Shown piece after piece: positions 1 to 64,000 of a stretch of 64,000 nucleotides of DNA. The notes beneath the pieces are model-generated. The model made no database searches. It was not told the origin of the DNA and worked only from the letters and a program-made list of their open reading frames with translations. The position numbers were made by a program, and so were the translations under genes. Origin of the DNA: Candidatus Woesebacteria bacterium GW2011_GWB1_33_22 (GTDB lineage Bacteria > Patescibacteriota > Microgenomatia > UBA8517); assembly GCA_000989765.1 (NCBI GenBank), contig LBOW01000002.1, positions 70,843 to 134,842 on the forward strand, read 5' to 3'. The number at the start of each line of letters is the position of its first letter. The stretch's first letter is position 1.

Positions 1-1398
1 AGAACAATTTTTGAGTTAACTGAAGCCAAAAGAAGAGCCCATATCTTAGAAGGATTAAAAATTGCACTTGACAACTTAGATGCTGTCATAAAAACAATTA
101 GAGAAAGCAAAACCCAAGAGGAAGCAAAAGAGAATTTGATGAAGCGTTTTAAGCTTTCTGAGATCCAGTCTACCGCAATCCTTGATATGCAACTTCGAAG
201 ACTTGCTGCACTGGAGCGAGAAAAAATAGAAAACGAATATGAAGATATTAAAAAGTTAATTGATAGTTTAATTGCAATACTAAAAGATCCACAAAGAATT
301 TTAGAAATTATTAATACTGAACTTTCAGAACTCAAGGCAAAATTTGGAGACTCAAGAAAAACAAAAATTTATAAAAGTAAAATTGGGGAATTTTCTGAAG
401 AAGATTTAGTTGCCAAAGAAGATGTTTTGGTAACTGTAACTCGGACAGGTTACATTAAAAGAGTTTCAAGAAATGCTTACAAGGCTCAAAGACGAGGTGG
501 AAAGGGAGTAATTGGAATGACCACCAAAGAAGAAGATGAAATTGATCACTTAGTTACAGCTAGCACACATGATCAGATATTATTCTTTACTAATAAAGGT
601 CGTGTTTTTGGTGCAAAAGCGTATGAGATTCCAGAAAGCTCACGGCAAGCAAAGGGGCAGGCACTTGTTAATTTTTTAAATCTTGAACAGGGAGAAGATA
701 TTAAATCTATTTTACCAATGGATAAAGAATCAAGTGCCAAGAATTTAATATTGGCAACTGCGTCGGGGATAATTAAAAAGACAGAACTTAAACAGTTTGA
801 AAACTTAAGAACAAATGGGCTTATTGCTATTAAACTACAAGGGACTGATTCTTTAATTTCTGCCCATTTAACTTTTGGGTCAGATAACATTATGCTTCTA
901 ACTCAAAAGGGGATGTCTATTAGATTTCCGGAAGGGAACGTTCGGCCAATGGGTAGGGCTACAACTGGCGTAACAGGTGTTAAGATGACAGCAGGGGATA
1001 GTGTAATTGGCATGGAAGTTTTTCCTGAAAAATTAGGAGTACCTGTTGATAAAAGAAAAAAGGTCTTTAGAGATATTTTAACTCTTTCAATTCATGGGTT
1101 AGGGAAAAGAACAAGATTTGATTTATTTCCAATTCAAAAAAGAGCAGGGAAAGGGGTTAAAGCTTGTATAGTTTCAGCTAAAACTGGAGACTTGGCTTGT
1201 GCATCTTTAGTTACAGAAAACTCTGATCAACTTGTAATTACTTCTAAAAAAGGGCAAGTGATTAAACTTCCAGTTAAAAATATTCCACAATTAGGCAGAG
1301 TAACACAAGGGGTTATTATCATGCGATTTGCAAATAAAGGAGATTCCATCGCCGCCGCCACAGTCCTTGAAAAAACAGGGGATGAGGAAGAAGAATAA
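1..1398 (+). CDS. gyrA: DNA gyrase subunit A, C-terminal part (5' end lies outside the window)
   Basis: The frame is open from nt 1. RAHILEGL and QRRGGKGV motifs and repeated beta-pinwheel blades are typical of the GyrA C-terminal domain. Confidence 0.9.
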   Translation, partial: RTIFELTEAKRRAHILEGLKIALDNLDAVIKTIRESKTQEEAKENLMKRFKLSEIQSTAILDMQLRRLAALEREKIENEYEDIKKLIDSLIAILKDPQRILEIINTELSELKAKFGDSRKTKIYKSKIGEFSEEDLVAKEDVLVTVTRTGYIKRVSRNAYKAQRRGGKGVIGMTTKEEDEIDHLVTASTHDQILFFTNKGRVFGAKAYEIPESSRQAKGQALVNFLNLEQGEDIKSILPMDKESSAKNLILATASGIIKKTELKQFENLRTNGLIAIKLQGTDSLISAHLTFGSDNIMLLTQKGMSIRFPEGNVRPMGRATTGVTGVKMTAGDSVIGMEVFPEKLGVPVDKRKKVFRDILTLSIHGLGKRTRFDLFPIQKRAGKGVKACIVSAKTGDLACASLVTENSDQLVITSKKGQVIKLPVKNIPQLGRVTQGVIIMRFANKGDSIAAATVLEKTGDEEEE

Positions 1399-1401
1399 AT
1401 A

Positions 1402-1623
1402 TCAGACCTTTAACTTCTCATTCGAATCTAAAATATATTTTCTAAGTTTATTTGCTTCATCTGGAGTAAGTCCTTCTTCTGGTCGAAAAATTCCTACCAT
1501 TTGAGCTTGGTTTACTTGCACCATATGTGTATTTAAACCAAAACTTTTAAATTTGGATCCTAGACTGTTTTCAAGTAGATCATCAATTTGTCTTTTCAAA
1601 CTCAATAAAACTCTTTCTGTCAT
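1402..1623 (-). CDS. hypothetical small protein (73 aa)
   Basis: ORF only; no recognisable motif. Confidence 0.35.
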   Translation of the reverse strand: MTERVLLSLKRQIDDLLENSLGSKFKSFGLNTHMVQVNQAQMVGIFRPEEGLTPDEANKLRKYILDSNEKLKV

Positions 1624-1683
1624 TTGGAGGTATTTTACTTCTTCTTACTTCTTTTTGTCAAATTTTTCTGGTATATTTAAATC

Positions 1684-2412
1684 ATGAAGAAAATAGGAGG
1701 TGTATTTTTATTTTTTATACTTCTTTTTGCCTACTCCAAATGGGGGCCATCACTTCCAATTTCAGTTTTAACTCAAACAAAAGGTGAACCCTTAATGGTA
1801 ACTGAAACTGGTAAAGTTGCTGTTACTCCCGACGTTGCAAAAATTACTGTAGGAGTTGAAGGTCAAGGTCAAAGCTTAAAATTGGTTCAAAGCGATATAA
1901 ATGTTAAATCCAAAAAAATTGTCGATGAATTAAAGAAACTTGGAATTGAGGAAAAAAACATTAAAACAGTAAGTTACAATGTTTATCCAGAATATGACTA
2001 TCAAAATAGTCCATATAGAATTAATGGCTACAGAATTTCTACTTCATACGAAATCAAAATAGAAGATTTTGAAAAGATAAATGACGCAGTCGTTGTAGCT
2101 ACAAACAATGGGGCAAACATGATTGGTAATATTTCTTTTGAAGTAAATGACAAAACTAAAGAGGAATTGACCAACAAGGCTAGAGAAGAAGCTGTAGAAA
2201 AAGCAAAAACAAAAGCCAAAGGTCTTGCCAATTCTGCAGGTATTACTTTAGGGAAAATTATTAATGTTTCCGAATCTGGAGGTTTTGAACCAAGACCTAT
2301 TTTAATGTATGACAAAGCCATTTCAGGTTCCGAACCCGTAACAACAGCTAATATTACTCCAGGAGAAACTGAAATAGAAGTAACAATTACTCTTTCCTAC
2401 GAAATTAGATAG
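1684..2412 (+). CDS. SIMPL/DUF541 family periplasmic protein
   Basis: N-terminal TM/signal, then the conserved SIMPL pattern (TPDVAKITVGVEGQG ... ISFEV) and an RBS-like ggagg upstream. Confidence 0.65.
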   Translation: MKKIGGVFLFFILLFAYSKWGPSLPISVLTQTKGEPLMVTETGKVAVTPDVAKITVGVEGQGQSLKLVQSDINVKSKKIVDELKKLGIEEKNIKTVSYNVYPEYDYQNSPYRINGYRISTSYEIKIEDFEKINDAVVVATNNGANMIGNISFEVNDKTKEELTNKAREEAVEKAKTKAKGLANSAGITLGKIINVSESGGFEPRPILMYDKAISGSEPVTTANITPGETEIEVTITLSYEIR

Positions 2413-3391
2413 CCTTTTTGATATATTCTTTAATGCTTTGTCCTTCTCTTGTTTGTAATATATAGGCTCCGCCAGAACTTTTAGCTGAAACTAATACATT
2501 TTCTTCACTTAGGTTAATATAGGAAACAGAATATTCAAGTGGATTGCCAATTTCTTGCAAAATATCATTAACCATTTCTACTGTTAGATTAGTATTTACA
2601 AAAGAAAATGCAGAAGCAAAACTTTTGACATTTGCTTTTTGAAGTATTGCTTTTAATATTTCAAACTGCCGTCTGGAACGATCAAAGTCACTACTCCCAT
2701 GCCTACTTCTGGCGTATTTTAAAGCTTCCTCACCATTCATCTGGTGAGGTCCAACTCCATAACTAATTGATTCATATCTACATGTAAATTGTTTTTCAAG
2801 TTCAAAACCTGAATATTTTTGATGAAATTCTTCTACCTTTTCAGGCGAAAAACCACATAGTTCGTTTTCAAGCCCCTTAACAGGATAAAAATTGTCAGTA
2901 TATGCTTTTTTAACATCTACTGTTATCCCACCTATAGAATTAATCATCTTCATAAACGAAATAAAATCAATAGATATAAAGTTAGATATTGAAAGACCAG
3001 TAACATCAACCACTGCATCTTTAAGTGATGGATCAGCGTTTATCTTATGTCCCGAAAACCAAAGATCTCTGGGAATTGAAATTAGATTTACCTTTTTATC
3101 AGTCACATTAACCGACACAATTATAATAGCATCCATTAAACCTCCACCTGAATGTCCTGCACCCCCATGACCAGTCAGTAAAACATTTAAAAATTTAGCA
3201 TTTTTTGTAGTAACCCTATCTTCCACTATTATTTCAGGTAGGGGATAAGAGTTTGTTTGGATGCTGGCAATTGATGATTGATTATTAGTTACAAACTTTG
3301 TATAGCCATAAGTCCCAAGATACATACCAATTAAAAAAACAGGTAAAACTAAAAGAAATACAAAATTAGGACTTTCTAATAATTTTTTCAT
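2405..3391 (-). CDS. LytR-CpsA-Psr (LCP) family cell-envelope phosphotransferase
   Basis: N-terminal TM plus LCP-domain motifs (SIPRDLW, GGxxxxxxTVxxxxGI, ALxYARSRH). Confidence 0.75.
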
Positions 3392-5598
3392 TTACCCCTC
3401 CCGTGGAACTGTTCATGGATTTCATGAAGTTGTTTATTGGTAACATGTGTATAAATCTGAGTAGTTGAAATGTTTTTATGTCCCAACATTTCTTGAACGC
3501 TTCTTATATCGGCTCCTGCATTAAGTAAATCTGTCGCGTATGAGTTATGACTTACAATTCCATCAGTAAATAAATTTTCAGTATCTAAGACAGTAAAATC
3601 AAAAACATTATATCTAAATGAAGGTAGTTTTTTGATTTTTTTAACCTTTAACCATTTATAATTTTTGGATCTATATAATTGCTTTAATAAGTTGAGTTTT
3701 TGATCTTTATAACCAAAATTTTCAATCTGTCTAATAAATTTAATTAGGGTAGATCTTAACGGAACAATCTTATCTAAATATCGATTTGATTTTATATTTT
3801 CATTCTTTTGCATAGCATATCTAAATCCTATTTTTCCATTCTCTTCTAAATCAATAAATATAGACTTCAGGACCGATTGAGCTGGTATTTTTTCTTCTTC
3901 CCAAATTGAATTATCTAATAATGTTTTACCTTTTAAGGTTGGGATTAATTTAATAAACAATTTCTGATCATTTTTACTAATAATTTGGAGGGTGTAAAAC
4001 AAGTGCCTGAATAATTTACCTTGAGGTAATTTGACCGTTCTGTCTCTCTCCATCAAATGAGCATCTATACCAAGCCTCAAAAGTAACATTTGGATATCTT
4101 TCAAAAAATCCTTAGACGAGGAAAAGATTCTTGGCGCTCCATTAGAATTTCCTTCAGCATCGTAAATTCCAGCTATAAATTCTTTTATTTCATCAATAGT
4201 TGAATTCATTATCAAATAGGGCACACGTCTATCTTTTGAATGTTCATGCAAATTTAAATCCTTCTGCAAAAAATTTACAAATTGATCTGAATAAAAATTC
4301 AATCTAAACGAATTTGTTTTTGGATTGGGTTCAATTCTAGCTTCAGCATTTAATAAATCTCTGATAATTTTTTGATATAACTCAAGAATTGTTTTATTCT
4401 TATCGTGGATAATTACCCCTCTTCGAACTTTACTAATTACACCATCTCCTAAAATATATCCGACTAATCTGGATATCTTTGGATCTATGAATTTTAAACC
4501 TTTTATTTTAACTCTCCGAATTCCTAACACATAATCGTTTACTTTTAAATTTTTGACAAATATTTCGTTAATTCCATTACTTCTTAAGGTAAACAGCCTA
4601 TGGTTATTAGAACAAACTAATTCGTATCCATCAGCCCAAACTGAGTAAAGATCCGATAAATGAGATTCCTTACCAGAAATTTTAGTTTTAGTTATCTTAT
4701 CATTCACCAGATTTAATCCCAAAATGTCTGATTGGTTTTGATAATATAAATTTCGAGCTGAAATAATTTGATCTTTTAAAAATATCCTTGTTTCAGGATG
4801 AACACAGTGGCGGATCCCGTGAGGCGTAATTTCAACAGGTAATTTAATTTTGTGTACATATTTTTTAACCAATCGTTCCACTGATCGGGGAGTGAGGCGC
4901 ATTTTTTCGCCTGCCTGCGCAGGCAGGTCAGGAGTATCAATAAACTTTCCTTTATGTCGTATAAACAAAGGTTTAAAATGATCTTTTCTTTCATTTAAAT
5001 ATTTTTTTAAGTAATCAGCAGAACGAGAAGAAAGAAAAACAACTCTTGCTCTTCCTCCCTTACCAGTAATTCCAAATTCACGTCTTTCAAAATCTATTTT
5101 TTCAATATTAAGGTTTGTTAGTTCAGATACACGTAAACCTGTTGAAAATAAAACTTCCAAAATTGCTTTGTCTCTAATCCCTTGAATGTCTGACATTGTT
5201 GGAGCATTAAGAAGTCTATCTACTTGTTCACCATTTAAAAATTTAACTTGTCTGTCTGGAATTTTAGGTAGTTCAATTTTATCAGGTGCCATAACTTGAT
5301 AGTCATTCCTTATTAGCCATTTTAAAAAGGATCGGAGAGCAATAGCGTGATATCCTTGAGTCTTCTTTCCCAAACCAAGTTTAGCGAGGTATGCCCTAAA
5401 GTCATGAATCGCGTCCTGTTTTATGTCTTCTAATTTAGCATTTGCCTTTTTAGCATTTAACCAGATTGATAATCTGGTTAGGTAATGTTTGTAATTTCTA
5501 ATTGTAAGAGGGGAGCAACCTTTTTCGACAGATAAATAATCCAAAAACTCATCTATTTTTTTTGCTATCTCTGTTATTTTTCCTTGGGCATCTAACAT
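3388..5598 (-). CDS. XerC/XerD-like tyrosine recombinase interrupted by a ~421 aa intein
   Basis: N-terminal SAM-like domain; catalytic Arg (LRVSEL), HGIRH, and a C-extein [34 protein letters not shown] carrying the catalytic Tyr. A Cys...HN|S intein with two LAGLIDADG motifs sits between RH and S. Confidence 0.8.
3544..4806 (-). mobile_element. intein with LAGLIDADG homing-endonuclease domain inside the tyrosine recombinase
   Basis: Begins Cys (after HGIRH) and ends His-Asn followed by Ser+1. Motifs [12 protein letters not shown] and [12 protein letters not shown]. Confidence 0.75.
4910..4927. repeat. palindromic mini-element CCTGCCTGCGCAGGCAGG (family B) inside the recombinase gene
   Basis: Perfect 18-nt palindrome; encodes PAQAGE in-frame. 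Confidence 0.8.
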
Positions 5599-5648
5599 CT
5601 TTATTTAGGATATAAGTTTTTGAAGATTGTGTCAACAACATTGTACGA

Positions 5649-6227
5649 CTATATTGCAAGGTCAGACCTTGCAATATCATAATCTTGATGTAGTCCAAAT
5701 AGCTTGAACCATAAATCCATATCTGGAAATTCTATAACCCTGTCGTTACCTTTAAATTTACCCATCTCTAAGGCTCTAGGGAAAATCATTAAGTTAGCAT
5801 CGGACTGTTTGAGTACTTCTGTCGCGGATGAGATGGAATCATCAAAATGTATCATTGAACAATGCTGGCATGCTATATGCCCCTTAAAGACATCGCCATT
5901 CATGTATGTACTAGAACGAATAAAGATGTTTTTTGTATCTATCCATGGATAATTACTATTTAGCCACTTTAAAGTAACATCGGCAAGTTCGGGTACTCTA
6001 GTTGTAACTACCAATTGACTAACTCCATGATCAAAAGCCAATTTTGAATAAGTTTGTATCGGTAAGTTTGGTTTGGCTCGCATAAGCACATCCACATCTG
6101 CCCAGACTTCAGCTTCTGTTTTTGAAGCCTCTTCAAAATTTGCTCCTTTTGCTTTTGCCCAATGAGCCAGTGCAAGCCACTGATCGATTCGTCTATCTTG
6201 AAAATCAAAACCATTCGAAAAGATCAC
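5649..6227 (-). CDS. hypothetical protein (192 aa)
   Basis: ORF. The C-terminus (IARSDLAI) is encoded by a palindromic mini-element. Confidence 0.4.
   Translation of the reverse strand: MIFSNGFDFQDRRIDQWLALAHWAKAKGANFEEASKTEAEVWADVDVLMRAKPNLPIQTYSKLAFDHGVSQLVVTTRVPELADVTLKWLNSNYPWIDTKNIFIRSSTYMNGDVFKGHIACQHCSMIHFDDSISSATEVLKQSDANLMIFPRALEMGKFKGNDRVIEFPDMDLWFKLFGLHQDYDIARSDLAI
5653..5675. repeat. palindromic mini-element ATTGCAAGGTCAGACCTTGCAAT (family A)
   Basis: Perfect palindrome forming the 3' end of the 5649..6227 coding sequence. Identical copies at 21324 and 61431. Confidence 0.8.
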
Positions 6228-6351
6228 GAAGTAACACTATCTGCTTATTTGACAAGGTTTCTATAAATGTATGGGCATTCTCTGCAGTCATGCCTGAATG
6301 ATATAGTAAAAAATATTTTTGTCAAAATTTTCACGATTTTCACGAGACAAA

Positions 6352-6374
6352 TAAAAAATAGGGGAGAGTCCCCC
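6352..6374 (-). terminator. intrinsic terminator-like hairpin read on the minus strand
   Basis: GGGGAGAGTCCCCC hairpin followed on the minus strand by TATTTTTTATTT. Confidence 0.4.
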
Positions 6375-6975
6375 GCTAGGAGGATAAAAATTAAGGACTA
6401 AAGATTAATCATTAAAGCGCCTTCACCAAATCGATTTTAAGGCCTGTCTGGAGCAAAAGACGTATAACTAGTCTCTTGACTTTATCCCAACATTTCGGGC
6501 TAACTAAACACTTCTCCGTTTTTTAAAATTTAGGGGAGTCGAACAAGCAACTAGAAGCTAGAATCTAGAAACTAGATATAAGACATAAAGAACATAAAAA
6601 CAGCAAGAAAAACTTGAGTTGCAGTATCATAAAAATAATTATTAATTCTTAATTGTTAACTATTAATTAATTTACTACACTACACTCAGCAATTTACTTT
6701 ACGTCGTAAAAGTATTATTGTACGACATTATATTAAGGTTAATTGTTAAGGGTTAATAACTAAGAGAACTACTGTTGAAGTCATTAAGCAGATTAAGGGA
6801 ATTTAAAGAAATTAATTATATGTTTCATACTAATTCCTAATTACTAATCTCTAGTACCTACTTTTGACTTATCCACATTATGTATCAAACTATATCATCC
6901 GTGAAAACTATCATCAGCCCCGTGAAAATATATATCAATATATTATTATAGGATATCTAGTCCTCCACTTCCCCA

Positions 6976-7749
6976 CTACCCGCCCCATCTGGTGGCAAAA
7001 AACATTCCGATAAGGACAATTAAACCTAATGTTAAGTACTCTCTAGTAATTGATGGGAAAAGTCTATCTTCAAGTTTGGCCTGACCCAAGCCCAATAAAA
7101 GATATACCCCACTAGTTAAGAAAAGTGAACCGACAACGACTGTTACTGGCCAGAAATAGATAAGGGTTACAAGTTCAGCAATTATCAAACTTGAAGTTAA
7201 AGATAAAATCAATATGTTTTTCTCAAGTTTTTTTTCAAGGTTAATTGACCAATACCCTTGAATTAATAAAAGAAAAGATAAAATAAAACTTAGGCTAGCA
7301 TTAATAAAGATAGTTTGTTTAATTGAAAAGATAGCATCAAAAATTAAAAAACTGGTAATGAGGGTTAAAACAAATCCAACTCCCCTAGCAGCCCTTAAAA
7401 GACCAATTGTTCTAAGTGATGAGGACACTGTGTATATATTCATTGTTGAGGACAAAACATAAATACCAATCGCATAAAAAATTACGATGGGAATTCTGGT
7501 GAACATGTTTGCTGGTAATAAAAACCAAAAAATACCTACACTTAAGGTAAAAAGCATAGGCAAAACCAGTGACACCCAAGTCATATTTTTACCTAAACCT
7601 TCGTAAAAAGACCAGGCTGAGAAGGCTCCTGTCAATAAAACTAATAGCGAAATTGCGGGAAATTTAAATTTTCCTTCCAAAAATTGTATAAAAACAAAGC
7701 CAATAGAAAGTACAATAGAACTAATCAAAAAACGAAGTTTTTTAGACAT
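6976..7749 (-). CDS. integral membrane protein (multi-TM), hypothetical
   Basis: About 8 hydrophobic segments. Confidence 0.5.
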   Translation of the reverse strand: MSKKLRFLISSIVLSIGFVFIQFLEGKFKFPAISLLVLLTGAFSAWSFYEGLGKNMTWVSLVLPMLFTLSVGIFWFLLPANMFTRIPIVIFYAIGIYVLSSTMNIYTVSSSLRTIGLLRAARGVGFVLTLITSFLIFDAIFSIKQTIFINASLSFILSFLLLIQGYWSINLEKKLEKNILILSLTSSLIIAELVTLIYFWPVTVVVGSLFLTSGVYLLLGLGQAKLEDRLFPSITREYLTLGLIVLIGMFFATRWGG

Positions 7750-7754
7750 AAATA

Positions 7755-8465
7755 TTAAAAATTGGAATAAACCCTTTGAACATCGTCGTGATCCTCAAGA
7801 CTCTCTAAGAAAAATGTTATTTTAGCAGTTTGATTGTCATCAGAAATGTTAGAATAGGTTTTTGGTATCATATTAAGCTCGGTTTTTAAAACTTTAAAGC
7901 CAGCACTAACAACTTTTTCACTAATTTCTTTTAAATGGTCTGGAGTTACAAAAACTTCCAAACCATCATCTATTTCCTCTATATCATCAACTCCCAAATC
8001 AATCAAAGTTAAAGTTTGTAAATCTACATCTTGAGCTTTTTCAACAAGCAAAAATCCCTTATCTGTAAAATTATATGCAACTGAATTTGGTCCGCCCATA
8101 GTTCCCCCACTCTTCTCAAATAAATTTTTTAATTCTTGGGAAGTTCTATTTTTATTATCTGTTGCACAATCAACAATTACATAGATACCAAATGGACCAA
8201 AACCCTCATATCTAATTTCTTCATAACTATCAGCTTTTTCTGAGGCAGTTTTTAATATTCTATCAATGTTTTCCTTGGGCATGTTACTTTCCCTTGCTTT
8301 ATCTATAGCAACTCTTAATTTGAAGTTCATGTCAGGATTTGGGCTTCCACCTGACTTAACAGAAATAGTAATCATCTTAGATAGCTTACCAAAGACATTG
8401 CTCTTTTGTGCATCTTTTAATCCTTTTTGTCTTTTAATGGTTGCAAAATGTGAGTGCCCTGACAT
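7755..8465 (-). CDS. yebC: YebC/PmpR family DNA-binding transcriptional regulator
   Basis: MSGHSHFATIKRQKG N-terminus and the conserved YebC core. Confidence 0.85.
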   Translation of the reverse strand: MSGHSHFATIKRQKGLKDAQKSNVFGKLSKMITISVKSGGSPNPDMNFKLRVAIDKARESNMPKENIDRILKTASEKADSYEEIRYEGFGPFGIYVIVDCATDNKNRTSQELKNLFEKSGGTMGGPNSVAYNFTDKGFLLVEKAQDVDLQTLTLIDLGVDDIEEIDDGLEVFVTPDHLKEISEKVVSAGFKVLKTELNMIPKTYSNISDDNQTAKITFFLESLEDHDDVQRVYSNF

Positions 8466-8497
8466 ACTATATAGCAACAATTATACAATAAAAATTT

Positions 8498-9148
8498 ATG
8501 GAAGAGAACCTGACCCAAAAAGCAATAGAATTAGCATTAAAATGTGACTGGACTGAAGCAGTTAAAATAAACTTGAAAATTTTAAGGACAAATCCGAATG
8601 ATATTGACACCTTAAATAGATTATCAAGATCATATTATGAAAACGGAGATCTAATTAAGGCTAAAAAGACTTCTCTTAAGGTATTAAGGAATGATAAGAA
8701 TAACAGTATTGCCATGAAGGCGGTGGAAAAATATAAGCTAAAACTTCCACGAAGTACTAAGGATCACAGGAATGTTGATCCTTCAGTTTTTATCGAAGAA
8801 CCAGGAAAAACAAAATTAATTAACCTAATTAATCTTGGATCAAGTTACACCTGTGCCTGCCTTAGCTCTGGAGATGAAATAATTCTAGCTACCCACACCC
8901 ACAAGGTCTCCTTAACAAATCTTGATGGAAAATATATTGGAAAACTTCCAGATGATTTATCTGCAAAATTAAGAAGACTTATTAAGGGTGGAAATGAATA
9001 TAGAGTTTATGTAAAATCTGTTGATGGAAAAAACGTTAAAGTTTTGATCAAAGAAACAAGTCGTGGTGATGAATTTAAAAACACTCAATCCTTTCCAAGA
9101 GAGCTTTCAGAATCTGTCACTGAAACTTTTTCCGATTCTGATCTTTAA
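8498..9148 (+). CDS. TPR-like repeat protein with C-terminal beta domain, hypothetical
   Basis: TPR-like helical repeats at the N-terminus. Confidence 0.4.
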   Translation: MEENLTQKAIELALKCDWTEAVKINLKILRTNPNDIDTLNRLSRSYYENGDLIKAKKTSLKVLRNDKNNSIAMKAVEKYKLKLPRSTKDHRNVDPSVFIEEPGKTKLINLINLGSSYTCACLSSGDEIILATHTHKVSLTNLDGKYIGKLPDDLSAKLRRLIKGGNEYRVYVKSVDGKNVKVLIKETSRGDEFKNTQSFPRELSESVTETFSDSDL

Positions 9149-9832
9149 ATCAATGGTTTGGTTTAAATCAATAAAACTTTGACAATTAAAAATTTTTGAT
9201 ACAATTTCATTGTAATTTTTATTACTACCTATCACCTCACAGTCTAATTTTTCATCATATCCTTTGGAATAATCTGCAGTTTTAAAACCTATTATTTCTA
9301 AGATTTTAGAGACGTCTTCAGCAACTCCATTTTCACCAGTCAAGTTCTCTATTCGTACTTTTGGCATTCGTTGAGCTACATAAGGATTGACAAAATTAAT
9401 AAGAATTGAGTCTTTTACTGTTTTTGATGTTAGAGAATAATCATAGTCATTTTTTTTATCAAATAACCAAAAAACCTTTATTGTTTGATATAAATTTAGG
9501 TTTGTTGAATCACCATCCTTCCAAAGATAGACCGGAATATTAAAATTCTTAACAATTGTTTCAGTTACAAGTTTACCATTATACTTCTCCTTTTCTCCTA
9601 AAATCCAAAGGCTTGCTAATTTATATTCACCAAAATTTCTTGAAGATTCTAGATTGAAATTTTTATCAATAAAAATTTTTATTAGATCATCCTTTAAAGG
9701 ATCCACAACAATTATCTCAGCATTACCATCTTTATTGTTAATATAAGTAAACTTATCTAATGTTTTCACTTTAAAAAACAAAAAAGTTAAAAAAAATAAT
9801 GCTATAAGTAACAAAAATCTAGATCTTCGCAT
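9107..9832 (-). CDS. hypothetical secreted/membrane-anchored protein
   Basis: N-terminal hydrophobic signal-anchor. Confidence 0.4.
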   Translation of the reverse strand: MRRSRFLLLIALFFLTFLFFKVKTLDKFTYINNKDGNAEIIVVDPLKDDLIKIFIDKNFNLESSRNFGEYKLASLWILGEKEKYNGKLVTETIVKNFNIPVYLWKDGDSTNLNLYQTIKVFWLFDKKNDYDYSLTSKTVKDSILINFVNPYVAQRMPKVRIENLTGENGVAEDVSKILEIIGFKTADYSKGYDEKLDCEVIGSNKNYNEIVSKIFNCQSFIDLNQTIDLKIRIGKSFSDRF

Positions 9833-11492
9833 GTGACAATCTAATGCTTTTAATATTCCTATTAACTTCGTCTTTACTCTTACCCATAGAAATTAAAATA
9901 TTTTTGATAATTGATGTTGCGGCTTCAAACTCTGGTTGAACCAATTTATCAACTCTTAATAGTTTTAATTTTTCCCAATCTTCATCTAGATGAACTCTCG
10001 AAATAATTTTTGTGTTTGGAGATAGATTTTGGATATGGGCAATAACCGATTCTTGAGAAATTCTATCAGGAATCGCCACAATTACGGCCTTGGCAGATGA
10101 CACATTAGCCATTTCTAGAACCTCTTTTTCGGTAGGGTCTCCATAAATTGCCTTAATTCCTTTTTGCAGACAGTTGGTAATTATTTCTTGATCATAATCA
10201 ACAACCAAAAAATCAATCCCATTGTCATTTAATGCTTTACCAACCCATCCCCCCACTCTACCAAAACCCAAAATAATGATGTGGTCTTTAAGATTATTTC
10301 GAGTATTTGAACTTCTTTCAAGTGACGAAAACATCTTAAACCTGTTTTTTAATAATCGCCATAATTTAAATGCGTTTGCGTAAACGAGTGGAGAAACTAG
10401 AAGAGTAATCAAACCAACGGCAACCCCCGTTGAAGAAGTTTCTTTTGGCATAAGATGTAAAATAGTACTAGAACCAAAAATAATAAATGCAAACTCTCCT
10501 ACTTGAGAAAGTCCTAAGGCTGTCAAAACCATAGTCTTACCATTAAATCTAAAAATATAATTAATAATTAGTATCACAACAAATTTAACTAAAATAATGA
10601 GAATTGATATTGCAATAATCATTCCTAAATTAACAAAAACTACTTGAGGTGTAACAAAAAATCCCAATGTCACAAAAAAAAGCGCGACAAACAAATTTTT
10701 TAAAGGTCTTGTCTCAGCAAAAACCGCATGGTTTTCTTGAGATTCAGATATTACAAAACCTGCAATAAAAGCGCCCAATGCCGGCGAAATTCCAAAAAAG
10801 GTTGCAAGAAGTGCGGTTCCTACAGCCAAGGAAACTGAGGTTAAAAGTAAAAGTTCTCTCGAATTAAGAGCTGCAATTTTATGAATTATAAAAGGAACTA
10901 CGCTCTTACCCAAGATAACTGCTACAAGAATTAAAAAGATTGATTTTGTAAAGGCTAAAATTACAGGTAGAAAAACTGCTTCTTCACTGCTAACTAAAAA
11001 GGGTAATAATATCATTATCGGAACAACAGCCAAATCCTGAATAAGAAGCCACCCCACCATTAACTTTCCATGAACACTATCACTTTCACCCCTGTCAAAG
11101 AGCATCTTAATAATTACAGCAGTAGACGACATCGAAAAACCAATTGATAAAACCAGTGATGATATATTATCGATTCCAAAAAGCTTCAGGAGAAAATATA
11201 AAACTATTGTAACAATAACCATCTGCAAAATAGATGCAGCAAAGATTCGTTTCAAAAGACCTTTAAATTTATTAATTGAGAATTCTAATCCTATTGAGAA
11301 TAAAAGCAGTATTGAACCCAAGTCAGCAAGTCTCTCTAGACCATAATTTTTGATTGGAAAAATTGCACCAGCAACAACCCCTGCTAAAATATAGCCAACA
11401 ATTGCTGGAGCTTTAAATTTTTTTGCAACAAAACCTCCCAAAAGTGCAAAAACAGTAACTAAGAAAAGCCCAAGGGTAAAAGAATTTTCCAT
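9819..11492 (-). CDS. CPA2-family cation:proton antiporter (KefB-like) with C-terminal RCK/TrkA-N domain
   Basis: About 12 TM helices plus a Rossmann GxGxxG motif (IIILGFGRVGGWVG). Confidence 0.8.
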   Translation of the reverse strand: MENSFTLGLFLVTVFALLGGFVAKKFKAPAIVGYILAGVVAGAIFPIKNYGLERLADLGSILLLFSIGLEFSINKFKGLLKRIFAASILQMVIVTIVLYFLLKLFGIDNISSLVLSIGFSMSSTAVIIKMLFDRGESDSVHGKLMVGWLLIQDLAVVPIMILLPFLVSSEEAVFLPVILAFTKSIFLILVAVILGKSVVPFIIHKIAALNSRELLLLTSVSLAVGTALLATFFGISPALGAFIAGFVISESQENHAVFAETRPLKNLFVALFFVTLGFFVTPQVVFVNLGMIIAISILIILVKFVVILIINYIFRFNGKTMVLTALGLSQVGEFAFIIFGSSTILHLMPKETSSTGVAVGLITLLVSPLVYANAFKLWRLLKNRFKMFSSLERSSNTRNNLKDHIIILGFGRVGGWVGKALNDNGIDFLVVDYDQEIITNCLQKGIKAIYGDPTEKEVLEMANVSSAKAVIVAIPDRISQESVIAHIQNLSPNTKIISRVHLDEDWEKLKLLRVDKLVQPEFEAATSIIKNILISMGKSKDEVNRNIKSIRLSHAKI

Positions 11493-11506
11493 TTCTAATA
11501 TTAATC

Positions 11507-12205
11507 TTATGTTAATTTAGATAACTTTACTAGAGCTTCACCAAGATCCTCAGGCAAATCTATTTTAAAACTTACTTTTTTTTGAGTTTTTGGATGATTA
11601 AAAGATATTTCTCCAGCATGTAAAAAGAGTCTACTACACCATTTTCTATCTTTTCGAGCAGTTTTTCTGCCAGCATAAAACTCATCGGCAACTATTGGAA
11701 AACCTATATGTTTTAAATGAATTCTAATCTGATGAGTCCTCCCCGTTTTTGGCTTCAATTCTAATAATGTAAAATCGTTATAATATTTTATAACTTTATA
11801 TTCCGTTACGGCTTCTCTCCCACCAATTAGTACACCAAATCTATCTCTTCTCCATGGTAACCTACCTACTGGCTCATTAATTAAACCTTCTGGTTGCTCT
11901 ATTTTTCCATGAACTAAAGAGGTGTATGTTTTACTAACCAACCTCTCTTTAAATTGCCTCTGAAGGTCCTCAAAGGCACTTTGGGTCTTGGCCACAAGTA
12001 ATATTCCAGAAGTTTCTTTATCAAGTCTGTGAACAATCCCGTTTCGAAATTGAAAATTGTTAATTGAAAATTGTAAATTCTCTGCTATCCATTCTTGTAT
12101 AACAGGTTGATTTTTAGTAGTATTAGCAGAGTCTGTAATCCAGCCTGAAGGCTTCTCCAAAATAAAAAGAGACTCGTCTTCAAAAATTACTTTTGGGTTT
12201 TGCAT
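11507..12205 (-). CDS. RluA-family pseudouridine synthase
   Basis: Catalytic motif HRLDKETSGILLVAKT. Confidence 0.85.
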   Translation of the reverse strand: MQNPKVIFEDESLFILEKPSGWITDSANTTKNQPVIQEWIAENLQFSINNFQFRNGIVHRLDKETSGILLVAKTQSAFEDLQRQFKERLVSKTYTSLVHGKIEQPEGLINEPVGRLPWRRDRFGVLIGGREAVTEYKVIKYYNDFTLLELKPKTGRTHQIRIHLKHIGFPIVADEFYAGRKTARKDRKWCSRLFLHAGEISFNHPKTQKKVSFKIDLPEDLGEALVKLSKLT

Positions 12206-13179
12206 TAGAATATAAATTCCAAGACTATAAAAACAATATACATTAAAACTAAAATTAAAGCTTCAAATCTGTCCAGTCTATGCTTGCTACGAATAAAAAA
12301 CCAAAAAGTTAAAAATATGACAACGAAGGCAATTACCCCATTTCTATAATCTATAAAGGAAACAATATTAATTGGACTTATAACCGCAGTCAAACCAACA
12401 ATGAGTGTTGAGTTAGCAATTGTTGAACCTAGTAAATTTCCAAAAAACATTTTTGGTTCGCCGTTTTTAACACTTTTTAAAGAAAAAATAAGTTCAGGTA
12501 GCGACGTGCCTATAGCTAGAACAATTAGACTAATGACAAAAATGGGTATACCAAAAGAAATTGCCATGCTTTGTGAAGACTGGATTATCATTTGTGATGA
12601 AAAAAGCATTAAAGCCAGACTTACAAACATCTTTCCATACTCTTTACTAATATCAAAATCAATGTGGTTAATCTCTCTTAAAAACTTGTAGAAAAAGCTT
12701 TCTTGACTGTGCTGGTTGGTAACTTCTGCAAATTTTTCTTTGAAAAAACTAGCAGTGTAACTTGCATAAACAAAAAGAAGAACCAGTCCATCAACTCTTC
12801 CCAGTATTCCATCTGCAGCAAGTGCCATAGGTAATACTCCTGCTACAAGCGCTGTAAAAACATCTCTTTTAAGATAATCACCATGAACGTTTATTTTTCC
12901 TAGTAATAGAGCAACTATGCCAGTTATGACTGCTGTATTGGCAATATTACTTCCTAGGACTACTCCCAAAGAAATATTTGGCGACCCTTCAATGGCTGAT
13001 GTAATACCTACAAAAAGTTCTGGAAGAGAGGTTCCAACAGCAAGAATAATTGCAGAGATTGCAAAAACACCAATCTTACTTTTCCTTGCAATTCTTCTTA
13101 AGGAAACGATCACCCACTCTGCAGATTTAATTAATACAAATGAAAAAAAGACTAGGCCTAAAATCTGAAAAGAAATCAT
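12205..13179 (-). CDS. Ca2+/Na+ antiporter (CaCA/YrbG family)
   Basis: Two alpha-repeat motifs GTSLPEL. Confidence 0.8.
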   Translation of the reverse strand: MISFQILGLVFFSFVLIKSAEWVIVSLRRIARKSKIGVFAISAIILAVGTSLPELFVGITSAIEGSPNISLGVVLGSNIANTAVITGIVALLLGKINVHGDYLKRDVFTALVAGVLPMALAADGILGRVDGLVLLFVYASYTASFFKEKFAEVTNQHSQESFFYKFLREINHIDFDISKEYGKMFVSLALMLFSSQMIIQSSQSMAISFGIPIFVISLIVLAIGTSLPELIFSLKSVKNGEPKMFFGNLLGSTIANSTLIVGLTAVISPINIVSFIDYRNGVIAFVVIFLTFWFFIRSKHRLDRFEALILVLMYIVFIVLEFIF

Positions 13180-13204
13180 GAAGAAATTATACTATAAATC
13201 TATC

Positions 13205-13603
13205 TCAACTACTTTTTTCTTTTAATAGTTTTTTAATTAAATCTTTATCAAAAGTTTTAAAGTCAATCGCATTTTTGCTTTTTGCATAAACCAAGTTGTA
13301 ACAGTCAACTAAACCTAGACTTGAACCCGCGTAGATGTTTACTGCTTTTTCCAACAAATCAGAATTTTCAATTTCTATAAACTTCAGGCTTAATATCTTT
13401 TTCAGGGTTTGTATTACCTTTTCTTTATCTTTCTTAAATTGTCCAAGGATAACCCAATATACTTCAAAAAAAACAATTACAGAAGTAAACGGAGAAAATT
13501 TACCATCAGCAGATTTTAAAAAAAACTCTTTAGCTTCATTGTGTTGATTTGTAACATCAGCTAGTAAAAAACGTAAAAAGAAATTTGTATCAACAAAAGT
13601 CAT
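13205..13603 (-). CDS. vapC: PIN-domain toxin (VapC-like)
   Basis: N-terminal VDTNFFL and an acidic residue pattern. Overlaps the upstream antitoxin gene by 4 nt (ATGA). Confidence 0.7.
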   Translation of the reverse strand: MTFVDTNFFLRFLLADVTNQHNEAKEFFLKSADGKFSPFTSVIVFFEVYWVILGQFKKDKEKVIQTLKKILSLKFIEIENSDLLEKAVNIYAGSSLGLVDCYNLVYAKSKNAIDFKTFDKDLIKKLLKEKSS

Positions 13604-13860
13604 ATTGTGTTTTTGTAATAATCGTCTTTAGCCTTTTCAACCATTTTGTTTAAACTTAAATTCTTATATTCGCTTGTAACAGGCACTGAACCAGCCATAT
13701 CTTCAACCAACTGGCTCATTGGTTTTATTGTTATTAATCCTGCGTCTGCATCTACAACGTTAATTAAAAGTCTTTGTTGAGGTTTGTAATTTACAATTTT
13801 AAATAAATTTGATGGTATGGTAAATTGTCTCTTGCTAGTAATTGTAGCTAAATAATTCAT
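13600..13860 (-). CDS. vapB: AbrB/MazE-family antitoxin (VapB-like)
   Basis: SpoVT/AbrB-like swapped-hairpin motif (TSKRQFTIPSNLFKIV). Start placed at the internal Met MNYLATI. Confidence 0.6.
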   Translation of the reverse strand: MNYLATITSKRQFTIPSNLFKIVNYKPQQRLLINVVDADAGLITIKPMSQLVEDMAGSVPVTSEYKNLSLNKMVEKAKDDYYKNTI

Positions 13861-13913
13861 ATGCAAGGAGATTATATAATAGCAAGGAATACTTGTCAAT
13901 ACAAGGAAAAAAA

Positions 13914-14285
13914 TTACTTTTCTCTTTTCTTCTCACAAGAAACACACATTGTGGCCTCAGGAAAAACTGCTAAACGATCAGTATCAATCATCTTGCCACA
14001 GTCTTCACAAATTCCATACTTACCAATTTTGACTCTTTCGAGTGCTTTTTTTATTTGCTTTGATTTCCTATTTAATTCTTCTTTAATAGCCGTTACCCTT
14101 GCGTGTCCAAACTGTTCTTCAGCTTCAGTATCAGTTGCAGCATTGTCGAGATCTCTTGTTTTATCATTAAACGGATCTTCTGAGGAAATTTTCTTCTTGT
14201 TAATTTTTAAAGAAGCAAGTCTAGCGGTCAAAAAATCTCCAACGGGTTTTAATAAATTTTTGGGAAATGTGAGTTGTCTAGCCAT
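13914..14285 (-). CDS. DksA/TraR-family C4-type zinc-finger protein
   Basis: Coiled-coil followed by CEDCGKxI...CVSC. Confidence 0.7.
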   Translation of the reverse strand: MARQLTFPKNLLKPVGDFLTARLASLKINKKKISSEDPFNDKTRDLDNAATDTEAEEQFGHARVTAIKEELNRKSKQIKKALERVKIGKYGICEDCGKMIDTDRLAVFPEATMCVSCEKKREK

Positions 14286-14844
14286 CACGTTTTGATAGTT
14301 TAAATAATAACAAAAAACTAATAAAAGCAATAGTACCAGAAAATAAATATTCAAATTTTTGTGCGGAAAAAAAAAGTTTGATTATAAAAAATATACCTAA
14401 AGTTGCCAAACCTGAAAAACCTACCCTACCAGACTTGTACCAAGTAAAAGTTCTATAAAAATTGTCAAAAAGAAAAAATATAAAAATAGAAGTCAAACTA
14501 ACCCAAAAGATGAGAAAGGATGAGAGATTGGAACGCATAATAGAATCGGTTAGATAAAACAATGACAACCAAGGTAAAATCGAAACAATTAAAGCATCAA
14601 GACTTTCAAATAGTTTTAATTTAAATCTAAAAATGACAATCAATTGCGCGATTGCTATTGTTAGTAGTGTAATCCAAAACCAATAGGCTACAAATAAATA
14701 CTTCGAAAATAAAGTTCCAAGTAAAATACCTAGTACTAAAACAAAACCAGAATTAAAAATTTTTTCACTTGAATAATCATCTTTTAATTTCTTCCAATAT
14801 AGGTAGAAAAATAAAAAAAATCCTAAAATATTTGCAATTACCAT
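14278..14844 (-). CDS. hypothetical integral membrane protein
   Basis: Multiple TM segments. Confidence 0.45.
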   Translation of the reverse strand: MVIANILGFFLFFYLYWKKLKDDYSSEKIFNSGFVLVLGILLGTLFSKYLFVAYWFWITLLTIAIAQLIVIFRFKLKLFESLDALIVSILPWLSLFYLTDSIMRSNLSSFLIFWVSLTSIFIFFLFDNFYRTFTWYKSGRVGFSGLATLGIFFIIKLFFSAQKFEYLFSGTIAFISFLLLFKLSKRDG

Positions 14845-14870
14845 CGTAAAGATAATATCATATTAGTTAC

Positions 14871-15332
14871 ATGCTTGAAACACCACACGTAGCACTTGGA
14901 ATTGCAATGGCAGTTAAAACTGGTAACCCTTGGGTTGCAATACCTTTATCGCTTGCTAGTCACTTTTTACTCGACAGAGTCCCACATTGGAATCCTCATT
15001 TTTATACTGAAACTCAAAAGTTTGGGCAACCTAAAAAAATTAGTACTTATATTGCAGTTGTTGATGAGATGATTGCCATTGCCTTGACTTTATTTATAGC
15101 ATATAAGTTTATGCCTGATGTAAATAAATCTTTTCTTATTCTTATTTGTTCTCTCCTTTCAGTTCTTCCAGACCAAATTAAAATTCCCTACTTTTTCTGT
15201 AACAGGCGATTTGGATTAATTAAAAAATGGGTAGATTTTGAAAGGTCAATTCAAGTTGAAGTTGGACCTGTTTGGGGAATTTTAACCCAGACTATTGTTG
15301 TTTTAGTTTCTTTTTATTGGGTCTTTAGCTAA
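14871..15332 (+). CDS. membrane-bound metal-dependent hydrolase-like protein (DUF457/YdjM-like), hypothetical
   Basis: TM segments with His-rich motifs (HFLLDRVPHWNPH). Confidence 0.4.
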   Translation: MLETPHVALGIAMAVKTGNPWVAIPLSLASHFLLDRVPHWNPHFYTETQKFGQPKKISTYIAVVDEMIAIALTLFIAYKFMPDVNKSFLILICSLLSVLPDQIKIPYFFCNRRFGLIKKWVDFERSIQVEVGPVWGILTQTIVVLVSFYWVFS

Positions 15333-15346
15333 ATTCTAGATTCTAG

Positions 15347-15919
15347 TCACTCGTTCTTAGCGCGCTCTACATATTCTCCACTTCGTGTGTCCACTCTAAT
15401 TTTTTCTCCTACTTCTATAAATAATGGAACTTTAACATCAAGTCCATTTTCAAGCTTTGCAGATTTTAAAAAGTTACTAGCAGAATTTCCTTTTACTCCA
15501 GGGTCACAATCAGTAACTTTCAAAGTTACCTTAGGAGGAAGGTCAACTGACATGGCGCGATCGTTCCAAAATAAAATATTTACTTCCTCACCCTCCTTAA
15601 CATAAAAAATATCTGTTCCTAAGATAGAAAGTGGAACTTCTATCTGATCATAACTACGAGGATCCATAAATGTGGCAACTTTGCTGTCTTTGTAAAGATA
15701 TTGTAGACTTCTTTTTTGAAGATCAATTTTTTCAAAACTTAGGTTACTTGAGAAAGCGTGTTCAATGTTAGCTCCATTTTCAAGGTTAATACAATTAACT
15801 CTTACTGTTGCTCCTCCCCTACCCATTTTAATTAGGTTATATTTGGTAACCTTAAAAGGCTTTCCTTCATAAAGAAAAGCAATCCCCGCCCTTAAGTCTG
15901 TTGCATTCACATTTGCCAT
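15347..15919 (-). CDS. efp: elongation factor P
   Basis: KPGKG-like loop (KMGRGGATV) and three OB/KOW domains. Confidence 0.85.
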   Translation of the reverse strand: MANVNATDLRAGIAFLYEGKPFKVTKYNLIKMGRGGATVRVNCINLENGANIEHAFSSNLSFEKIDLQKRSLQYLYKDSKVATFMDPRSYDQIEVPLSILGTDIFYVKEGEEVNILFWNDRAMSVDLPPKVTLKVTDCDPGVKGNSASNFLKSAKLENGLDVKVPLFIEVGEKIRVDTRSGEYVERAKNE

Positions 15920-15934
15920 ATTGTAGATATTATA

Positions 15935-16198
15935 TCAGGCTCCGACGAAAACTACATTCTGAAGTTGTTTAATTTCATCTGAATATGTAGCAATTCGTCC
16001 TGATTGCATAGTTAATTCTTCATCAAACTTTTTGAACTGTCCAGCAATAGAATCAAGTTGAGTTAGAACAATATCTAGTTTGTTGTCTGTTTTATCAAAT
16101 CTACCTTCCAAACTACTTAATTTATCATCTACTTGAGAAAATTTGTAATCCATTCTGATCCTTAATTTTTCAACTTCACTTAATTTTTTCTTGATCAT
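15935..16198 (-). CDS. hypothetical coiled-coil protein (87 aa)
   Basis: ORF only. Confidence 0.35.
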   Translation of the reverse strand: MIKKKLSEVEKLRIRMDYKFSQVDDKLSSLEGRFDKTDNKLDIVLTQLDSIAGQFKKFDEELTMQSGRIATYSDEIKQLQNVVFVGA

Positions 16199-16258
16199 TA
16201 TTTAAATATATTCTTTGAAAAGAAAAGTGTCAATGATACAATATGAATCAAGATTCTT

Positions 16259-16346
16259 GGCTGGGTGGCGAAATGGCAGACGCGCAGGTCTCAAAAACCT
16301 GTGAGGATAACACCTCATGAGGGTTCGACTCCCTCCCCAGCCACCA
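16259..16346 (+). tRNA. tRNA-Leu(CAA), type II with long variable arm, CCA encoded
   Basis: Acceptor GGCTGGG/CCCAGCC, anticodon loop CTCAAAA, T-loop TTCGACT. Confidence 0.8.
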
Positions 16347-16386
16347 CGTTTAACGTGGTAATCGGTACGCTTAGCGTACCACAAAA

Positions 16387-18984
16387 TTATTTTGTGTGTT
16401 TTGTGTCACGAGGATAAAACTTAATTCTATCTCCCTTGAAGAATAATGGAACTGAAGCAAGGGGTCCGTTTCTGTGTTTAGCTATATCTAAAACTATATT
16501 TTCATTATTGTCTTCATCTTCACGCCACAAAAACATAACCACATCTGAGTCCTGTTCAATGCTGTTATGAACGATAATATCGTTAGCTACAAAATTAGCA
16601 TTTTTAGGTACTGTTGCATCATAAACCTTTTTAATTCCTTGAAATTCAATTGAACGAACTTCATCCCAATAAATATCTGATTGAGCAAATTTTCTTAATT
16701 CTTGATTTTTTAACTCTTTATAAATAGATAAAAGTCTATTTCTACCAATCCCATTTTCATATCTTTGAGTTCCACTATATGCCCAGTTCATTCTTTTGTG
16801 AAATTCTCTTGTGGTAATATTGTTTTGCTTTAGCAAAATTTTAATATAATCCCATATTTCTTTTGGTATTACATCATTATTTGGATTTTCTGTAATATTT
16901 TCCAAAAAGTTTATTGCTTTTTTGACTTGCTCTTTTTTATTACCAACACAACCTATATCATGCAAGAATTTTAATTGTTCGATTTTCCCTTGAACATAAA
17001 CATTCCATATATCTTCATAGCCCACTTTTGATGTTTTCCCTATTTTAGATATTATTCCTAAACGCAATAACAAATGTTGAACTTGTTTTATCAAATCTTT
17101 ATTCCCTGAGGCATAATAAACTGATACTTTTGACTTTTTACCAATTTGCGTGTGGATACAACCATCAGTAGCCCATAAGTGTTTTAAAAATAACTTAATT
17201 TTTTTGCTATTCAGCTCAAAAATTTGATCAGGAATAATCTTTTCTCTTGAATGTTGACCATATACTCCTAATTCCTCATCCAACCATTTTACAAGTGGAT
17301 TTCTTTTTCCTCTAGCCAATCTTTCAGAAGCAGATAAATAAAGATGATACCAATTTTCTTGTTTTACAATTCTTGGAGTGATTGAGAACTCTTTAACAGC
17401 TGCTTTTTTAACAATTGAAATTAGTTTCATATCTGAATTTGTATAATGAATCGGTTGTCTTTTTACATAACAGCCATCGCCAATCATGTGTGCCAAAACA
17501 ATCAATTTATCGTTGGATATGTTTGCTTTGCCAATAACAGATAAAATTCTCGGTATCGCTAATCTATCACCGATTTTTAATTCGTCAAGCCGTATCCAAT
17601 TATTCAATTTTAAAAATTTATGATTAGCAGAAGCTGTTATTTCTCTACCACTCTTAAGAACTAATTTGTAAACCTTCTTTATCCCGCTAAAAAAGACTTT
17701 TGTTATTATTGATTCTTCCAGTTTTAAATTTGAATTCAATGTACTAACTTGAAGGTTATTTTTACCAATTAATGAATCGATTCGTACGCGTTTACCAGAT
17801 GGATATAAAGTTATTAAACTATTTCCTAAAAGGCATCCAGATTCACGAAGGTCCGAAAGTTGGGGCTTTCTGGTTCCTCTCTGTTCCACTCCACGAGATA
17901 ATTGTGATAGAGCAAGAACTGGAACTTTAAGCTCTCTTGCTAAGTTTTTAAGTCCTTGAGAAATTTCACTAACCTCTTGAACTCTGTTTTCTAAATTCCT
18001 GCTTCTAGCAAGTTGCAGATAATCTACAATTATTAAATCAAGTCCATGTTCTACTTGAAGACGTCTTGCTTTTGTTCTCATTTCTAAGATAGAAAGTGCT
18101 GGAGTATCATCAATGTAAAGGGATGCTTCAGCTAAGATCCCCATAGCATTTGAAAGTTTAGTAAAGTCATCCTCTGTTAATTTTCCGGTCTTTAACCTCC
18201 AAGCATCAATATCTGCTTGAGCAACGAGAAGCCTATCTACCAATTCTTCCTTGCTCATTTCCAGAGAGAAAAAGCCTACATTTTTTTTGTCAACTACGGC
18301 AGCGTTTTGTGCAATACCCAAAGCAAAAGATGTTTTACCAATAGAAGGTCTAGCTGCTAAAATAATTAAATTACTTTTTTGTAAACCAGCCAGAGCATTA
18401 TCTAAAGTTTCAAATCCTGTTGAGATACCTCTTAAACCCTCCCCTTGTTTATGAAGCTCGTCAAGCCGATCAAAACTTTCAGCCAAGGTATCACGAACGG
18501 AAGTAAAAGCTTTAGTTAAATGTTTTTGAGTTAATGAGAAAACTTCAGATTCGGCTTTATCTAAAAGTTCTGCTGAAGAAACTCCCTCATCAGTTGAAAA
18601 ATCCAATAAGCGTGAGGCTGCCTTCATTAAAGCTCTTTTAACGGCTAAGTCTTTAACTATTTTTCCATAATGTTCGACGTGAGCTGCAGTTGGAACTTTG
18701 TTAGCAACATCAGTTAAGTATGATGCTCCACCAATTTTTTTTAAATTTTTGTTTTTCTTTAGTTTTTCAGTAACTGTTAAAACGTCAACGGGAGATCTTT
18801 CTTCAAAAAGAGATAACATTGCTTCATATATTTCTTTATGACGTTCATCATAGAAGTCTTCAGAAAGTAAGAAGTCGGCAACAGCAATAACCGCATCTTT
18901 ATCAAGAAGGAGTGCACCAAGGACACTTTGTTCAGCCTCAACACTGTGGGGTGGTACTCTAATTTGATTATTATCTTGAGCCAT
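16387..18984 (-). CDS. dnaB: replicative DNA helicase DnaB interrupted by a ~424 aa intein
   Basis: Walker A ARPSIGKTSF; the RecA-like core is split at RESG|C...HN|SIEQDSDVVMF. Confidence 0.9.
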   Translation of the reverse strand: MAQDNNQIRVPPHSVEAEQSVLGALLLDKDAVIAVADFLLSEDFYDERHKEIYEAMLSLFEERSPVDVLTVTEKLKKNKNLKKIGGASYLTDVANKVPTAAHVEHYGKIVKDLAVKRALMKAASRLLDFSTDEGVSSAELLDKAESEVFSLTQKHLTKAFTSVRDTLAESFDRLDELHKQGEGLRGISTGFETLDNALAGLQKSNLIILAARPSIGKTSFALGIAQNAAVVDKKNVGFFSLEMSKEELVDRLLVAQADIDAWRLKTGKLTEDDFTKLSNAMGILAEASLYIDDTPALSILEMRTKARRLQVEHGLDLIIVDYLQLARSRNLENRVQEVSEISQGLKNLARELKVPVLALSQLSRGVEQRGTRKPQLSDLRESGCLLGNSLITLYPSGKRVRIDSLIGKNNLQVSTLNSNLKLEESIITKVFFSGIKKVYKLVLKSGREITASANHKFLKLNNWIRLDELKIGDRLAIPRILSVIGKANISNDKLIVLAHMIGDGCYVKRQPIHYTNSDMKLISIVKKAAVKEFSITPRIVKQENWYHLYLSASERLARGKRNPLVKWLDEELGVYGQHSREKIIPDQIFELNSKKIKLFLKHLWATDGCIHTQIGKKSKVSVYYASGNKDLIKQVQHLLLRLGIISKIGKTSKVGYEDIWNVYVQGKIEQLKFLHDIGCVGNKKEQVKKAINFLENITENPNNDVIPKEIWDYIKILLKQNNITTREFHKRMNWAYSGTQRYENGIGRNRLLSIYKELKNQELRKFAQSDIYWDEVRSIEFQGIKKVYDATVPKNANFVANDIIVHNSIEQDSDVVMFLWREDEDNNENIVLDIAKHRNGPLASVPLFFKGDRIKFYPRDTKHTK
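16564..17835 (-). mobile_element. DnaB intein with LAGLIDADG homing-endonuclease domain
   Basis: Starts Cys after DLRESG, ends VHN before SIEQD. Motifs LAHMIGDGCY and LKHLWATDGCIH. Confidence 0.8.
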
Positions 18985-19012
18985 AAATATTTTCCCTTTG
19001 GAGCAGAATTTG

Positions 19013-19044
19013 TTAGAATCTAGAATCTAGTGACTAGAATCTAG
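19013..19044. repeat. CTAG-rich palindromic intergenic motif (TAGAATCTAGA repeats)
   Basis: TAGAATCTAGAATCTAGTGACTAGAATCTAGA lies between the dnaB start and the upstream gene end. Confidence 0.6.
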
Positions 19045-19527
19045 AACAACGATCGTCGTCGGAGTTTCTTCAATAATTTCTTCCTTTTTAAGATTAAATT
19101 TGGGCATTTTTTCAACAGTCATTCCACTTTCTTTTAAAAACTTGTCTAATTCTTCTTGATTGTTTTGCCCAAAGGGTATTACATAGTAACTTTCAAGTTG
19201 TTGCATCATCACAATTGATGTTGCACAAACGGGTAGTAATAAAATATCAACATCACCCACTGCTGAAACTTTTGAATCGGCAAGTTTCTTAGTTAAATTA
19301 TTTAAGTTACAAATTCTTAACCCATCTACTTCATAAATAAATAAATTTCCTTCCTCTGTTTGCAAGCCGATTACAGAAATTCCTGAAACTTCATATTCCC
19401 CCGCCCCTAAAAGCTCTTTTGAAGAAGTGCCGTCTGATGTTTCTATCGACACTCCATCTGGCTTTGAGTATAAAACACCAGTCCTACCTTTAATTCTAAA
19501 TTCATTATTTTTAATTGTTATATCCAT
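19027..19527 (-). CDS. hypothetical protein, possibly a degenerate MBL-fold-like domain
   Basis: Weak resemblance to the C-terminal half of UPF0173-type hydrolases (DVDILLLPV...YVIPFG), but no HxHxDH motif. Confidence 0.35.
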   Translation of the reverse strand: MDITIKNNEFRIKGRTGVLYSKPDGVSIETSDGTSSKELLGAGEYEVSGISVIGLQTEEGNLFIYEVDGLRICNLNNLTKKLADSKVSAVGDVDILLLPVCATSIVMMQQLESYYVIPFGQNNQEELDKFLKESGMTVEKMPKFNLKKEEIIEETPTTIVVLDSSH

Positions 19528-19608
19528 ACTATATTTACCTTATCACTTTATATCTTAAAACTGAAATGTTGACAAGGGGGCACTTTTAACCGTATATTAA
19601 CAAACGCT

Positions 19609-20439
19609 ATGAGAAAAGAAACAATTTTAGCCATATTAGCGGGAATCTCTATTGGATTAATTTTTGCTTTTGGTAGTTGGAGGCTTATTAAAAACATAAA
19701 AAGAAATGTACCAGTTTCAACCTCCAGACCTACTCCTATACAAAAAACAGATTTATTTGTAACTTTAGACAAACTATCTAGCTTTGATGTAATTGTAGAT
19801 AAAGAATACAGACTTACTGGATTAACCAATCCAAATTCAAACGTTTTAGTAATAACTGAGGAAAAAGATTTTTTAACCAAATCAAATGCAAAGGGCTCTT
19901 TTGAAATTATTGTAACTTTCCCACAGAATTTAAGTGAAGTTAAAATTAATGATACAAAAATAAACCTAGTTTTTTCCTCAGAATTTAAAGAATTAGGTGC
20001 CACTTCCTATGTTGGAACAGTTACAGATATAACAGGGGGTACAATTCAAATTAAAGATCCCCAAGGTGAAATTAAACAAGCCTCAGTAGAGGATGATACA
20101 AAATATATAAATACTTTGAAAAAAAATATTGAGGTCAAATCAACTGACCTTGCAATTGGAGATTACATTGTTGCCATGGGGTTTATTAATGGCAACAAAG
20201 TTTTAAAAACCAAAAGAATTTTAATAACTTCTCCAATGGAAGAAAATAAGTTTGAGGCTAAATTAATAACAATTGAAAAATTAACCAAAACAAAAATTAA
20301 TGATATTACACTACCCAAAAAATGGGTTGGACCCAATGTTAAAGATTTAGAAATTGGACAAAAAATAATTGTTACAGGAAAAACAGAAAACGACATTTTC
20401 TCTTTGCGAAGTATTTTCGTTCCGGATCTAGTAAGGTGA
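19609..20439 (+). CDS. hypothetical membrane-anchored secreted protein
   Basis: N-terminal TM; ends in a TGA stop that lies inside a hairpin. Confidence 0.45.
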   Translation: MRKETILAILAGISIGLIFAFGSWRLIKNIKRNVPVSTSRPTPIQKTDLFVTLDKLSSFDVIVDKEYRLTGLTNPNSNVLVITEEKDFLTKSNAKGSFEIIVTFPQNLSEVKINDTKINLVFSSEFKELGATSYVGTVTDITGGTIQIKDPQGEIKQASVEDDTKYINTLKKNIEVKSTDLAIGDYIVAMGFINGNKVLKTKRILITSPMEENKFEAKLITIEKLTKTKINDITLPKKWVGPNVKDLEIGQKIIVTGKTENDIFSLRSIFVPDLVR

Positions 20440-20478
20440 GACCTTAAAAGTTAATCTGTAAAAAGGTCTCACCTTAAC
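20436..20478. terminator. 11-bp perfect stem-loop (GGTGAGACCTT...AAGGTCTCACC)
   Basis: Perfect inverted repeat directly after the 19609..20439 stop; no strong T-run follows. Confidence 0.4.
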
Positions 20479-20490
20479 AGAAGTTAAAAT

Positions 20491-20518
20491 TTGACAGGAC
20501 GATATTTCTTGATATAAT
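20491..20518 (+). promoter_or_regulatory. sigma70-type promoter TTGACA-N16-TG-TATAAT
   Basis: Near-consensus -35 and extended -10. The TTGATATAAT core is the same as in front of the tRNA genes. Confidence 0.6.
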
Positions 20519-20524
20519 ACATTT

Positions 20525-20690
20525 TACATTTAAATAAATTCGTTACGAGCTTCAGTCACGCGAAGCCAGAAGCAGGTCAAAATACCTGACGCAGGGAAAA
20601 GCGTAAAAAGACACCAACCATTGTCACCGCAAAGTAGAGATGGAAATAAAAAATATTTAAGGCGCGGAGAGCGTCTTTTTTGTTTTTTGT
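20525..20690 (+). ncRNA. candidate small RNA of unknown family
   Basis: Consensus promoter upstream, a local GC-rich region with hairpins, and an intrinsic terminator (GGCGCggagaGCGTC + TTTTTTGTTTTTT) at 20661..20688. Confidence 0.35.
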
Positions 20691-20770
20691 GATATATCTC
20701 GTTTGATCTGACAAACGGGATTTTTATTGTGTTAATTTTGATTTTTGATTTTTGAATTTTTAATTATTAT

Positions 20771-20843
20771 GGTGGGTGTAGTGTAGTTGGAAACACGCAG
20801 GCCTGTGAAGCCTGAATCAGGGGATCATTCCCCCTCCCCCACC
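20771..20843 (+). tRNA. probable tRNA-His(GTG) with G-1
   Basis: G(-1)GTGGGTG acceptor, D-arm GTGT/ACAC, anticodon loop CTGTGAA. The T-loop (ATCATTC) is atypical and there is one acceptor mismatch. Confidence 0.5.
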
Positions 20844-20861
20844 CAAAGAAATGGTGTATCA

Positions 20862-22019
20862 ATGAATCAATTCATTGATACAGAAATGAAGGTGAAAAAC
20901 ATAAATACTACTGAAATATTAAAAACTTTAGTCTCAATCCCCTCTTGGGTTGATGGTAAAACCAATGAAATAAAGGTTGGCAATTGGATAGTGGATTTTT
21001 TGAAAGAAAATTCTAAATTAAAAGTTACTAAACAAAATATCGGAAACGGCAGATTTAATATTTTGGCTCAAAATTCAAATAAAATTGATGTTTTGGTAAC
21101 TGGACACATGGATACAGTACAACCAAATTCAGGATGGACAAGAAATCCTATTAAACCAGAAGTTGTAGGAAACAAACTTTATGGACTAGGAACAACAGAT
21201 ATGAAATCAGGTATCGCAATAATGCTTTATCTCACAACTTTAGCGAAGTTAAAAAACAACGCTGGATTTTTATTTTATTGCGATGAAGAATATGATTTTT
21301 TGGGAATGAAGTCTTTCATCAAATATTGCAAGGTCAGACCTTGCAATATTAAGCCAAAATTAATAATTTCTCTTGACGGAGAAGGACTCCAAATTGAAAA
21401 TTCCTGCAGAGGCTTGATTGAGTTAAAAATTAAAGCACAAGGAAAGGCGGGTCATGCAGCCAATCCAAAATCAGGAATTAATGCAATCACTGAATCTTTC
21501 AAAGTTATTAATAATCTTAAGAAATGGCTTAAAACTTTTAGATCAAAGGAACTTGGAAACTCGACGTTAAACATTGCTTATATAAACGGAGGTGGTGATC
21601 AAGGTAATATAATTGCCGAAAAGTGTGAATATATTGTAGAAATTCGAGTTGCTAATGAAAATTTAGATGCAACTAAAGTTAAAGATTTTATAATCAAAGA
21701 ATCTGAAAATCTTAGTCTTAAAATTGATGAAGTTAAAGTTAGACATGATTTAGGCAATTGGATTACCAAAAAGGAAGATTTAAAAGAAATTATTAAAATT
21801 TCTGATAATAAAAATGTTAAAAGTGCAAAAAAGTCAGGTTATATTGACATTCAAATGCTTTGGCAAGAATTTAATAAAATTCCAACTTTCTCTTTTGGGG
21901 CTGGAGAAAAAGGTATGTCTCACAGAGCTGATGAATATGTGCAGATATCAAATATTAATAAGGCTCAAAAGTTTTTTGAAAAATTACTAACAAATAAAAT
22001 ATTATCTGTAGTAAAATAA
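20862..22019 (+). CDS. M20-family metallopeptidase (ArgE/DapE-like)
   Basis: HMDTV motif with Asp/Glu/His metal ligands. The start is moved to MNQFID because the longer ORF would overlap tRNA-His. Confidence 0.7.
   Translation: MNQFIDTEMKVKNINTTEILKTLVSIPSWVDGKTNEIKVGNWIVDFLKENSKLKVTKQNIGNGRFNILAQNSNKIDVLVTGHMDTVQPNSGWTRNPIKPEVVGNKLYGLGTTDMKSGIAIMLYLTTLAKLKNNAGFLFYCDEEYDFLGMKSFIKYCKVRPCNIKPKLIISLDGEGLQIENSCRGLIELKIKAQGKAGHAANPKSGINAITESFKVINNLKKWLKTFRSKELGNSTLNIAYINGGGDQGNIIAEKCEYIVEIRVANENLDATKVKDFIIKESENLSLKIDEVKVRHDLGNWITKKEDLKEIIKISDNKNVKSAKKSGYIDIQMLWQEFNKIPTFSFGAGEKGMSHRADEYVQISNINKAQKFFEKLLTNKILSVVK
21324..21348. repeat. 25-nt perfect palindrome TATTGCAAGGTCAGACCTTGCAATA inside the coding sequence
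   Basis: Same element as at 5653..5675 and 61431..61453. Confidence 0.8.
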
Positions 22020-22023
22020 AATT

Positions 22024-23235
22024 ATGTCAAATAATTTACAAACATTAAAAGGATTTAGGGACTTTTTGCCCAGTGAAGTATATAAACGAAACTGGGTTAA
22101 GGATATTATGGTTAAAACGGCTGAACGCTGGGGATACGAACCAATTGAAACCCCCACACTTGAGTCATATTTTCTATTCAAAGGTGAGGTTGGTGAAGAT
22201 GAAAAAATGTTTTACAAGTTCAAGGACTTAGGCGATCGTGATGTAATGCTTCGTTATGATCAAACAGTTCCAACATGCAGGTTTGTTGCGAACAATCAAA
22301 ACAGTTTGGTTTTTCCTTTCAAACGTTATCAATTTCAATCTGTATTTAGAGCTGAAAATACTCAAAGGGGAAGATACAGGGAATTTACGCAATTTGATCT
22401 TGATATTTTTGGTGTTGCTGGCCCTACTGCAGATGCTGAGGTTATTGCCGAAAACATTGACACATATCTTTCGATCGGTTTTAAAAAACCCGTAATCATA
22501 TTTAATAACCGCGATCTCATGAAAGGTGTCCCCTACGAAGCAATTACGGCCATTGATAAATTGAAAAAAATAGGGCCAGAGGGGGTAATTTCCGACATGG
22601 TCAAAAAAGGAATTGCCAACTCAAAAGCTAAAGAATACTTAAAATTTGTCTCTCAAATAAAACCAGATGAAACTATAAAAACAATTATTGAATATTTAGA
22701 GAAGTCAGGTTTTAGTCGTGAGTTCTATCGCTTCGAACCCACTCTTGCCAGATCATTTTCATATTCCCAGGGTCCAATATGGGAAATCGTCATCGAGGAT
22801 TACAAAGTAGGCTCTGTTGGTGGTGGTGAACGCTACGACGGGATGATGAAAAGATTGACAGGTCTTGATATACCCGCAACAGGAATAGCTTTCGGATTCG
22901 ACAGAACAGTTGAAGCAGCGGATGAATTAGGATTAATCAAAGTAAATAATGTTAATACTAAAGTTTTAGTAACTGTTTTTTCACCTAATTTATTGGATGA
23001 ATCTTTAAAGACAGCAAGGTTTTTAAGACAAAATAATATTAAAACTGGGATTTATCCTGATCCAAACGTAAAGCTTGATAAACAACTAAAATATGCAGAT
23101 AAAAAACAAATTCCATACGTAATTATAATTGGTCAAGACGAGGTAGAAAATAAAGTAATTACCTTAAAAAACTTGCAGACAAAAGAACAAAAGAAAGTTA
23201 CAATAGATGAAGTATGCAGATTACTCCTCGTGTAA
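22024..23235 (+). CDS. hisS: histidyl-tRNA synthetase
   Basis: Class II motifs, GFRDFLP, and the HisA/HisB region. Confidence 0.9.
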   Translation: MSNNLQTLKGFRDFLPSEVYKRNWVKDIMVKTAERWGYEPIETPTLESYFLFKGEVGEDEKMFYKFKDLGDRDVMLRYDQTVPTCRFVANNQNSLVFPFKRYQFQSVFRAENTQRGRYREFTQFDLDIFGVAGPTADAEVIAENIDTYLSIGFKKPVIIFNNRDLMKGVPYEAITAIDKLKKIGPEGVISDMVKKGIANSKAKEYLKFVSQIKPDETIKTIIEYLEKSGFSREFYRFEPTLARSFSYSQGPIWEIVIEDYKVGSVGGGERYDGMMKRLTGLDIPATGIAFGFDRTVEAADELGLIKVNNVNTKVLVTVFSPNLLDESLKTARFLRQNNIKTGIYPDPNVKLDKQLKYADKKQIPYVIIIGQDEVENKVITLKNLQTKEQKKVTIDEVCRLLLV

Positions 23236-24119
23236 AAGCTTACATTATGCTCCTTGGAGTTGCCCTAATTTGGGGAATTGCAGGTCCAGTTATTAAACTA
23301 ACTTTAGTTGGTATTCCCCCACTACTTTTCATTACATATAGATTTGGAATTGCAACATTGGTCGCATTGCCTTTTTTAATACCCAAACTCTATAACTTGA
23401 AAAAGAATTTTTGGTTACTTCTTCTGTATGGTTTTTTAAATTCAACTGCCACCTTAGGATTGTTGTTTTGGGGAACAGATAAAACAACTCTTCTTGATAT
23501 GAGTCTTCTTTCCCTTTTTGGTCCGCTTTTGATGGTTACATTGGGAGCCTTTTTTTTGAAAGAACATGTGACTATAAAGGAAAAAATAGGGATTGCTATC
23601 GCTTTTTTGGGATCCCTTATTATTGCCCTTGAGCCAATTTCACATAATGGCCAAGGAGAACAAAGATTAATTGGAAACCTTTTAATATTTGGTTCTTTAA
23701 TTTGTGGTGCAACTTCTGCACTTTTGGTTAAAAAACTAATGAGGGAAAATATTCCCCCATTTTTTTTAGTTAATTTTTCGTTTGTTGTCGGTTTTCTAAC
23801 CCTTTTGCCTTTTTTATTGCTTTTTGAACCATTTAGCATTTGGCATTTAGCATTTGGCATTGCGCCCAAATACCATTTGGGCGTTTTATATATGGCATTG
23901 ATATCTGGAACACTTGCCTATGCACTTGATAACTTGGCTCTAAAAACAATTGAGCTTTCTGAAGCTGCACTTTTTGCCTACATTCACCCAGCCATCTCTG
24001 CAATCGCAGCTTTAGTTATTTTAGGTGACAAGGTAACTATACAATTAGGACTAGGTGCAGCAGTTGCAATTTTTGGAGTAGCCATTGCCGAGATCAAGAA
24101 AAAAAGATACAATACCTGA
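23214..24119 (+). CDS. EamA/DMT-family transporter
   Basis: Ten TM helices in two EamA repeats. Confidence 0.7.
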
Positions 24120-24120
24120 T

Positions 24121-24438
24121 ATGAAAACTGCAATTCATCCTAAATGGTTTAAAGAAGCAAAAGTTACTTGTGCTTGTGGAAATACATTCACTGTAGGTGC
24201 TACAACTGAAGAAGTTCGTGTTGATGTTTGTAGTAAATGTCACCCTTTCTATACTGGACAAATGAAATTTCTGGATACTGCAGGTAGAGTTGAAAAGTTT
24301 AAAACAAGAGTAACAGGTAAGGCTACCAAAAACATCAGTAAGGCCGACAAAAGAAAAGCTAAAAGAGAAAAAAGAATTCAGGAAGAACTAAATAGACCAG
24401 ACACACTTGAGGCTCTTCGTAAAAATGTATCCAAATAA
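24121..24438 (+). CDS. rpmE: 50S ribosomal protein L31 with Lys-rich C-terminal tail
   Basis: MKTAIHPKW...CxCG...[13 protein letters not shown]. Confidence 0.85.
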
Positions 24439-25129
24439 TCAAATAGTATATTTAGAAATTCGCGGTGCTACTGGTGGAGACGAAGCCAAACTTTGGGGAC
24501 AGGACCTACTTCGTATGTATTCTAGATTTGCAACCAAGAAAACCTGGAAACAGTCCCAAATTGATGAACTAACCTTAAAAATAACAGGATTTGGAGTTTT
24601 TGATGACTTAAAAAATGAATCAGGAGTTCATAGAGTACAAAGAGTACCAACAACTGAGAAAAGAGGAAGAATCCACACCTCAACTGCAACAGTAGTAGTT
24701 CTGCCTGAAGTTAAAGAAACTGATGTTAATATTAACCCAAGTGACCTGGAATGGCAGTTTACAACAGCTGGAGGTCATGGAGGACAGAATGTTAACAAGG
24801 TGTCTACGGCTGTCAGACTACGGCACATACCAACTGGTATTGTGGTCCAATCAAGAGAGGAAAGATTTCAAGAGCAAAATAGACTCATAGCTCTTTCACT
24901 TTTAAGATCCAAGCTTTGGGAAAAACAAGAAGAAGAGAAATTAAAAACTATTGCAGGTTACAGAAGTGCAATTGGTAAAGGCATGAGATCTGAAAAGATA
25001 AGAACCTATAACTTTCCACAGGATAGAATTACAGATCATAGGTTAAAAAAATCCTGGGGCAACCTTGAATCAATTGTTGAAGGAAACTTAGAAAAAATAG
25101 TTGAACTTACAAAAAGTTTAATATCTTAA
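24407..25129 (+). CDS. prfA: peptide chain release factor, RF1-like, lacking the usual N-terminal domain (240 aa)
   Basis: GGQ motif ([11 protein letters not shown]) and an RF1-type PxT-like region ([13 protein letters not shown]). Confidence 0.75.
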
Positions 25130-25373
25130 GACTTTCAATTACTGATGAGTTCCCAGTATTTGTCAATTTGATTCTTCCATTGAATGAATTATAAAGAGGG
25201 GTTAAAAATTCATCAGCCCAGGAGGGGGTTAAGACTTCAACTCCTGTAAAATCAACCTCAATCTTTTCATTTTCATTCACTTCTCGTAATGTTGGATTAA
25301 AGGCAAGTGACGCCTCCTTACCAGCAGGCCTTGAAACCAGTGTTGTACCAAATTTATTAAGGTTAATTACCAT
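25107..25373 (-). CDS. DUF4325 (STAS-like) domain protein
   Basis: Pattern IEVDFTGVEVLTPSWADEF typical of DUF4325 partners of GHKL ATPases. Confidence 0.6.
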   Translation of the reverse strand: MVINLNKFGTTLVSRPAGKEASLAFNPTLREVNENEKIEVDFTGVEVLTPSWADEFLTPLYNSFNGRIKLTNTGNSSVIESLKILNFL

Positions 25374-25376
25374 ATT

Positions 25377-26099
25377 TTAATATTCTACAACAGCCAAACA
25401 ACCTCGTATAGGTTCACTTGTTTCCTCAACCTCGATATCAGTATTATTATTATCAAGATTTATAGCAGAGTCCCCTGTTTGAAAAAATAACTTTATAGGG
25501 TTTTGGGTTACGACATTGCGAACAAATTTTAAACCATTACCTCGACTTTCCGGAGCTCTACCTGAAACTGTTTCTGTAAAGGCGACAATTAAAGCTTCAT
25601 TATGACTAGATAAGCTAGGGATCGTCTTTTTCAAGGTCGCAAGGATACCGAGACCTCTATCAGCAAGTACTATCCTTTTTTCTGATAAAGAATATGCAAA
25701 ATATACCCCCAAGATATCAGGCCAATTACCTAAATTATGATCAAACGAATTATTTCCAATCTCTCCAATAATGGCCGATATCAAAGACGATAAGTTTGAG
25801 TTTAAATCCTTAATTAAATTTGCCTGAAAGTGTTCGAGCCTTGCCTGAAAAACATCGCGAGTTTTACAAAAATATTCTGATTCAGGTTCATATCCTAAAT
25901 TGCTTGTAGCCCATTTTCGAGCAACTGCCAATTGATCATTTATAAATAAATTAATATCAGATATTCGATAATATCGATTTCCATGAGGCTTAATACGCAC
26001 TGAGGAAAATTTTCCATTTTTATCCCATCTACGTAAGGTATCAATAGAAACACCCAGTAATTTTACTGCTTGCCCAATTGAAACTAAACTTTTATCCAT
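25377..26099 (-). CDS. MerR/excisionase-type HTH fused to a GHKL-type (RsbW/SpoIIAB-like) ATPase domain
   Basis: N-terminal HTH (IGQAVKLLGVSIDTLRRWDKNGK...RYY); C-terminal N-box (EIGNNSFDH), G1 (DRGLGI) and G2 (GNGLKFV). Confidence 0.6.
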   Translation of the reverse strand: MDKSLVSIGQAVKLLGVSIDTLRRWDKNGKFSSVRIKPHGNRYYRISDINLFINDQLAVARKWATSNLGYEPESEYFCKTRDVFQARLEHFQANLIKDLNSNLSSLISAIIGEIGNNSFDHNLGNWPDILGVYFAYSLSEKRIVLADRGLGILATLKKTIPSLSSHNEALIVAFTETVSGRAPESRGNGLKFVRNVVTQNPIKLFFQTGDSAINLDNNNTDIEVEETSEPIRGCLAVVEY

Positions 26100-26187
26100 C
26101 TGTCTATTATATACTATCTATGCAAATATTCCTAAATCTATGCATTTTCTGCAACCTTGAATCCACCAAAAATCTAAATTCTAACTC

Positions 26188-27450
26188 CTAGATACTAGTT
26201 ACTAGTTTTATAGCTTCCTCAAGTTGTTCGTCAACAGTGGTCTCTGAATTATCCTCAACTTTAATATCTGGAGTTATCCCTTTTTCATTTACCCACACGC
26301 CCTTCGGCGTGAGCCATTTTGCAGTTGTAATATGAAGTGAACTTCCTTTTTCAAGTTGTAGTGGTTCTTGAATTGTTCCTTTACCAAAAGTAGTCTCCCC
26401 TATTAATTTATAACCCTTAACTTCACTTAATGCACCAGCAAGTATTTCGGAGGCAGAAGCACTACCTGCATTAATTAAGATTACAACTTTTTTATTTGTA
26501 AAGTTTCCAATCCTATCTGTTTTAAAATCATTTTTGACCAAACCCCTGTCTTCAATAACAACAACTGAGCCTTTTGTTAAAAACTCTCCAGCAATATCAA
26601 CCGAGCCCTGTAAATATCCTCCAGGATTATTTCTAAGATCCAAAATTATCCCTTCACATTTAGCATTTAGCATTTGGCATTTAGCATTGATGGTAGCAAC
26701 TGCTTTGTTCCATTCAGTATCAGTATCTGCACCAAATTTCAAAAGTTTAATGTGCGCAATTGTGTCATTTTCTCCTGCCTGCGCAGGTGAGTCTATAAAT
26801 TTTACAATGACCGAAGGCACGTCAAGTTTGGCTCTTTCTACAGTAACAGTAATTGGTTCATTTGACCCATCTCTTAAAAGAAGTAATGTTACCTTAGTAT
26901 TTGCCTTCCCTCTAATAATTTTAACGGCATCGCTAAGTGTAATTCCTGAGGTTCCTGTATCAATCTTTTTAACTTCATCTTTAATGCCAACAATAAAATC
27001 CCCAGCTTTAATTCCAGCCTTTTCTGCTGGTGAACCAGGCAGTGGAGCAATAACTGCTAAATTCTTACCCTTAAACCCTATTTGAATTCCAACACCTTCA
27101 AATGAACCAGAGAGATCTTCTTCAATAACTTTATTTTCTTCAGGGGGAAGAAAAGCTGTGTATGGATCGCCCAAGGAAGCCACCATACCAGAAATTGCAC
27201 CATAGACCATTTTTGATATGTTTACTTTAGACTTGTCATAGTATGAAGAATCTAGTGTATCCCAAACTCTCCAAAAAAGAGAAAAATCTACATCACTTCT
27301 ATTTTTGGGAATTTCTCTTGAAATTTTAACTTTTGGAAAACTAGCGCTTTCTAATCTAAATCCATTAAAACCTAAAAAATAACCTGAAGAAAAAATTACT
27401 CCAATTAAAATAACAACAAGAATTGTTTTACGAACGGCAGGAAAATTCAT
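26188..27450 (-). CDS. ctpA: S41-family C-terminal processing peptidase with PDZ domain
   Basis: PDZ domain plus S41 motifs (LDLRNNPGG, TASASE). Confidence 0.85.
   Translation of the reverse strand: MNFPAVRKTILVVILIGVIFSSGYFLGFNGFRLESASFPKVKISREIPKNRSDVDFSLFWRVWDTLDSSYYDKSKVNISKMVYGAISGMVASLGDPYTAFLPPEENKVIEEDLSGSFEGVGIQIGFKGKNLAVIAPLPGSPAEKAGIKAGDFIVGIKDEVKKIDTGTSGITLSDAVKIIRGKANTKVTLLLLRDGSNEPITVTVERAKLDVPSVIVKFIDSPAQAGENDTIAHIKLLKFGADTDTEWNKAVATINAKCQMLNAKCEGIILDLRNNPGGYLQGSVDIAGEFLTKGSVVVIEDRGLVKNDFKTDRIGNFTNKKVVILINAGSASASEILAGALSEVKGYKLIGETTFGKGTIQEPLQLEKGSSLHITTAKWLTPKGVWVNEKGITPDIKVEDNSETTVDEQLEEAIKLVTSI
26774..26787. repeat. family B mini-element variant (CCTGCCTGCGCAGG) inside the S41 peptidase gene
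   Basis: Encodes SPAQAGE in-frame. Confidence 0.75.
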
Positions 27451-27686
27451 TAGTATGGTAGTAAGGCCAAAAATCGAGCCCTCTTAACCTCAGATGCTAA
27501 TTTACGTTGATGTTTTGCACAAACTCCGCTTCTTTCCCTTGAGAATATTCTTCCCCTGTCCGAAAGATACTTTGCCAAGTTCTCATAATCCTTGTAATCA
27601 GGATCCTTTTTAGCATCGCAAAAAAGGCACCTTGTGGAAAGTGGTCTTTCTTTAATTATTTTTCGTCTTTGTTTTAGTTTTGCCAT
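27450..27686 (-). CDS. rpsR: 30S ribosomal protein S18
   Basis: CLFCD...DYKDYENLAKYLSDRGRI...AKHQRKLASEVKRARFLALLPY. Confidence 0.9.
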   Translation of the reverse strand: MAKLKQRRKIIKERPLSTRCLFCDAKKDPDYKDYENLAKYLSDRGRIFSRERSGVCAKHQRKLASEVKRARFLALLPY

Positions 27687-27692
27687 TTATTC

Positions 27693-28145
27693 TTAAAATG
27701 GAATATCATCAGACACTTGCTCTTCTGGTTTAACATTTTCCTTTTTGTCATTTATTTTTTCAACAGGCTCTGTCAGAGGTTCATCTGGAACATTAAATTC
27801 ACTTGATTCTGTTGGCTTAGAATCCAATAAAATCATATCGTTTATAACAACTTCCGATATATATTTTGTTACTCCCTCCTTATCTTGATAACTTCTGTTA
27901 CTTAGTCTTCCTTCTACATATACTTTTCTACCTTTTTTCAAAAGTTGCCCACAAATTTCAGCTAATTTATTCCAAGAAACAATTCTTGTAAAATCAGCTT
28001 CGTCTTTTTTCTCACCACTATCTGTTGTCCAGCTTCTGTTTGTGGCAACAGTAAAAGAACAAACTGCCATACCAGTTCCTGTATATTTTAACTCAGGATC
28101 TCGGGTTAGATTGCCAATTAGTTGTACTTTGTTGAGTGATTTCAT
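27693..28145 (-). CDS. ssb: single-stranded DNA-binding protein
   Basis: OB fold and the C-terminal acidic tail DDIPF. Confidence 0.9.
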   Translation of the reverse strand: MKSLNKVQLIGNLTRDPELKYTGTGMAVCSFTVATNRSWTTDSGEKKDEADFTRIVSWNKLAEICGQLLKKGRKVYVEGRLSNRSYQDKEGVTKYISEVVINDMILLDSKPTESSEFNVPDEPLTEPVEKINDKKENVKPEEQVSDDIPF

Positions 28146-28146
28146 A

Positions 28147-28428
28147 TTATACTTTTACAATCAAAAATCTTAAAATAGATTCTTCAGTTTTTAATTTTAC
28201 GTCAAAAGGTTTAACTGATTCAACTGGTAATTCAAGTGGAATATGAAGATAAGCTCCTTCTTTATTTTTCTTTATTTCATGAAACATTTCTTTTACTCCC
28301 CAGTCTTCGACTTTATCCATCTGACCTTTAAATAATTTAACAATCTTTTCCAAAGACTCTAAAACAGCCTTCTTCTTGGCAGAAGTTACTTTGCCTTCCA
28401 AAATTAAAGTTAATTCATAGTTTTTCAT
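28147..28428 (-). CDS. rpsF: 30S ribosomal protein S6
   Basis: MKNYELTLIL start; part of the S6-SSB-S18 operon order. Confidence 0.8.
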   Translation of the reverse strand: MKNYELTLILEGKVTSAKKKAVLESLEKIVKLFKGQMDKVEDWGVKEMFHEIKKNKEGAYLHIPLELPVESVKPFDVKLKTEESILRFLIVKV

Positions 28429-28444
28429 AACTTGAGCTAGTATA

Positions 28445-29383
28445 CTAAGAACCAATCTTAAATTCAATAACGTCTCCATCACAAACTATATAGTTTCTTC
28501 CTTCACTTCTTACTTTACCCAATTCTCTATTTTGTTTCCAGCCTCCATTACTAACAAAGTCATTAAAATCACAAACATCAGCTTTAATAAATTTATTACC
28601 AAAGTCAGTATGAATTACTTGGCTTGCCCTGACGGCTGGCCAGCCAGACGGAAGGGTCCAAGCCCTAACTTCTTTTTCTCCTGCTGTTAGAAAGGTTATT
28701 AAACCCAATGTCTTAAATGCTCTTTGAATTAGTTTATCCAAAGCAGAAGAATCGGTTCCCAATTCTTTCAAATATTCTTTTTGTTCTTCTACGGGTAATT
28801 CAACAAGTTCAGCTTCAATTTTTGCACAAACAGCAACAACTTGATCTTTTTCTAATCCAAGCTCTTCTGCATATTTAGATTCTAGATTCTGACTACTAGC
28901 CACCTCTCCCTCGTCAATGTTTAAAACAACCAAGAAAGGCTTATTTTTAAAAGATGGGGCATCTGGATGCTCTAAATCTGCAAGATCTAATTCTAATTTA
29001 AGTATTTCTAGGTCAGACTTGGGGTCTTTTACTCCTTGCTTGATTATGTCTGGATCTGAAAAGGCACGTAAAACAAAACAAATAGCCGTCACCTCTCTAA
29101 TATGATTTAAGAATTTATTCCCCAAACCCTCGCCTTTACTGGCTCCTTCAATTAAACCTGCAATATCAACAAACTCACAAGTTGCAGGAACAATGGGAGC
29201 ATTATTATAAATTGGACTTAATTTATTTAATCTTTCATCTGGAACTGGAACCACTCCTATATTTGGTTCTATCGTAGCAAATGGAAAATTAGCAACATAT
29301 GCTTGTTGCTTTTTTAAAAGAGCATTAAACAGTGTGGACTTGCCCACGTTTGGTAACCCCACTATCCCTACAGATAAACTCAT
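28445..29383 (-). CDS. ychF: ribosome-binding ATPase YchF (Obg-family GTPase)
   Basis: GLPNVGKSTLFNAL G1 motif and a TGS-like C-terminus. Confidence 0.85.
   Translation of the reverse strand: MSLSVGIVGLPNVGKSTLFNALLKKQQAYVANFPFATIEPNIGVVPVPDERLNKLSPIYNNAPIVPATCEFVDIAGLIEGASKGEGLGNKFLNHIREVTAICFVLRAFSDPDIIKQGVKDPKSDLEILKLELDLADLEHPDAPSFKNKPFLVVLNIDEGEVASSQNLESKYAEELGLEKDQVVAVCAKIEAELVELPVEEQKEYLKELGTDSSALDKLIQRAFKTLGLITFLTAGEKEVRAWTLPSGWPAVRASQVIHTDFGNKFIKADVCDFNDFVSNGGWKQNRELGKVRSEGRNYIVCDGDVIEFKIGS
28619..28668. repeat. GC-rich imperfect palindrome inside ychF (CTTGGCTTGCCCTGACGGCTGGCCAGCCAGACGGAAGGGTCCAAGCC)
   Basis: Contains the perfect core GGCTGGCCAGCC and flanking GGCTTG/CAAGCC arms. 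Encodes ...TLPSGWPAVRAS... Confidence 0.65.
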
Positions 29384-29477
29384 TTAGTAACTCCTTTATT
29401 GACTTTGTTTTTTTGCATTGTTATACTTCTATTACAAAAGACGAGGGAGAGACCGGTTTCGGCTCGAGCTCGTTTTT

Positions 29478-30161
29478 TTACATTTTAGGAATTATACAGA
29501 ATGGTTCAATATTTTTATAGAACCGCATTTTCTTTTCTTTTGCTAATTGCGGTAAATGCCACAATTTAGAATCAAGTAATTTAATAATTTTGTCTTCATA
29601 TGTACCAATTTTAAATGTTTGTTTCTTTATAAGCCTTAAATACTTACATTTTGCTGCATAAGCGAAAAGGTCGGCTAACTGTTCTTCTGTGTCGTGATTT
29701 ATTTTGGTTACAAATGAGATTGAGGTTAATAGTTCTTGAATAGTTTTATAATTAATATCAATTTGTTTATTCCCTGGTGATAAAAAATATGAAAAAGTGT
29801 TTAGATAATATCTATCTTTTTCGGCAGTTGCTGATTCAATATTTATTTTACCTTTTGCATTAGCAATACCTAAAAGCCAAGTTACAAAATGTAAAAAAAT
29901 CAAATTACTCGTTTCTTTCTTTTTAGATTTATTCTTGTTGAATATCGAGAAAGAGCCTTCATTCCTAGCAATTTCTCTTGAATGGAAAACAACATCTGTA
30001 TGCCCCCAATATTTAAATTTAATTTGATCTGCCTGAATTTTTAATAAATCTCTCTGACTTTCTTCAACTGTGCAACCAGAAAGCACATACACCTCAGATT
30101 GCTTACTTATCGGATTTGCTTGACCAAGTTCATCAATAAACAATTCATAATATTTCGACAT
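29478..30161 (-). CDS. DUF3800-like protein
   Basis: N-terminal YELFIDELG, as in the DUF3800 (IDESG) family. Confidence 0.45.
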   Translation of the reverse strand: MSKYYELFIDELGQANPISKQSEVYVLSGCTVEESQRDLLKIQADQIKFKYWGHTDVVFHSREIARNEGSFSIFNKNKSKKKETSNLIFLHFVTWLLGIANAKGKINIESATAEKDRYYLNTFSYFLSPGNKQIDINYKTIQELLTSISFVTKINHDTEEQLADLFAYAAKCKYLRLIKKQTFKIGTYEDKIIKLLDSKLWHLPQLAKEKKMRFYKNIEPFCIIPKM

Positions 30162-30209
30162 AATTTATTTTAACAAGATTTAATAAATTACTTTTGAAGA
30201 CAAAATTAT

Positions 30210-30968
30210 TTAGCTTTCGTGAGGGATTATTAGTAATGTCAAAATAATAATTATAGAACCTAAAATTAATGGAAGTATTGATTTAATTCTATGAAGTTTT
30301 TGTTCTTTGATTTTTGGTAAAAAATCACTTGCCCCTAAATATAAAAATACTCCGGCAGAAACAGCCATTAAAGAACCGTTTAAATAATCGTTACTATTAA
30401 AGAAGTAAACAAGAAAAGCTCCAACTATTGTTGTTAATGATGAAAAAATATTAACTAAAAGAATCTTAGAGTTTCTCCATCCTGCTTTTAATAATATTCC
30501 AAAATCACCTATCTCATGAGGAACTTCATGTAAGAATGTTGAAAGGGCTGTGATTAATCCCAAGTTTGGACTAATCATAAAACTTGCCCCTATTGCAACA
30601 CCATCAATAAAATTATGAATTGTATCACCAAATATAACAAGACCAACTGAAGAGTCCTTAACTTCATGATGATCTTCACCATCTCCGTGATGATGAATGC
30701 CAAAAAACAAATGCTCAAATAAATAAACTCCTAAAAATGAAGCTAAAACTATCCAGTAGGTCACCTCACCAATTTCCTGTTCAGATTCTGGAATCAAACC
30801 AACTAATGAAACTGTAACCAAAACTCCAGCAGCAAAAGGAACAGAATATTTTTCTAAAATTGAGGATAATGTCCTATTAAACAAAAAAATTACACCACCA
30901 AAAAGGGCAATTAAACTTCCCAGAAGTGCCAATAAAAATAAATTTATTGTTTCATTCATAAGCTTCAC
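30210..30968 (-). CDS. zupT: ZIP-family zinc/metal transporter (ZupT-like)
   Basis: HNFIDGVAIG and HEVPHEIGDFG motifs; the cytoplasmic loop carries a palindromic His-rich stretch. Confidence 0.8.
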   Translation of the reverse strand: MKLMNETINLFLLALLGSLIALFGGVIFLFNRTLSSILEKYSVPFAAGVLVTVSLVGLIPESEQEIGEVTYWIVLASFLGVYLFEHLFFGIHHHGDGEDHHEVKDSSVGLVIFGDTIHNFIDGVAIGASFMISPNLGLITALSTFLHEVPHEIGDFGILLKAGWRNSKILLVNIFSSLTTIVGAFLVYFFNSNDYLNGSLMAVSAGVFLYLGASDFLPKIKEQKLHRIKSILPLILGSIIIILTLLIIPHES

Positions 30969-30984
30969 TCATGCTTTTTTATGA

Positions 30985-32208
30985 TCATAAGACTAAGGTA
31001 AGTGATACAAGAATCATAATTAATCCAAAACCTGCACCGAGTATTGTTGGTAAATTGGCTCCTGTTACAGGAACTGGCGCTGTTGTTGCGGTCCCAGAAC
31101 CTGTTGCTTTGGTTGTGGAAGTTGGTGTAGCAGTTTTAGTTCCACTTGAAGATGTTCCTGTTGCTGTTACTGTAGGAGTTGCGGTATTAGATGATATTGA
31201 AGTAGATGTTGAAGTCGAGGTAGGCGTTGTAACAATGTCTGCACACGAAATTGTAAAATTATCAAACTTTGCGGTTGTTGCTGGAAGAGGGTTGCCAGTT
31301 ACCGGCATAGCAATGAGGTTGATAATCAAATCATCAGTTAGTGTGGTTGTAAAAACAATTAATTCTGTAAAACTCGACGACGTAGATAGTTTATATGAAG
31401 TTGTAATTTTACCCGACTTTCTTTCAACCTTAAAGCTAACACTGTCTGTCCCATTAATTGTCACAGATTTGTTTTGGTTCCCCGGAACAAAATTGCTAGC
31501 CACGTTATGCACCTCTTGTTTAATATTTCTTCCAACTGTAACTATTTTTGATCCGTCTGAACTTACTAAGCTAAGTGTTCCAGTAACCGCCCCTGTCCCC
31601 GTTTTAGTAAGAGTGGGTAGATCAAAAGTAATCGTAAAATCTCCTGTTATATATTTGTTACTAGTAATTTTAGATCCAGTTTGTTGCCCTGATGTCACAT
31701 CGAGAACTAATTGACCAGAAGACACTTTTGCATCTCCAACTTTGCTCCATTTAGTTGAATCAATTGTGCTATCAAAAGTATCAGAAAAATTGTCTGAACA
31801 GGTCATTGTTCCAAAAGAAGGTGTTGTTGGTGTAGCTAGATTTTGACATTTTGTCAGATCTTTGGTCCAACTACCACCAGCCGTAGGGCAACAAAAATTA
31901 TCATTTCCACAAACTTCAGTTCTTCCTGCCAAAATACACCTAGACTCTTTAGGGGTATTATCTCCCTCAGGTGGATTACAATTGCGTAGTAAATTTGGAT
32001 CTGTCGTAGCACAATCTTGGACTTCTGGACATTGAGCTTGTTGGGCCTTTTCTCGTACGTCCTGTTGTTGTCTAACTAATAAAATACCAGCAATTATTCC
32101 TAAAGATAAAACAACAATACCAATTATTGCACTTAAAATTTTCCAATTAACTTTAGCCTTCCCTTTTGGGCTGGATAAACCTACAACTTTAATGTCCCCT
32201 TCTGCCAT
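30985..32208 (-). CDS. Cys-rich, Thr/Ser-rich cell-surface protein with N- and C-terminal hydrophobic anchors
   Basis: N-terminal TM, Cys-rich domain, long TPTSTSTST linker, C-terminal PVTGANLPTILGAGFGLIMILV. Confidence 0.5.
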   Translation of the reverse strand: MAEGDIKVVGLSSPKGKAKVNWKILSAIIGIVVLSLGIIAGILLVRQQQDVREKAQQAQCPEVQDCATTDPNLLRNCNPPEGDNTPKESRCILAGRTEVCGNDNFCCPTAGGSWTKDLTKCQNLATPTTPSFGTMTCSDNFSDTFDSTIDSTKWSKVGDAKVSSGQLVLDVTSGQQTGSKITSNKYITGDFTITFDLPTLTKTGTGAVTGTLSLVSSDGSKIVTVGRNIKQEVHNVASNFVPGNQNKSVTINGTDSVSFKVERKSGKITTSYKLSTSSSFTELIVFTTTLTDDLIINLIAMPVTGNPLPATTAKFDNFTISCADIVTTPTSTSTSTSISSNTATPTVTATGTSSSGTKTATPTSTTKATGSGTATTAPVPVTGANLPTILGAGFGLIMILVSLTLVL

Positions 32209-32272
32209 AGATTAATAATGTCACATTTTAGGTCTTGAAATCAAGGGCCTAAATCTATTAAATAACATAAGT

Positions 32273-32596
32273 ATGGCAACAAAATATAAAGATTATTTTG
32301 ACAGAATGATACTTACCAACAAATCAAAATTTGATGATTTTAATAAACTGTATAACCAATATATTAAAGACCAAGGCAATCTCCAAGATAAATACAACAC
32401 CGAAGGTAAGAAAATATTAGAGATCATTAGAGAATGGGAAAATAAACTCTGTTCACAAACTGAAAAGGCTGGTTTTGGAAATTATACTACAAATTTGTCT
32501 GAAAAATTTATGCAAGAAGTTAGAAAAACATATCCCTTAATTGATTATATCGGGGTCATAGTTCCCAAATTTAAGATTAACAAAATTAATTTTTAG
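32273..32596 (+). CDS. hypothetical protein (107 aa)
   Basis: ORF only. Confidence 0.3.
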   Translation: MATKYKDYFDRMILTNKSKFDDFNKLYNQYIKDQGNLQDKYNTEGKKILEIIREWENKLCSQTEKAGFGNYTTNLSEKFMQEVRKTYPLIDYIGVIVPKFKINKINF

Positions 32597-33153
32597 TAAA
32601 TAATTTTTATTCTTCCACCTCCAAAGGTTACTTCAAAAGTGTTTAATGATTTTACCTGAACTCGATAAAGATTATTGTTTGCCCAAAAATTTAAACTTCC
32701 CGAATAACTTTGGGTTAGATCTGCTTTATTTGAAATAGATACTTCACTCCCATTTACAGCAATCCCATGAGTTACATCATATAGTCGGGCATAAACCGTT
32801 CCATTACCATGTGCCACTTTTAAAGAAGCCGACCATGTTAAATAAGGTGTCTTGCCATAATCCGCTGTATTTAAATAGAACTCAGTTCCAGGAGCATCGT
32901 ACCAAGAAGATGATGTGGTTGTTATCGGTCCTGTTATTGGAATATAGGTAGTTTGGTTCGTTTTAGTAACTGTCACTGTTGGAACGGGTGTTATAAAAAC
33001 TGTTTTAATAACTTCTTCAACTTTAGTTTCAGCAGGAGCGGAGCTTGGAGTAACATAAACAATTTCTTTTGGTTTTTGATAAAAAAGTAACCAAAAAAAG
33101 CCACCAATTAGTAAAATTGTTAATACAAAATTAATATAAACTATTATTTTCAT
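32593..33153 (-). CDS. hypothetical secreted protein with N-terminal TM
   Basis: Signal-anchor followed by a beta-rich sequence. Confidence 0.4.
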   Translation of the reverse strand: MKIIVYINFVLTILLIGGFFWLLFYQKPKEIVYVTPSSAPAETKVEEVIKTVFITPVPTVTVTKTNQTTYIPITGPITTTSSSWYDAPGTEFYLNTADYGKTPYLTWSASLKVAHGNGTVYARLYDVTHGIAVNGSEVSISNKADLTQSYSGSLNFWANNNLYRVQVKSLNTFEVTFGGGRIKIIY

Positions 33154-34391
33154 TTAAGATTTAATCCTAAAACTTCATCAAAAGAAACTGCTAGATCATA
33201 TTTATCTCTTGATGGTATATTTGATTTTAACACCTCAAACATTACAGCCATGGCCTTGCTTGTATTTAAGTCGTCGTTAATCGCTTGATTAAACTTATCT
33301 CTAAATTCTAATATTTTATTATTCTTTTCTTCAGAAAGTATTGTTCTAGCCGTAGTCTGTAGACTGTAGACTGTTTGTTGTAATCGTTTCAAACCTTTTG
33401 AAGCACCATCTAGTGCTTGCCATGTAAAATTCATTGGCTTTTTATAGTGTGCCCCTAAGTATAAATACCGTAGAGCAAGAGGATCAAAACCTCTCTTCAC
33501 AATATCTGATATCGTGTAAAAATTACCCAATGATTTACTCATTTTAGTCCCATCTACTGTCAAAAATGCAGAATGTATCCAAAATTTACTAAAAGGTTTC
33601 TTACCAGTTGCACCCTCACTTTGAGCAATTTCATTAGGGTGATGAATTGATAAATGATCTTCTCCTCCTGTATGAATATCTATTTGTTCACCTAAATATT
33701 TCATACTCATTGCAGAACACTCAATATGCCACCCGGGAAACCCATCTCCCCAAGGACTTTCCCAATGCATAGTATGGTTCACAAAGCTACCTACTCTTTT
33801 AAACCATAATGCGAAATCCGCATTATTTCTTTTGTTAGGATCAGTTTTTACTTCGTCCCTAACAGCTATACGTTTTTCACTAATTTTTTGACCAAGCATT
33901 TTTCCATAATCTGTAAACTTTGAGACGTTGAAGTAAACAGCCTCTTCTGTGTCGTATGCATATCCATTTTCAAACAATTTTTCAATTAACTTTATTTGTT
34001 CTTTAATGTGATCTGTAGCTTTACAAATTATGGTTGGGCGCAGAAAATTAAGTGCATCCATAGACTCGTAAAAACTTTTAGTAAAATACTCTGCGACTTC
34101 CCAAACTGTTTTACCTTGCTTTTTAGCCCCTTTTTCGAGTTTATCCTCACCGTCATCAGCATCAGATACTAAATGCCCTACATCTGTAACATTTTGAACA
34201 TGATTAACTTTGTAACCATTAAATTCTAAAGTTCTTCTTAAAATGTCATCCATCAAAAATTTTCGGCCGTGTCCAATATGTGCATAATCATAGACAGTTG
34301 GTCCGCAAGTATACAATTTAATTGGCCTGCCCTGAGCAGAGCCGAAGGGTTCTTTCTTTTTGGTTAACGAATTATATAAATATAAATCCAT
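33150..34391 (-). CDS. cysS: cysteinyl-tRNA synthetase
   Basis: HIGH (HIGHGR) and KMSKS (KMSKSLGN) motifs; the Zn-binding Cys in YTCGPTVYD. Confidence 0.9.
34325..34352. repeat. family C-like mini-element (CCCTGAGCAGAGCCGAAGGG) inside cysS
   Basis: Encodes GSAQGRP in-frame near the N-terminus. Confidence 0.65.
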
Positions 34392-34430
34392 GTTTTTATT
34401 GTAACATTTTATGAACTAAGTTTACCCACT

Positions 34431-34452
34431 AAAAAAGCTCCCTTTGGGGAGC
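34431..34452 (-). terminator. intrinsic terminator (minus strand) after the 34634..35116 gene
   Basis: GCTCCC-TTT-GGGAGC hairpin followed on the minus strand by TTTTTT. Confidence 0.55.
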
Positions 34453-34633
34453 TAACTAAAACACTAAAGCGCTCCCCTAGATCAAGGAGCTACAACAAGC
34501 AAATTTAATACTTAATTTCATATATTTATTTTACAATCCTCAATATTTAGCTGGAATAGTTATACTTCCTGATCTTGAAACTGTTGCATAAAATATTTCC
34601 ATGTTTATATATTAAATCAAACTTGTACTAAAA

Positions 34634-35116
34634 TCAACCGCTTGGGGGAACTGGTTTTTCGACACGGGTAGTTTGTTTCTGTGCGGATTGTTTTTGACCA
34701 AACATCTGACGGCCTTTTTTAGAAATAGGTTCGATCAGTTGATCAGTTACGGGTTGCGAGTTACGAGTACGAACAGCTTCAATTTGAGCTTTTAAAACAT
34801 CTTTTTGTTCATACGAAAGTTCACTAAATTCTTCTAAGGGAACGTCTTCTCCGTTTTGAATTCTCTCCATTAAATCTTTGAAAAGTTTTTCGCGTCTTAT
34901 ATCTTTGAGTTCTGATTCAAGGGCTTGCAAAGTCCTACCTTCGCTCTCAGTTTTTTGTTTCTTATATTCTTCTTCTTTCTGTAAATCCTGATGCGTATCA
35001 GGATCTGACTTTGTTTGTTCCAAATCTGCCATCTGTTCACCCGTAACCTGTGCCCTTGCAGTTTTTAGAAGTTCTAATGGTTCATCACTAAAACTTTTGG
35101 CAGGTTTTTTATTCAT
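34634..35116 (-). CDS. hypothetical charged/coiled-coil protein
   Basis: ORF with Glu/Lys/Gln-rich composition. Confidence 0.4.
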   Translation of the reverse strand: MNKKPAKSFSDEPLELLKTARAQVTGEQMADLEQTKSDPDTHQDLQKEEEYKKQKTESEGRTLQALESELKDIRREKLFKDLMERIQNGEDVPLEEFSELSYEQKDVLKAQIEAVRTRNSQPVTDQLIEPISKKGRQMFGQKQSAQKQTTRVEKPVPPSG

Positions 35117-35124
35117 AAATTTAT

Positions 35125-35742
35125 TTATAATTCTCTCCGACCCTCAAGAGCCTGAGTTAATGTTACATCATCAGCATATTCTAAGTCAGCCCCAGTTGGA
35201 ATTCCCATCCCTAATCTGCTAATAGTCAATAGTCTACTGTCTAGAGCTAATTCTTTAATTTTTTTGTTTAAATACATAGCCGTTGCTTCGCCTTCCATTG
35301 TTGGATTTGTAGCAATAATTACTTCTGTGATTAGTGACTGGTGACTTGTGATTCGTGAGAGCAAACTTTCAATAAAAATTTCGTCCGGCCCAATGTTATC
35401 GAGTGGGTTAATTGCCCCATGAAGCACATGATAAAGGCCTCTGTATTTACCACTTCTTTCAAAAGCAATTAAGTCAAGTGGTTGTTCTACTACTAAAATT
35501 GTTGTTTTGTCGCGCATCGCGTCTGAACAGATATTACAAGGGTCAGTTTCTCCTACATTTTTACAAGTCGAACAAAGTAAAGTATTTTTTTTCAAATTTG
35601 TTAAATTTAGACTAAAATCATCAAGTTCTCTTTGTGGAACATGAAGTAAATAGTATGTCAGTCTTTGCGCTGACTTTGGTCCAATTCCTGGAAGTTTCTC
35701 AAACGATTCAATAAGCGAAGAAATAGCCTTTGGTATTTTCAT
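35125..35742 (-). CDS. recR: recombination protein RecR
   Basis: HhH motif (LPGIGPKSAQR), C4 zinc finger and Toprim domain. An alternative start lies at 35763. Confidence 0.85.
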   Translation of the reverse strand: MKIPKAISSLIESFEKLPGIGPKSAQRLTYYLLHVPQRELDDFSLNLTNLKKNTLLCSTCKNVGETDPCNICSDAMRDKTTILVVEQPLDLIAFERSGKYRGLYHVLHGAINPLDNIGPDEIFIESLLSRITSHQSLITEVIIATNPTMEGEATAMYLNKKIKELALDSRLLTISRLGMGIPTGADLEYADDVTLTQALEGRREL

Positions 35743-35746
35743 GAAG

Positions 35747-36034
35747 TTACTTTCCAAGTCCACCTAATAAACCTGAAAGTCCACCACCCATTTCCATCAT
35801 TTTTTTAGCTGCTTCTTTTTGAACTTTTTTCATGACCTCATTAATAAGTTCAACTAGATCATTAAAATCTTGCCCATCTTTTTTAATATATCTGATCTTC
35901 TGATCACCAGTTACAGAAACCGACCAACCTTTTTTCTCCAAGGTTTCAATTATTTTTTCAAGCTCTTTCTGCAAAGCATTTGCCTGCTGGCGCATTTTGT
36001 TAAGTTCCCCCAATTGTTTAAATTTATCAAACAT
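35747..36034 (-). CDS. ybaB: nucleoid-associated protein YbaB/EbfC
   Basis: Conserved YbaB core and a Gly-rich C-terminus. Confidence 0.85.
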   Translation of the reverse strand: MFDKFKQLGELNKMRQQANALQKELEKIIETLEKKGWSVSVTGDQKIRYIKKDGQDFNDLVELINEVMKKVQKEAAKKMMEMGGGLSGLLGGLGK

Positions 36035-36057
36035 AAAAATAGTAATTAGATATTAGA

Positions 36058-36084
36058 AACTAGTGTCTAGATTCTAGCTACTGG
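36058..36084. repeat. CTAG-rich palindromic intergenic motif
   Basis: AACTAGTGTCTAGATTCTAGCTACTGG lies between ybaB and the dnaX fragment. Confidence 0.5.
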
Positions 36085-36389
36085 AATATCTCCTCTGCTG
36101 CTGTCATTATATTTTGATTTAAACTTTCCGTCAACTCTGATTTTGCAGGAACATCAACTAACCCTATTTCAATGGTTATCTGTTTGGAAAGAATGCTTAA
36201 AATCGAATCTTCAATCAATTTTTTATTTTTGTTTTCTTCCAACTTGTCTTTATGAAATTTATAATAAACTGCCAATTTTAATTTATCACCATCTAAGTTT
36301 TTAAGTTGAGAGGAGCGAAGTAGGGCCTCAATTGAAGGACTAATTGGTTTAATGTTAGAAAGGATTTTGTTCCAAGTAGTTTCATCCAT
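36078..36389 (-). CDS. DnaX C-terminal domain encoded as a separate ORF
   Basis: Start ATG overlaps the dnaX TAA stop (TAATG). Sequence resembles the tau/gamma C-terminal helical domain. Confidence 0.5.
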   Translation of the reverse strand: MDETTWNKILSNIKPISPSIEALLRSSQLKNLDGDKLKLAVYYKFHKDKLEENKNKKLIEDSILSILSKQITIEIGLVDVPAKSELTESLNQNIMTAAEEIFQ

Positions 36390-37369
36390 TACTCTTCCAG
36401 TTTACACCACTTGGTGAGGGCCACTTCAAGGGGCAGTTCTTCAATTGGAGTAACTTTATTAAATTCTTGTGCCCCAAGTATGTATTCAATTAAGGTTATT
36501 ACCTTACTATCTTCAGTCTGCAAAAGTTTTTGCTGAAGTTTCTCTAGGATATCTTTTGTTATCCTGTCAATTCCATTACCCTCTTTAATCGCATCCTCTA
36601 TTTTAGAAATAACATCTTTACTATTTTTTTCAAATAAACTTTTTATTAATTCATCTACATTGAAACTTCCTACATTTTTCAAAAAACCGCTATCTTTTGC
36701 ATAAAGTTCCAATAATTTAACAGCATCTCTAAACGAACCTTCTGATAATTTAATAATCTGATCTAGTTCTTCGTTCTTAATTAACATAACCGACTTCGTA
36801 ATAAACTTTTCTTTTTTAATTATTCGTTTCAGTGATCTTTTTGTTTCTTCAGTGGTTGCTTTGGTAAATTGAATTAAAGTAGTTCTACTTTTAATAGTAT
36901 CAATCAATTTTTCTGGGTTGGTTGTAGCTAAAATAAAATAAACATGATCTGGAGGTTCCTCTAAAGTTTTGAGAAGTGCATTACTAGCCTCAGTTGTTAA
37001 CATGTGAGCCTCATCAATAATATATATTTTTGCTTTGGCTTTTACTGGTGCAAGCCTAATTGTATCTCTTAAAACTCGTATGTCGTCAATTCCTCGATTA
37101 CTAGCAGCATCCATTTCTATTACATCGATGTTTGACCCCTTTGTAATAGATATACATTGTTCGCATTTGTTACATATTTTTTTTGATTCACAGTTTATTA
37201 CTTTGGCTAAAATTCTAGCAGCTGAAGTTTTACCAGTTCCTTTGGGTCCTGCAAATAAAAATGCATGAGGAATATTACCTGATTTGACAATGCTAGTTAA
37301 AGATTCTCTGACAGACTGCATATCAAGTTCTTCAATAGTCTGTGGTCTATATTTTAAGTAAAATGTCAT
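36389..37369 (-). CDS. dnaX: DNA polymerase III subunit gamma/tau, AAA+ core (326 aa)
   Basis: Walker A GPKGTGKTS, a zinc module (CxxC...C..C) and sensor motifs. Confidence 0.85.
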   Translation of the reverse strand: MTFYLKYRPQTIEELDMQSVRESLTSIVKSGNIPHAFLFAGPKGTGKTSAARILAKVINCESKKICNKCEQCISITKGSNIDVIEMDAASNRGIDDIRVLRDTIRLAPVKAKAKIYIIDEAHMLTTEASNALLKTLEEPPDHVYFILATTNPEKLIDTIKSRTTLIQFTKATTEETKRSLKRIIKKEKFITKSVMLIKNEELDQIIKLSEGSFRDAVKLLELYAKDSGFLKNVGSFNVDELIKSLFEKNSKDVISKIEDAIKEGNGIDRITKDILEKLQQKLLQTEDSKVITLIEYILGAQEFNKVTPIEELPLEVALTKWCKLEE

Positions 37370-37743
37370 TCTAGATGATGAACACCTAATAAATGCAACG
37401 CAGAATGTTCCACTAGCTCTAGTACTTTTTCTTCGATTAATTTATTTTCCATACTTGCTTCTTTAACAACTACAGGAAAACAAACAACAATTTCACCTAA
37501 ATTAATTTTATCACTCGGAAATTTCATAGATTCAGAATTGACAAACGAAAAGACATTGTGTAATTTTGTATCTTTGTAATATTTCTTGGCTAAAATTTGC
37601 ATTTCTTTTTCATTAACAAAAGAAACAATTACTTCTGAATCCGAAACAATTCCATGCTCAATAAAAAACTTTCTCAAAAAACTTTTTACTTTAACTGCAC
37701 TAATTGGATAATTACTTTGTTTTGCTATTTTAACGTCTATCAT
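37366..37743 (-). CDS. ybeY: endoribonuclease YbeY
   Basis: HSALHLLGVHH metal-binding motif. Confidence 0.8.
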   Translation of the reverse strand: MIDVKIAKQSNYPISAVKVKSFLRKFFIEHGIVSDSEVIVSFVNEKEMQILAKKYYKDTKLHNVFSFVNSESMKFPSDKINLGEIVVCFPVVVKEASMENKLIEEKVLELVEHSALHLLGVHHLE

Positions 37744-38192
37744 GACAGTTTTGACCTCACAATTTCGGCTACTTTAGATCCGTCAACTCCAGGAGATTTT
37801 AATTTAACCTCTGCAATTACTCGACCTAAATCCTGTATTGTCTTTGCGTTTAACTGGCTTATTGAATCACTGATTAACTGATTTACTTCTTCATCACTTA
37901 ATTCTGGTGGTAAAAATTCTTGTAAAATATTAAGTTCTTCTTGTTCTAGGGTAATCCTTTCTTCAATACCATCATGTTTACCCTGAGCTTGCCAAAGGGC
38001 TTCTATTGCATCTTTTCTTTTTCTTGCTTCCTTTCTTATAACATTTTGTTCATCTGTTTCTGTTAATTCTTTTTGTAATTTAATTTTTTCATAATTAAAT
38101 TCGCTAGATAACATACGAAGTGTTGAAAGTCTAACACTATCATGTACCTTCATAGCCTCCCCTATTAGTTTTGTAATTTTTTGGCTAATCAT
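37740..38192 (-). CDS. GatB/YqeY domain protein
   Basis: YqeY-family helical protein pattern. Confidence 0.7.
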   Translation of the reverse strand: MISQKITKLIGEAMKVHDSVRLSTLRMLSSEFNYEKIKLQKELTETDEQNVIRKEARKRKDAIEALWQAQGKHDGIEERITLEQEELNILQEFLPPELSDEEVNQLISDSISQLNAKTIQDLGRVIAEVKLKSPGVDGSKVAEIVRSKLS

Positions 38193-38193
38193 G

Positions 38194-38499
38194 TTAATTA
38201 AAATTTGCCATAAAATGAAAATGCAAATGGTTAACTTCCAAAAGTTTGCCCCAATTTACTCTAAACTGAAATTCATCTAATTTTAATTCTTTTTGCAATT
38301 TAAGTGCGATATTTTTTGCTTCAATTAATAAATTGTCAGTAGATGATGTTATGTCTGCAATGTGATTTTTTGAAACAATTAAAAAATGTGTTTTCGCGGA
38401 TGGTTTGATATCAGCAATCACAATAAAATTGTGAGTTTCTTTTTTAATATCAGATGGTATTTCTCTTCTTACAATTTTACAAAAAATACAATCATTCAT
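38194..38499 (-). CDS. HIT-family (histidine triad) protein
   Basis: Motifs CIFCKI and HLHFHFM. Confidence 0.8.
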   Translation of the reverse strand: MNDCIFCKIVRREIPSDIKKETHNFIVIADIKPSAKTHFLIVSKNHIADITSSTDNLLIEAKNIALKLQKELKLDEFQFRVNWGKLLEVNHLHFHFMANFN

Positions 38500-38500
38500 A

Positions 38501-39712
38501 TTATTTTATTTTTTTAATAACTTCCTCGAAATCTAGAAGTTCTGTTTTGTCTGAAGTGCGTTCTTTGTATTCAATTTCACCTGCCTGCGCAGACAGGTCT
38601 CCAGTTTTATCAGACACAACAAGTCTTACTGGAATACCGATTAAATCAGCATCATTAAACTTTTGCCCCGCAGGAACGTCTCTGTCATCAAACAAAACAT
38701 CAATTCCAGCGTTTTTAAGTTTTTCATAAATATCTTCACCCTTACCACTTAACCCAATCAAATGAACCTGAAAAGGACTAATCTCTTTGTTCCAAATTAT
38801 ACCTTTGTTATCATGACTCACCTCTACCCAAGTACCCATAACCCTGGTTGGTCCAATTCCATAACTTCCAAACCAGATTGGTTTTTTCTTCCCGTCTTCA
38901 TCAGTAAAATAAGCTCTCATTCTCTCTGCATACCAAGTTCCTAATGGAAAAATATTCCCCACCTCAATTGCTTTTGAACTTTTGTAATCTTTTTTATCCC
39001 CTTTCAACACTTCTTCATTAATTGCTTCTGGATCACCATCTCTCCAATAAATTGTATCTTCTCCAGCATCCGAAAGAACTTGAAACTCATGGGTAAACTT
39101 GTCAGTAAATACACCACCAGAAGCTTTGGTCACTTTAAAATTAAATCCTAATCTTCTAAAAATTTTCGAATATGCATCTTTTACTTTTTCGTAGTACTCC
39201 ATCAAGTTTTCTTCAGTTGTATGAGCTGAATATAAATCTTTCATCATAAATTCACGTCCACGTAATATCCCAGATTTTGCGCGTAGTTCATTTCTAAACT
39301 TAGTCGAAAAATGATAGACGGAAACAGGTAAATCTTTATAACTAGTTATGTTTTTACGAAGAAGATCCATCACAATTTCCTCATGTGTAAATGAAAGTGC
39401 ATATTCCTTCTGCCTTGGATCCGAAAGTTTATACATAATATCATTGGCCTTATCCCACCTACCAGTTTCATTCCAAATTTCTTTTGGATGCAAAAGTGGC
39501 ATTAACATTTCCTGTGCCCCTATAGCATTCATTTCTTCCCTAATTATCTGATTAATTTTTGTAACAACTTTCCAGCCCATAGGCAATAGGGTCCAGCTCC
39601 CAGCCATTAATTGATCCATAAAACCCGCCCGGACCAAAAGTTTATGATTTATTGATTCAGCGTCTTTAGGCGCTTCTTTTCTTGTTTTAGGAAATAGTGA
39701 TGATTGCTTCAT
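38501..39712 (-). CDS. proS: prolyl-tRNA synthetase, short archaeal/eukaryote-like class II form
   Basis: Class II motifs and an anticodon-binding domain. Confidence 0.85.
   Translation of the reverse strand: MKQSSLFPKTRKEAPKDAESINHKLLVRAGFMDQLMAGSWTLLPMGWKVVTKINQIIREEMNAIGAQEMLMPLLHPKEIWNETGRWDKANDIMYKLSDPRQKEYALSFTHEEIVMDLLRKNITSYKDLPVSVYHFSTKFRNELRAKSGILRGREFMMKDLYSAHTTEENLMEYYEKVKDAYSKIFRRLGFNFKVTKASGGVFTDKFTHEFQVLSDAGEDTIYWRDGDPEAINEEVLKGDKKDYKSSKAIEVGNIFPLGTWYAERMRAYFTDEDGKKKPIWFGSYGIGPTRVMGTWVEVSHDNKGIIWNKEISPFQVHLIGLSGKGEDIYEKLKNAGIDVLFDDRDVPAGQKFNDADLIGIPVRLVVSDKTGDLSAQAGEIEYKERTSDKTELLDFEEVIKKIK
38580..38597. repeat. family B mini-element variant (CCTGCCTGCGCAGACAGG) inside proS
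   Basis: Encodes SAQAGE in-frame. Confidence 0.75.
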
Positions 39713-39739
39713 ATGAACTTATTGTATCACTTCATTGTC

Positions 39740-40828
39740 TCATTTCACCATGTTCTCAAGGAAGCCTGAAATGGAACCGGCAGAAATTAATCCTCTTATA
39801 TCTTTAATAGTTATGGCCAAAATTAGCCCCAACAAAATTATCATACCAATAGAATGAATTGCAACCTCGACTTTTGGAATTACTTTTCTGCCTATAACTT
39901 TTTCTATAAAAATAAATAAAAGTCTTCCGCCGTCAAGAGCTGGAAAAGGCAAGATATTTAAAATTGCAAGATTAACTGAAATTATCCCTAAAAGATTAAT
40001 TAATGGTAAAATTCCTGTTTTTGCAACTTCTGAAGTAATTGCAAATACGCCAACTGGACCTGAAATATCTTTAGGAGACTGCCCGTTAAACATATCTGTA
40101 AAAATTGTATAGAATCCAACTACAACATTTTTTCCCCAAAATAGGGCTTCCTTAAATCCATAATAGGCTCCATAAAAAGGCCTTTGCCAAACTGCTGGAA
40201 AATATATTTCAGTCGATGAAATTGTTACCCCCAAAGATCCTTCCCCTTGAGGAGGATTAATTCTCGGTACAAGACTAACTTTTCTATCACCCAAGTCAAG
40301 TGTAATTTTCTTGCCTTTCTTAGATTCGACTTTAGTCACAAATTCCGAAACACTTTTAACCTCTTCACCATCAACTTTTTTGACAATATCCCCAACTATC
40401 AATTTAGCTAGTTGCGCGGGAGAGTTTGTTGTTATATCTAAAATTTTAACTACTTCAGTATTTTTTGGTATTCCTGAAAAGGAATAGACAATCGCAAATG
40501 CAAATATCCCCAATAAAAAATTCATAATAACCCCTGCAACGATAACTGCTATCTTAATCTTCTTTGATTTATATACAAAGGCTCTTTCTTTTTTAGTTAC
40601 TCCTTCTTCTGACATCTCCCCATGAAGTTTTACAAAACCCCCAAAAGGAAGAAGATTAATTGACCAAAGAGTTTCCCCTATTTTTTTACCGAAAATGCGA
40701 GGTGGCAAGCCAAATCCAAACTCTTCAACTAAAATTCCATTTTTCTTGGCAACAATGTAATGCCCAAACTCATGAACTATTACTAAAATAGAAAGAACTA
40801 AAAAGAAAATCAAAATTGACCAAAACAT
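39740..40828 (-). CDS. rseP: RIP metalloprotease RseP (site-2 protease, M50) with PDZ domain
   Basis: HEFGHY motif, PDZ domain and LDGG motif. Confidence 0.85.
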   Translation of the reverse strand: MFWSILIFFLVLSILVIVHEFGHYIVAKKNGILVEEFGFGLPPRIFGKKIGETLWSINLLPFGGFVKLHGEMSEEGVTKKERAFVYKSKKIKIAVIVAGVIMNFLLGIFAFAIVYSFSGIPKNTEVVKILDITTNSPAQLAKLIVGDIVKKVDGEEVKSVSEFVTKVESKKGKKITLDLGDRKVSLVPRINPPQGEGSLGVTISSTEIYFPAVWQRPFYGAYYGFKEALFWGKNVVVGFYTIFTDMFNGQSPKDISGPVGVFAITSEVAKTGILPLINLLGIISVNLAILNILPFPALDGGRLLFIFIEKVIGRKVIPKVEVAIHSIGMIILLGLILAITIKDIRGLISAGSISGFLENMVK

Positions 40829-40850
40829 ATTACAAGAGTATATTTAAAAT

Positions 40851-41048
40851 ATGTTAACTAAACAAGATTTAAATGCTATTGGAGGATTGGTTGAGGAAAA
40901 ACTTATTCCAGTTCGAAAGGATATCAAAAAAATTCAAAAAACCCTCGACTTTACAATTGATCATTTTGATAAAAATAATATCAAAATTGTAGAAAATGTT
41001 AGAGATATTCAATTCCGACTAGATTATCCAGTCATGGATTATGTTTAA
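40851..41048 (+). CDS. hypothetical small protein (65 aa)
   Basis: ORF only. Confidence 0.3.
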   Translation: MLTKQDLNAIGGLVEEKLIPVRKDIKKIQKTLDFTIDHFDKNNIKIVENVRDIQFRLDYPVMDYV

Positions 41049-41054
41049 GTTTTT

Positions 41055-41609
41055 TCAAATTTGGAGTAAGTCTGCTTTTTTGGCTTCGCCCAAACTTTCT
41101 AATTTGGCAATATGAGAATCTGTTAATTCTTGAAGTGTTTTTTCATCACTAAACTTTTCATCTTCTGTAATCTCTTTACTTTCAAACTTTTTCTTTATTT
41201 CATGCATTTCATCAGCCCTAACTTGACGGATCATTACCTTACCGTTTTCAAGTTTAGAAGATAAGAGTTTAACATATTTTTCTCTGTCTTCAGTTGTCAT
41301 TGGAGGAATTGAAATTCTAATTACCTCGCCATCGATCGAAGGATTAAAACCTAAGTTTGCTTCAAGTAGACCTTTTCTGATGTCCCCAATAATTGATTTG
41401 TCCCATGGAGAAATAACAATTTGAGTTGGGTCCGTAACTGTAATTGAAGCAAGCTCCATAACCTTTAAAAATTGTGTGCCGCCATATGCAGGGCAGACAA
41501 TATTTTCAACCATTGCTGAAGTTGCACGACCAGTTCTTATTCCAGAGATATCAGAAGCCACAAGATCAACTACTTTTTGAAATTTTTGTATTACCGAAGG
41601 ATCTATCAT
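41055..41609 (-). CDS. frr: ribosome recycling factor
   Basis: Conserved RRF core. Confidence 0.9.
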   Translation of the reverse strand: MIDPSVIQKFQKVVDLVASDISGIRTGRATSAMVENIVCPAYGGTQFLKVMELASITVTDPTQIVISPWDKSIIGDIRKGLLEANLGFNPSIDGEVIRISIPPMTTEDREKYVKLLSSKLENGKVMIRQVRADEMHEIKKKFESKEITEDEKFSDEKTLQELTDSHIAKLESLGEAKKADLLQI

Positions 41610-42058
41610 TCTTTGCCAAGTTCTATTCGAACTACTCTACCCAGTTTAATATTTTCCCCAGTTTTTGCAATAACCTCTTTAATTAAATCTCCTATTTTTT
41701 TGCTTGGGTCTTTGATAAATTCTTGTTTCTCTATCTCTTTTTCTCCCATTCCTGCAACTTGAAGAGCAATGTCTTTTCCTAAAGCTTCAAAAAGATCGTT
41801 TCTAGCTACAAAATCGGTCTCTGAAAATAGTTCAACTAAAACGCCAACTTTACCTGTGTGGTGTGCGTAAGTAAACACTTTTCCTTGTTTTGTTTCTCTT
41901 TCCGATCGCTTGGCAACTTTCTCGTAACCTTCTTTCTTCAAAATTTCTAGAGCCGTAGACCGATTGCCATTAGCTTCTTCAAGCACTTGCTTGACACGCA
42001 TTACTCCAGCCCCAGTCTCTTCTCTTAATTTTTTGATCAAATCTGCATTTATCTTCAT
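41606..42058 (-). CDS. tsf: elongation factor Ts, short form (150 aa)
   Basis: N-terminal UBA-like LIKKLREETGAGVM. Confidence 0.85.
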   Translation of the reverse strand: MKINADLIKKLREETGAGVMRVKQVLEEANGNRSTALEILKKEGYEKVAKRSERETKQGKVFTYAHHTGKVGVLVELFSETDFVARNDLFEALGKDIALQVAGMGEKEIEKQEFIKDPSKKIGDLIKEVIAKTGENIKLGRVVRIELGKE

Positions 42059-42765
42059 TTTTTTACTTTTGAAGTTTTTGGCACTTTTTGACCCTCAAGA
42101 ATTGCTTGTTTGATATATTCCAAAACCAAATGAAGTGCTTTAGTTGCATCATCATTCATTGGTATAGGGAAATCTACCATGTTAGGATCTGAATTAGTAT
42201 CAACAATACCAACTACTTTGATTTTCTTTCTATTTGCTTCATGAATTGCAGTTATTTCTTTTCTAATATCAACAACAATTAAAAGATCAGGTACTGCTTT
42301 TAAGTTTGTAATACCTCCAAAAAATCTCTCAAGTCTATCTTTTTCTCTTTCTATTAAAACTCTTTCTTTCTTTGTATATTTGGCATAATAGCCATTTATA
42401 AGTTTTTCTTTAATATCTGCAAGCTTGTCAAGAGATTTTTTAATTTGATTAAAGTTGGTAATTGTTCCACCAAGCCATCGTTCAGTAACTATGGAAATTC
42501 CTGTCTCCTTACCAATTTCCAAAGCTTTGTCTTTAGCTTGTTTTTTAGTAGCCAGAAGTAAAATAGTTTTGCCTTCTTGAATAGTTTTAGTAATTTCAGC
42601 CAAAGCAATTTCTAAAGATTCTTTAGTTTTAACCAAATCAAAGATATGAACGCCATCTTGTTCACCATATACAAACTCTTTTACTTTTGGATTCCAACGT
42701 CTAACCTGGTGACCAAAATGAGCACCACTTTCAAGTAAATCTTCTAATGAAATTTTAATAGCCAT
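42055..42765 (-). CDS. rpsB: 30S ribosomal protein S2
   Basis: GAHFGHQVRRWNPK. Confidence 0.9.
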   Translation of the reverse strand: MAIKISLEDLLESGAHFGHQVRRWNPKVKEFVYGEQDGVHIFDLVKTKESLEIALAEITKTIQEGKTILLLATKKQAKDKALEIGKETGISIVTERWLGGTITNFNQIKKSLDKLADIKEKLINGYYAKYTKKERVLIEREKDRLERFFGGITNLKAVPDLLIVVDIRKEITAIHEANRKKIKVVGIVDTNSDPNMVDFPIPMNDDATKALHLVLEYIKQAILEGQKVPKTSKVKK

Positions 42766-42787
42766 GGAGTGTATTTTAATTTAAAGA

Positions 42788-43309
42788 TTAGAGTTTAACA
42801 AGTGCTTGTTTGTTTATTTTAATATTTTCCAGTGCAGACTTCCCCGCAGCATGAGCCAAGTAAATTGCAGTTTTAGCATCAGAAATTGCATTTTTATTCC
42901 CAATTTTACTAATTCTATATGCCAATTTTTCTAAACTTTGTGAGATCTTTCTAACTTCCATTGGAACCTCAATTGCATATTTTAGAGTTTTAGTTATTTC
43001 TTGTTTTCTCTTTTTATCTGTAGACGGTAGTCTATAAGCTATAAGCACCTTATCATACGCTTTCTTATCTTCCTCTGCCAATTTGGTTAGTTTCTCTTTT
43101 AATTCGACAACATTTTTATGGATCCTAATAATGTCTTTTTTATTTTTTTCATATTTTTCTTTACCCAAAGTTAAATTACAAACCATTTCAACTAAAGATG
43201 CCGCAAAAGCTCCTGAAAGTGCAGCCACAACTCCACCTCCAGGTGTTGGATTTTTACTCCCCAACTCTTTTTGAAATTGTTTTAAGGTTTTGGAATTGAT
43301 TACTCCCAT
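42788..43309 (-). CDS. formiminotetrahydrofolate cyclodeaminase (FTCD C-terminal domain) as a stand-alone ORF
   Basis: PTPGGGVVAALSGAFAASL motif. Confidence 0.75.
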   Translation of the reverse strand: MGVINSKTLKQFQKELGSKNPTPGGGVVAALSGAFAASLVEMVCNLTLGKEKYEKNKKDIIRIHKNVVELKEKLTKLAEEDKKAYDKVLIAYRLPSTDKKRKQEITKTLKYAIEVPMEVRKISQSLEKLAYRISKIGNKNAISDAKTAIYLAHAAGKSALENIKINKQALVKL

Positions 43310-44187
43310 AGTCTCTTTTCTAATACTTGATCACCTTTAAAGGTTGAACCTTTAAAGGTTGTTCGAATAGCTTTTACAAGCGCTTCAAGCGGAATCATAC
43401 CATAAATTTCTGAAGATTTGATCCCAACTCCTAAGTTTTTAGCTTCTTTTTCTATCTCTCTGTATGCTTTATCAAAGTTTGTTATTTCAAAATCAACCAA
43501 ATTCATAGAAACTTGAGCCATCCCATCAACTTCAAAACCTAATGCTTTAACAGCTTTAAGTCCCCCATCTTTTTCTCTTATCTTTTTTGCAATTTCTTTT
43601 GCAATATTAACATCATTCGTTTCCAAATTAACATTATAGGCAACCAAATATTTCCTGGCCCCAATTACAACCGCTCCCGCAGTTGGATGTGGTTTATCTG
43701 GTCCATAATCAGGCTTACGCATAACTTTTTTAATCCCTTCATATTCTCCAACCCTGACATCTGCCAAGTTTCTATATTCCTCTTTTTTAGCTGAAGCTTC
43801 ATACATAAAAACTGGAATTTTAAGTTCGTCTGCAACTTTTTTGGCTAGTTTATTTGAAAGTTTTACACATTCTTCCATCGAAACGCCTGAGACAGGAACA
43901 AAGGGAACGACGTCAACGGCTCCAATTCTTGGATGCTCGCCAACATGGGAATTCATGTCTATTAACTTTGAAGCTACTTTAATTGATTCAAAAACAGAAT
44001 TCAAAACATCCTCAGGAGAACCTACTATAGTAAATAGCATTCTATTATGTGAAGCATTGTACTCAAGTTCAAACACCTTAACTGGTTTACCCTGAGCTTG
44101 CCGAAGGGAAGCATCAAAAATCGCATTTATAATTTTTTTATTTTTGCCTTCACTAAAATTCGGCACACACTCAACAATCTTTTGCAT
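43300..44187 (-). CDS. ftcD: glutamate formimidoyltransferase (FTCD N-terminal domain)
   Basis: IVECVPNFSEGKN start; contains the inserted RQAQGKP mini-element. Confidence 0.8.
   Translation of the reverse strand: MQKIVECVPNFSEGKNKKIINAIFDASLRQAQGKPVKVFELEYNASHNRMLFTIVGSPEDVLNSVFESIKVASKLIDMNSHVGEHPRIGAVDVVPFVPVSGVSMEECVKLSNKLAKKVADELKIPVFMYEASAKKEEYRNLADVRVGEYEGIKKVMRKPDYGPDKPHPTAGAVVIGARKYLVAYNVNLETNDVNIAKEIAKKIREKDGGLKAVKALGFEVDGMAQVSMNLVDFEITNFDKAYREIEKEAKNLGVGIKSSEIYGMIPLEALVKAIRTTFKGSTFKGDQVLEKRLWE
44089..44112. repeat. family C mini-element (ACCCTGAGCTTGCCGAAGGGAAGC) inside ftcD
   Basis: Encodes LRQAQGKP in-frame. Confidence 0.75.
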
Positions 44188-44208
44188 TTTTATATTATAA
44201 CTTAAAAT

Positions 44209-44857
44209 TCAATAAATTCTTTCTTTAGATCGTCCTTCAAGTATCTCTTGTTCAACAAAGGCTTTTGCTCTTGCCTTCAAAAACCATAAAGCATCGCTGT
44301 CACGATAAAAGGGGTTTCTTAAATTTTCTATTACAATATCGTATTTCATATTTTGTACTGACATATCAGAAAAATTATTCGCATGAGTTGACCTGTCTGA
44401 AACAAGAAATATTGTTTCTACCTGCTGAATATCTTGTTTTGTTTCTATTGCGTGCTCTTGAAAAGCTTTAATGTTTATTGGTTCTCGTATATCGACAAAC
44501 GCCACTCTTGGAACAGAAAGTTGATAAATTTTATTTAACATTAACCCATGAATTAACATCGGATTCCATTCCGTCATCTTAGTTTTAAGATCAGACATTA
44601 TACCTCTCCAATAATCATTCTTTGTTACCCCATCCCAGTCGTCTGACGTAACTTCTTTTTTTAAAAGTGTTAAAGTGCCTATGTTGTTCCTAAACTCATC
44701 TCCCCAAGTACTAAATGGTTTTAAAATATCTTTTACAGGATCAACTGATGACGCATGCAAGAAGTTAATACCTCTCTCTCAATATTTGTCCAACTTGTTT
44801 TCCAAATTCAGATTTTCCACTTTCAGGCAACCCATTTACAACATATATCTTGTTCAT
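44209..44857 (-). pseudogene. T4 gp1-like dNMP kinase (P-loop), frameshifted at a (CT)5/(GA)5 tract
   Basis: 31 aa Walker A segment MNKIYVVNGLPESGKSEFGK ends at TAA. The 183 aa remainder continues in another frame across cctctctctc. Confidence 0.55.
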
Positions 44858-44905
44858 ATCTAGACGCAAGTTACCCTAGAGTAGACAAAACTTCAAGGAG
44901 GGAAA

Positions 44906-45850
44906 TTATTCTAAAAGCCCAAACTTCTTAATTTTATCAATGAATTCCTCTGTTTCTCTTTTATTTTTAAGCCCTTTCTCATTTGCAATTTGTCTAATTT
45001 CCTCTGATGAAAAAACAACTCCTCGCTTATTTAACATATCAATTAAGATTTCTCTCTCAGGTCTAGTAACTTTGGTTGCATTAAGTTGATAATCGTCGAA
45101 CGCCTCCCAAGTAAGAGGAAATGCATCTTTAATGACCATCGCCATATTGTTTGCATATTCACGGATTTCATATTGGGCATGTGGATCCATTCTAAGTTTT
45201 AAAAAATGAAGCATATTGTGTAAATTTGTTTTCCAATACCATTCTGTATAACTAGCAACGGGTAAAACAGTTCGTGCAAGTTCTCTTGCTAGGCCAAAAC
45301 CAGCACCATTCTCACCCAACAATTCTTGGTATAAATTATTTGCATCTTTATAAAAATCTGATAATTTAACCTTAATTTCTTCAGCAACATCTGGATTTAC
45401 TGCATTTCCTCTATCTTGTTTATTATTAACTGATTGGACAGAAATTACATCTGGTTCCGGAATGTAAAACTCATCTTTTACGATTGAATATCTTGCTGAA
45501 TATTCATTCAAGCTAGCAGTTCTATGTCTTACCCATTGTCTTGCTACAAAAATCGGCATCTTTGCATGAAATTTAATCTCAGGCATTTCGAAAGGAGAGG
45601 TATGCTCATTCCTCATTAGATATCTTAAAAGTCCTCTAGTTTCACTGGCTTTTCTAGTACCTTCACCATATGAAACCCTAGCTGCTTGTTCAATAGATTC
45701 GTCTGTCCCAGAATAATCAACTAAGTATAAAAATCCATGATCCAATACTGGGACAACGACTCCCATCCATTCTTCAGCCCCAATATTAACTGGACGTAGA
45801 GTTTCATTACGAGAAAGGTCTAATCTACAAAAGTGACTTCTATCAGTCAT
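44906..45850 (-). CDS. thyX: flavin-dependent thymidylate synthase
   Basis: ThyX motif RHRTASLNEYSARY. Confidence 0.9.
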   Translation of the reverse strand: MTDRSHFCRLDLSRNETLRPVNIGAEEWMGVVVPVLDHGFLYLVDYSGTDESIEQAARVSYGEGTRKASETRGLLRYLMRNEHTSPFEMPEIKFHAKMPIFVARQWVRHRTASLNEYSARYSIVKDEFYIPEPDVISVQSVNNKQDRGNAVNPDVAEEIKVKLSDFYKDANNLYQELLGENGAGFGLARELARTVLPVASYTEWYWKTNLHNMLHFLKLRMDPHAQYEIREYANNMAMVIKDAFPLTWEAFDDYQLNATKVTRPEREILIDMLNKRGVVFSSEEIRQIANEKGLKNKRETEEFIDKIKKFGLLE

Positions 45851-46073
45851 GTTTGCAAATTACCCTAACTTCACTAAAACTTCAAGGAGGAAAATTATTT
45901 TTTTAACTATCTTTTAATCTTTTTGAAGTCTATAAAAAGTTTGTCATCATCATAATTGGCCTTTAGCTCAACTTTCTTTCCTAAAAATCCAAATTTTCGT
46001 CTTATTTCAACTGGAATTGTAAATCGTCCATTTGTTACTTTAACTGTATAAGTTTTATTAATCATTTGATTTA

Positions 46074-46403
46074 CTATCTATTATCTCCACTACCATGAAG
46101 AACATTTCTTTCCATCCTTGAAGCAAGTTTTTCTACATTTGCCTTTGCTACTTCTGAAAGTTTAATTCCCAAATCTGTTGACAGTTGAGCCAAATACCAT
46201 AGAACATCCCCTAACTCTTTTTTAATTTCGTTTCTTTTCTCTTTTGTTAAAATTCCCCCATCATCCCTCATTACCTTTTTTATTTTTCCAACAACTTCGC
46301 CTGCTTCATCTGCCAAGCCTAATGCAGGATATACAAACTTTTGACCAATTACAGGGTAAATTGCTGTTTTGTTTGCTTCTTTTTGATATTCATCAAAATC
46401 CAT
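46074..46403 (-). CDS. MazG-like nucleotide pyrophosphohydrolase
   Basis: EAGEV and ELGDVLWYL motifs. Confidence 0.75.
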   Translation of the reverse strand: MDFDEYQKEANKTAIYPVIGQKFVYPALGLADEAGEVVGKIKKVMRDDGGILTKEKRNEIKKELGDVLWYLAQLSTDLGIKLSEVAKANVEKLASRMERNVLHGSGDNR

Positions 46404-46455
46404 AAATTTAATTTTAACACTTTAACTTTTGTTTATTAACTGCTAAAAATACATA

Positions 46456-47007
46456 ATGCTAATTATTGGAATTACAGGAACTTTGGGAGCTGGGAAAGGA
46501 ACTATTGTTGAATATTTAGTTAAAAACAAAAACTTCAAACATTATTCTGTAAGTGGATATTTAAAGGAAGAATTACAAAAAAGAAATTTAGAAATAAATA
46601 GAACTAATCTACAAGATGTTGGCAATGAACTGCGCGAAAAATTTGGACCAGACTACATTACTCAACAACTGTTTAATCTCGCAAACAAAAAGAAAGAGAA
46701 TTCAATAATTGAAAGTATTAGAAACCCAAAAGAAGCTGAATTTATTAAATCACATGGCGGAATTATGTTTGCAATTATTGCTGATCAAAAAACAAGATAT
46801 GAAAGAATAAGAGAAAGGCAATCTGAAAAAGACTCTGTAACATTTGATGAATTCATAAAACAAGAGATGAGAGAAATGCAAAATACAGACCCAAATGCAC
46901 AAAATCTTCCAAAATGTATTGAAATGAGCGATTATTTATTTAATAATGATGGTAGTTTAGAAAACTTATATGAAGAAATTGAAAAAAGTCCGCCCATCAT
47001 GGGATAA
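46456..47007 (+). CDS. P-loop nucleotide/nucleoside kinase (dNMP-kinase or CoaE-like)
   Basis: Walker A GITGTLGAGKGT; overlaps the dCMP deaminase gene. Confidence 0.6.
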   Translation: MLIIGITGTLGAGKGTIVEYLVKNKNFKHYSVSGYLKEELQKRNLEINRTNLQDVGNELREKFGPDYITQQLFNLANKKKENSIIESIRNPKEAEFIKSHGGIMFAIIADQKTRYERIRERQSEKDSVTFDEFIKQEMREMQNTDPNAQNLPKCIEMSDYLFNNDGSLENLYEEIEKSPPIMG

Positions 47008-47452
47008 ATACTTTTTGGAAATAATGCAAACCGTATCCAAGAGAGGAACTTGTGATAGAGGTCATGCTTCTTGTGTCTTTGTAAAGAATAAACAAATTTT
47101 AGTAACTGGATACGCAGGATCACCTGTTGGTTTTCCACATTGTGATGAAATTGGACACCAACTAAAAAAGATAATTCACGAGGACGGAACGATTACTGAA
47201 CACTGTGTCAGAACAGTTCATGCTGAACAAAATGCAATTTGCCAAGCTGCAAAAAGAGGTGTATCTCTTGAAGGATCTACGGTCTATGTAAACATGACCC
47301 CTTGTAGAACTTGTGCAATGTTACTTATAAATACAGGCATTAAAAGAGTAATAGCCCAAAACAAATATCATGCAGGAGCTGAAAGTGAAGCAATGTTTAA
47401 AATAGCAAAAATTAAATTGGAATTTATTTCTTCTGAAACTGTAAGATATTAG
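46970..47452 (+). CDS. dCMP deaminase (ComEB-type)
   Basis: Zinc motifs HAEQNA and PCRTCA; N-terminal RPSWDKYF. Confidence 0.85.
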   Translation: MKKLKKVRPSWDKYFLEIMQTVSKRGTCDRGHASCVFVKNKQILVTGYAGSPVGFPHCDEIGHQLKKIIHEDGTITEHCVRTVHAEQNAICQAAKRGVSLEGSTVYVNMTPCRTCAMLLINTGIKRVIAQNKYHAGAESEAMFKIAKIKLEFISSETVRY

Positions 47453-49400
47453 GTTTCTTCCAACTAGCAAATTTACAATCGGGGTAACGGCTACAGCCGT
47501 AAAACTTGCCTTTTTTTGATTTCTTGACAACAATCTCGCCAGTTTTACAATCTGGACATTTGATACCCACTTTATCCAAAAACTTTTCAGTATGTTTACA
47601 CTCTGGGAAAGTAGAGCAACTAATAAACTTGCCGAATCTTCCAACTCGTATAACTAGCTCCCCATCTTTACAGTCAGGACATTTTTTACCTAACTTTTCT
47701 GTTTCTATTTTTACTCTTTCTGCTGTTTTTTCAACAGATTTTAATTTCTTTTCAAAGGGAGTCCAAAACTTCTTCATTTCAGTTTCCCATTTTATTTTGC
47801 CGAGAGCTATGTTATCCAAATCCTCCTCCATTTCCGCTGTAAAACCGAAATCTAGTTCTATTGGAAAGTTTTTAACTAAAAATTCTGTTACAGCAAAACC
47901 AATTGTTGTAGGAATAAATACTTTATCAATTTTTTCCACATAACTTCTAATTTGAATTGTTGTAATAATTGGAGCATATGTAGAAGGTCTTCCAATTCCC
48001 AATTTTTCCAATGTCTTAATTAAAGATGCCTCATTATATCTTGGAGGAGCTAAAGTGAATTTTTGATCTGCCCAAATTCGTACTTTGTCTAGTTTTTCGT
48101 CTTTGTTAACTTCAGGAAGTAAAACTATTTCTGTATCAATTGGAAACAAAACTCTCCAACCGTCAAATTTCATTATTTGCCCACTAGCACGTAATGAATA
48201 TTGAATTAGTTTACCCTGAGCTTGCCGAAGGGCTTCTACATCAATTGTTGTTTCGTTGTAAATTGCGGGATTCATTTGACAAGACATAAATCTTTTCCAA
48301 ATTAATTCATATAGTTTCTGTTCACTTTGTTCCAATTTTAAATTTTGATTTTTGACTTTTGAATTTACGACCGTAGGTCGTATCGCTTCATGTGCTTCCT
48401 GCGCCGATTTACTGTGAGTTTTGTAAAAATGTGGCTTTTCTGGAAGATATTCTTTTCCATACTCTTTTTCAATAAATCCTCTTGCAGTGTTAACAGCATC
48501 AAGTGAAAGATTTAAAGAATCCGTTCTATGGTAGGTAATTAAACCCTCTTCATATAACTTTTGAGCAACACTCATTGTCTTTTTAGCACTCCAACCAAAA
48601 AGTCTTGCACCAGCTTGTGTCAATGTTGAAGTTGTAAAAGGAGGATAAGGACTTTTTCTAACTTCTCTTTTCTTAACATCAGATACTTTATATTCTGCCT
48701 TTTCTAAATCAGCAAGTATCTTATCCGCAGTAGTTTTATCATGTATCTCTTGTTTAATTAACTGGACTACAAATTTTGCATTTTGATTTTTGCATTTTAA
48801 ATTTGCATATATTTCCCAATATTCTTCTGGCTTAAAAGCCTTTATTTCCATTTCGCGGTCAACTATTAGTCTTACGGCAACTGACTGAACTCTACCAGCA
48901 GACAACCCTCTTCTTACTTTTTTCCAAAGAAGAGGTGAGAGTTTATAACCCACCAACCTATCCAGTACTCTTCTTGAGATTTGAGCATCAACAAGATTCC
49001 TATTTATAACTGTTGGGTTACTAAGTGCATGTTCTACTGCTTGTTTAGTTATTTCATGGAAAGTTATGCGTTTAATTTTTGATTTTTGATTTTTGATTTT
49101 TAAATTTGAACTGATCACGTCCTCGACGTGAGCTGCGATAGCTTCCCCTTCACGGTCAGGATCTGTAGCTATAAAAATCTGCTCTGCGCTTTTGGCTTTT
49201 TGCTTTAAGCTTTTAATAACTGCTTTTTTCTTTTCTATTTCTTGATAATCTGGTTTAAAATCATGTTCTATATCAATACTTAATTTACTTTTAGGTAAGT
49301 CTTTAATATGGCCACGGGTCGAATCCACTTCATAATCACTACCCAAAAACTTGGATAGCGTATTTGCCTTTGTTGGACTTTCAACTATTATTAGTTTCAT
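47424..49400 (-). CDS. topA: DNA topoisomerase I with C-terminal zinc ribbons
   Basis: Toprim N-terminus (IVESPTKA), catalytic Tyr region and C4 zinc fingers. Confidence 0.9.
   Translation of the reverse strand: MKLIIVESPTKANTLSKFLGSDYEVDSTRGHIKDLPKSKLSIDIEHDFKPDYQEIEKKKAVIKSLKQKAKSAEQIFIATDPDREGEAIAAHVEDVISSNLKIKNQKSKIKRITFHEITKQAVEHALSNPTVINRNLVDAQISRRVLDRLVGYKLSPLLWKKVRRGLSAGRVQSVAVRLIVDREMEIKAFKPEEYWEIYANLKCKNQNAKFVVQLIKQEIHDKTTADKILADLEKAEYKVSDVKKREVRKSPYPPFTTSTLTQAGARLFGWSAKKTMSVAQKLYEEGLITYHRTDSLNLSLDAVNTARGFIEKEYGKEYLPEKPHFYKTHSKSAQEAHEAIRPTVVNSKVKNQNLKLEQSEQKLYELIWKRFMSCQMNPAIYNETTIDVEALRQAQGKLIQYSLRASGQIMKFDGWRVLFPIDTEIVLLPEVNKDEKLDKVRIWADQKFTLAPPRYNEASLIKTLEKLGIGRPSTYAPIITTIQIRSYVEKIDKVFIPTTIGFAVTEFLVKNFPIELDFGFTAEMEEDLDNIALGKIKWETEMKKFWTPFEKKLKSVEKTAERVKIETEKLGKKCPDCKDGELVIRVGRFGKFISCSTFPECKHTEKFLDKVGIKCPDCKTGEIVVKKSKKGKFYGCSRYPDCKFASWKKPNILQFQKK
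48213..48236. repeat. family C mini-element (ACCCTGAGCTTGCCGAAGGGCTTC) inside topA
   Basis: Encodes LRQAQGKL in-frame; 20/20 nt core identical to the ftcD copy. Confidence 0.8.
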
Positions 49401-49956
49401 TTAAATAATTTACTATTCTCTTAGGACTTTGTACACTAGTTGCTCCATTTTCAATTAAATAATTAGTCGCTTCGCTTCCTGCAATTGCAAAAACTTCTAC
49501 TCCATCGTTTGCTGCATGATTTGCGGTAGAGATTGTACCAGATCGCGCTCGTCCTTCAATAACTAAGACTGCTTGGGATAATTTTACTATTAACTGATTT
49601 CTTGCTAGAAAATTTTTGCCCTCAGGTTTTGTACCATAAGGAAAACCGGATACTAAAGCGCCATTTTTTGAAATTTCATCAGCTAATTTCTTGTTTTCGG
49701 GGGGATAAATAATATCAAGGCCAGAACCAATTACAGCAATTGTTCTACCTCCACAATTTAGAGCTGTAAGGTGCGCAATTGTATCAATTCCGCGCGCCAA
49801 CCCCGAGACAATTGTTATTTTATTTTTAACAAGTTCTTTAACAAACTTTTCGGTTAATTTTTTTCCTCTTTCAGTAAGTAGTCTAGTTCCCACAACCGCC
49901 ACCGCCCTTCTGTCTTCTTTTTTTAATTTTCCCAGTATATAAAGATCACTTTTCAT
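49381..49956 (-). CDS. dprA: DNA processing protein DprA (Rossmann-like domain only)
   Basis: VAVVGTR...SGLARGIDTIAH. Confidence 0.85.
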   Translation of the reverse strand: MKSDLYILGKLKKEDRRAVAVVGTRLLTERGKKLTEKFVKELVKNKITIVSGLARGIDTIAHLTALNCGGRTIAVIGSGLDIIYPPENKKLADEISKNGALVSGFPYGTKPEGKNFLARNQLIVKLSQAVLVIEGRARSGTISTANHAANDGVEVFAIAGSEATNYLIENGATSVQSPKRIVNYLNETNNS

Positions 49957-49959
49957 TAT

Positions 49960-50257
49960 TTAAGTATTAATTGCCGAGAATCTTTTTTATCAAATTATCT
50001 GCTTCTTCAATTTGTTCTGCTTTAGTTCTATTTCCCAGGGATCCTTTTCCACTACTAGAATATTTATCAATAAAAACTTTAACTTCTTCTACTAACTCAG
50101 AAGGTATATTACCCTTGTTAATTTCATAACCTAACTGACCAAGCAAACCTTGCCATCAATTCTTTCTCACTTTAAGTAACCCTTTACCTCGAACAATTTC
50201 GTCAGGAATTTCATTAGAGCACTTATCTTTTAAAAACGATAAATATTCCCTGTTCAT
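49960..50257 (-). pseudogene. small ORF (~98 codons) interrupted by a single in-frame TGA
   Basis: MNREYLSFLKDKCSNEIPDEIVRGKGLLKVRKN-TGA-WQGLLGQLGYEINKG...ADNLIKKILGN, all in one frame. Confidence 0.4.
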
Positions 50258-50337
50258 AAACGATATTTTATACTATTTTAATTTTTAAAATACTCAAACT
50301 CTTAAGTATGGCAAATCCGACATAATAGGTATGGACT

Positions 50338-51225
50338 TCAAGACAAACGCTCAAGCATCTTTATGGTGTCTATTTCTAATTTAGAAACTGCACACCACTT
50401 TTTACCAAGATCTTTAATTGATGCGCCAAAATGATAAATTGATTTGTTATCGGTAATTAGAAAACGATCGTGGAAAAAATTCAATTTCTTAATTACTATT
50501 GATGGATATTGAGAATTATATTTTTTAAGATCTAGCAACAGATTGGAATTAACATCTTTAGAATAAATTGTAACAGTCACCTTAGTTTTACGCTTACTCA
50601 AAAGCATGAGAACTGTTTCGTCAACAAAATTATCAATCAAAATAATTTCTTGTTTAGCAGACTTAATAAGTTTTGAGACAAATACATATGCATCAAAAGT
50701 TTGGCCGTCAAAAAATAGATTTTGCTTAGGAGTATCTTTGTTGCTAGCTAAAGCATCAAAGACTTGATTAAATTTTTTATCAGTTTCATTTTTATCAGAA
50801 ATTTGCTTTTGCTCGATGTTATCAATTCTGGCAAAAAGTTGTGAGTTAACTTGAATTAATTTACGCATAGAAACAAATTCAGACATAATCTGAATACTAA
50901 TATGAATAGCGATATCACTATTAAGAACGCCTGAAAGCATAGCGACACCCTGCTCAGTAAATGCGAATGGTAATTTACGACGACCTCCGTGTTTTTTTGA
51001 TATCGCAAATTGCGATATCAAGTTTGAAGTCACAATTTGTGACTTCAAATTATCATATTCAATATTAGTAATTTGAAAACAAAATTCTTGAGGAAATCTA
51101 GATTTATTTCTTTTAACTTGTTCGTTTAATCTCATTGTACTAGTGCCATACAATGAGGCCAAATCTTCATCTAGCATAACTTGAACCCCACGAACTAAAT
51201 AAATATGAGAGCGGATATCAAGCAT
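50338..51225 (-). CDS. ORF6N-domain protein (phage antirepressor/RhuM-like architecture)
   Basis: N-terminal IYLVRGVQVMLDEDLASLYG...RNKSRFPQEF. Confidence 0.7.
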   Translation of the reverse strand: MLDIRSHIYLVRGVQVMLDEDLASLYGTSTMRLNEQVKRNKSRFPQEFCFQITNIEYDNLKSQIVTSNLISQFAISKKHGGRRKLPFAFTEQGVAMLSGVLNSDIAIHISIQIMSEFVSMRKLIQVNSQLFARIDNIEQKQISDKNETDKKFNQVFDALASNKDTPKQNLFFDGQTFDAYVFVSKLIKSAKQEIILIDNFVDETVLMLLSKRKTKVTVTIYSKDVNSNLLLDLKKYNSQYPSIVIKKLNFFHDRFLITDNKSIYHFGASIKDLGKKWCAVSKLEIDTIKMLERLS

Positions 51226-51267
51226 TAATTAACTATAATTTGTTTAATAAAAAGAATCAATTACAAT

Positions 51268-52728
51268 CTAATTCTTAAAATAATCATCAAAAATACTTCT
51301 GGCAATAGGACCTGCAACTTTACTTCCTTCTCCTGATTTTTCAACCATTACAGTTAACACCAAATCATCAAGGGATGCCACAAACCATGCATGAGTTTTA
51401 CCATCTTCATTTGTTTCTGCAGTACCTGTTTTGCATAAAACAGTAGAACCTTTCCAATCAAAAAAGGTGTATCCTGTGCCACCAGTAGTGCAAGCTTTTT
51501 TCATTCCTTCTTCAATTAATTTTAAATTTTGATTTTTGATCTTTAAATTTACACAAGATGTATCCCCAATAATTTTTAAGTTACAAAGTTTACCACCATT
51601 TAAAACCACTAAATCTGCCCTATGAATTCCAACTGGCGTAACAGCTAAATCTCCTTGGCCAATTGAAAAATGGTATGTATTTCCTAAAAACCATTTTTCT
51701 TTTTTTGTCTTTTGTTTCCAGTCAGGGGACGGAACTAATGATAAAACTTCACCAGAAATATCAATATCTGTTAATTTTGTTAACCCAAATTTTTTCATCC
51801 AGTCAACAAGCGAATTAATGCCTACACGTTCTCCAATTGTGTAAAAGAAGGTATCAGTTGACCTAGCAAGAGCGCGTGTTACATCAACTTCTCCTTCCCT
51901 GCCACCATACTGAGTAAAGTACCAATTAGTATATGAATAGTTTCCATAAATTGATTCAACTGTTACAACACCTGTATCATTAAAGCGAAAGTTTTCATCT
52001 ATCTTTCCATCTTCAAGTGCCGCCACGGCAATTAAAGGTTTAAAGATAGAACCAGGATGATATAAACCTCCAATTGATCTATTAAAAAGTGGTAATTGTG
52101 AATCAGTAAGTGCTTTTTTTATGTCATTTGGATCAAAAGATGGAGATGAAAATAAGGCCAAAACATGCCCTTTTTTGTCAGTTGCTACAACTGACCCTAA
52201 TTTTTCTTCCATTTCTTTTGCAATAGTTTTTTGCAAATTGTAATCAATATTAGTTTTCAGATTCTGTCCAAAAATGGGTTTTTTAATACCAATCTTTCTT
52301 ATTTTTTCTCCAAGACTATTAACTTCAACTAACTCCTCGCCATCAACGCCTGAAAGAATGCAATTATATCTTTCCTGCAACCCTCCACGACCTACAATCT
52401 GACCTAATTTAAAAGGGCCTTTTTCTATGCAATTGGGATCAATCTTACCTACTTCATTTTCATTTGTTTCAGAAAGATAACCAATAATATGAGAAAAGTC
52501 AGGTCCATCCAGAACCTCTCCTCCTCGAGCAAGTATTTTTCCACGGGGGGCTGTGATTTTTATTCTTTCAATTCGATTACCTTCAGAGAGATTTCTGTAA
52601 AAATCACCTTTGATTATTTGAAGTTCAACAAGCCTTCCAACTAAAACCAAAAAGCCTAAAATTAAAACCCCCCTTAAAAACCAAGAAAACCAAGACTGAT
52701 TTTTATTAGAAACGGCCAACGTCTGCAT
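51268..52728 (-). CDS. mrdA: class B penicillin-binding protein (PBP2/FtsI-type transpeptidase)
   Basis: STDTFF-like, SxN and KTGT(A) motifs; N-terminal TM. Confidence 0.85.
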   Translation of the reverse strand: MQTLAVSNKNQSWFSWFLRGVLILGFLVLVGRLVELQIIKGDFYRNLSEGNRIERIKITAPRGKILARGGEVLDGPDFSHIIGYLSETNENEVGKIDPNCIEKGPFKLGQIVGRGGLQERYNCILSGVDGEELVEVNSLGEKIRKIGIKKPIFGQNLKTNIDYNLQKTIAKEMEEKLGSVVATDKKGHVLALFSSPSFDPNDIKKALTDSQLPLFNRSIGGLYHPGSIFKPLIAVAALEDGKIDENFRFNDTGVVTVESIYGNYSYTNWYFTQYGGREGEVDVTRALARSTDTFFYTIGERVGINSLVDWMKKFGLTKLTDIDISGEVLSLVPSPDWKQKTKKEKWFLGNTYHFSIGQGDLAVTPVGIHRADLVVLNGGKLCNLKIIGDTSCVNLKIKNQNLKLIEEGMKKACTTGGTGYTFFDWKGSTVLCKTGTAETNEDGKTHAWFVASLDDLVLTVMVEKSGEGSKVAGPIARSIFDDYFKN

Positions 52729-52746
52729 GAATCAATAATACTACTC

Positions 52747-53856
52747 CTATAACCCTTTTGTAATTCTAATTCTATTTAATAAAATTGGATTTTCTAAAAG
52801 CATGCCACAACCTCTGACTACGCAAGTTAATGGGTCTTCTGCAATATGTACTGGCATTTTTGTTGCATCAGAGATTGCTTTATCAATTCCATGAATCATA
52901 GCACCACCACCTGCTAAATAAATTCCTCGTTCCATAATATCACTTACCAGTTCTGGTGGAGTTTCCTCTAATACATCTGAGATGCCTGTAATTATTTCAT
53001 GAATTATTGGTCCCAAGGCTTCCCTAATCTCCTCATCTGTTAGTTTTACAGAACGGGGTAATCCATTTTCCAAATCTCTTCCTCTAACTACTTGATTTTT
53101 AGGTTTAGAAGAATTGGCTTCGCCACCAAAATTTGTCGCAGAACCTATTGCAATCTTTACAACCTCTGCAGAAGGTTGACCCAAAAGAAGAGAGTATTTT
53201 AATTTGACATAATTAATAATTGCTTCATCCATTTCGTCTCCTGCAATTCTTAATGACTTTCCAATTACTGTCCCACCTAGTGAAATAACAGCAATTTCAG
53301 AAGTCCCGCCTCCGATATCTACGATGAAATTACCTTCTGCAGAATTAACTTCCAAATTTGCTCCTATTGCAGCAGCCATTGGTTCTTCAACTAAATCAAC
53401 ACGCCTGCACCCCGCATCCATACAAGCGTCAGCTACAGCTCTTCTTTCCACATCTGTAACTCCTGATGGAATTCCAACAATAACATGAGGTCTTGGAATC
53501 TTAGGTAAATTCCCTCCTGTTTCATGGACCTTTTTAATATAGTGAAGAAGTATTGAAGTGGTTGCATCAAAGTCAGCAACAACTCCATTTTTAAGAGGTC
53601 TAATTACCTCAATCGAGGTAGGCGCACGGCCTAACATTTTTTTAGCAGAAGATCCTATAGCTAATATTTCCTTTGTTTTTTTGTTTCTTGCAACAACCGA
53701 AGGTTCACGAATTGAAACACCTTTACCTTTAATATAAACGAGTGTATTAGCAGTCCCCAAATCAATTCCAAGGTCGGTTGAAAAAAAACCTAGGATTAAA
53801 TTAATAGGATTTGGTATACTTTTAAAAATAGACATGATTCCTGTACTTTTTAACAT
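52747..53856 (-). CDS. mreB: rod shape-determining protein MreB
   Basis: DLGTANTLVY; actin-like ATPase. Confidence 0.85.
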   Translation of the reverse strand: MLKSTGIMSIFKSIPNPINLILGFFSTDLGIDLGTANTLVYIKGKGVSIREPSVVARNKKTKEILAIGSSAKKMLGRAPTSIEVIRPLKNGVVADFDATTSILLHYIKKVHETGGNLPKIPRPHVIVGIPSGVTDVERRAVADACMDAGCRRVDLVEEPMAAAIGANLEVNSAEGNFIVDIGGGTSEIAVISLGGTVIGKSLRIAGDEMDEAIINYVKLKYSLLLGQPSAEVVKIAIGSATNFGGEANSSKPKNQVVRGRDLENGLPRSVKLTDEEIREALGPIIHEIITGISDVLEETPPELVSDIMERGIYLAGGGAMIHGIDKAISDATKMPVHIAEDPLTCVVRGCGMLLENPILLNRIRITKGL

Positions 53857-55723
53857 ATTATTTGCCTTTATTCCACTTATATTTTTTAAAACCACTTCAG
53901 AACTTTTTGAATTTAATAAAATTATAATACTTTATATTTCTACAGTATTAATTGTTGCTGTCTGGTTGTACAAGTGTATGATTGCCAAGAAATTCATCTT
54001 TAGTCGTACAATATTAGACTGGCCATTAGTTATATATTTGCTTGTTTATTTAGTGTCTACTATCTTTTCAATTGATCCCAGAACATCTTTATTAGGGTAT
54101 TATTCAAGATTCAACGGAGGTTTGTTATCCCAAATTTGTTATGTCCTATTATATTGGGCATTTGTTTCAAATCTAAACAAAAGGCAATCTTTGCATTCTA
54201 CATACTACATTCTACTTTCTACTGCAATTGCAAGTATTTTAGCAATTGGCGAGCATTTTGGCATATTTACAACTTGCGGTTTAATGAAACTCGGATTTAC
54301 AGAATCCTGTTGGGTTCAAGATGTACAATCGAGAGTTTTCTCTACACTTGGACAACCCAATTGGCTTGCAGCATTACTAGTTGCATTAATTCCTATTACA
54401 TGGGCATATAGCCTACGGCATACAGCATATGGCCTACTCTCTATTTTATTTTTTGTAACTTTGTTATTTACAAAGTCAAGATCAGGAATACTTGCCTTTG
54501 GCTTTGAATTTATTATTTTTTGGGGAATTAATTTGTACTTTTCTAAACTTAAACATATAAAGGTGTTTTTAAGCTTAACCTTTTTGTTTGCTTTGATCTA
54601 TCTTATATTTCAATCCCCATTTACAGGCAAAGATATTCTTTCCTCACAAACAGTAGGGCCCGTATTAGAAGTTGGTGGAACTGAATCAGGAACTATTAGA
54701 AAATATGTTTGGTTGGGTGCTTTAAACGTTTTTAAATCTCATCCAATTTTAGGAACTGGACCTGAGACTTTCGCTTTTTCCTTTCCAATGTATAAACCCA
54801 TGGAACACAATTTAACTTCAGAGTGGGATTTCATTTATAACAAAGCACATAATGAATTTTTAAATTATTTAGCAAATACAGGTATCCTAGGTTTTTTGTC
54901 TTACCTGACAATTATAATTACTTCAATTATTATTTTTATAAAATCTAAAAAATATGATTTTTTAGCAGGTTATGTCGGAATATTAGTAACAAACTTTTTT
55001 GGTTTTTCAGTAGTTCCAGTATCATTATTGTTTTTTTTATTTCCAGCTATGGCGGTAGTAAGTAGTATGCAGGAAGTAGAATGGGTAAAACAAAAAAAAA
55101 TTAATATTAACCAATGGTTTTTAGTTTTTGTTGTGTTGCTTTCTACATTCTACATTCTACATTCTACATTCCGCTACTTCATAGCGGATATTCACTTTAA
55201 TAAAGCAAAACTCTTTAACAAATCAGGAAATTTGCCTATGGCTAAACAGGAAATTTTGAAATCTTTAAAAATTTCCCCAAATGAACCACTTTATTTAAAC
55301 GAAATGGCAGTTGCTGACAATAATATTGAGATATCTCAAAAAGCATTGCTACTTTCCCCTTACAATATTAATTTAGTGAGGTCACTCTCGGGGATTTACA
55401 ATAGAAATAGTAACCCTGCAAAGGCAATTGAAGTTTTACAATCTTTTCTAATTAATACTCCAAGCGATCCAAAGAATTATTATCAAATTGGTATTTATTA
55501 TTTAAAAATAAATGATTTAAACAACGCAGCCGTTTATTTTACAAAATCAGTAGAATTAAAACCTAATTATAAAGATGCAAGGTTTGCATTAGGACTGACA
55601 TATATAGATTTAAAAGAATTTGAATTAGCTAAAAATGAATTAAAATATATATTAGAAAAAATAGACTCCAAAGATGAACTAACTCAAAAATATTTAGACA
55701 ATCTTCTTCAGGCTCAAAAATGA
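53834..55723 (+). CDS. O-antigen ligase-like (Wzy_C) membrane protein with C-terminal TPR repeats
   Basis: Multi-TM Wzy_C core and C-terminal TPRs. The start is uncertain; a later Met at about 53978 is possible. Confidence 0.7.
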   Translation: MIPVLFNILFAFIPLIFFKTTSELFEFNKIIILYISTVLIVAVWLYKCMIAKKFIFSRTILDWPLVIYLLVYLVSTIFSIDPRTSLLGYYSRFNGGLLSQICYVLLYWAFVSNLNKRQSLHSTYYILLSTAIASILAIGEHFGIFTTCGLMKLGFTESCWVQDVQSRVFSTLGQPNWLAALLVALIPITWAYSLRHTAYGLLSILFFVTLLFTKSRSGILAFGFEFIIFWGINLYFSKLKHIKVFLSLTFLFALIYLIFQSPFTGKDILSSQTVGPVLEVGGTESGTIRKYVWLGALNVFKSHPILGTGPETFAFSFPMYKPMEHNLTSEWDFIYNKAHNEFLNYLANTGILGFLSYLTIIITSIIIFIKSKKYDFLAGYVGILVTNFFGFSVVPVSLLFFLFPAMAVVSSMQEVEWVKQKKININQWFLVFVVLLSTFYILHSTFRYFIADIHFNKAKLFNKSGNLPMAKQEILKSLKISPNEPLYLNEMAVADNNIEISQKALLLSPYNINLVRSLSGIYNRNSNPAKAIEVLQSFLINTPSDPKNYYQIGIYYLKINDLNNAAVYFTKSVELKPNYKDARFALGLTYIDLKEFELAKNELKYILEKIDSKDELTQKYLDNLLQAQK

Positions 55724-55728
55724 TATAA
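55720..55728 (+). promoter_or_regulatory. extended -10 element TGATATAAT immediately upstream of the def ATG
   Basis: The -10 sits 7 nt before ATG 55736, which implies a leaderless or very short-leader def mRNA. Confidence 0.45.
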
Positions 55729-55735
55729 TTACTTC

Positions 55736-56272
55736 ATGGTACAAAAAATAGTCCAGTCGGGAGACAAAAAGTTAAGAGAAATAAGTAAACCTGTTCGATC
55801 TTTTGATCGAAAAATTCTAAACTTGATTCAGAATCTACGTGACACACTTGAGATTCAAAATGACCCAGAAGGTGTTGGTCTTGCAGCTCCTCAAATAGGA
55901 GTAAATTTGCGTGTTTTTGCTGTAAATTACAAAGATTTTAAAAGAATTGTAGTTAATCCAACAATAATAGCGATTGGCGAAAAGCGTACAGTGAACAGGG
56001 AAAACAAAAAAACAAAGAACGAGATTCTTGAGGGCTGCCTTTCGCTTCCCCATTATTATGGACCATTAAAAAGAGAAACTTACATAAAACTGAAATATTT
56101 GGATGAATTTGGAAAAGAAACTATAGAAGAATTTAAAGATTTTAATGCTCAAATAATTTTACATGAAATTGATCATTTAAATGGAATTTTGTTCGTTGAT
56201 AGACTCTTAGAGCAAAAAAAGAAATTATATAAATTAGATGAAAATGATGAGTGGGAGGAGGTAGAAATCTAG
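55736..56272 (+). CDS. def: peptide deformylase
   Basis: GVGLAAPQIG, EGCLS and HEIDHLNG motifs. Confidence 0.9.
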   Translation: MVQKIVQSGDKKLREISKPVRSFDRKILNLIQNLRDTLEIQNDPEGVGLAAPQIGVNLRVFAVNYKDFKRIVVNPTIIAIGEKRTVNRENKKTKNEILEGCLSLPHYYGPLKRETYIKLKYLDEFGKETIEEFKDFNAQIILHEIDHLNGILFVDRLLEQKKKLYKLDENDEWEEVEI

Positions 56273-56320
56273 AAATTAACCTAATTATTCTAATGTCTAA
56301 TTAACCTAAAAAACACAAAA

Positions 56321-56674
56321 ATGACACAAGACCAAAAGTTTGATCTCGAAGAAAGAACAGCTAAATTTGGTGAATCAATAATTGAATTTTGTTTAAAAAT
56401 TAAAAAGAACGAAATTACAAGCCCATTAATTACACAGCTTGTTAAATCATCCACTAGTGTTGGTGCAAATTATTGTGAAGCTGACGATGCAGAAAGTGGA
56501 AGAGACTTTAAACATAAAATTGGCATATGTAAAAAGGAAGCTCGAGAATCAAAACACTTTTTGAGAATGTTTGCAAAAACTAATCCAGAATTTACTGATC
56601 AAATTAGGAATTTATGGCAAGAGGCTAAAGAACTTCATTTGATTTTTAATACAATTTATAGGAAAGTTAAATAA
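56321..56674 (+). CDS. four-helix-bundle protein (23S rRNA IVS-encoded protein family, TIGR02436)
   Basis: SVGANYCEADDAES...ICKKEARESKHFLRM. Confidence 0.7.
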   Translation: MTQDQKFDLEERTAKFGESIIEFCLKIKKNEITSPLITQLVKSSTSVGANYCEADDAESGRDFKHKIGICKKEARESKHFLRMFAKTNPEFTDQIRNLWQEAKELHLIFNTIYRKVK

Positions 56675-56732
56675 TTATGTCATTTATTAGATCAATTAGT
56701 ATAATTAGTACAATTAGGAATTGGAGCATCAT

Positions 56733-57566
56733 ATGCGACTGATTTTTTTTGGTACACCTGATTATGTTTTACCAGTTTTAGATATTTTGAATAAGTATCA
56801 CGAGGTTGTTGCGGTAGTTACACAACCCCCAAAACCTGTAGGCAGAGAGAAAATTATCGAATATTCTTCCGTTGATAAATGGGCTTTCAAGAAAAAAATT
56901 GATAGGTTTTTTGATTTTACCGATTTACCAGAAGCTGACCTTGGCATCTGTGCAGCTTTTGGAATGATAATTCCAAAAGAAATTTTAAACCATTTCAAAT
57001 TTGGAATTTTAAATATTCACCCATCAATCTTACCTAAATATAGAGGTGCATCCCCAATTCAGTCAGCAATTTCCAATCTTGATACAGAGACTGGTGTCAC
57101 AATTATTAAAATGGATGAAAAAATGGACCATGGACCGATTGTATCTTCATTCAAATGTGATATTTTACCTACTGACACTTTTGAAACCTTAAGAATTCGA
57201 TTATTTGAACAAGCCTCTGAATTTCTAATTAACCTAATTCCTAATTATTCTAAAAATAAAATTAACTTGAAACCGCAGGATCATGACAAAGCGACTTTTT
57301 GCAAAATTGTGAGTAAACAAGATGGATTTGTCAATTTAGAAAAAGACAATCCACAAGTAATTGAGGCAAAACTAAGAGCTTATTTCCCTTGGCCAGGGGT
57401 GTGGACCCTTCTTCGCCAAGACTCATCAGGGCAAGCTAAACGGTTAAAAATTCTAAAATGTCATTTAGAAAACAATGAATTAGTTTTAGATGAAGTTCAA
57501 CTTGAGGGAAAAAATCCTGTATCTTGGAAACAATTCAAATCTGCCTATCCAGAATCTAGATTCTAG
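56733..57566 (+). CDS. fmt: methionyl-tRNA formyltransferase
   Basis: MRLIFFGTPDY and the formyltransferase motif NIHPSILPKYRG. Confidence 0.9.
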   Translation: MRLIFFGTPDYVLPVLDILNKYHEVVAVVTQPPKPVGREKIIEYSSVDKWAFKKKIDRFFDFTDLPEADLGICAAFGMIIPKEILNHFKFGILNIHPSILPKYRGASPIQSAISNLDTETGVTIIKMDEKMDHGPIVSSFKCDILPTDTFETLRIRLFEQASEFLINLIPNYSKNKINLKPQDHDKATFCKIVSKQDGFVNLEKDNPQVIEAKLRAYFPWPGVWTLLRQDSSGQAKRLKILKCHLENNELVLDEVQLEGKNPVSWKQFKSAYPESRF

Positions 57567-57580
57567 CTTCTAGCAACTAG
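57551..57580. repeat. CTAG-rich palindromic intergenic motif between convergent fmt and rpmB
   Basis: AGAATCTAGATTCTAGCTTCTAGCAACTAG. Confidence 0.55.
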
Positions 57581-57769
57581 TTACTTCTTAAGTTTCTTAA
57601 GACAACTTGTACAAAGTTTTTGGCCTTTATACATTTGAAGATTTGGGGAAAATAACCTTTTTGTTTCTTGCGCTCTTTTCTTCCATCTTTTTCCTGCAAC
57701 ACCACGTCCATGGGATTGACTAGATCCAAAGACTTTTACCTTGTCGCAATTCTCACAGATCATACTCAT
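57581..57769 (-). CDS. rpmB: 50S ribosomal protein L28 (Cys-containing form)
   Basis: MSMICENCDK...SQSHGRGVAGKRWKKRAQETKRLFSPNLQ. Confidence 0.8.
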   Translation of the reverse strand: MSMICENCDKVKVFGSSQSHGRGVAGKRWKKRAQETKRLFSPNLQMYKGQKLCTSCLKKLKK

Positions 57770-57808
57770 AGTGGCAAATTATACTAAGAAAATGGTAAAG
57801 TTACAATT

Positions 57809-58432
57809 ATGACTTTAATTTGGATTTTGGCCTTTGTTGTTGCTATTACAATTCATGAAGCTTCTCATGCTTACATGGCAGACAGATTGGGTGATCCAAC
57901 AGCAAGATTAATGGGCAGACTTTCTTTAAATCCTTTAGTTCATTATGATCCAATTGGAACCACACTTCTTTTAATTCTTTCAATAATGAGGTCTTTGGGA
58001 GCTCCAGTTATTCCTTTTGGCTGGGCAAAACCTGTGGAAGTTGATCAATACAATTTAAAAAACCCAAGAAGGGACTCTGCTATAATTTCTTTTGCAGGCC
58101 CTGCTTCAAACTTGATTCTGGCCTTAACTCTTTCAATTATTGCCAGATTTATACCGATTTTTGCCATAATTGCAGTTCCGTTTGTAATTTTAAACGTTTC
58201 ACTAGCTATTTTTAATCTAATTCCAATCCATCCTTTAGATGGAGGTAAAATATTAGTAGGAATACTTCCAAAACAATATGCATACCAAACTGAATCCTTT
58301 TTAAATAGATTTGGAACAATTATTTTAATTTTATTAATTTTGCCCTCGTTTGGAGGTTCATCTTTTGTGTCTTCCATAATTTCTCCAGTTATTAATTTAT
58401 TTCTTAAAATATTACTTCCAAATTTGATATAA
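57809..58432 (+). CDS. site-2 protease-family (M50) membrane metalloprotease
   Basis: HEASHA motif in a TM segment; multiple TM helices. Confidence 0.7.
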   Translation: MTLIWILAFVVAITIHEASHAYMADRLGDPTARLMGRLSLNPLVHYDPIGTTLLLILSIMRSLGAPVIPFGWAKPVEVDQYNLKNPRRDSAIISFAGPASNLILALTLSIIARFIPIFAIIAVPFVILNVSLAIFNLIPIHPLDGGKILVGILPKQYAYQTESFLNRFGTIILILLILPSFGGSSFVSSIISPVINLFLKILLPNLI

Positions 58433-58433
58433 T
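58424..58433 (+). promoter_or_regulatory. TTGATATAAT consensus promoter
   Basis: Identical core to the promoters of the tRNA genes. Would start a transcript at about 58440. Confidence 0.45.
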
Positions 58434-58591
58434 ATATTTGGTCCTGTTTGATTAGAGTTGAGGTCAGATTTTCCTGACTAAATCGTTGAATTGGGAGAAC
58501 AGTTTCTAGGGTTATAATGATTTTAGATAGTTCACCCACCTGGAGTAATTCAGGAAATTCACCGAGGCTCTTTTCTTACAGGGCCATTTTT

Positions 58592-58601
58592 TTGATATAA
58601 T
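58592..58601 (+). promoter_or_regulatory. TTGATATAAT promoter of tRNA-Thr
   Basis: The -10 lies 8 nt upstream of the tRNA 5' end. Confidence 0.6.
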
Positions 58602-58609
58602 ACCTCTAC

Positions 58610-58681
58610 GCCTCCTTAGCTCAATGGTAGAGCAACGGTTTTGTAAACCGTCGACGACCGTTCGATTTCGGTCAGGAGGCT
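58610..58681 (+). tRNA. tRNA-Thr(TGT)
   Basis: Acceptor GCCTCCT/AGGAGGC, D-arm GCTC-AATGGTA-GAGC, anticodon loop TTTGTAA; CCA not encoded. Confidence 0.7.
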
Positions 58682-58740
58682 CAAATCTTTGGACTTAGTT
58701 AGTATTGACTTCGTGAACAATTCGGTATAAATTTTTATTT

Positions 58741-59529
58741 ATGACCTCTTCAGCTGATGAATTTTATACTGATCCAGAATACAAGAAGAAACAATCGGAG
58801 ATCTCCAAAAGAAATTGGAAAGCAGGTATATATGACAGCAAGATCATTCCTCTAATCAAAAGGCACTGTAAAAATTCAAGCTGTAGCAATGTTTTTTTAG
58901 CGAAACCAAATGATCGTAAAATTTATTGCTCTCAACATTGTTCTGCTCTTGTAAACAACTCGGGAAGAAAAATGTCTGACTTAACTAAAATGAAGATTTC
59001 AAACACTCTAAAGTTATTGCCAATTAGTAAACGGGGAACTCATTTTTCGAAACCAAAAGTCCAAATGAATTGTCTTAATTGTAATAAGACGTTTGAACTA
59101 GTACCGTACTTAGCAAAAAGACAAAAATACTGCAGTATTCACTGTAATATCGTCAGACTTGGTAGAAAAACTACCTCACCAAAAGCTTCTAAAGGTAAAA
59201 ACGGAGTTAGAAACGATATTAGTCCGAACATTAATTTTTACAGTACATGGGAAGCGAATATTGCCAGGGTTTATAACTTAGTAGGATTGCAGTGGCAATA
59301 CTCCCCTACAATTTTTGACTTAGGAGAACATACCTACAGACCGGATTTTTACTTACCCAACTTTGATACTTATGTAGAAATCAAAAACTATCTTGGTGGT
59401 TATTCTTTGATGAGAGATACTCTTTTTAGACAAAAATACCCAGATATCAAACTAGAATTAATACTTAAGAAACATTACATTAATATAAAGAAAAACTATA
59501 AAGACCTGGTAGATAAGTGGGAGTATTGA
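58741..59529 (+). CDS. protein with two Cys4 zinc ribbons and a C-terminal PD-(D/E)xK nuclease-like domain
   Basis: Two repeats of CxNxxCxN...YCSxHC; C-terminal ...E...PDFYL...YVEIK. Confidence 0.5.
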   Translation: MTSSADEFYTDPEYKKKQSEISKRNWKAGIYDSKIIPLIKRHCKNSSCSNVFLAKPNDRKIYCSQHCSALVNNSGRKMSDLTKMKISNTLKLLPISKRGTHFSKPKVQMNCLNCNKTFELVPYLAKRQKYCSIHCNIVRLGRKTTSPKASKGKNGVRNDISPNINFYSTWEANIARVYNLVGLQWQYSPTIFDLGEHTYRPDFYLPNFDTYVEIKNYLGGYSLMRDTLFRQKYPDIKLELILKKHYINIKKNYKDLVDKWEY

Positions 59530-59536
59530 TATAATA
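59527..59536 (+). promoter_or_regulatory. TTGATATAAT promoter of tRNA-Tyr
   Basis: Consensus extended -10 about 15 nt upstream of the tRNA. Confidence 0.55.
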
Positions 59537-59551
59537 CAATCTGTATTTTTA

Positions 59552-59634
59552 GCCAAGGTGGTAGAGTGGTCAATTACACGAGTCTGTAGAACTCGCTCCG
59601 AAAGGATACCTAGGTTCGAATCCTAGCCTTGGCA
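59552..59634 (+). tRNA. tRNA-Tyr(GTA), type II
   Basis: Acceptor GCCAAGG/CCTTGGC, anticodon loop CTGTAGA, long variable arm, T-loop TTCGAAT. Confidence 0.75.
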
Positions 59635-59696
59635 CAAAAAATGGCAGATTTTGACTAAAAATACGGGTTAATTCTCGCAAGAAGATAAAAGGGCAA

Positions 59697-59939
59697 TTAC
59701 CTTGGCCACTTAAAATTTTCTTTTAATGCTTTTGTTGTATCCGCATTGTGTTGAACACTTCGAAGAACACCTGATCCTTCCTCTACTTGTTGAGTAACCC
59801 CGACTGCATCTAAGGCATTTTGAATAATTGCCATATGTCCACCCTGATCAGCTATTAATTTACGGAATCGTTCAGAATCTAACTCACCATTCGCTGCAAT
59901 ACCTGCCCTAACATTAGATCCATCTTTTTGCATGACCAC
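59697..59939 (-). CDS. hypothetical 80 aa ORF, possibly a gene fragment
   Basis: ORF with locally higher GC; no recognised domain. Confidence 0.25.
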   Translation of the reverse strand: MVMQKDGSNVRAGIAANGELDSERFRKLIADQGGHMAIIQNALDAVGVTQQVEEGSGVLRSVQHNADTTKALKENFKWPR

Positions 59940-60081
59940 TTTAATATCATCTGAAATTACAACTTGTTGGGTGATAGGTTAATAGTAACCATTATGTTTC
60001 TGAAACCACCTTTCTAGAATTTAAGACTTTTCTGAGGTATTATTGAAACAATTGGCAGAGGCCCGACCATAGTAATAATCT

Positions 60082-61113
60082 ATGGCACAAGTATATTTTA
60101 AAATGAAAACTGCACTTTTTGATTATTCTTTACCCAAAAATTTAATTGCCAATTCCCCCATCTCACCTCGAGATCATTCAAAATTAATGGTAATTGATAG
60201 AAAAAATGAGACTATAGCACACAAACACTTTTATGATTTAGTAGATTTATTAGACAAAAACGATGTTTTAGTTTTAAATAACACCAAAGTTTTTCCAGCA
60301 CGTTTTTTTGGTAAAAAAGAAACGGGTGGAAAGTTGGAAATACTTTTAAATAAATCAGTTGATGATTTTACTTGGGAAGCTCTAACAAAACCTGGTATTA
60401 AAGTGGGTGTAAAAGTTTTATTTAGTGGCTTTAGTGCAGAAGTTATAAAAAGAGATACAGAAATTCACTATTTGAAATTTAATTTAAATAAAAACGACTT
60501 ACTTACAAAACTTACTGAAGTTGGAATAACTCCACTACCTCCATATATCAATCCTCAAGAAAATGAAAATATCTTAAGGAAAGAATACCAAACTGTTTAT
60601 GCCAAAAGTGAAGGTTCAGTTGCAGCTCCAACTGCAGGTTTTCACTTTACAAAAGATTTAATTAAAAAGCTTAAAAAGAAAGGGGTTACCTTTGAATATG
60701 TAACACTCCATGTTGGTCTTGGAACCTTTGCTCCTGTTAAAACTACTAATTTAGAAGATCATAAAATGCATTCAGAAGAGTTCACTGTCTCAAAAGAAAC
60801 AATCAAAAGATTAAAACAAGCAAAAGAAAATAACAAAAGAATAATTTCTGTTGGAACCACATCAACTAGAGTTTTGGAAACTTTAGCTCATAATGATTTT
60901 AAAAATACAGGATCAACAAACATTTTTATTTACCCAGGATATAAATTTAAGTTTATTGACGGCCTTATTACCAACTTTCATCTTCCCAAATCAACTCTTC
61001 TTGCATTAGTTTATACTCTTGGCGGAATTAATCTTATGAAAAAAGCATATAAAGAGGCAATTTTAAAAAATTATCGTTTTTACTCTTTTGGAGATAGTTC
61101 AATTATTCTGTGA
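60082..61113 (+). CDS. queA: S-adenosylmethionine:tRNA ribosyltransferase-isomerase
   Basis: N-terminal FDYSLPKNLIA...SPRDHSKLMV and the conserved QueA core. Confidence 0.85.
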   Translation: MAQVYFKMKTALFDYSLPKNLIANSPISPRDHSKLMVIDRKNETIAHKHFYDLVDLLDKNDVLVLNNTKVFPARFFGKKETGGKLEILLNKSVDDFTWEALTKPGIKVGVKVLFSGFSAEVIKRDTEIHYLKFNLNKNDLLTKLTEVGITPLPPYINPQENENILRKEYQTVYAKSEGSVAAPTAGFHFTKDLIKKLKKKGVTFEYVTLHVGLGTFAPVKTTNLEDHKMHSEEFTVSKETIKRLKQAKENNKRIISVGTTSTRVLETLAHNDFKNTGSTNIFIYPGYKFKFIDGLITNFHLPKSTLLALVYTLGGINLMKKAYKEAILKNYRFYSFGDSSIIL

Positions 61114-61969
61114 AGATTTCAGGTTGACCAATGAGAGGTGTATATGTTTTATACTCTTCTCGTTTAACAAGCTCAGGTCCTTCGAATGTTATTTTGACAA
61201 CTAATCCTTTTTTAGTTTCTTCACTCCACATTTGGTCAAAAACAAAATTACCCAAAGAATAATATATTGGTTTACCTTTATACTCTTCATAGTTTTGCAC
61301 CCAATGGGGATGGTGCCCAATAATTACATCTGCCCCATTTTCTATCATTCGTTTTGCTACTCTAGTCTGTAGACTATTAGCTATCGACCTATATTCCTCC
61401 CCCCAATGCACACCCACAATCAATATATCAATTGCAAGGTCAGACCTTGCAATCTGGGCCAAGTCACTGTCTAAACTACTATATCCAAATGTATAATTAA
61501 AACCCAAGAAACCAAACTTTGTGCCGTTTATTTCTTTGATAACTAAGTTATTCTCCCCCACATAGTCAATCCCCATTTCGCTTAAATATGTTTTAGTTTC
61601 TTCCAAACCTTCTTTTCCATAATTACCTGAATGGTTATTGGCAAGAGTTACAACATCAATACCTGCAAAATTTAATCCCTTTGCAATTTCTGGCGTCGTG
61701 CAAAATGTAAACCCCCCCACATGTCTTTTGCAATCCTTAACAATCGGATTTTCTAAATTAACAAAAGTTATATCTGCACTTTTTAATAAATCTGCAGTTT
61801 TCTTAAATGAGTAAAATGGATCATTATTATCTAAGGTAGCACCCATTACAGACCTTCCAAGCATTATATCCCCTGTAAATAAAATTGTAGTTTGAGGTTT
61901 AGATACATGACTAGAAGGAATTAAAAATAAAAAGAAAGCAAGTATAGAAGAAATAAGCTTATCTATCAT
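61103..61969 (-). CDS. CapA/PgsA-family metallophosphatase-like protein
   Basis: GDIMLGR, NLENP and GHHPHW motifs; contains the ARSDLA palindromic mini-element. Confidence 0.75.
   Translation of the reverse strand: MIDKLISSILAFFLFLIPSSHVSKPQTTILFTGDIMLGRSVMGATLDNNDPFYSFKKTADLLKSADITFVNLENPIVKDCKRHVGGFTFCTTPEIAKGLNFAGIDVVTLANNHSGNYGKEGLEETKTYLSEMGIDYVGENNLVIKEINGTKFGFLGFNYTFGYSSLDSDLAQIARSDLAIDILIVGVHWGEEYRSIANSLQTRVAKRMIENGADVIIGHHPHWVQNYEEYKGKPIYYSLGNFVFDQMWSEETKKGLVVKITFEGPELVKREEYKTYTPLIGQPEIFTE
61431..61453. repeat. palindromic mini-element ATTGCAAGGTCAGACCTTGCAAT (family A) inside the CapA-like gene
   Basis: Encodes QIARSDLAID in-frame. Confidence 0.8.
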
Positions 61970-61977
61970 GATATAAT
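61969..61977 (+). promoter_or_regulatory. TGATATAAT extended -10 promoter upstream of a tRNA-like gene and rpmG
   Basis: Consensus element 14 nt before the tRNA-like sequence. Confidence 0.5.
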
Positions 61978-61990
61978 CATATCACTTTAA

Positions 61991-62062
61991 GCCTAGATAG
62001 CTCAGTTGGTAGAGCGTGCCCATGGTAAGGGTAAGGTCGCCAGTTCAATCCTGGCTCAGAAT
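61991..62062 (+). tRNA. tRNA-Thr(GGT)-like gene whose 3' acceptor strand does not pair with the 5' strand
   Basis: Canonical D-arm (GCTCAGTTGGTAGAGC), anticodon arm (loop ATGGTAA) and T-arm (GCCAG-TTCAATC-CTGGC). But 5' GCCTAGA is followed at the 3' side by TCAGAAT. Confidence 0.45.
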
Positions 62063-62070
62063 TAGTAGGA

Positions 62071-62223
62071 ATGATTTGTTCTACCTGTAAATCACAAAAC
62101 TACGTGACAGACAGAAACAAAGTTAATATGGATTTAAAAGGAAAAGCAAAACTTGAATTAAAAAAATTCTGCCAAACTTGCAAAAAAGTAACTAACCACA
62201 AAGAAACTAGTAAGTTAAAATAA
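62071..62223 (+). CDS. rpmG: 50S ribosomal protein L33 (Cys4 zinc-ribbon form), 50 aa, absent from the ORF track
   Basis: MICSTCKSQNYVTDRNKVNMDLKGKAKLELKKFCQTCKKVTNHKETSKLK. Confidence 0.8.
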   Translation: MICSTCKSQNYVTDRNKVNMDLKGKAKLELKKFCQTCKKVTNHKETSKLK

Positions 62224-62237
62224 CTATATCAAATATT

Positions 62238-62510
62238 ATGGGACTGTTTTCGATAAAAATAGCGACTGCAGAAGACTATACAAAACTACAAGGTGGTATA
62301 CCAGAAGTAAAAATCGAGGATGGGCTTACTGTTGTTACCCATAAATATCCCAAAGGTGAGGGAATGGAGGTTCGAAGTCATATTGACCACGGAACAGTGA
62401 TAATTAATAACACAAAATTTAAGGTGGATTTACTGAGGAAATTTCATGGTGAACCGTGCGAGAAAAATAGTAAACTTGTTGGGGGTAAGGGGTATGATAG
62501 AAAAGACTAG
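62238..62510 (+). CDS. hypothetical protein (90 aa)
   Basis: ORF only. Confidence 0.3.
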   Translation: MGLFSIKIATAEDYTKLQGGIPEVKIEDGLTVVTHKYPKGEGMEVRSHIDHGTVIINNTKFKVDLLRKFHGEPCEKNSKLVGGKGYDRKD

Positions 62511-62712
62511 ATTATAATTTAACTAATTAATCAATCATTTTTTTAGACAAATTTTCTTGTTCTCCTCATCATTATTCCCTCTAATCTTGTAGGGTCCATC
62601 AAACCACCACCTAAAATATTAACAATTTCGTTTCTCAACTTCTCATCTGTCCATTTAATATATTCTGACACTATATGTAGAAATCTTCTCATTTTTTTCC
62701 AAAATTGCAAAT

Positions 62713-63003
62713 TTATAATTCCCTTCCCCTTCTTTCAAACTCAATAATTCGGTCTTCTAATCCTTCTATATGGGCTAGAAATTTATTTCCACCATCACTA
62801 GCCATAAAACCAATCACTCCTCCAGAAGTACAAATATGGTCAGGAAAACTTTTGCTTAGAATTTCTGTTACTCGATGTCTACCATTAATACCAACATCTT
62901 CAGCCACTAAATCTGTATTTAATATTTTTCTTCCCCATGCTCTTTTAATAATAGCTCTTGCAATTTGAAATTTTTGTGAGTCCCTGCGTGGTCCATTTGA
63001 CAT
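62713..63003 (-). CDS. hypothetical protein (96 aa). A 49-aa ORF at 62543..62692 follows in another frame and may be part of the same disrupted gene.
   Basis: ORF; the glycine-rich GGVIGFMASDGG suggests a small nucleotide/phosphate-binding fold. Confidence 0.35.
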   Translation of the reverse strand: MSNGPRRDSQKFQIARAIIKRAWGRKILNTDLVAEDVGINGRHRVTEILSKSFPDHICTSGGVIGFMASDGGNKFLAHIEGLEDRIIEFERRGREL

Positions 63004-63061
63004 ATTTTATTAAGTGGATATTCTATTCTTATAATCCCTCAGAATCAATTAGAAGTTACAT

Positions 63062-63071
63062 TTGATATAAT
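63062..63071 (+). promoter_or_regulatory. TTGATATAAT promoter of tRNA-Trp
   Basis: Consensus element 19 nt upstream of the tRNA. Confidence 0.55.
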
Positions 63072-63089
63072 ACTTAAAGGATATTAGAT

Positions 63090-63160
63090 AAGGTCGTCGT
63101 TCAACGGCAGGACAGCGGTCTCCAAAACCGCTAATGAAAGTTCGACTCTTTCCGACCTTG
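63090..63160 (+). tRNA. tRNA-Trp(CCA)
   Basis: Acceptor AAGGTCG/CGACCTT, anticodon loop CTCCAAA, T-arm GAAAG-TTCGACT-CTTTC. Confidence 0.75.
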
Positions 63161-63449
63161 CAAAGAAGGAAATACGATCAATTAAGGTCCTTTTTAAGTA
63201 CGGTTTTAGTTGGCGAAACCAAAAGGAAGAAAAACAAAAAGACTTAAAATTTTCGACAGCGTCAGCTGTCGCGCGCCCTACTTTTACTTTAATTTGTAAA
63301 GAAAAGTCCTACTTTTATCATATTGCGTGAAGTAAAAAGTTCAACTGAATATAAACATATCAATTTCGCAATAAAAATAATAAAACCAGGATTAATATGT
63401 CGCTACTCTTAGAAATGATTTTAGGAAATTAATAACAATTACTTCGCCA

Positions 63450-63725
63450 TTGTTTGGTTCTCCTCCTGCAAAATTAGTCAAATCTTGGGGTGAAACATAT
63501 AGACAACTTTCTCCAAAAAGTGATTTTCTAAAAAGCGTTGTTCAAATCAAACCGCCTGAAAATAAAGTGTTAAGTATTTTTTCTGAACAAGATATGAAAG
63601 CGCCATTCAAAAATATAGAAACTTTAAATTGGACAGTTATGATGGTCGAATCAAATTCTCATGGACAAATTCATAGTGATTATAAAGTTCTTGAGAAATA
63701 TATAAATAGTGAAATTGGATTGTAA
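63450..63725 (+). CDS. hypothetical protein (91 aa)
   Basis: ORF only. Confidence 0.3.
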   Translation: MFGSPPAKLVKSWGETYRQLSPKSDFLKSVVQIKPPENKVLSIFSEQDMKAPFKNIETLNWTVMMVESNSHGQIHSDYKVLEKYINSEIGL

Positions 63726-64000
63726 TCTTTTAAAGTTCTTAGTTAAAGGCCTTATAACTCCAAGTGGAAAAGATAATCCATTAATCCAATCCTCGATACA
63801 TTGTTTGTTGTATTCAGGTTTATACAAAAGATCGTTGTCAATTAACATTTTTATCTCGTCAGGTGTAAAAAATTTATAGTTATCTATTTCTCCTGCAGTC
63901 GGTTTTATTTTACCGATAGTTATTCTTGCTCTAAATACAAACCCAATTCCTGTTTTTGTACCTCCTCTACCAATTGTATAAATTCCTAAAACATCAATGA
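63651..64000 (-). CDS. hypothetical protein, C-terminal part (gene continues beyond the window end)
   Basis: The frame is open from nt 64000 down to the stop at 63651. Confidence 0.4.
   Translation of the reverse strand, partial: IDVLGIYTIGRGGTKTGIGFVFRARITIGKIKPTAGEIDNYKFFTPDEIKMLIDNDLLYKPEYNKQCIEDWINGLSFPLGVIRPLTKNFKRLQSNFTIYIFLKNFIITMNLSMRI

Follow-up and report, generated by a model that had tools for sequence, protein, structure and literature searches.

We propose that two adjacent genes on the reverse strand of the 64-kb stretch of DNA analysed here (referred to as the window) form a self-contained, autoregulated two-gene switch, in which a BldC-like binder of direct repeats would be set by an exchange between a kinase-like domain and a STAS-like partner; we give this reading a probability of roughly 55%. 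The first gene encodes a MerR-type helix-turn-helix (HTH) fused to a predicted GHKL-type ATP-binding domain, and the second encodes a small DUF4325 protein. What is new here is a putative operator word repeated over the pair's own promoter, together with the covariation, seen across homologous loci, of residue 20 of the recognition helix with base 3 of this word.

CPR bacteria (Patescibacteria) have tiny genomes with few recognisable transcription factors, and their regulation is almost unexplored. The regulator described here is conserved from Microgenomates through Parcubacteria to Saccharibacteria at 49-81% identity. With an operator word, a promoter architecture and a replicated covariation between amino acid and base now in hand, the system is directly testable, including in cultivable Saccharibacteria. 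If the exchange between kinase and STAS-like protein is true, the partner-switching logic of sigma-factor control would here be wired straight to DNA binding, and a function would be provided both for DUF4325 and for a divergent GHKL family that is missed by the Pfam models.

Both open reading frames were confirmed with exactly the coordinates given in a preliminary description of this DNA, and the peptides quoted there were found as well: EIGNNSFDH, DRGLGI and GNGLKFV occupy residues 113-121, 147-152 and 187-193 of the gene 1 protein, and IEVDFTGVEVLTPSWADEF occupies residues 38-56 of the small protein. The two genes are in the same frame, separated by 3 nt (Table 1). On one side lies the gene of a short release factor (RF-1/PCRF) and on the other that of an S41 peptidase, and identification of these flanking genes bears out the location described before.

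Table 1. Features of the two-gene locus, with positions in the window and residues numbered within each protein
Feature	Position	Strand	Basis or remark
Gene 1, 240-aa fusion of MerR-type HTH and predicted GHKL (Bergerat-fold) domain	25377..26099	(-)	ORF, Pfam, model, alignment
HTH domain, residues 5-55	25935..26087	(-)	Pfam MerR 2e-10 over residues 7-44; model
Recognition helix S18-I-D20-T-L-R-R-W, codon of D20	26040-26042	(-)	Residue 20 covaries with operator base 3
N-box EIGNNSFDH (E113, N117, H121)	25737..25763	(-)	39-member alignment and 83 homologs; aligns with SEAVTNAIIH of SpoIIAB
G1 box DRGLGI (D147, G149, G151)	25644..25661	(-)	Invariant; comes after strand 142-147 of the model
G2 box GNGLKFV, after the low-confidence ATP-lid loop, residues 176-188	25521..25541	(-)	Invariant residues
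Gene 2, 88-aa DUF4325 protein, STAS-like partner	25107..25373	(-)	Pfam PF14213 2.9e-10; model
Invariant P50-S51 at the start of helix 50-67, codon of S51	25221-25223	(-)	Homolog alignment, model
Putative operator repeat 1, TGCATAGAT, promoter-distal, over the -35 region	26136..26144	(-)	Exact match to copy 2, in direct orientation at a distance of 20 nt
Putative operator repeat 2, TGCATAGAT, within the spacer of the promoter, with 4 nt between it and the -10	26116..26124	(-)	Exact direct repeat
-10-like hexamer TATAAT, 6 nt before ATG	26106..26111	(-)	Read from the sequence

Domains of the two proteins

The N-terminal MerR/excisionase-type HTH proposed earlier is borne out by Pfam, in which MerR, MerR_1 and HTH_17 match residues 6-55 of the gene 1 protein (PF00376, 40.8 bits against a cutoff of 28.2; PF13411, 31.7 bits against 21.6). 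Excisionase-like families are among the matches of this domain (HTH_17, 3.3e-6; TIGR01764, E 0.0027; N-terminus of IS607 transposase, 6e-5), and it also matches phrog_66, annotated as 'excisionase and transcriptional regulator', with 1.8e-7. The N-terminal part of the structural model holds only the helices 8-15, 19-28, 46-52 and 56-65. The coiled-coil dimerisation helix of MerR proteins is absent from the model, where the HTH is followed only by the 10-residue helix 56-65 and then by the GHKL-type domain. A MerR-like winged HTH without coiled coil is also found in BldC of Streptomyces, which binds a variable number of direct repeats head-to-tail (PMC5859096). Judged by its sequence, the gene 1 protein is not a member of the BldC family, since NCBIfam HTH_BldC (NF033787) scores 16.9 bits on it against a cutoff of 77, its length is 240 aa and it carries a second domain.

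This second domain had been described as a GHKL ATPase domain on the basis of its N-box, G1 and G2 motifs, and the motifs stand. In an alignment of 39 members reaching down to 29% identity and in 83 genomic homologs, E113 and N117, D147, G149 and G151, and G187, G189 and L190 are invariant, and so are E184 and R186 in the G2 region. The AlphaFold model of the protein (pLDDT 87.4) displays the alpha/beta sandwich of the Bergerat fold in the C-terminal domain, with pLDDT below 50 at residues 184-187 of the ATP lid. Using the whole two-domain model as query, Foldseek matched the ATPase domains of Hsp90, TRAP1, ParE and GyrB (E 2e-4 to 2e-3, probability up to 1.00), with Hsp90 and GyrB, not anti-sigma kinases, at the top ranks. 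None of the Pfam HATPase models matched the gene 1 protein at E<=1, and the GHKL assignment therefore rests on fold and motifs. Among the relatives, HATPase_c_2, the RsbW/SpoIIAB type, is the most frequent Pfam HATPase match, always below cutoff (14/39, best 7.4e-4), and HATPase_c is matched below threshold in 8/39 (best 1.6e-3). In hhalign comparisons, which serve for motif register only, SpoIIAB aligned with all three motifs in register (E 0.011) and RsbW aligned weakly (E 0.025). No GHKL match to the C-terminal domain was found among PDB chains by single sequence, nor any PDB sequence by the family profile; the phage family phrog_3364 was matched with E 3.3e-14. Taken with the model, the invariant motifs make this a divergent GHKL-type domain with predicted ATP binding. 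Of the Pfam families expected from the preliminary description, MerR, HTH_17 and DUF4325 were thus recovered and the HATPase families were not.

The small downstream protein proved to be DUF4325 with a STAS-like fold, as had been claimed. PF14213 scores 40.1 bits on it against a cutoff of 23 (E 2.9e-10), and its model (pLDDT 92.3) superposes on the anti-sigma antagonist 3t6o (TM 0.74, rmsd 2.5), the stressosome structure 7b0u (TM 0.68) and RsbS 6jhk (TM 0.66), with weak Foldseek E-values of 0.13-1.5. The residues K7, R15, G18, P50, S51 and D54 are invariant in the family, also in the partners of relatives without the MerR head. Helix 50-67 has Ser51 in its first turn, near the position of SpoIIAA Ser58 when the register is set by eye; this manual register puts it one residue past the phospho-serine of SpoIIAA/RsbV and Pro50 at that place. 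An hhalign comparison of the DUF4325 family with SpoIIAA was uninformative.

The structural ranks also raise a second possible function for the same DNA-binding autoregulator. Here the GHKL domain would have no protein-kinase activity and would act as an ATP-driven dimerisation or clamp module following the logic of GyrB, MutL and Hsp90, with the STAS-like protein as its cofactor, which would bind a nucleotide or ligand, adjust the turnover of ATP and in this way control oligomerisation or the bridging of DNA. Binding of nucleotides or anions is within the repertoire of STAS domains, and the top Foldseek matches agree with such a module, also in the viral library, where RIIA, Hsp90-family and topoisomerase proteins rank first. 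Pro50 at the position aligned to the SpoIIAA phospho-serine and the absence of a phosphatase conserved with the pair (see below) point the same way. However, a transducer domain is needed for hydrolysis by GyrB, MutL and Hsp90, and the C-terminal domain here comprises ~165 residues without a transducer domain; its size and the order of its secondary-structure elements in the model fit minimal anti-sigma kinases. The predominance of HATPase_c_2 among the Pfam matches of relatives also argues for the kinase type, and kinase/antagonist pairs have as their hallmark a STAS-like partner that is obligatory and carries an invariant Ser. We regard the clamp module as doubtful, though a serious competitor.

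Repeats over the promoter and covariation with the recognition helix

The CTAG-rich motif reported upstream of the pair turned out to be the last codons and the stop of the S41 peptidase gene (..KLVTSI and stop, 26188-26209). It is absent upstream of relatives and was rejected as a regulatory element. The conserved element upstream of gene 1 is instead the direct repeat TGCATAGAT, which has two exact copies in the 64 kb, both over the promoter of gene 1. With up to one mismatch allowed in each copy, this operator is the single helically phased pair in the window, compared with an average of 0.07 pairs in shuffles, and no second target promoter marked by another exact or phased pair was found in the 64 kb. 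The TATAAT hexamer was not called by a simple promoter scan; the same arrangement recurs in the Woesebacteria relatives L001, L006 and L008, and with so short a distance to the ATG the transcript may be leaderless or nearly so.

In most of 82 loci the orthologous gene is preceded by repeats of the operator word, as TGCATAGAT or TGTATAGAT, over its own promoter. A total of 145 copies of the pattern TG[CT]ATAG[AG]T were counted in the 150 nt upstream of the gene in 82 distinct loci, a density of 11.9 per kb, whereas ~650 kb elsewhere contain 9 copies (0.0075 per kb-strand); the upstream enrichment is ~1600-fold. All 145 counted copies are on the strand of the gene, in direct orientation, and ten loci possess an additional single reverse-strand match near or over the start codon. 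The number of copies per locus ranges from 0 to 6, with none in 14 loci, one in 17 and two or more in 51, and the spacings fall at 10 nt (n=23), 19-22 nt (n=37) and 29-30 nt (n=8). In metagenomes, 63 of 121 matches to the tandem operator are located directly upstream of a gene 1 homologue, to which four operon variants can be added; the remaining matches are microsatellites, GC-rich non-CPR loci and a few rearranged variants.

The repeats are placed over the -35, the spacer, the -10 or the start region even across lineages in which no other neighbour is shared, which favours promoter control over a role in recombination. The latter would make the gene 1 protein an architectural or recombination-directionality protein, with Xis-like HTH filaments on direct repeats and an ATPase acting in site-specific recombination or nucleoid organisation. 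It draws on the excisionase-like matches of the HTH given above and on the binding of phased direct repeats that is also seen in Xis (PMC5859096), but an integrase, recombinase or att-like context does not recur near the pair and the repeats are fixed exactly over its own promoter or start region, so that we consider such a role highly improbable.

Residue 20 of the recognition helix covaries with base 3 of the operator in the combinations D-C, Q/M-T, N-GG and S-A. D20 is accompanied by TGCA in 44 of 45 loci and Q20 or M20 by TGTA in 27 of 30, with N20 paired to TGGG and S20 to TGAG. Loci with a replaced HTH (n=3) contain zero copies of TG[CT]ATAG[AG]T, and GTTAACAT-type repeats are present instead in the replaced-HTH loci L054 and L072. 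When changes were mapped on a tree constructed only from the C-terminal domain, 11 of 12 residue-20 changes share a branch with an operator change. According to residue 20, proteins with D should prefer TGCATAGAT, those with Q TGTATAGAT, those with N TGGGTAGAT and those with S TGAGTAGAT.

Conservation and genomic context of the pair

The DUF4325 gene is immediately 3' of the gene 1 homolog in 84 of 85 homologous loci, and the adjacency is therefore not due to chance; the intergenic gap lies between -7 and +16 nt with the exception of a single locus. The recurrence of DUF4325 beside such ATPases, mentioned in the preliminary description, is thereby confirmed. Relatives with no HTH or with a different N-terminal domain retain the DUF4325 neighbour in four of five cases, and the fifth contig ends too early. 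Neighbour clustering revealed no conserved third gene across 82 loci, the next neighbour family being present in only 7/82, and from gene order the two genes are one unit. In agreement with the earlier remark that no sigma factor is nearby, none was found beside the pair in the window. A PP2C-type phosphatase is not conserved beside the pair in the 82 loci, and a crude scan of ORFs of at least 150 aa in the 64 kb detected no PP2C motif.

Among species-representative genomes, the family was found in at least 581 stretches, of which most come from Patescibacteria; the pair is located among housekeeping genes, and these differ from lineage to lineage. AbiEii-like genes occur beside it now and then. 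Within Woesebacteria identity amounts to 72-81%, and between Micro-, Parcu- and Saccharibacteria to 49-58%. It declines smoothly with taxonomic distance, and close relatives still have the pair in synteny with ribosomal and translation genes; together these point to vertical inheritance as a core gene and not to a mobile cassette.

The association with mobile or defence islands mentioned earlier for such pairs was not supported for the subfamily studied here. Besides the housekeeping contexts, a relative is present on only 1 of 2.9 million viral contigs, tblastn gave no match in phage genomes, and PADLOC-DB v2 matched the HTH alone (residues 1-58, with mad1 of the MADS defence system) and neither the C-terminal domain nor the small protein. 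For distant relatives the association may hold, as the wider family of GHKL-like proteins with DUF4325 extends to phages, with phrog_3364 and a Francisella prophage in which the pair of a 293-aa protein and DUF4325 adjoins the CI repressor (PMC7924643). These phage relatives, the mad1 match and the AbiEii-like neighbours can be read in favour of a toxin-antitoxin-like or anti-phage module, in which the HTH protein would serve as operon repressor and the GHKL/DUF4325 pair would bring about defence or an arrest of growth, and a compact, translationally coupled operon of two genes, putatively autorepressed and with the HTH on one partner, would suit it. The silence of PADLOC beyond the HTH, the near absence from viral contigs and phage genomes, the single copy of gene 1 within the window and the pattern of vertical inheritance in identity and synteny stand against such a module, and we judge it unlikely.

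P0366 was considered as a natural STAS-GHKL fusion and was rejected; its N-terminus matches neither the DUF4325 family profile nor any Pfam family. No functional study of the pair was found in the literature on DUF4325, CPR transcription factors and operator words, consistent with the earlier statement that the pairing of ATPase and DUF4325 is uncharacterised.

Proposed mechanism and relation to known systems

The proposed switch can be divided into three steps. The first, reading of the operator by the HTH, is strongly supported by the comparative evidence: the HTH, which lacks the MerR coiled coil, would read the 9-bp TGCATAGAT with helix residue 20 facing base 3, and several protomers would bind head-to-tail on direct repeats one or more whole helical turns apart. 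As the pair's own promoter has repeats lying across its -35, spacer or transcription start, repression of the operon is the most likely outcome of occupancy. In the second step, which we infer from the fold, the motifs and the obligatory partner, the C-terminal domain would serve as a minimal GHKL ATP-binding module with the size and topology of RsbW/SpoIIAB, and the co-translated DUF4325 protein would dock on it via the face with the invariant loops R15-G18-E20, P50-S51-W52 and N75-S77.

By analogy with SpoIIAB/SpoIIAA, RsbW/RsbV and RsbT/RsbS, the GHKL domain in its ATP state would, as the third step, phosphorylate or at least engage Ser51 of the partner. Nucleotide state and partner occupancy would alter the oligomeric state of the regulator and thereby its co-operative DNA binding, so that the output of the switch would be direct promoter occupancy rather than sigma-factor sequestration. 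The sensed variable is likely ATP/ADP (energy charge), or another ligand or a phosphatase acting on the partner. More tentatively, the pair may be a class of 'one-component partner switch' that has not been recognised before, in which an anti-sigma-type Ser kinase fused to the BldC-like head would exchange with and phosphorylate its partner in an ATP/ADP-dependent manner, thereby setting promoter occupancy, and would act as a conserved regulator of energy or growth state in CPR with a readable recognition code.

The resemblance to partner-switching modules noted before holds for the GHKL-type domain and the conserved STAS-like partner; it is weaker at the level of sequence scores, with HATPase_c_2 only below threshold and SpoIIAB at the E-value given above. 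Shared with SpoIIAB/SpoIIAA, RsbW/RsbV and RsbT/RsbS are a minimal GHKL domain with ExxxNxxxH, DxGxG and ExxGxG in the SpoIIAB register and an adjacent, co-transcribed small protein of STAS-like fold, in which the helix judged by eye to be equivalent begins with an invariant Ser. The pair differs from these modules in having no sigma factor and no linked PP2C phosphatase, in the DNA-binding head borne by the kinase-like protein itself, and in a partner that is DUF4325 instead of STAS/STAS_2, with Pro-Ser where SpoIIAA has Ser-Ser; its HATPase matches are all sub-threshold and its kinase role is a predicted one. The small protein is a bona fide member of PF14213, whose proteins also occur beside ATP-binding proteins elsewhere, including phrog_3364; these relatives are without the MerR head, are found in other contexts (prophage, the conjugation-like locus L089) and have no described function.

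Similarity to BldC and lambda Xis lies in the MerR-type winged HTH without coiled coil and in putative operators composed of variable direct repeats at whole helical turns. However, BldC is a 68-aa single domain with a large developmental regulon, whereas the gene 1 protein is a GHKL fusion obligately paired with a STAS-like protein, and in the 64-kb window no target for it was seen other than its own promoter. With the canonical MerR, CueR and BmrR it shares the N-terminal HTH of the Pfam MerR family (PF00376). Their long antiparallel coiled coil and C-terminal effector pocket are both absent from the gene 1 protein, and their dyad in a 19-20 bp spacer contrasts with the direct repeats of the pair described here, in whose relatives the promoter spacers are 17-18 bp.

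Genomic setting and conservation of the gene pair

The two ORFs and the peptides quoted in the preliminary description were confirmed in the sequence. Gene 1 (MerR-type HTH and GHKL domain) and gene 2 (DUF4325) lie in a common frame with 3 nt between them, and gene 1 is single-copy in the window. The gene 2 protein is 100% identical to A2130_00890 of Candidatus Woesebacteria bacterium GWC2_33_12, and the gene 1 protein shares 99% identity with A2130_00895 (P0012) of the same genome. For the latter, the annotated start is internal (residue 53; 188 aa, MNDQLAV...), so that the HTH is lost, and the protein is thus filed as a bare hypothetical protein.

Features of the gene pair and its flanks (window positions)
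Feature	Position	Strand	Description
Gene 1	25377..26099	-	240 aa ORF
Gene 2	25107..25373	-	88 aa ORF
Operator copy 1	26144-26136	- (gene's strand)	exact TGCATAGAT
Operator copy 2	26124-26116	- (gene's strand)	exact TGCATAGAT
Release factor	24407..25129	+	240 aa
TGC[CT]AAA tandem	23829-23859		4-5 copies
TGC[CT]AAA tandem	26656-26686	-	4-5 copies

Domain matches agree with the proposed placement between a release factor and an S41 peptidase. A class-I release factor (RF-1 and the C-terminal half of PCRF) is located downstream and convergent to the pair, an S41/PDZ peptidase gene is the upstream neighbour, and the wider surroundings encode L31, EamA, HisRS, S18, SSB, S6 and YchF. The release factor is short, as are its relatives (233 aa); its RF-1 domain is full, and its N-terminal domain is missing since the Pfam PCRF match covers only profile positions 99-194 of 194. 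At their 3' ends, the release factor and DUF4325 genes share 23 nt. The heptanucleotide tandem TGC[CT]AAA (6 matches, 0 expected) is found inside two unrelated flanking genes, those of the EamA transporter and the S41 peptidase, and encodes one 10-residue peptide or its reverse-strand reading.

A survey with one genome per species yielded at least 581 stretches encoding a relative, of which the best 80 loci were kept. According to their record titles, these derive from Microgenomates (Woese-, Curtiss-, Collier-, Roizman-, Ames-, Gottesman- and Levybacteria), Parcubacteria (Portnoy-, Staskawicz-, Moran-, Nealson-, Brenner- and Uhrbacteria), Saccharibacteria and Peribacteria. The neighbourhoods of three long-contig homologs are unlike one another, yet DUF4325 is immediately downstream of all three. 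The conserved pairing recognized in the preliminary description was borne out by this survey: the DUF4325 gene comes next on the same strand in 84 of 85 loci, and the sole exception stops at a contig edge. Gaps of -7 to +16 nt in all loci but one indicate that the two genes are translationally coupled. No third conserved gene was found when neighbours within 4 kb were clustered for 82 loci, the next family being present in 7 of 82.

An exhaustive search with the C-terminal domain alone returned only 350 cluster representatives, in several architectures: MerR-HTH plus GHKL-like domain, a standalone GHKL-like protein of about 190-200 aa, winged-HTH plus GHKL-like domain, and cytidylyltransferase plus GHKL-like domain. 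Of five relatives examined that lack the MerR head, four have DUF4325 directly downstream; the contig of the fifth ends too early to tell. Because these MerR-less relatives keep the partner and its residues (K7, S14, R15, G18, D41, P50-S51 and D54-E55), the core module is the GHKL-like domain with DUF4325, and the MerR head is a CPR elaboration. A second, weak GHKL-like ORF (1226..2188, +; E 9e-14, aligned from profile position 104 onward) precedes the pair by about 1.6 kb in one Roizmanbacteria locus (L011) and lacks its own DUF4325 gene.

For the MerR-headed subfamily, the evidence speaks against the suggested association with mobile or defence islands. A relative occurs in only one of 2.9 million viral contigs, tblastn of phage genomes gave zero matches to the subfamily, PADLOC recorded no defence match for the pair beyond the HTH, gene 1 is not multicopy in the window, and identity among homologs declines smoothly with growing taxonomic distance. 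The wider GHKL-like plus DUF4325 module is also present in phages, since the GHKL-like domain is matched (E 3.3e-14) by phrog_3364, a phage family without assigned function (304 profile positions), and the Francisella phage KIRK prophage encodes a 293-aa hypothetical protein followed by DUF4325 (Fhv_0046/0047), adjoining a CI repressor and an integrase (PMC7924643).

A divergent GHKL domain and its STAS-like partner

The N-terminal MerR/excisionase-type HTH (residues 6-55) matches Pfam MerR (2e-10), MerR_1 and HTH_17, as anticipated. NCBIfam and PADLOC matches, to IS607 N-terminus, excisionase, BldC and mad1 models, are confined to it. With HMMER the proposed assignments stood for MerR/HTH_17 and DUF4325 and failed for the ATPase: no Pfam HATPase model matches the C-terminal domain at E=1 or better, and comparison with PDB chains, by single sequence or family profile, gave zero matches.

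The GHKL identity instead rests on four independent lines, and on their strength we classify the domain as a minimal, divergent GHKL type. First, the residues invariant in a 39-member alignment reaching down to 29% identity are exactly the Bergerat motifs, namely the N-box E113/N117 (plus H121 and N122), G1 D147/G149/G151, and E184/R186/G187/G189/L190, and this invariance is repeated among 83 genomic homologs. Second, the AlphaFold model (pLDDT 87.4, pTM 0.82) shows a C-domain that begins with a strand and two long helices, the N-box closing the second, continues with two strands ending in the G1 box and two short helices, and ends with a disordered lid, the G2 box plus a helix, and two long strands. 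Foldseek matched this model to the ATPase domains of Hsp90, TRAP1, ParE and GyrB (E 2e-4 to 2e-3, probability up to 1.00) and, in a viral library, to RIIA, Hsp90-family and topoisomerase proteins. Third, relatives scanned singly gave sub-threshold matches to HATPase_c_2 (14/39, best 7.4e-4) and HATPase_c (8/39). Fourth, hhalign against SpoIIAB placed the three motifs in register (E 0.011). By sequence, the nearest family appears to be the anti-sigma-kinase type.

Two cysteines, C78 and C234, located in the short first and the last strand of the domain, are kept in 97% and 100% of 83 HTH-GHKL homologs, respectively. They may be close in space, and a redox or metal role is possible.

The gene 2 protein is a DUF4325 member (40.1 bits, cutoff 23), and superposition of its model (pLDDT 92.3) on several STAS structures supports the STAS-like fold: anti-sigma antagonist 3t6o (TM 0.74, rmsd 2.5 A, 89 columns), stressosome 7b0u (TM 0.68), RsbS and SLC26 STAS domains. 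With a query of only 88 residues, the Foldseek E-values are, predictably, weak (0.13-1.5). The invariant R15-G18-E20, P50-S51-W52 and N75-S77 are in loops after strands, with Ser51 in the first turn of helix 50-67. Loops following strands form the kinase-meeting face of STAS proteins.

Operator repeats and a candidate mode of regulation

A conserved operator, missed in the preliminary description, lies upstream of gene 1; the CTAG motif proposed there as an upstream element is not supported. The two exact TGCATAGAT copies, 20 nt apart on the gene's strand, have no other exact match in the 64 kb and form the sole helically phased pair there with at most one mismatch each. Copy 2 is followed after 4 nt by TATAAT, and a further 6 nt separate this hexamer from the ATG, a layout that suggests a leaderless transcript.

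Comparison of upstream regions revealed the word repeated at nearly all loci, as TGCATAGAT in Microgenomates and TGTATAGAT in most Parcubacteria and Saccharibacteria. The 150-nt upstream regions of 82 distinct loci contain 145 copies of TG[CT]ATAG[AG]T in total (11.9 per kb), against 9 in roughly 650 kb elsewhere (0.0075 per kb-strand). All 145 are in direct orientation; a single reverse-strand match occurs near or over the start codon in ten loci with mutually closely related sequences. Spacings are 10 nt (n=23), 19-22 nt (n=37) and 29-30 nt (n=8), and loci carry 0 to 6 copies (none in 14, one in 17, two or more in 51). Two layouts are typical. In one, TTGCAT(AGAT) serves as the -35, a second copy occupies an 18-bp spacer before the -10, and a third precedes the ATG; in the other, a copy abuts TTGACA, followed by a 17-bp spacer, TATAAT and a copy over the start site. 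Since both place copies on the promoter, autorepression of the operon is suggested. This placement, together with the distribution, makes a toxin-antitoxin or defence role, or one in recombination directionality, much less likely.

Residue 20 of the recognition helix (S18-I-X20-T-L-R-R-W) tracks operator base 3. D accompanies TGCA in 44/45 loci and Q or M accompanies TGTA in 27/30; N is found with TGGG in L020, and in L057 with one TGGG, one TGAG and one TGTA; S is found with TGAG in L067. Where the HTH is replaced (SRVAVFKKI; L054, L072 and L080), the TG[CT]ATAG[AG]T word is absent from all three, and L054 and L072 carry GTTAACAT-type repeats in its place. Fisher's test of D versus Q/M gives p = 6e-19, not corrected for phylogeny. 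Relatedness was handled by Fitch parsimony on a neighbor-joining tree from the C-domain only, where 11 of 12 residue-20 changes share a branch with an operator change, among them three independent D-to-Q/M changes with C-to-T and one reversal. These sequence correlations are strong comparative evidence for direct, sequence-specific autoregulation, with the HTH as predicted reader of the operator.

In the model the HTH is followed by just a 10-residue helix. Unlike MerR, which binds dyads, gene 1 thus has no coiled coil and is associated with direct repeats. Phased direct repeats of variable number resemble those of BldC/Xis, which form head-to-tail co-operative multimers on direct repeats (PMC5859096), and HTH protomers would bind the operator likewise. 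In size and element order the GHKL domain corresponds to SpoIIAB/RsbW, and its obligatory partner is STAS-like, as are SpoIIAA/RsbV-type antagonists, with invariant loop residues. On these grounds we favour a partner switch with promoter occupancy as output, in which the regulator would change its oligomeric state on the repeats according to nucleotide state and to binding or phosphorylation of the partner. The main rival keeps the same regulator and takes the GHKL domain as a non-kinase ATP clamp; the kinase step is weakened because Ser51 falls one residue after the SpoIIAA phospho-serine (manual register), Hsp90 and GyrB outrank kinases in Foldseek, and no phosphatase is linked to the pair among neighbours of 82 loci or in a motif scan of the window.

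By analogy, the pair would act as a module of SpoIIAB/SpoIIAA type coupled to a DNA reader of BldC type. Certified membership is limited to Pfam MerR and DUF4325, gene 1 failing the sequence thresholds of HATPase families and BldC, and the pair differs from classical partner switching in having no sigma factor, the defining component, as already remarked in the preliminary description. Its core reading, an HTH-GHKL protein paired with DUF4325, is upheld. We found no literature report on the pair, DUF4325 function or the operator, in line with its statement that the function is uncharacterised.

Operator-like sites in metagenome contigs

A metagenome scan with the tandem 19-mer returned at least 121 sites. 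Among the 121 listed, 63 are directly upstream of a gene 1 homolog, 4 more are rearranged operon versions, contig ends truncate about 10, and most of the others are unrelated. The operator directly precedes a lone DUF4325 gene in L106 and L148. In contigs L193 and L145 it is joined to the last GHKL gene codons or to sequence from the middle of the DUF4325 gene, and a DUF4325 gene and a divergent Fic-like gene flank it in L100 and L127. These six may be natural deletions or assembly chimeras.

The tandem word TGCATAGATTTGCATAGAT is identical upstream of a radical-SAM (AhbD/NirJ-like) gene in five non-CPR contigs (L142, L155, L181, L201 and L208; GC 0.50-0.62) with otherwise unlike flanks. Four of them encode, about 3 kb off, a 225-237 aa protein with a MerR-type HTH like that of gene 1 (E about 1e-6), and the fifth (L201) is short. 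A related HTH may read TGCATAGATTTGCATAGAT in another lineage. The same word is upstream of argC in L113, L146 and L194.

Two very large CPR proteins (L136, 3..1547, -; L211, 1..2136, -) start 15-32 nt from an opposite-oriented tandem operator. They combine a MerR-like HTH at the N-terminus (E 3e-9 to 3e-10 against that of gene 1) with a transmembrane segment and long Thr/Ser/Gly-rich repeats. An AT-rich element of about 70 nt (GGTTCGTCC.TATGAAGAAAGTTATATCATTAAAGATTTATGCATAGATTTGCATAGATTTTTAGGATCTG), conserved in L096, L110, L144, L167, L186, L190 and L207 and followed by unrelated sequence in every contig, resembles the terminus of a mobile element or intron and is probably unrelated to the regulator.

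Follow-up and report, generated by a model that had tools for sequence, protein, structure and literature searches.

Family C copies in the housekeeping genes of the window

The window analyzed here is a stretch of 64,000 nucleotides from Candidatus Woesebacteria bacterium GW2011_GWB1_33_22, with a G+C content of 33%. Woesebacteria are members of the Microgenomates, within the CPR/Patescibacteria. The window was 100% identical to contigs from three independently assembled sample sets (ENA, JGI, and Logan), and its YchF has the same sequence as a protein named by NCBI from Candidatus Woesebacteria bacterium GWC2_33_12. The population is contained in groundwater time series, its FtcD protein being carried by 53 collection blocks. 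A GC-rich hairpin repeat of 20-30 bases, referred to as family C, lies in frame in at least six housekeeping genes of this AT-rich genome. The host genes and the copies that they carry are listed below.

28445-29383, minus strand: ychF, YchF ATPase
33150-34391, minus strand: cysS, cysteinyl-tRNA synthetase
37740-38192, minus strand: yqeY, YqeY-like protein
43300-44187, minus strand: ftcD, glutamate formimidoyltransferase (FTCD_N/FTCD domains)
47424-49400, minus strand: topA, DNA topoisomerase I
56721-57566, plus strand: fmt, methionyl-tRNA formyltransferase
28619-28656, plus strand: ychF long variant, TTGGCTTG-CCCTGAC-GGCTGGCCAGCC-AGACGGAAGGG, read as LPSGWPAVRASQ; a same-length cassette of 13 codons in place of the usual INEGITAQEASG
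34322-34349, plus strand: cysS variant, TTGGCCTG-CCCTGAGCAGAGCCGAAGGG, read as PFGSAQGRP; net 0 or -3 nt
37976-38005, plus strand: yqeY copy with one core mismatch (block 37976-37999), read as LWQAQGKHD; net +15 nt
44085-44108, plus strand: ftcD copy, GTTTACCCTGAGCTTGCCGAAGGG, read on the minus strand as S-LRQAQGKP; 24 new nt for 12 ancestral, net +12
48209-48238, plus strand: topA copy, its 24-nt block the same as that of ftcD, read as A-LRQAQGKLI-Q; 27 nt for about 3, net +24 relative to the empty site
57406-57439, minus strand: fmt long variant, TTAGCTTG-CCCTGATGAGTCTTGGCGAAGAAGGG in minus-strand letters, translated on the coding strand as WT-LLRQDSSGQA-KRLKI

An earlier note on this DNA had described a core shared by ftcD and topA and encoding LRQAQGK. 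This was borne out: GTTTACCCTGAGCTTGCCGAAGGG is identical in the two genes, the 19-mer core CCCTGAGCTTGCCGAAGGG occurs exactly at 44090-44108 (ftcD) and 48214-48232 (topA), and the identity spans 24 nt (GTTTAC...GGG; 44085-44108 and 48209-48232), with LRQAQGK encoded by the minus strand of both copies. A third copy of the 19-mer, absent from that note, was found with one mismatch at 37981 in yqeY, where it encodes LWQAQGK; it is identical to the topA copy at 31 of 32 nt. The cysS variant, for which SAQGRP had been given as the encoded peptide, was also located (CCCTGAGCAGAGCCGAAGGG at 34330-34349).

The cysS, ychF, and fmt variants have the same termini, CCCTGA...GAAGGG. When the window was searched with CCCTGA-N6-24-GAAGGG, five matches were obtained against 0.06 expected, and the pattern added ychF (28627-28656) and fmt (57406-57431, minus strand), the latter absent from the earlier note, to the list of copies. 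These three variants also have a 5′ extension in common, TTGGCYTG or TTAGCTTG. The 19-mer occurred three times in the window at up to one mismatch against an expectation of 0, and shuffled versions of the window gave no match to it even at up to three mismatches. The proposal that family C is a genuine repeat above chance, lying in reading frames, was upheld.

The units in the window measure 20-38 nt and are preceded by GTTTA or GCYTG. Four of the six fall within 14 kb, and the window showed no 'master' copy between genes. All six are in frame and contain no stop codon, and each is antisense to its host gene, that of fmt included, though fmt lies on the other strand. Such a one-sided orientation may reflect selection on the encoded peptide; alternatively, it could point to a strand-specific function.

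Lineage specificity and overwriting of ancestral codons

Four host genes (ftcD, topA, yqeY, and cysS) were aligned codon by codon against 36 related metagenome loci around rpsB, of which 34 had an S2 identity of 71-95% and two of 38%. The closest relative sampled, a population represented by two loci (L124 and L286), showed protein identities to the window of 95% for S2, 85% for FtcD, and 80% for TopA; its YchF (P0123) is a protein to which NCBI gives Woesebacteria GW2011_GWA1_33_30 as the source. The four short copies were absent from all 36 loci, and no family C copy was present at the four sites in about 350 kb of sequence from close relatives. The lineage-specificity claimed earlier was in this way confirmed by ortholog alignment for ftcD, topA, cysS, and yqeY.

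In ftcD, 24 nt (CTTCGGCAAGCTCAGGGTAAACCA) stand where the relatives have 12, and in yqeY, 12 nt of the relatives are replaced by 27. In topA, whose empty state reads ...GCA GAC CAA TAT..., about 3 nt have given way to 27, and the cysS site is of the same length as in the relatives or one codon shorter. Compared with solved structures, the proteins are longer by three residues (pig FTCD), five (YqeY), and two (a CysRS). No target-site duplication was found at any junction of these four genes; ancestral bases had been lost instead. Since the codon alignments show old bases replaced and none duplicated, the family C copies are overwriting patches rather than clean insertions. The term 'inserted' in the earlier note is therefore right as to the new lineage-specific sequence, but not as to its mode of entry, in which ancestral codons are overwritten for a net change of 0 to +24 nt. 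Taken together, the alignments show family C to have been copied, as far as sequence comparison can tell, within this Woesebacteria genome.

Insertions of at least three residues relative to the closest relative were listed over about 9,100 aligned residues, some sites being counted twice on account of overlapping antisense ORFs. Among them were three family C patches and another palindrome, CTGCGCAGGCAGG, represented twice, with SPAQAGE and LSAQAGE as the encoded peptides; the XerC-intein gene contains this palindrome a third time. The other window-side insertions were AT-rich, and several resembled low-complexity duplications. The closest relative carries an element of its own, TCCCACATCGGGAGTGGG, in cysS and topA. 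Such a difference in the dominant mini-element between the window lineage and its relative is the pattern expected of mobile DNA. Within-species presence/absence polymorphism of family C was not seen, the three independent samples being 100% identical, and mobility is consequently deduced from the comparison between lineages only.

A recurrent target in TopA

In 120 listed TopA homologs, the segment TTIDVxA-(D/G/S)-xYLLRASGQ has an ancestral turn of two residues, and about half of these proteins carry 1-18 extra residues, of many kinds, at that turn. LRQAQGK occurs in none of the 120. Two of them read RHPELAEGW and RHPEPIEG, with the DNA sequences CGACATCCTGAGCTTGCCGAAGGATGG and CATCCTGAGCCTATCGAAGGATC. 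In the loci L160 and L161, this TopA loop contains CATCCTGAGCTTGCCGAAGGATG and CATCCTGAGCCTATCGAAGGATC, oriented opposite to the window copy; the 17-nt core is the same, and the stem is changed from CCCT/AGGG to CATCCT/AGGATG. The occurrence of the core in both orientations means that the unit is DNA, and rules out an explanation at the level of the peptide. These loops show, on present alignments, independent acquisition of the core by separate Woesebacteria lineages at one TopA site. In the closest relative (L124), topA has TTGGCAAGTTCG, which resembles TTCGGCAAGCTC and might be a decayed copy, though the match is short.

An AlphaFold2 model of TopA was obtained with 71 sequences (pLDDT 79.5). 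Residues 391-400 (LRQAQGKLIQ; block pLDDT 86-90) are predicted to extend a beta-hairpin at its tip, the strands being 379-394 and 397-412 with the turn at Q395-G396. The insert site in TopA is a tolerant loop, by this model and by the length variants of the homologs.

Cassettes in ychF and cysS, and the S41 peptidase hairpin

The earlier note had placed a larger imperfect palindrome, related to family C, in ychF. The palindrome is present at 28619-28668 and is related in its termini and in the TTGGCYTG extension, but it is a same-length replacement of 13 codons: the window YchF aligns without gaps to solved YchF structures, which means that the palindrome is not an insertion. When 120 YchF homologs were compared, the 13 residues between EVRAWT and IHTDF were found to exist as discrete alternatives. 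The common one is the AT-rich INEGITAQEASGV. Three GC-rich cassettes were also found, LPSGWPAVRASQ (in the window), LRRGETALSAS, and IRLGTTSLMA, for which the DNA reads CCC-TTCCG...GTCA-GGG, CAC-TTCGG...CTCA-GTG, and CCA-TTCGA...GCTCA-TGG, respectively. The ends of these cassettes are those of family C, the stems having changed in a compensatory manner (CCC/GGG, CAC/GTG, and CCA/TGG).

The cassette of the window recurs (34 of 39 nt) in a locus (L282) whose YchF is only 70% identical, and relatives at 79-83% YchF identity carry other cassettes. So patchy a distribution would fit repeated replacement or recombination between lineages. At the cysS site, three relatives have a different hairpin, TCCCACATCGGGAGTGGGA. 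Thus, different hairpin cassettes occupy cysS and ychF in different lineages, with turnover at fixed sites.

The hairpin CACGCC-CTTC-GGCGTG, also proposed as a member of the inserted class, is present in the S41 peptidase gene at 26296-26311, one base from where it had been placed. It encodes LTPKGVW, which is conserved in Bacillus subtilis CtpB and identical in the closest relative. The codons of relative and window (TTA/CTC, ACA/ACG, CCA/CCG, and GGT/GGC) differ synonymously throughout, those of the window ending in G or C. With its residues conserved and the differences from the relative synonymous only, the hairpin was rejected as an inserted family member, conserved residues being a refuting condition that the earlier note itself had set. 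The earlier notion of pervasive GC islands in reading frames hence loses the S41 hairpin, but keeps the five GC-rich mini-elements (family C and CTGCGCAGGCAGG) among the listed insertions. A 10-nt stretch of the S41 hairpin matches GCCGAAGGGC on the opposite strand; this match may be due to chance.

Distribution across phyla and evidence for a hairpin

The pattern CCCTGAGCTTGYCGAAGGG was found at 120 loci or more in a collection with one genome per species; a rough estimate at uniform composition gives about 10 matches expected in the 596 Gb. The loci span Proteobacteria, Bacteroidota, Chloroflexota, Acidobacteriota, Actinomycetota, Cyanobacteria, Nitrospirota, Planctomycetota, and several CPR groups, and include cultured isolates. 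The motif was also carried by at least 120 viral contigs of IMG/VR. The proteobacterial motif typically belongs to an inverted pair about 80 nt in length, of which it makes up one arm; the ends are complementary within each arm, as CCC...GGG for one arm and as GGC...GCC for its partner. The sequence (C/T)GTCA is present in some copies from other phyla.

In non-CPR genomes of up to 50% G+C, the motif is mostly intergenic; where it falls within a long ORF, as in a few cases, the peptide is LRQAQG or HPELVEG. Among the intragenic copies examined, the peptides are LRQAQG, PELAEG, and PELVEG, the exception being the cysS variant, whose frame agrees with these over AQG alone. The use of the same two frames in Woesebacteria and in non-CPR genomes suggests selection on the encoded peptide.

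When the short core was folded as RNA, the energy was no better than that of shuffled sequences for either strand (z from -0.6 to +0.35), and the energy-based claim of a hairpin was dropped for the short core. Covariation was then the evidence on which the description 'hairpin-forming' could stand. From the fetched loci, 224 distinct sequences of the form [7 nt]TGAGC-N4-CGAA[7 nt] were taken, excluding the 19-mer used in the search, and a random 150 were aligned. The three loop-adjacent pairs were paired in 83-87% of these, with 35-73 double (compensatory) changes each. Stem covariation was 0.454, compared with 0.197 ± 0.013 in shuffles (0 of 500 reached the observed value) and at most 0.22 in slid controls. 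The N4 positions of the loop were biased to YTGY, with the G conserved at 90% or more. The invariance of TGAGC and CGAA is set by the search pattern, and the independent evidence is that of the stem and of N4 only. As judged from these alignments, the family C unit is a short variable stem closing a conserved loop of 11-13 nt, T-GAGC-N4-CGA-A, an architecture expected of a hairpin recognized by a protein.

At the gathering threshold, Rfam gave only tRNAs and one SRP RNA for the window and 10 of the loci; at an E-value threshold, the full proteobacterial element gave only sub-threshold matches to generic long hairpins (miRNA precursors). Literature searches with nucleotide strings and with the encoded peptides returned no relevant paper, nor was anything relevant found on repeats in CPR or Woesebacteria. 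The supplements of a REP survey (PMC3733652) contained neither CCTGAGC nor TCGAAGG.

Candidates for a copying enzyme

A gene for a RAYT-like Y1 transposase (L287:3658-4293) lies in the same genome, about 4 kb beyond the start of the window. It matches Pfam Y1_Tnp; in NCBIfam, its best match, to REP-associated tyrosine transposase, scores 38.8 bits and so falls short of the cut-off of 80. The protein has an HFH motif and YIHLNP. The gene is flanked by inverted hairpins, ACAAGGACCAACCTTGT, in a REPtron-like arrangement; these are not family C, and they had no match in the window and were not dispersed in the approximately 82 kb of the genome searched. As the flanking hairpin differs, a link between this gene and family C as its cognate was rejected. 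The 140 ORFs that adjoin the motif in other phyla showed no enrichment of any transposase family: no family had more than two members, all those listed were housekeeping, and Y1_Tnp was absent from the 25 commonest.

Short matches were observed at the junctions. TGGAC and GCAAGC are already present at ychF, and GAAGC at yqeY and topA. The replacement pattern, these junction matches, the clustering of four copies within 14 kb, and the turnover of cassettes together suggest templated repair or gene conversion.

Comparison with known repeats

Family C resembles REP/REPIN sequences (PMC3733652, PMC3116915) in being a short imperfect palindrome with a variable stem, dispersed, mostly intergenic in other phyla, arranged in inverted pairs in Proteobacteria, sometimes found inside genes for replication and repair proteins, and devoid of a target duplication. 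It differs in that the window copies have no unpaired GTAG or CGTC tag (PMC3733652), and the 11-13 nt loop is conserved rather than the stem. Moreover, REPs occur in many copies and are mostly extragenic, whereas the window has six per 64 kb, all of them intragenic. No cognate RAYT was found for family C, the hairpin of the nearby RAYT-like gene being different, and the 19-mer crosses phyla; a REP family is, as a rule, confined to one species or genus.

Rickettsia palindromic elements, as summarized in PMC10969869, are units of about 100-150 bp that add 30-50 residues and occur in Rickettsia only. Like family C, they are selfish palindromes that a small AT-rich genome carries in frame in unrelated housekeeping genes, at places that the protein fold can accommodate. 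The family C units are smaller (20-38 nt, adding 0-8 residues), their core is found in many phyla, and the copies replace rather than purely insert. The small dispersed repeats (SDRs) of Nostocaceae measure 21-27 nt (Elhai et al. 2008, as cited in PMC3116915 and PMC5861425) and are reported only from that family (PMC5861425). The family C patches (24-27 nt) are of the same size class. In both cases, mobility is deduced from presence or absence at orthologous sites, including conserved genes, and no encoded enzyme is known; the phylum, on the other hand, is different. To our knowledge, the SDR sequences themselves are unlike family C.

Uptake sequences (the Neisseria DUS and the Pasteurellaceae USS) occur about once per kb, are species-specific, and arise by substitution; in coding regions, they are tolerated at poorly conserved residues and in preferred reading frames. 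Family C is likewise a short motif inside genes with preferred frames, but it is present at six per 64 kb, crosses phyla, and in most copies adds length. On density, species specificity, and origin by substitution, identity with an uptake sequence was rejected. A MITE was also rejected, there being neither terminal inverted repeats nor target-site duplication at the junctions, as was CRISPR, arrays being absent. The GC clusters of yeast mitochondria are, like family C, GC-rich palindromes in frame in an AT-rich genome; their in-frame insertions make var1 polymorphic, and they are seen as mobile and as recombination hotspots (PMC8811140). They differ in being organellar and eukaryotic, in that some are translationally bypassed, and in having terminal AG/TAG repeats, read as target duplications, which are absent from the family C junctions (PMC8811140).

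The phenomenon works like intragenic REPs, Rickettsia palindromic elements, SDRs, and yeast GC clusters, yet it departs in defining features from REPs (tag and cognate RAYT), from Rickettsia palindromic elements (size), and from GC clusters and MITEs (target duplication). It is more than routine on two grounds: phyla and phages share a near-identical core whose stem covaries and for which no curated family exists, and the same loops of essential CPR proteins have been entered repeatedly.

Explanations for the family C patches

We consider it probable that family C is a REP-like, ultra-small mobile hairpin that has been filtered by selection to tolerant loops and to two reading frames. Its copies come to lie in coding sequence as patches, each in place of a few codons of the ancestor, and most landings would hit genes because intergenic space in CPR is almost nil. 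Selection would then retain only copies that are in frame and in surface loops tolerant of indels, with two hydrophilic frames surviving, LRQAQG on one strand and PELAEG or PELVEG on the other, and the residues of the inserts would simply be translated. The copying could be the work of an HUH/Y1 (RAYT-like) enzyme acting on a single-stranded hairpin or, by another route, microhomology-guided templated repair or gene conversion from another copy; we make no choice between the two. Several observations count against a mobile hairpin: no copying enzyme was linked to family C, no transposase family was enriched beside the motif in other phyla, the window showed neither a 'master' copy between genes nor polymorphism among the three samples, the folding energy predicted for the short core does not surpass that of shuffles, all six copies are antisense to their hosts, and the ychF cassette match in L282 fits recombination as well as independent insertion.

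The motif might instead be a functional DNA or RNA signal (a binding site, a competence uptake signal, or a strand-specific single-stranded DNA hairpin), favored by benefit or by molecular drive, with coding loops being merely the places where it can be accommodated. A conserved loop and a stem that covaries across phyla are typical of a recognized structure, the six copies share one orientation relative to the host gene despite the strand of fmt, the S41 hairpin containing GCCGAAGGGC arose by synonymous G/C changes alone, and the ychF cassettes keep their exact length. We nevertheless think such a signal unlikely. The density is low (six per 64 kb, with the four short-copy sites devoid of the motif in about 350 kb from close relatives), and four of the six copies, those of ftcD, yqeY, and topA among them, brought a gain of 12-24 nt, which substitution would not give. 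Other lineages have the core in the TopA loop in either orientation, unrelated hairpins sit at the same sites in sister lineages, and the motif is not species-specific, unlike known uptake sequences. Equally improbable, in our judgment, is that the patches are cassette alleles imported by homologous recombination with competence-acquired DNA of other Woesebacteria. The ychF cassettes, discrete, equal in length, and patchily distributed, would suit such an origin, as would the recurrence of the window cassette (34/39 nt) at 70% YchF identity when closer relatives differ; the flanks encoding EVRAWT and IHTDF, near-identical in DNA, could serve as homology arms. Import would, however, leave unexplained both the identity of 24-31 nt among three unrelated genes of one genome and the same core in unrelated phyla and phages, and a donor allele with LRQAQGK is found in 0 of the 120 listed TopA homologs.

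That the inserts remain untranslated, bypassed by the ribosome or otherwise removed like the 'byps' of Magnusiomyces mitochondria, has an analogy in its favor: in yeast mitochondria, whose genomes are AT-rich, GC-rich palindromic clusters occur in coding regions (PMC8811140). This is very improbable, given that all six copies are in frame without stop codons and that the TopA insert is predicted by AlphaFold2, with confidence, to extend a beta-hairpin; in addition, of the six possible frames of the GTTTA-type 24-mer, two are interrupted by a stop and are used by none of the copies, as translation predicts. Look-alike runs of GC-rich codons, due to chance or convergent codon usage, have hardly any probability as a general explanation. 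They are plausible only for the S41 hairpin, with its conserved residues, where seven consecutive codons ending in G or C are expected about once per window (a rough estimate). For the six listed copies, chance is refuted by the absence of the 19-mer from every shuffle, by the expectation of 0.06 for the termini pattern, and by exact identity over 24-31 nt that includes positions free of coding constraint.

The mobile hairpin, our preferred explanation, may extend further. We suggest tentatively, as a possibility that we would not call probable, that a variable stem with the loop T-GAGC-YTGY-CGA-A defines an undescribed mobile element of about 20-30 nt in many phyla and their phages. It would spread by templated patch replacement rather than classical transposition, and would be a regular source of loop variation in essential CPR proteins, recurring at the same places and in both orientations. 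If this is true, very small, gene-dense bacterial genomes still harbor selfish DNA, hidden as 4-8 residues in essential genes, and some of the variation in loop length among CPR proteins is driven by elements and is not gradual. With a cross-phylum 19-mer, a covarying stem, and no Rfam family, which enzyme or host factor recognizes the hairpin becomes a testable question.

Family C copies may also be used as markers of recent lineage splits, and they would account for GC-rich 'islands' and for odd peptides (LRQAQG, PELVEG, and SLSKG) that recur in metagenomic protein databases. Such patches should not be read as functional motifs. A peptide that spans the junction of a patch is, for example, DASLRQAQGKPVK.

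Family C hairpins in viral contigs and in host genes

The 19-mer that forms the core of family C, exact in ftcD and topA of the window, was present in at least 120 viral contigs of IMG/VR (L162-L281). Phages may be carriers of this hairpin between hosts. Occasional tandem runs of the 19-mer were observed in these contigs, L199 having three copies at a spacing of 23 nt.

The following features were noted in the window:
28650-28662, ychF, host codons TGG ACC (Trp-Thr) directly before a long family C variant
57400-57412, fmt, the same codons directly before a long variant
56321-56674 (+), free-standing gene of the 23S rRNA intervening-sequence protein family (PF05635), adjoining def and fmt
26296-26311, S41 peptidase gene, perfect 6-bp hairpin CACGCC-CTTC-GGCGTG

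The Trp-Thr codons were found to be ancestral in both ychF and fmt; their position before the variants could reflect a target preference, microhomology or coincidence. Compared with the closest relative, the S41 hairpin arose solely through synonymous codons ending in G or C. On the coding strand it includes the family C 3' half, GCCGAAGGGC, which may be there by chance or may be motif-driven.

Other hairpins and insertions

A second family of GC-rich palindromes, CTGCGCAGGCAGG, was found in frame in three genes of the window, and every copy encodes the peptide (L/S)(P/S)AQAGE:
3388-5598 (-), XerC/XerD-type tyrosine recombinase gene with an intein
4910-4932, family copy in this XerC-intein gene, where the palindrome CCTGCCTGCGCAGGCAGG occupies 4907-4932
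26774-26789, copy in the S41 peptidase gene
38580-38597, copy in a class II tRNA synthetase gene

The closest relative lacks the S41 and tRNA synthetase copies, and the related locus L138 has three further members of the family. The intein that splits the recombinase contains a LAGLIDADG homing endonuclease domain.

Related Woesebacteria have a hairpin of their own:
L124:2474 and 18750; L137 and L138:17891, TCCCACATCGGGAGTGGG(A/C), encoding NPTSGVG

In cysS it sits exactly where the window has its family C variant; L124 has an additional one in topA, at a different position.

The tip of the TopA hairpin hosts further kinds of indel in relatives. In the topA loop of L137/L138, short direct repeats follow one another with overlaps (CATCCTA twice and ACATCCT three times; GCCATCCTACATCCTACATCCTACATCCTG). 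In that of L147, a 9-nt direct repeat stands on either side of a 12-nt insert (ACTAATCAC). Two AT-rich mini-insertions were found in the window:
26653-26667, S41 peptidase gene, encoding KCQMLNAKC
48780-48797, topA, encoding KCKNQNAKF

A similar peptide, KCQMPNAK, occurs in the hairpin loop of a TopA homolog (P0088) from another Woesebacteria lineage; these may represent a separate AT-rich repeat family.

A transposase gene outside the window

L287:3658-4293, single-copy Y1/HUH transposase gene, approximately 4.0-4.7 kb before window position 1 in the same genome

Inverted copies of the hairpin ACAAGGACCAACCTTGT, which has no match within the 64-kb window, surround this gene (one upstream, two downstream), a layout resembling that of a REPtron. 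The transposase is kin to REP-associated tyrosine transposases, and its gene has gyrB on one side and a pyrophosphatase gene on the other.
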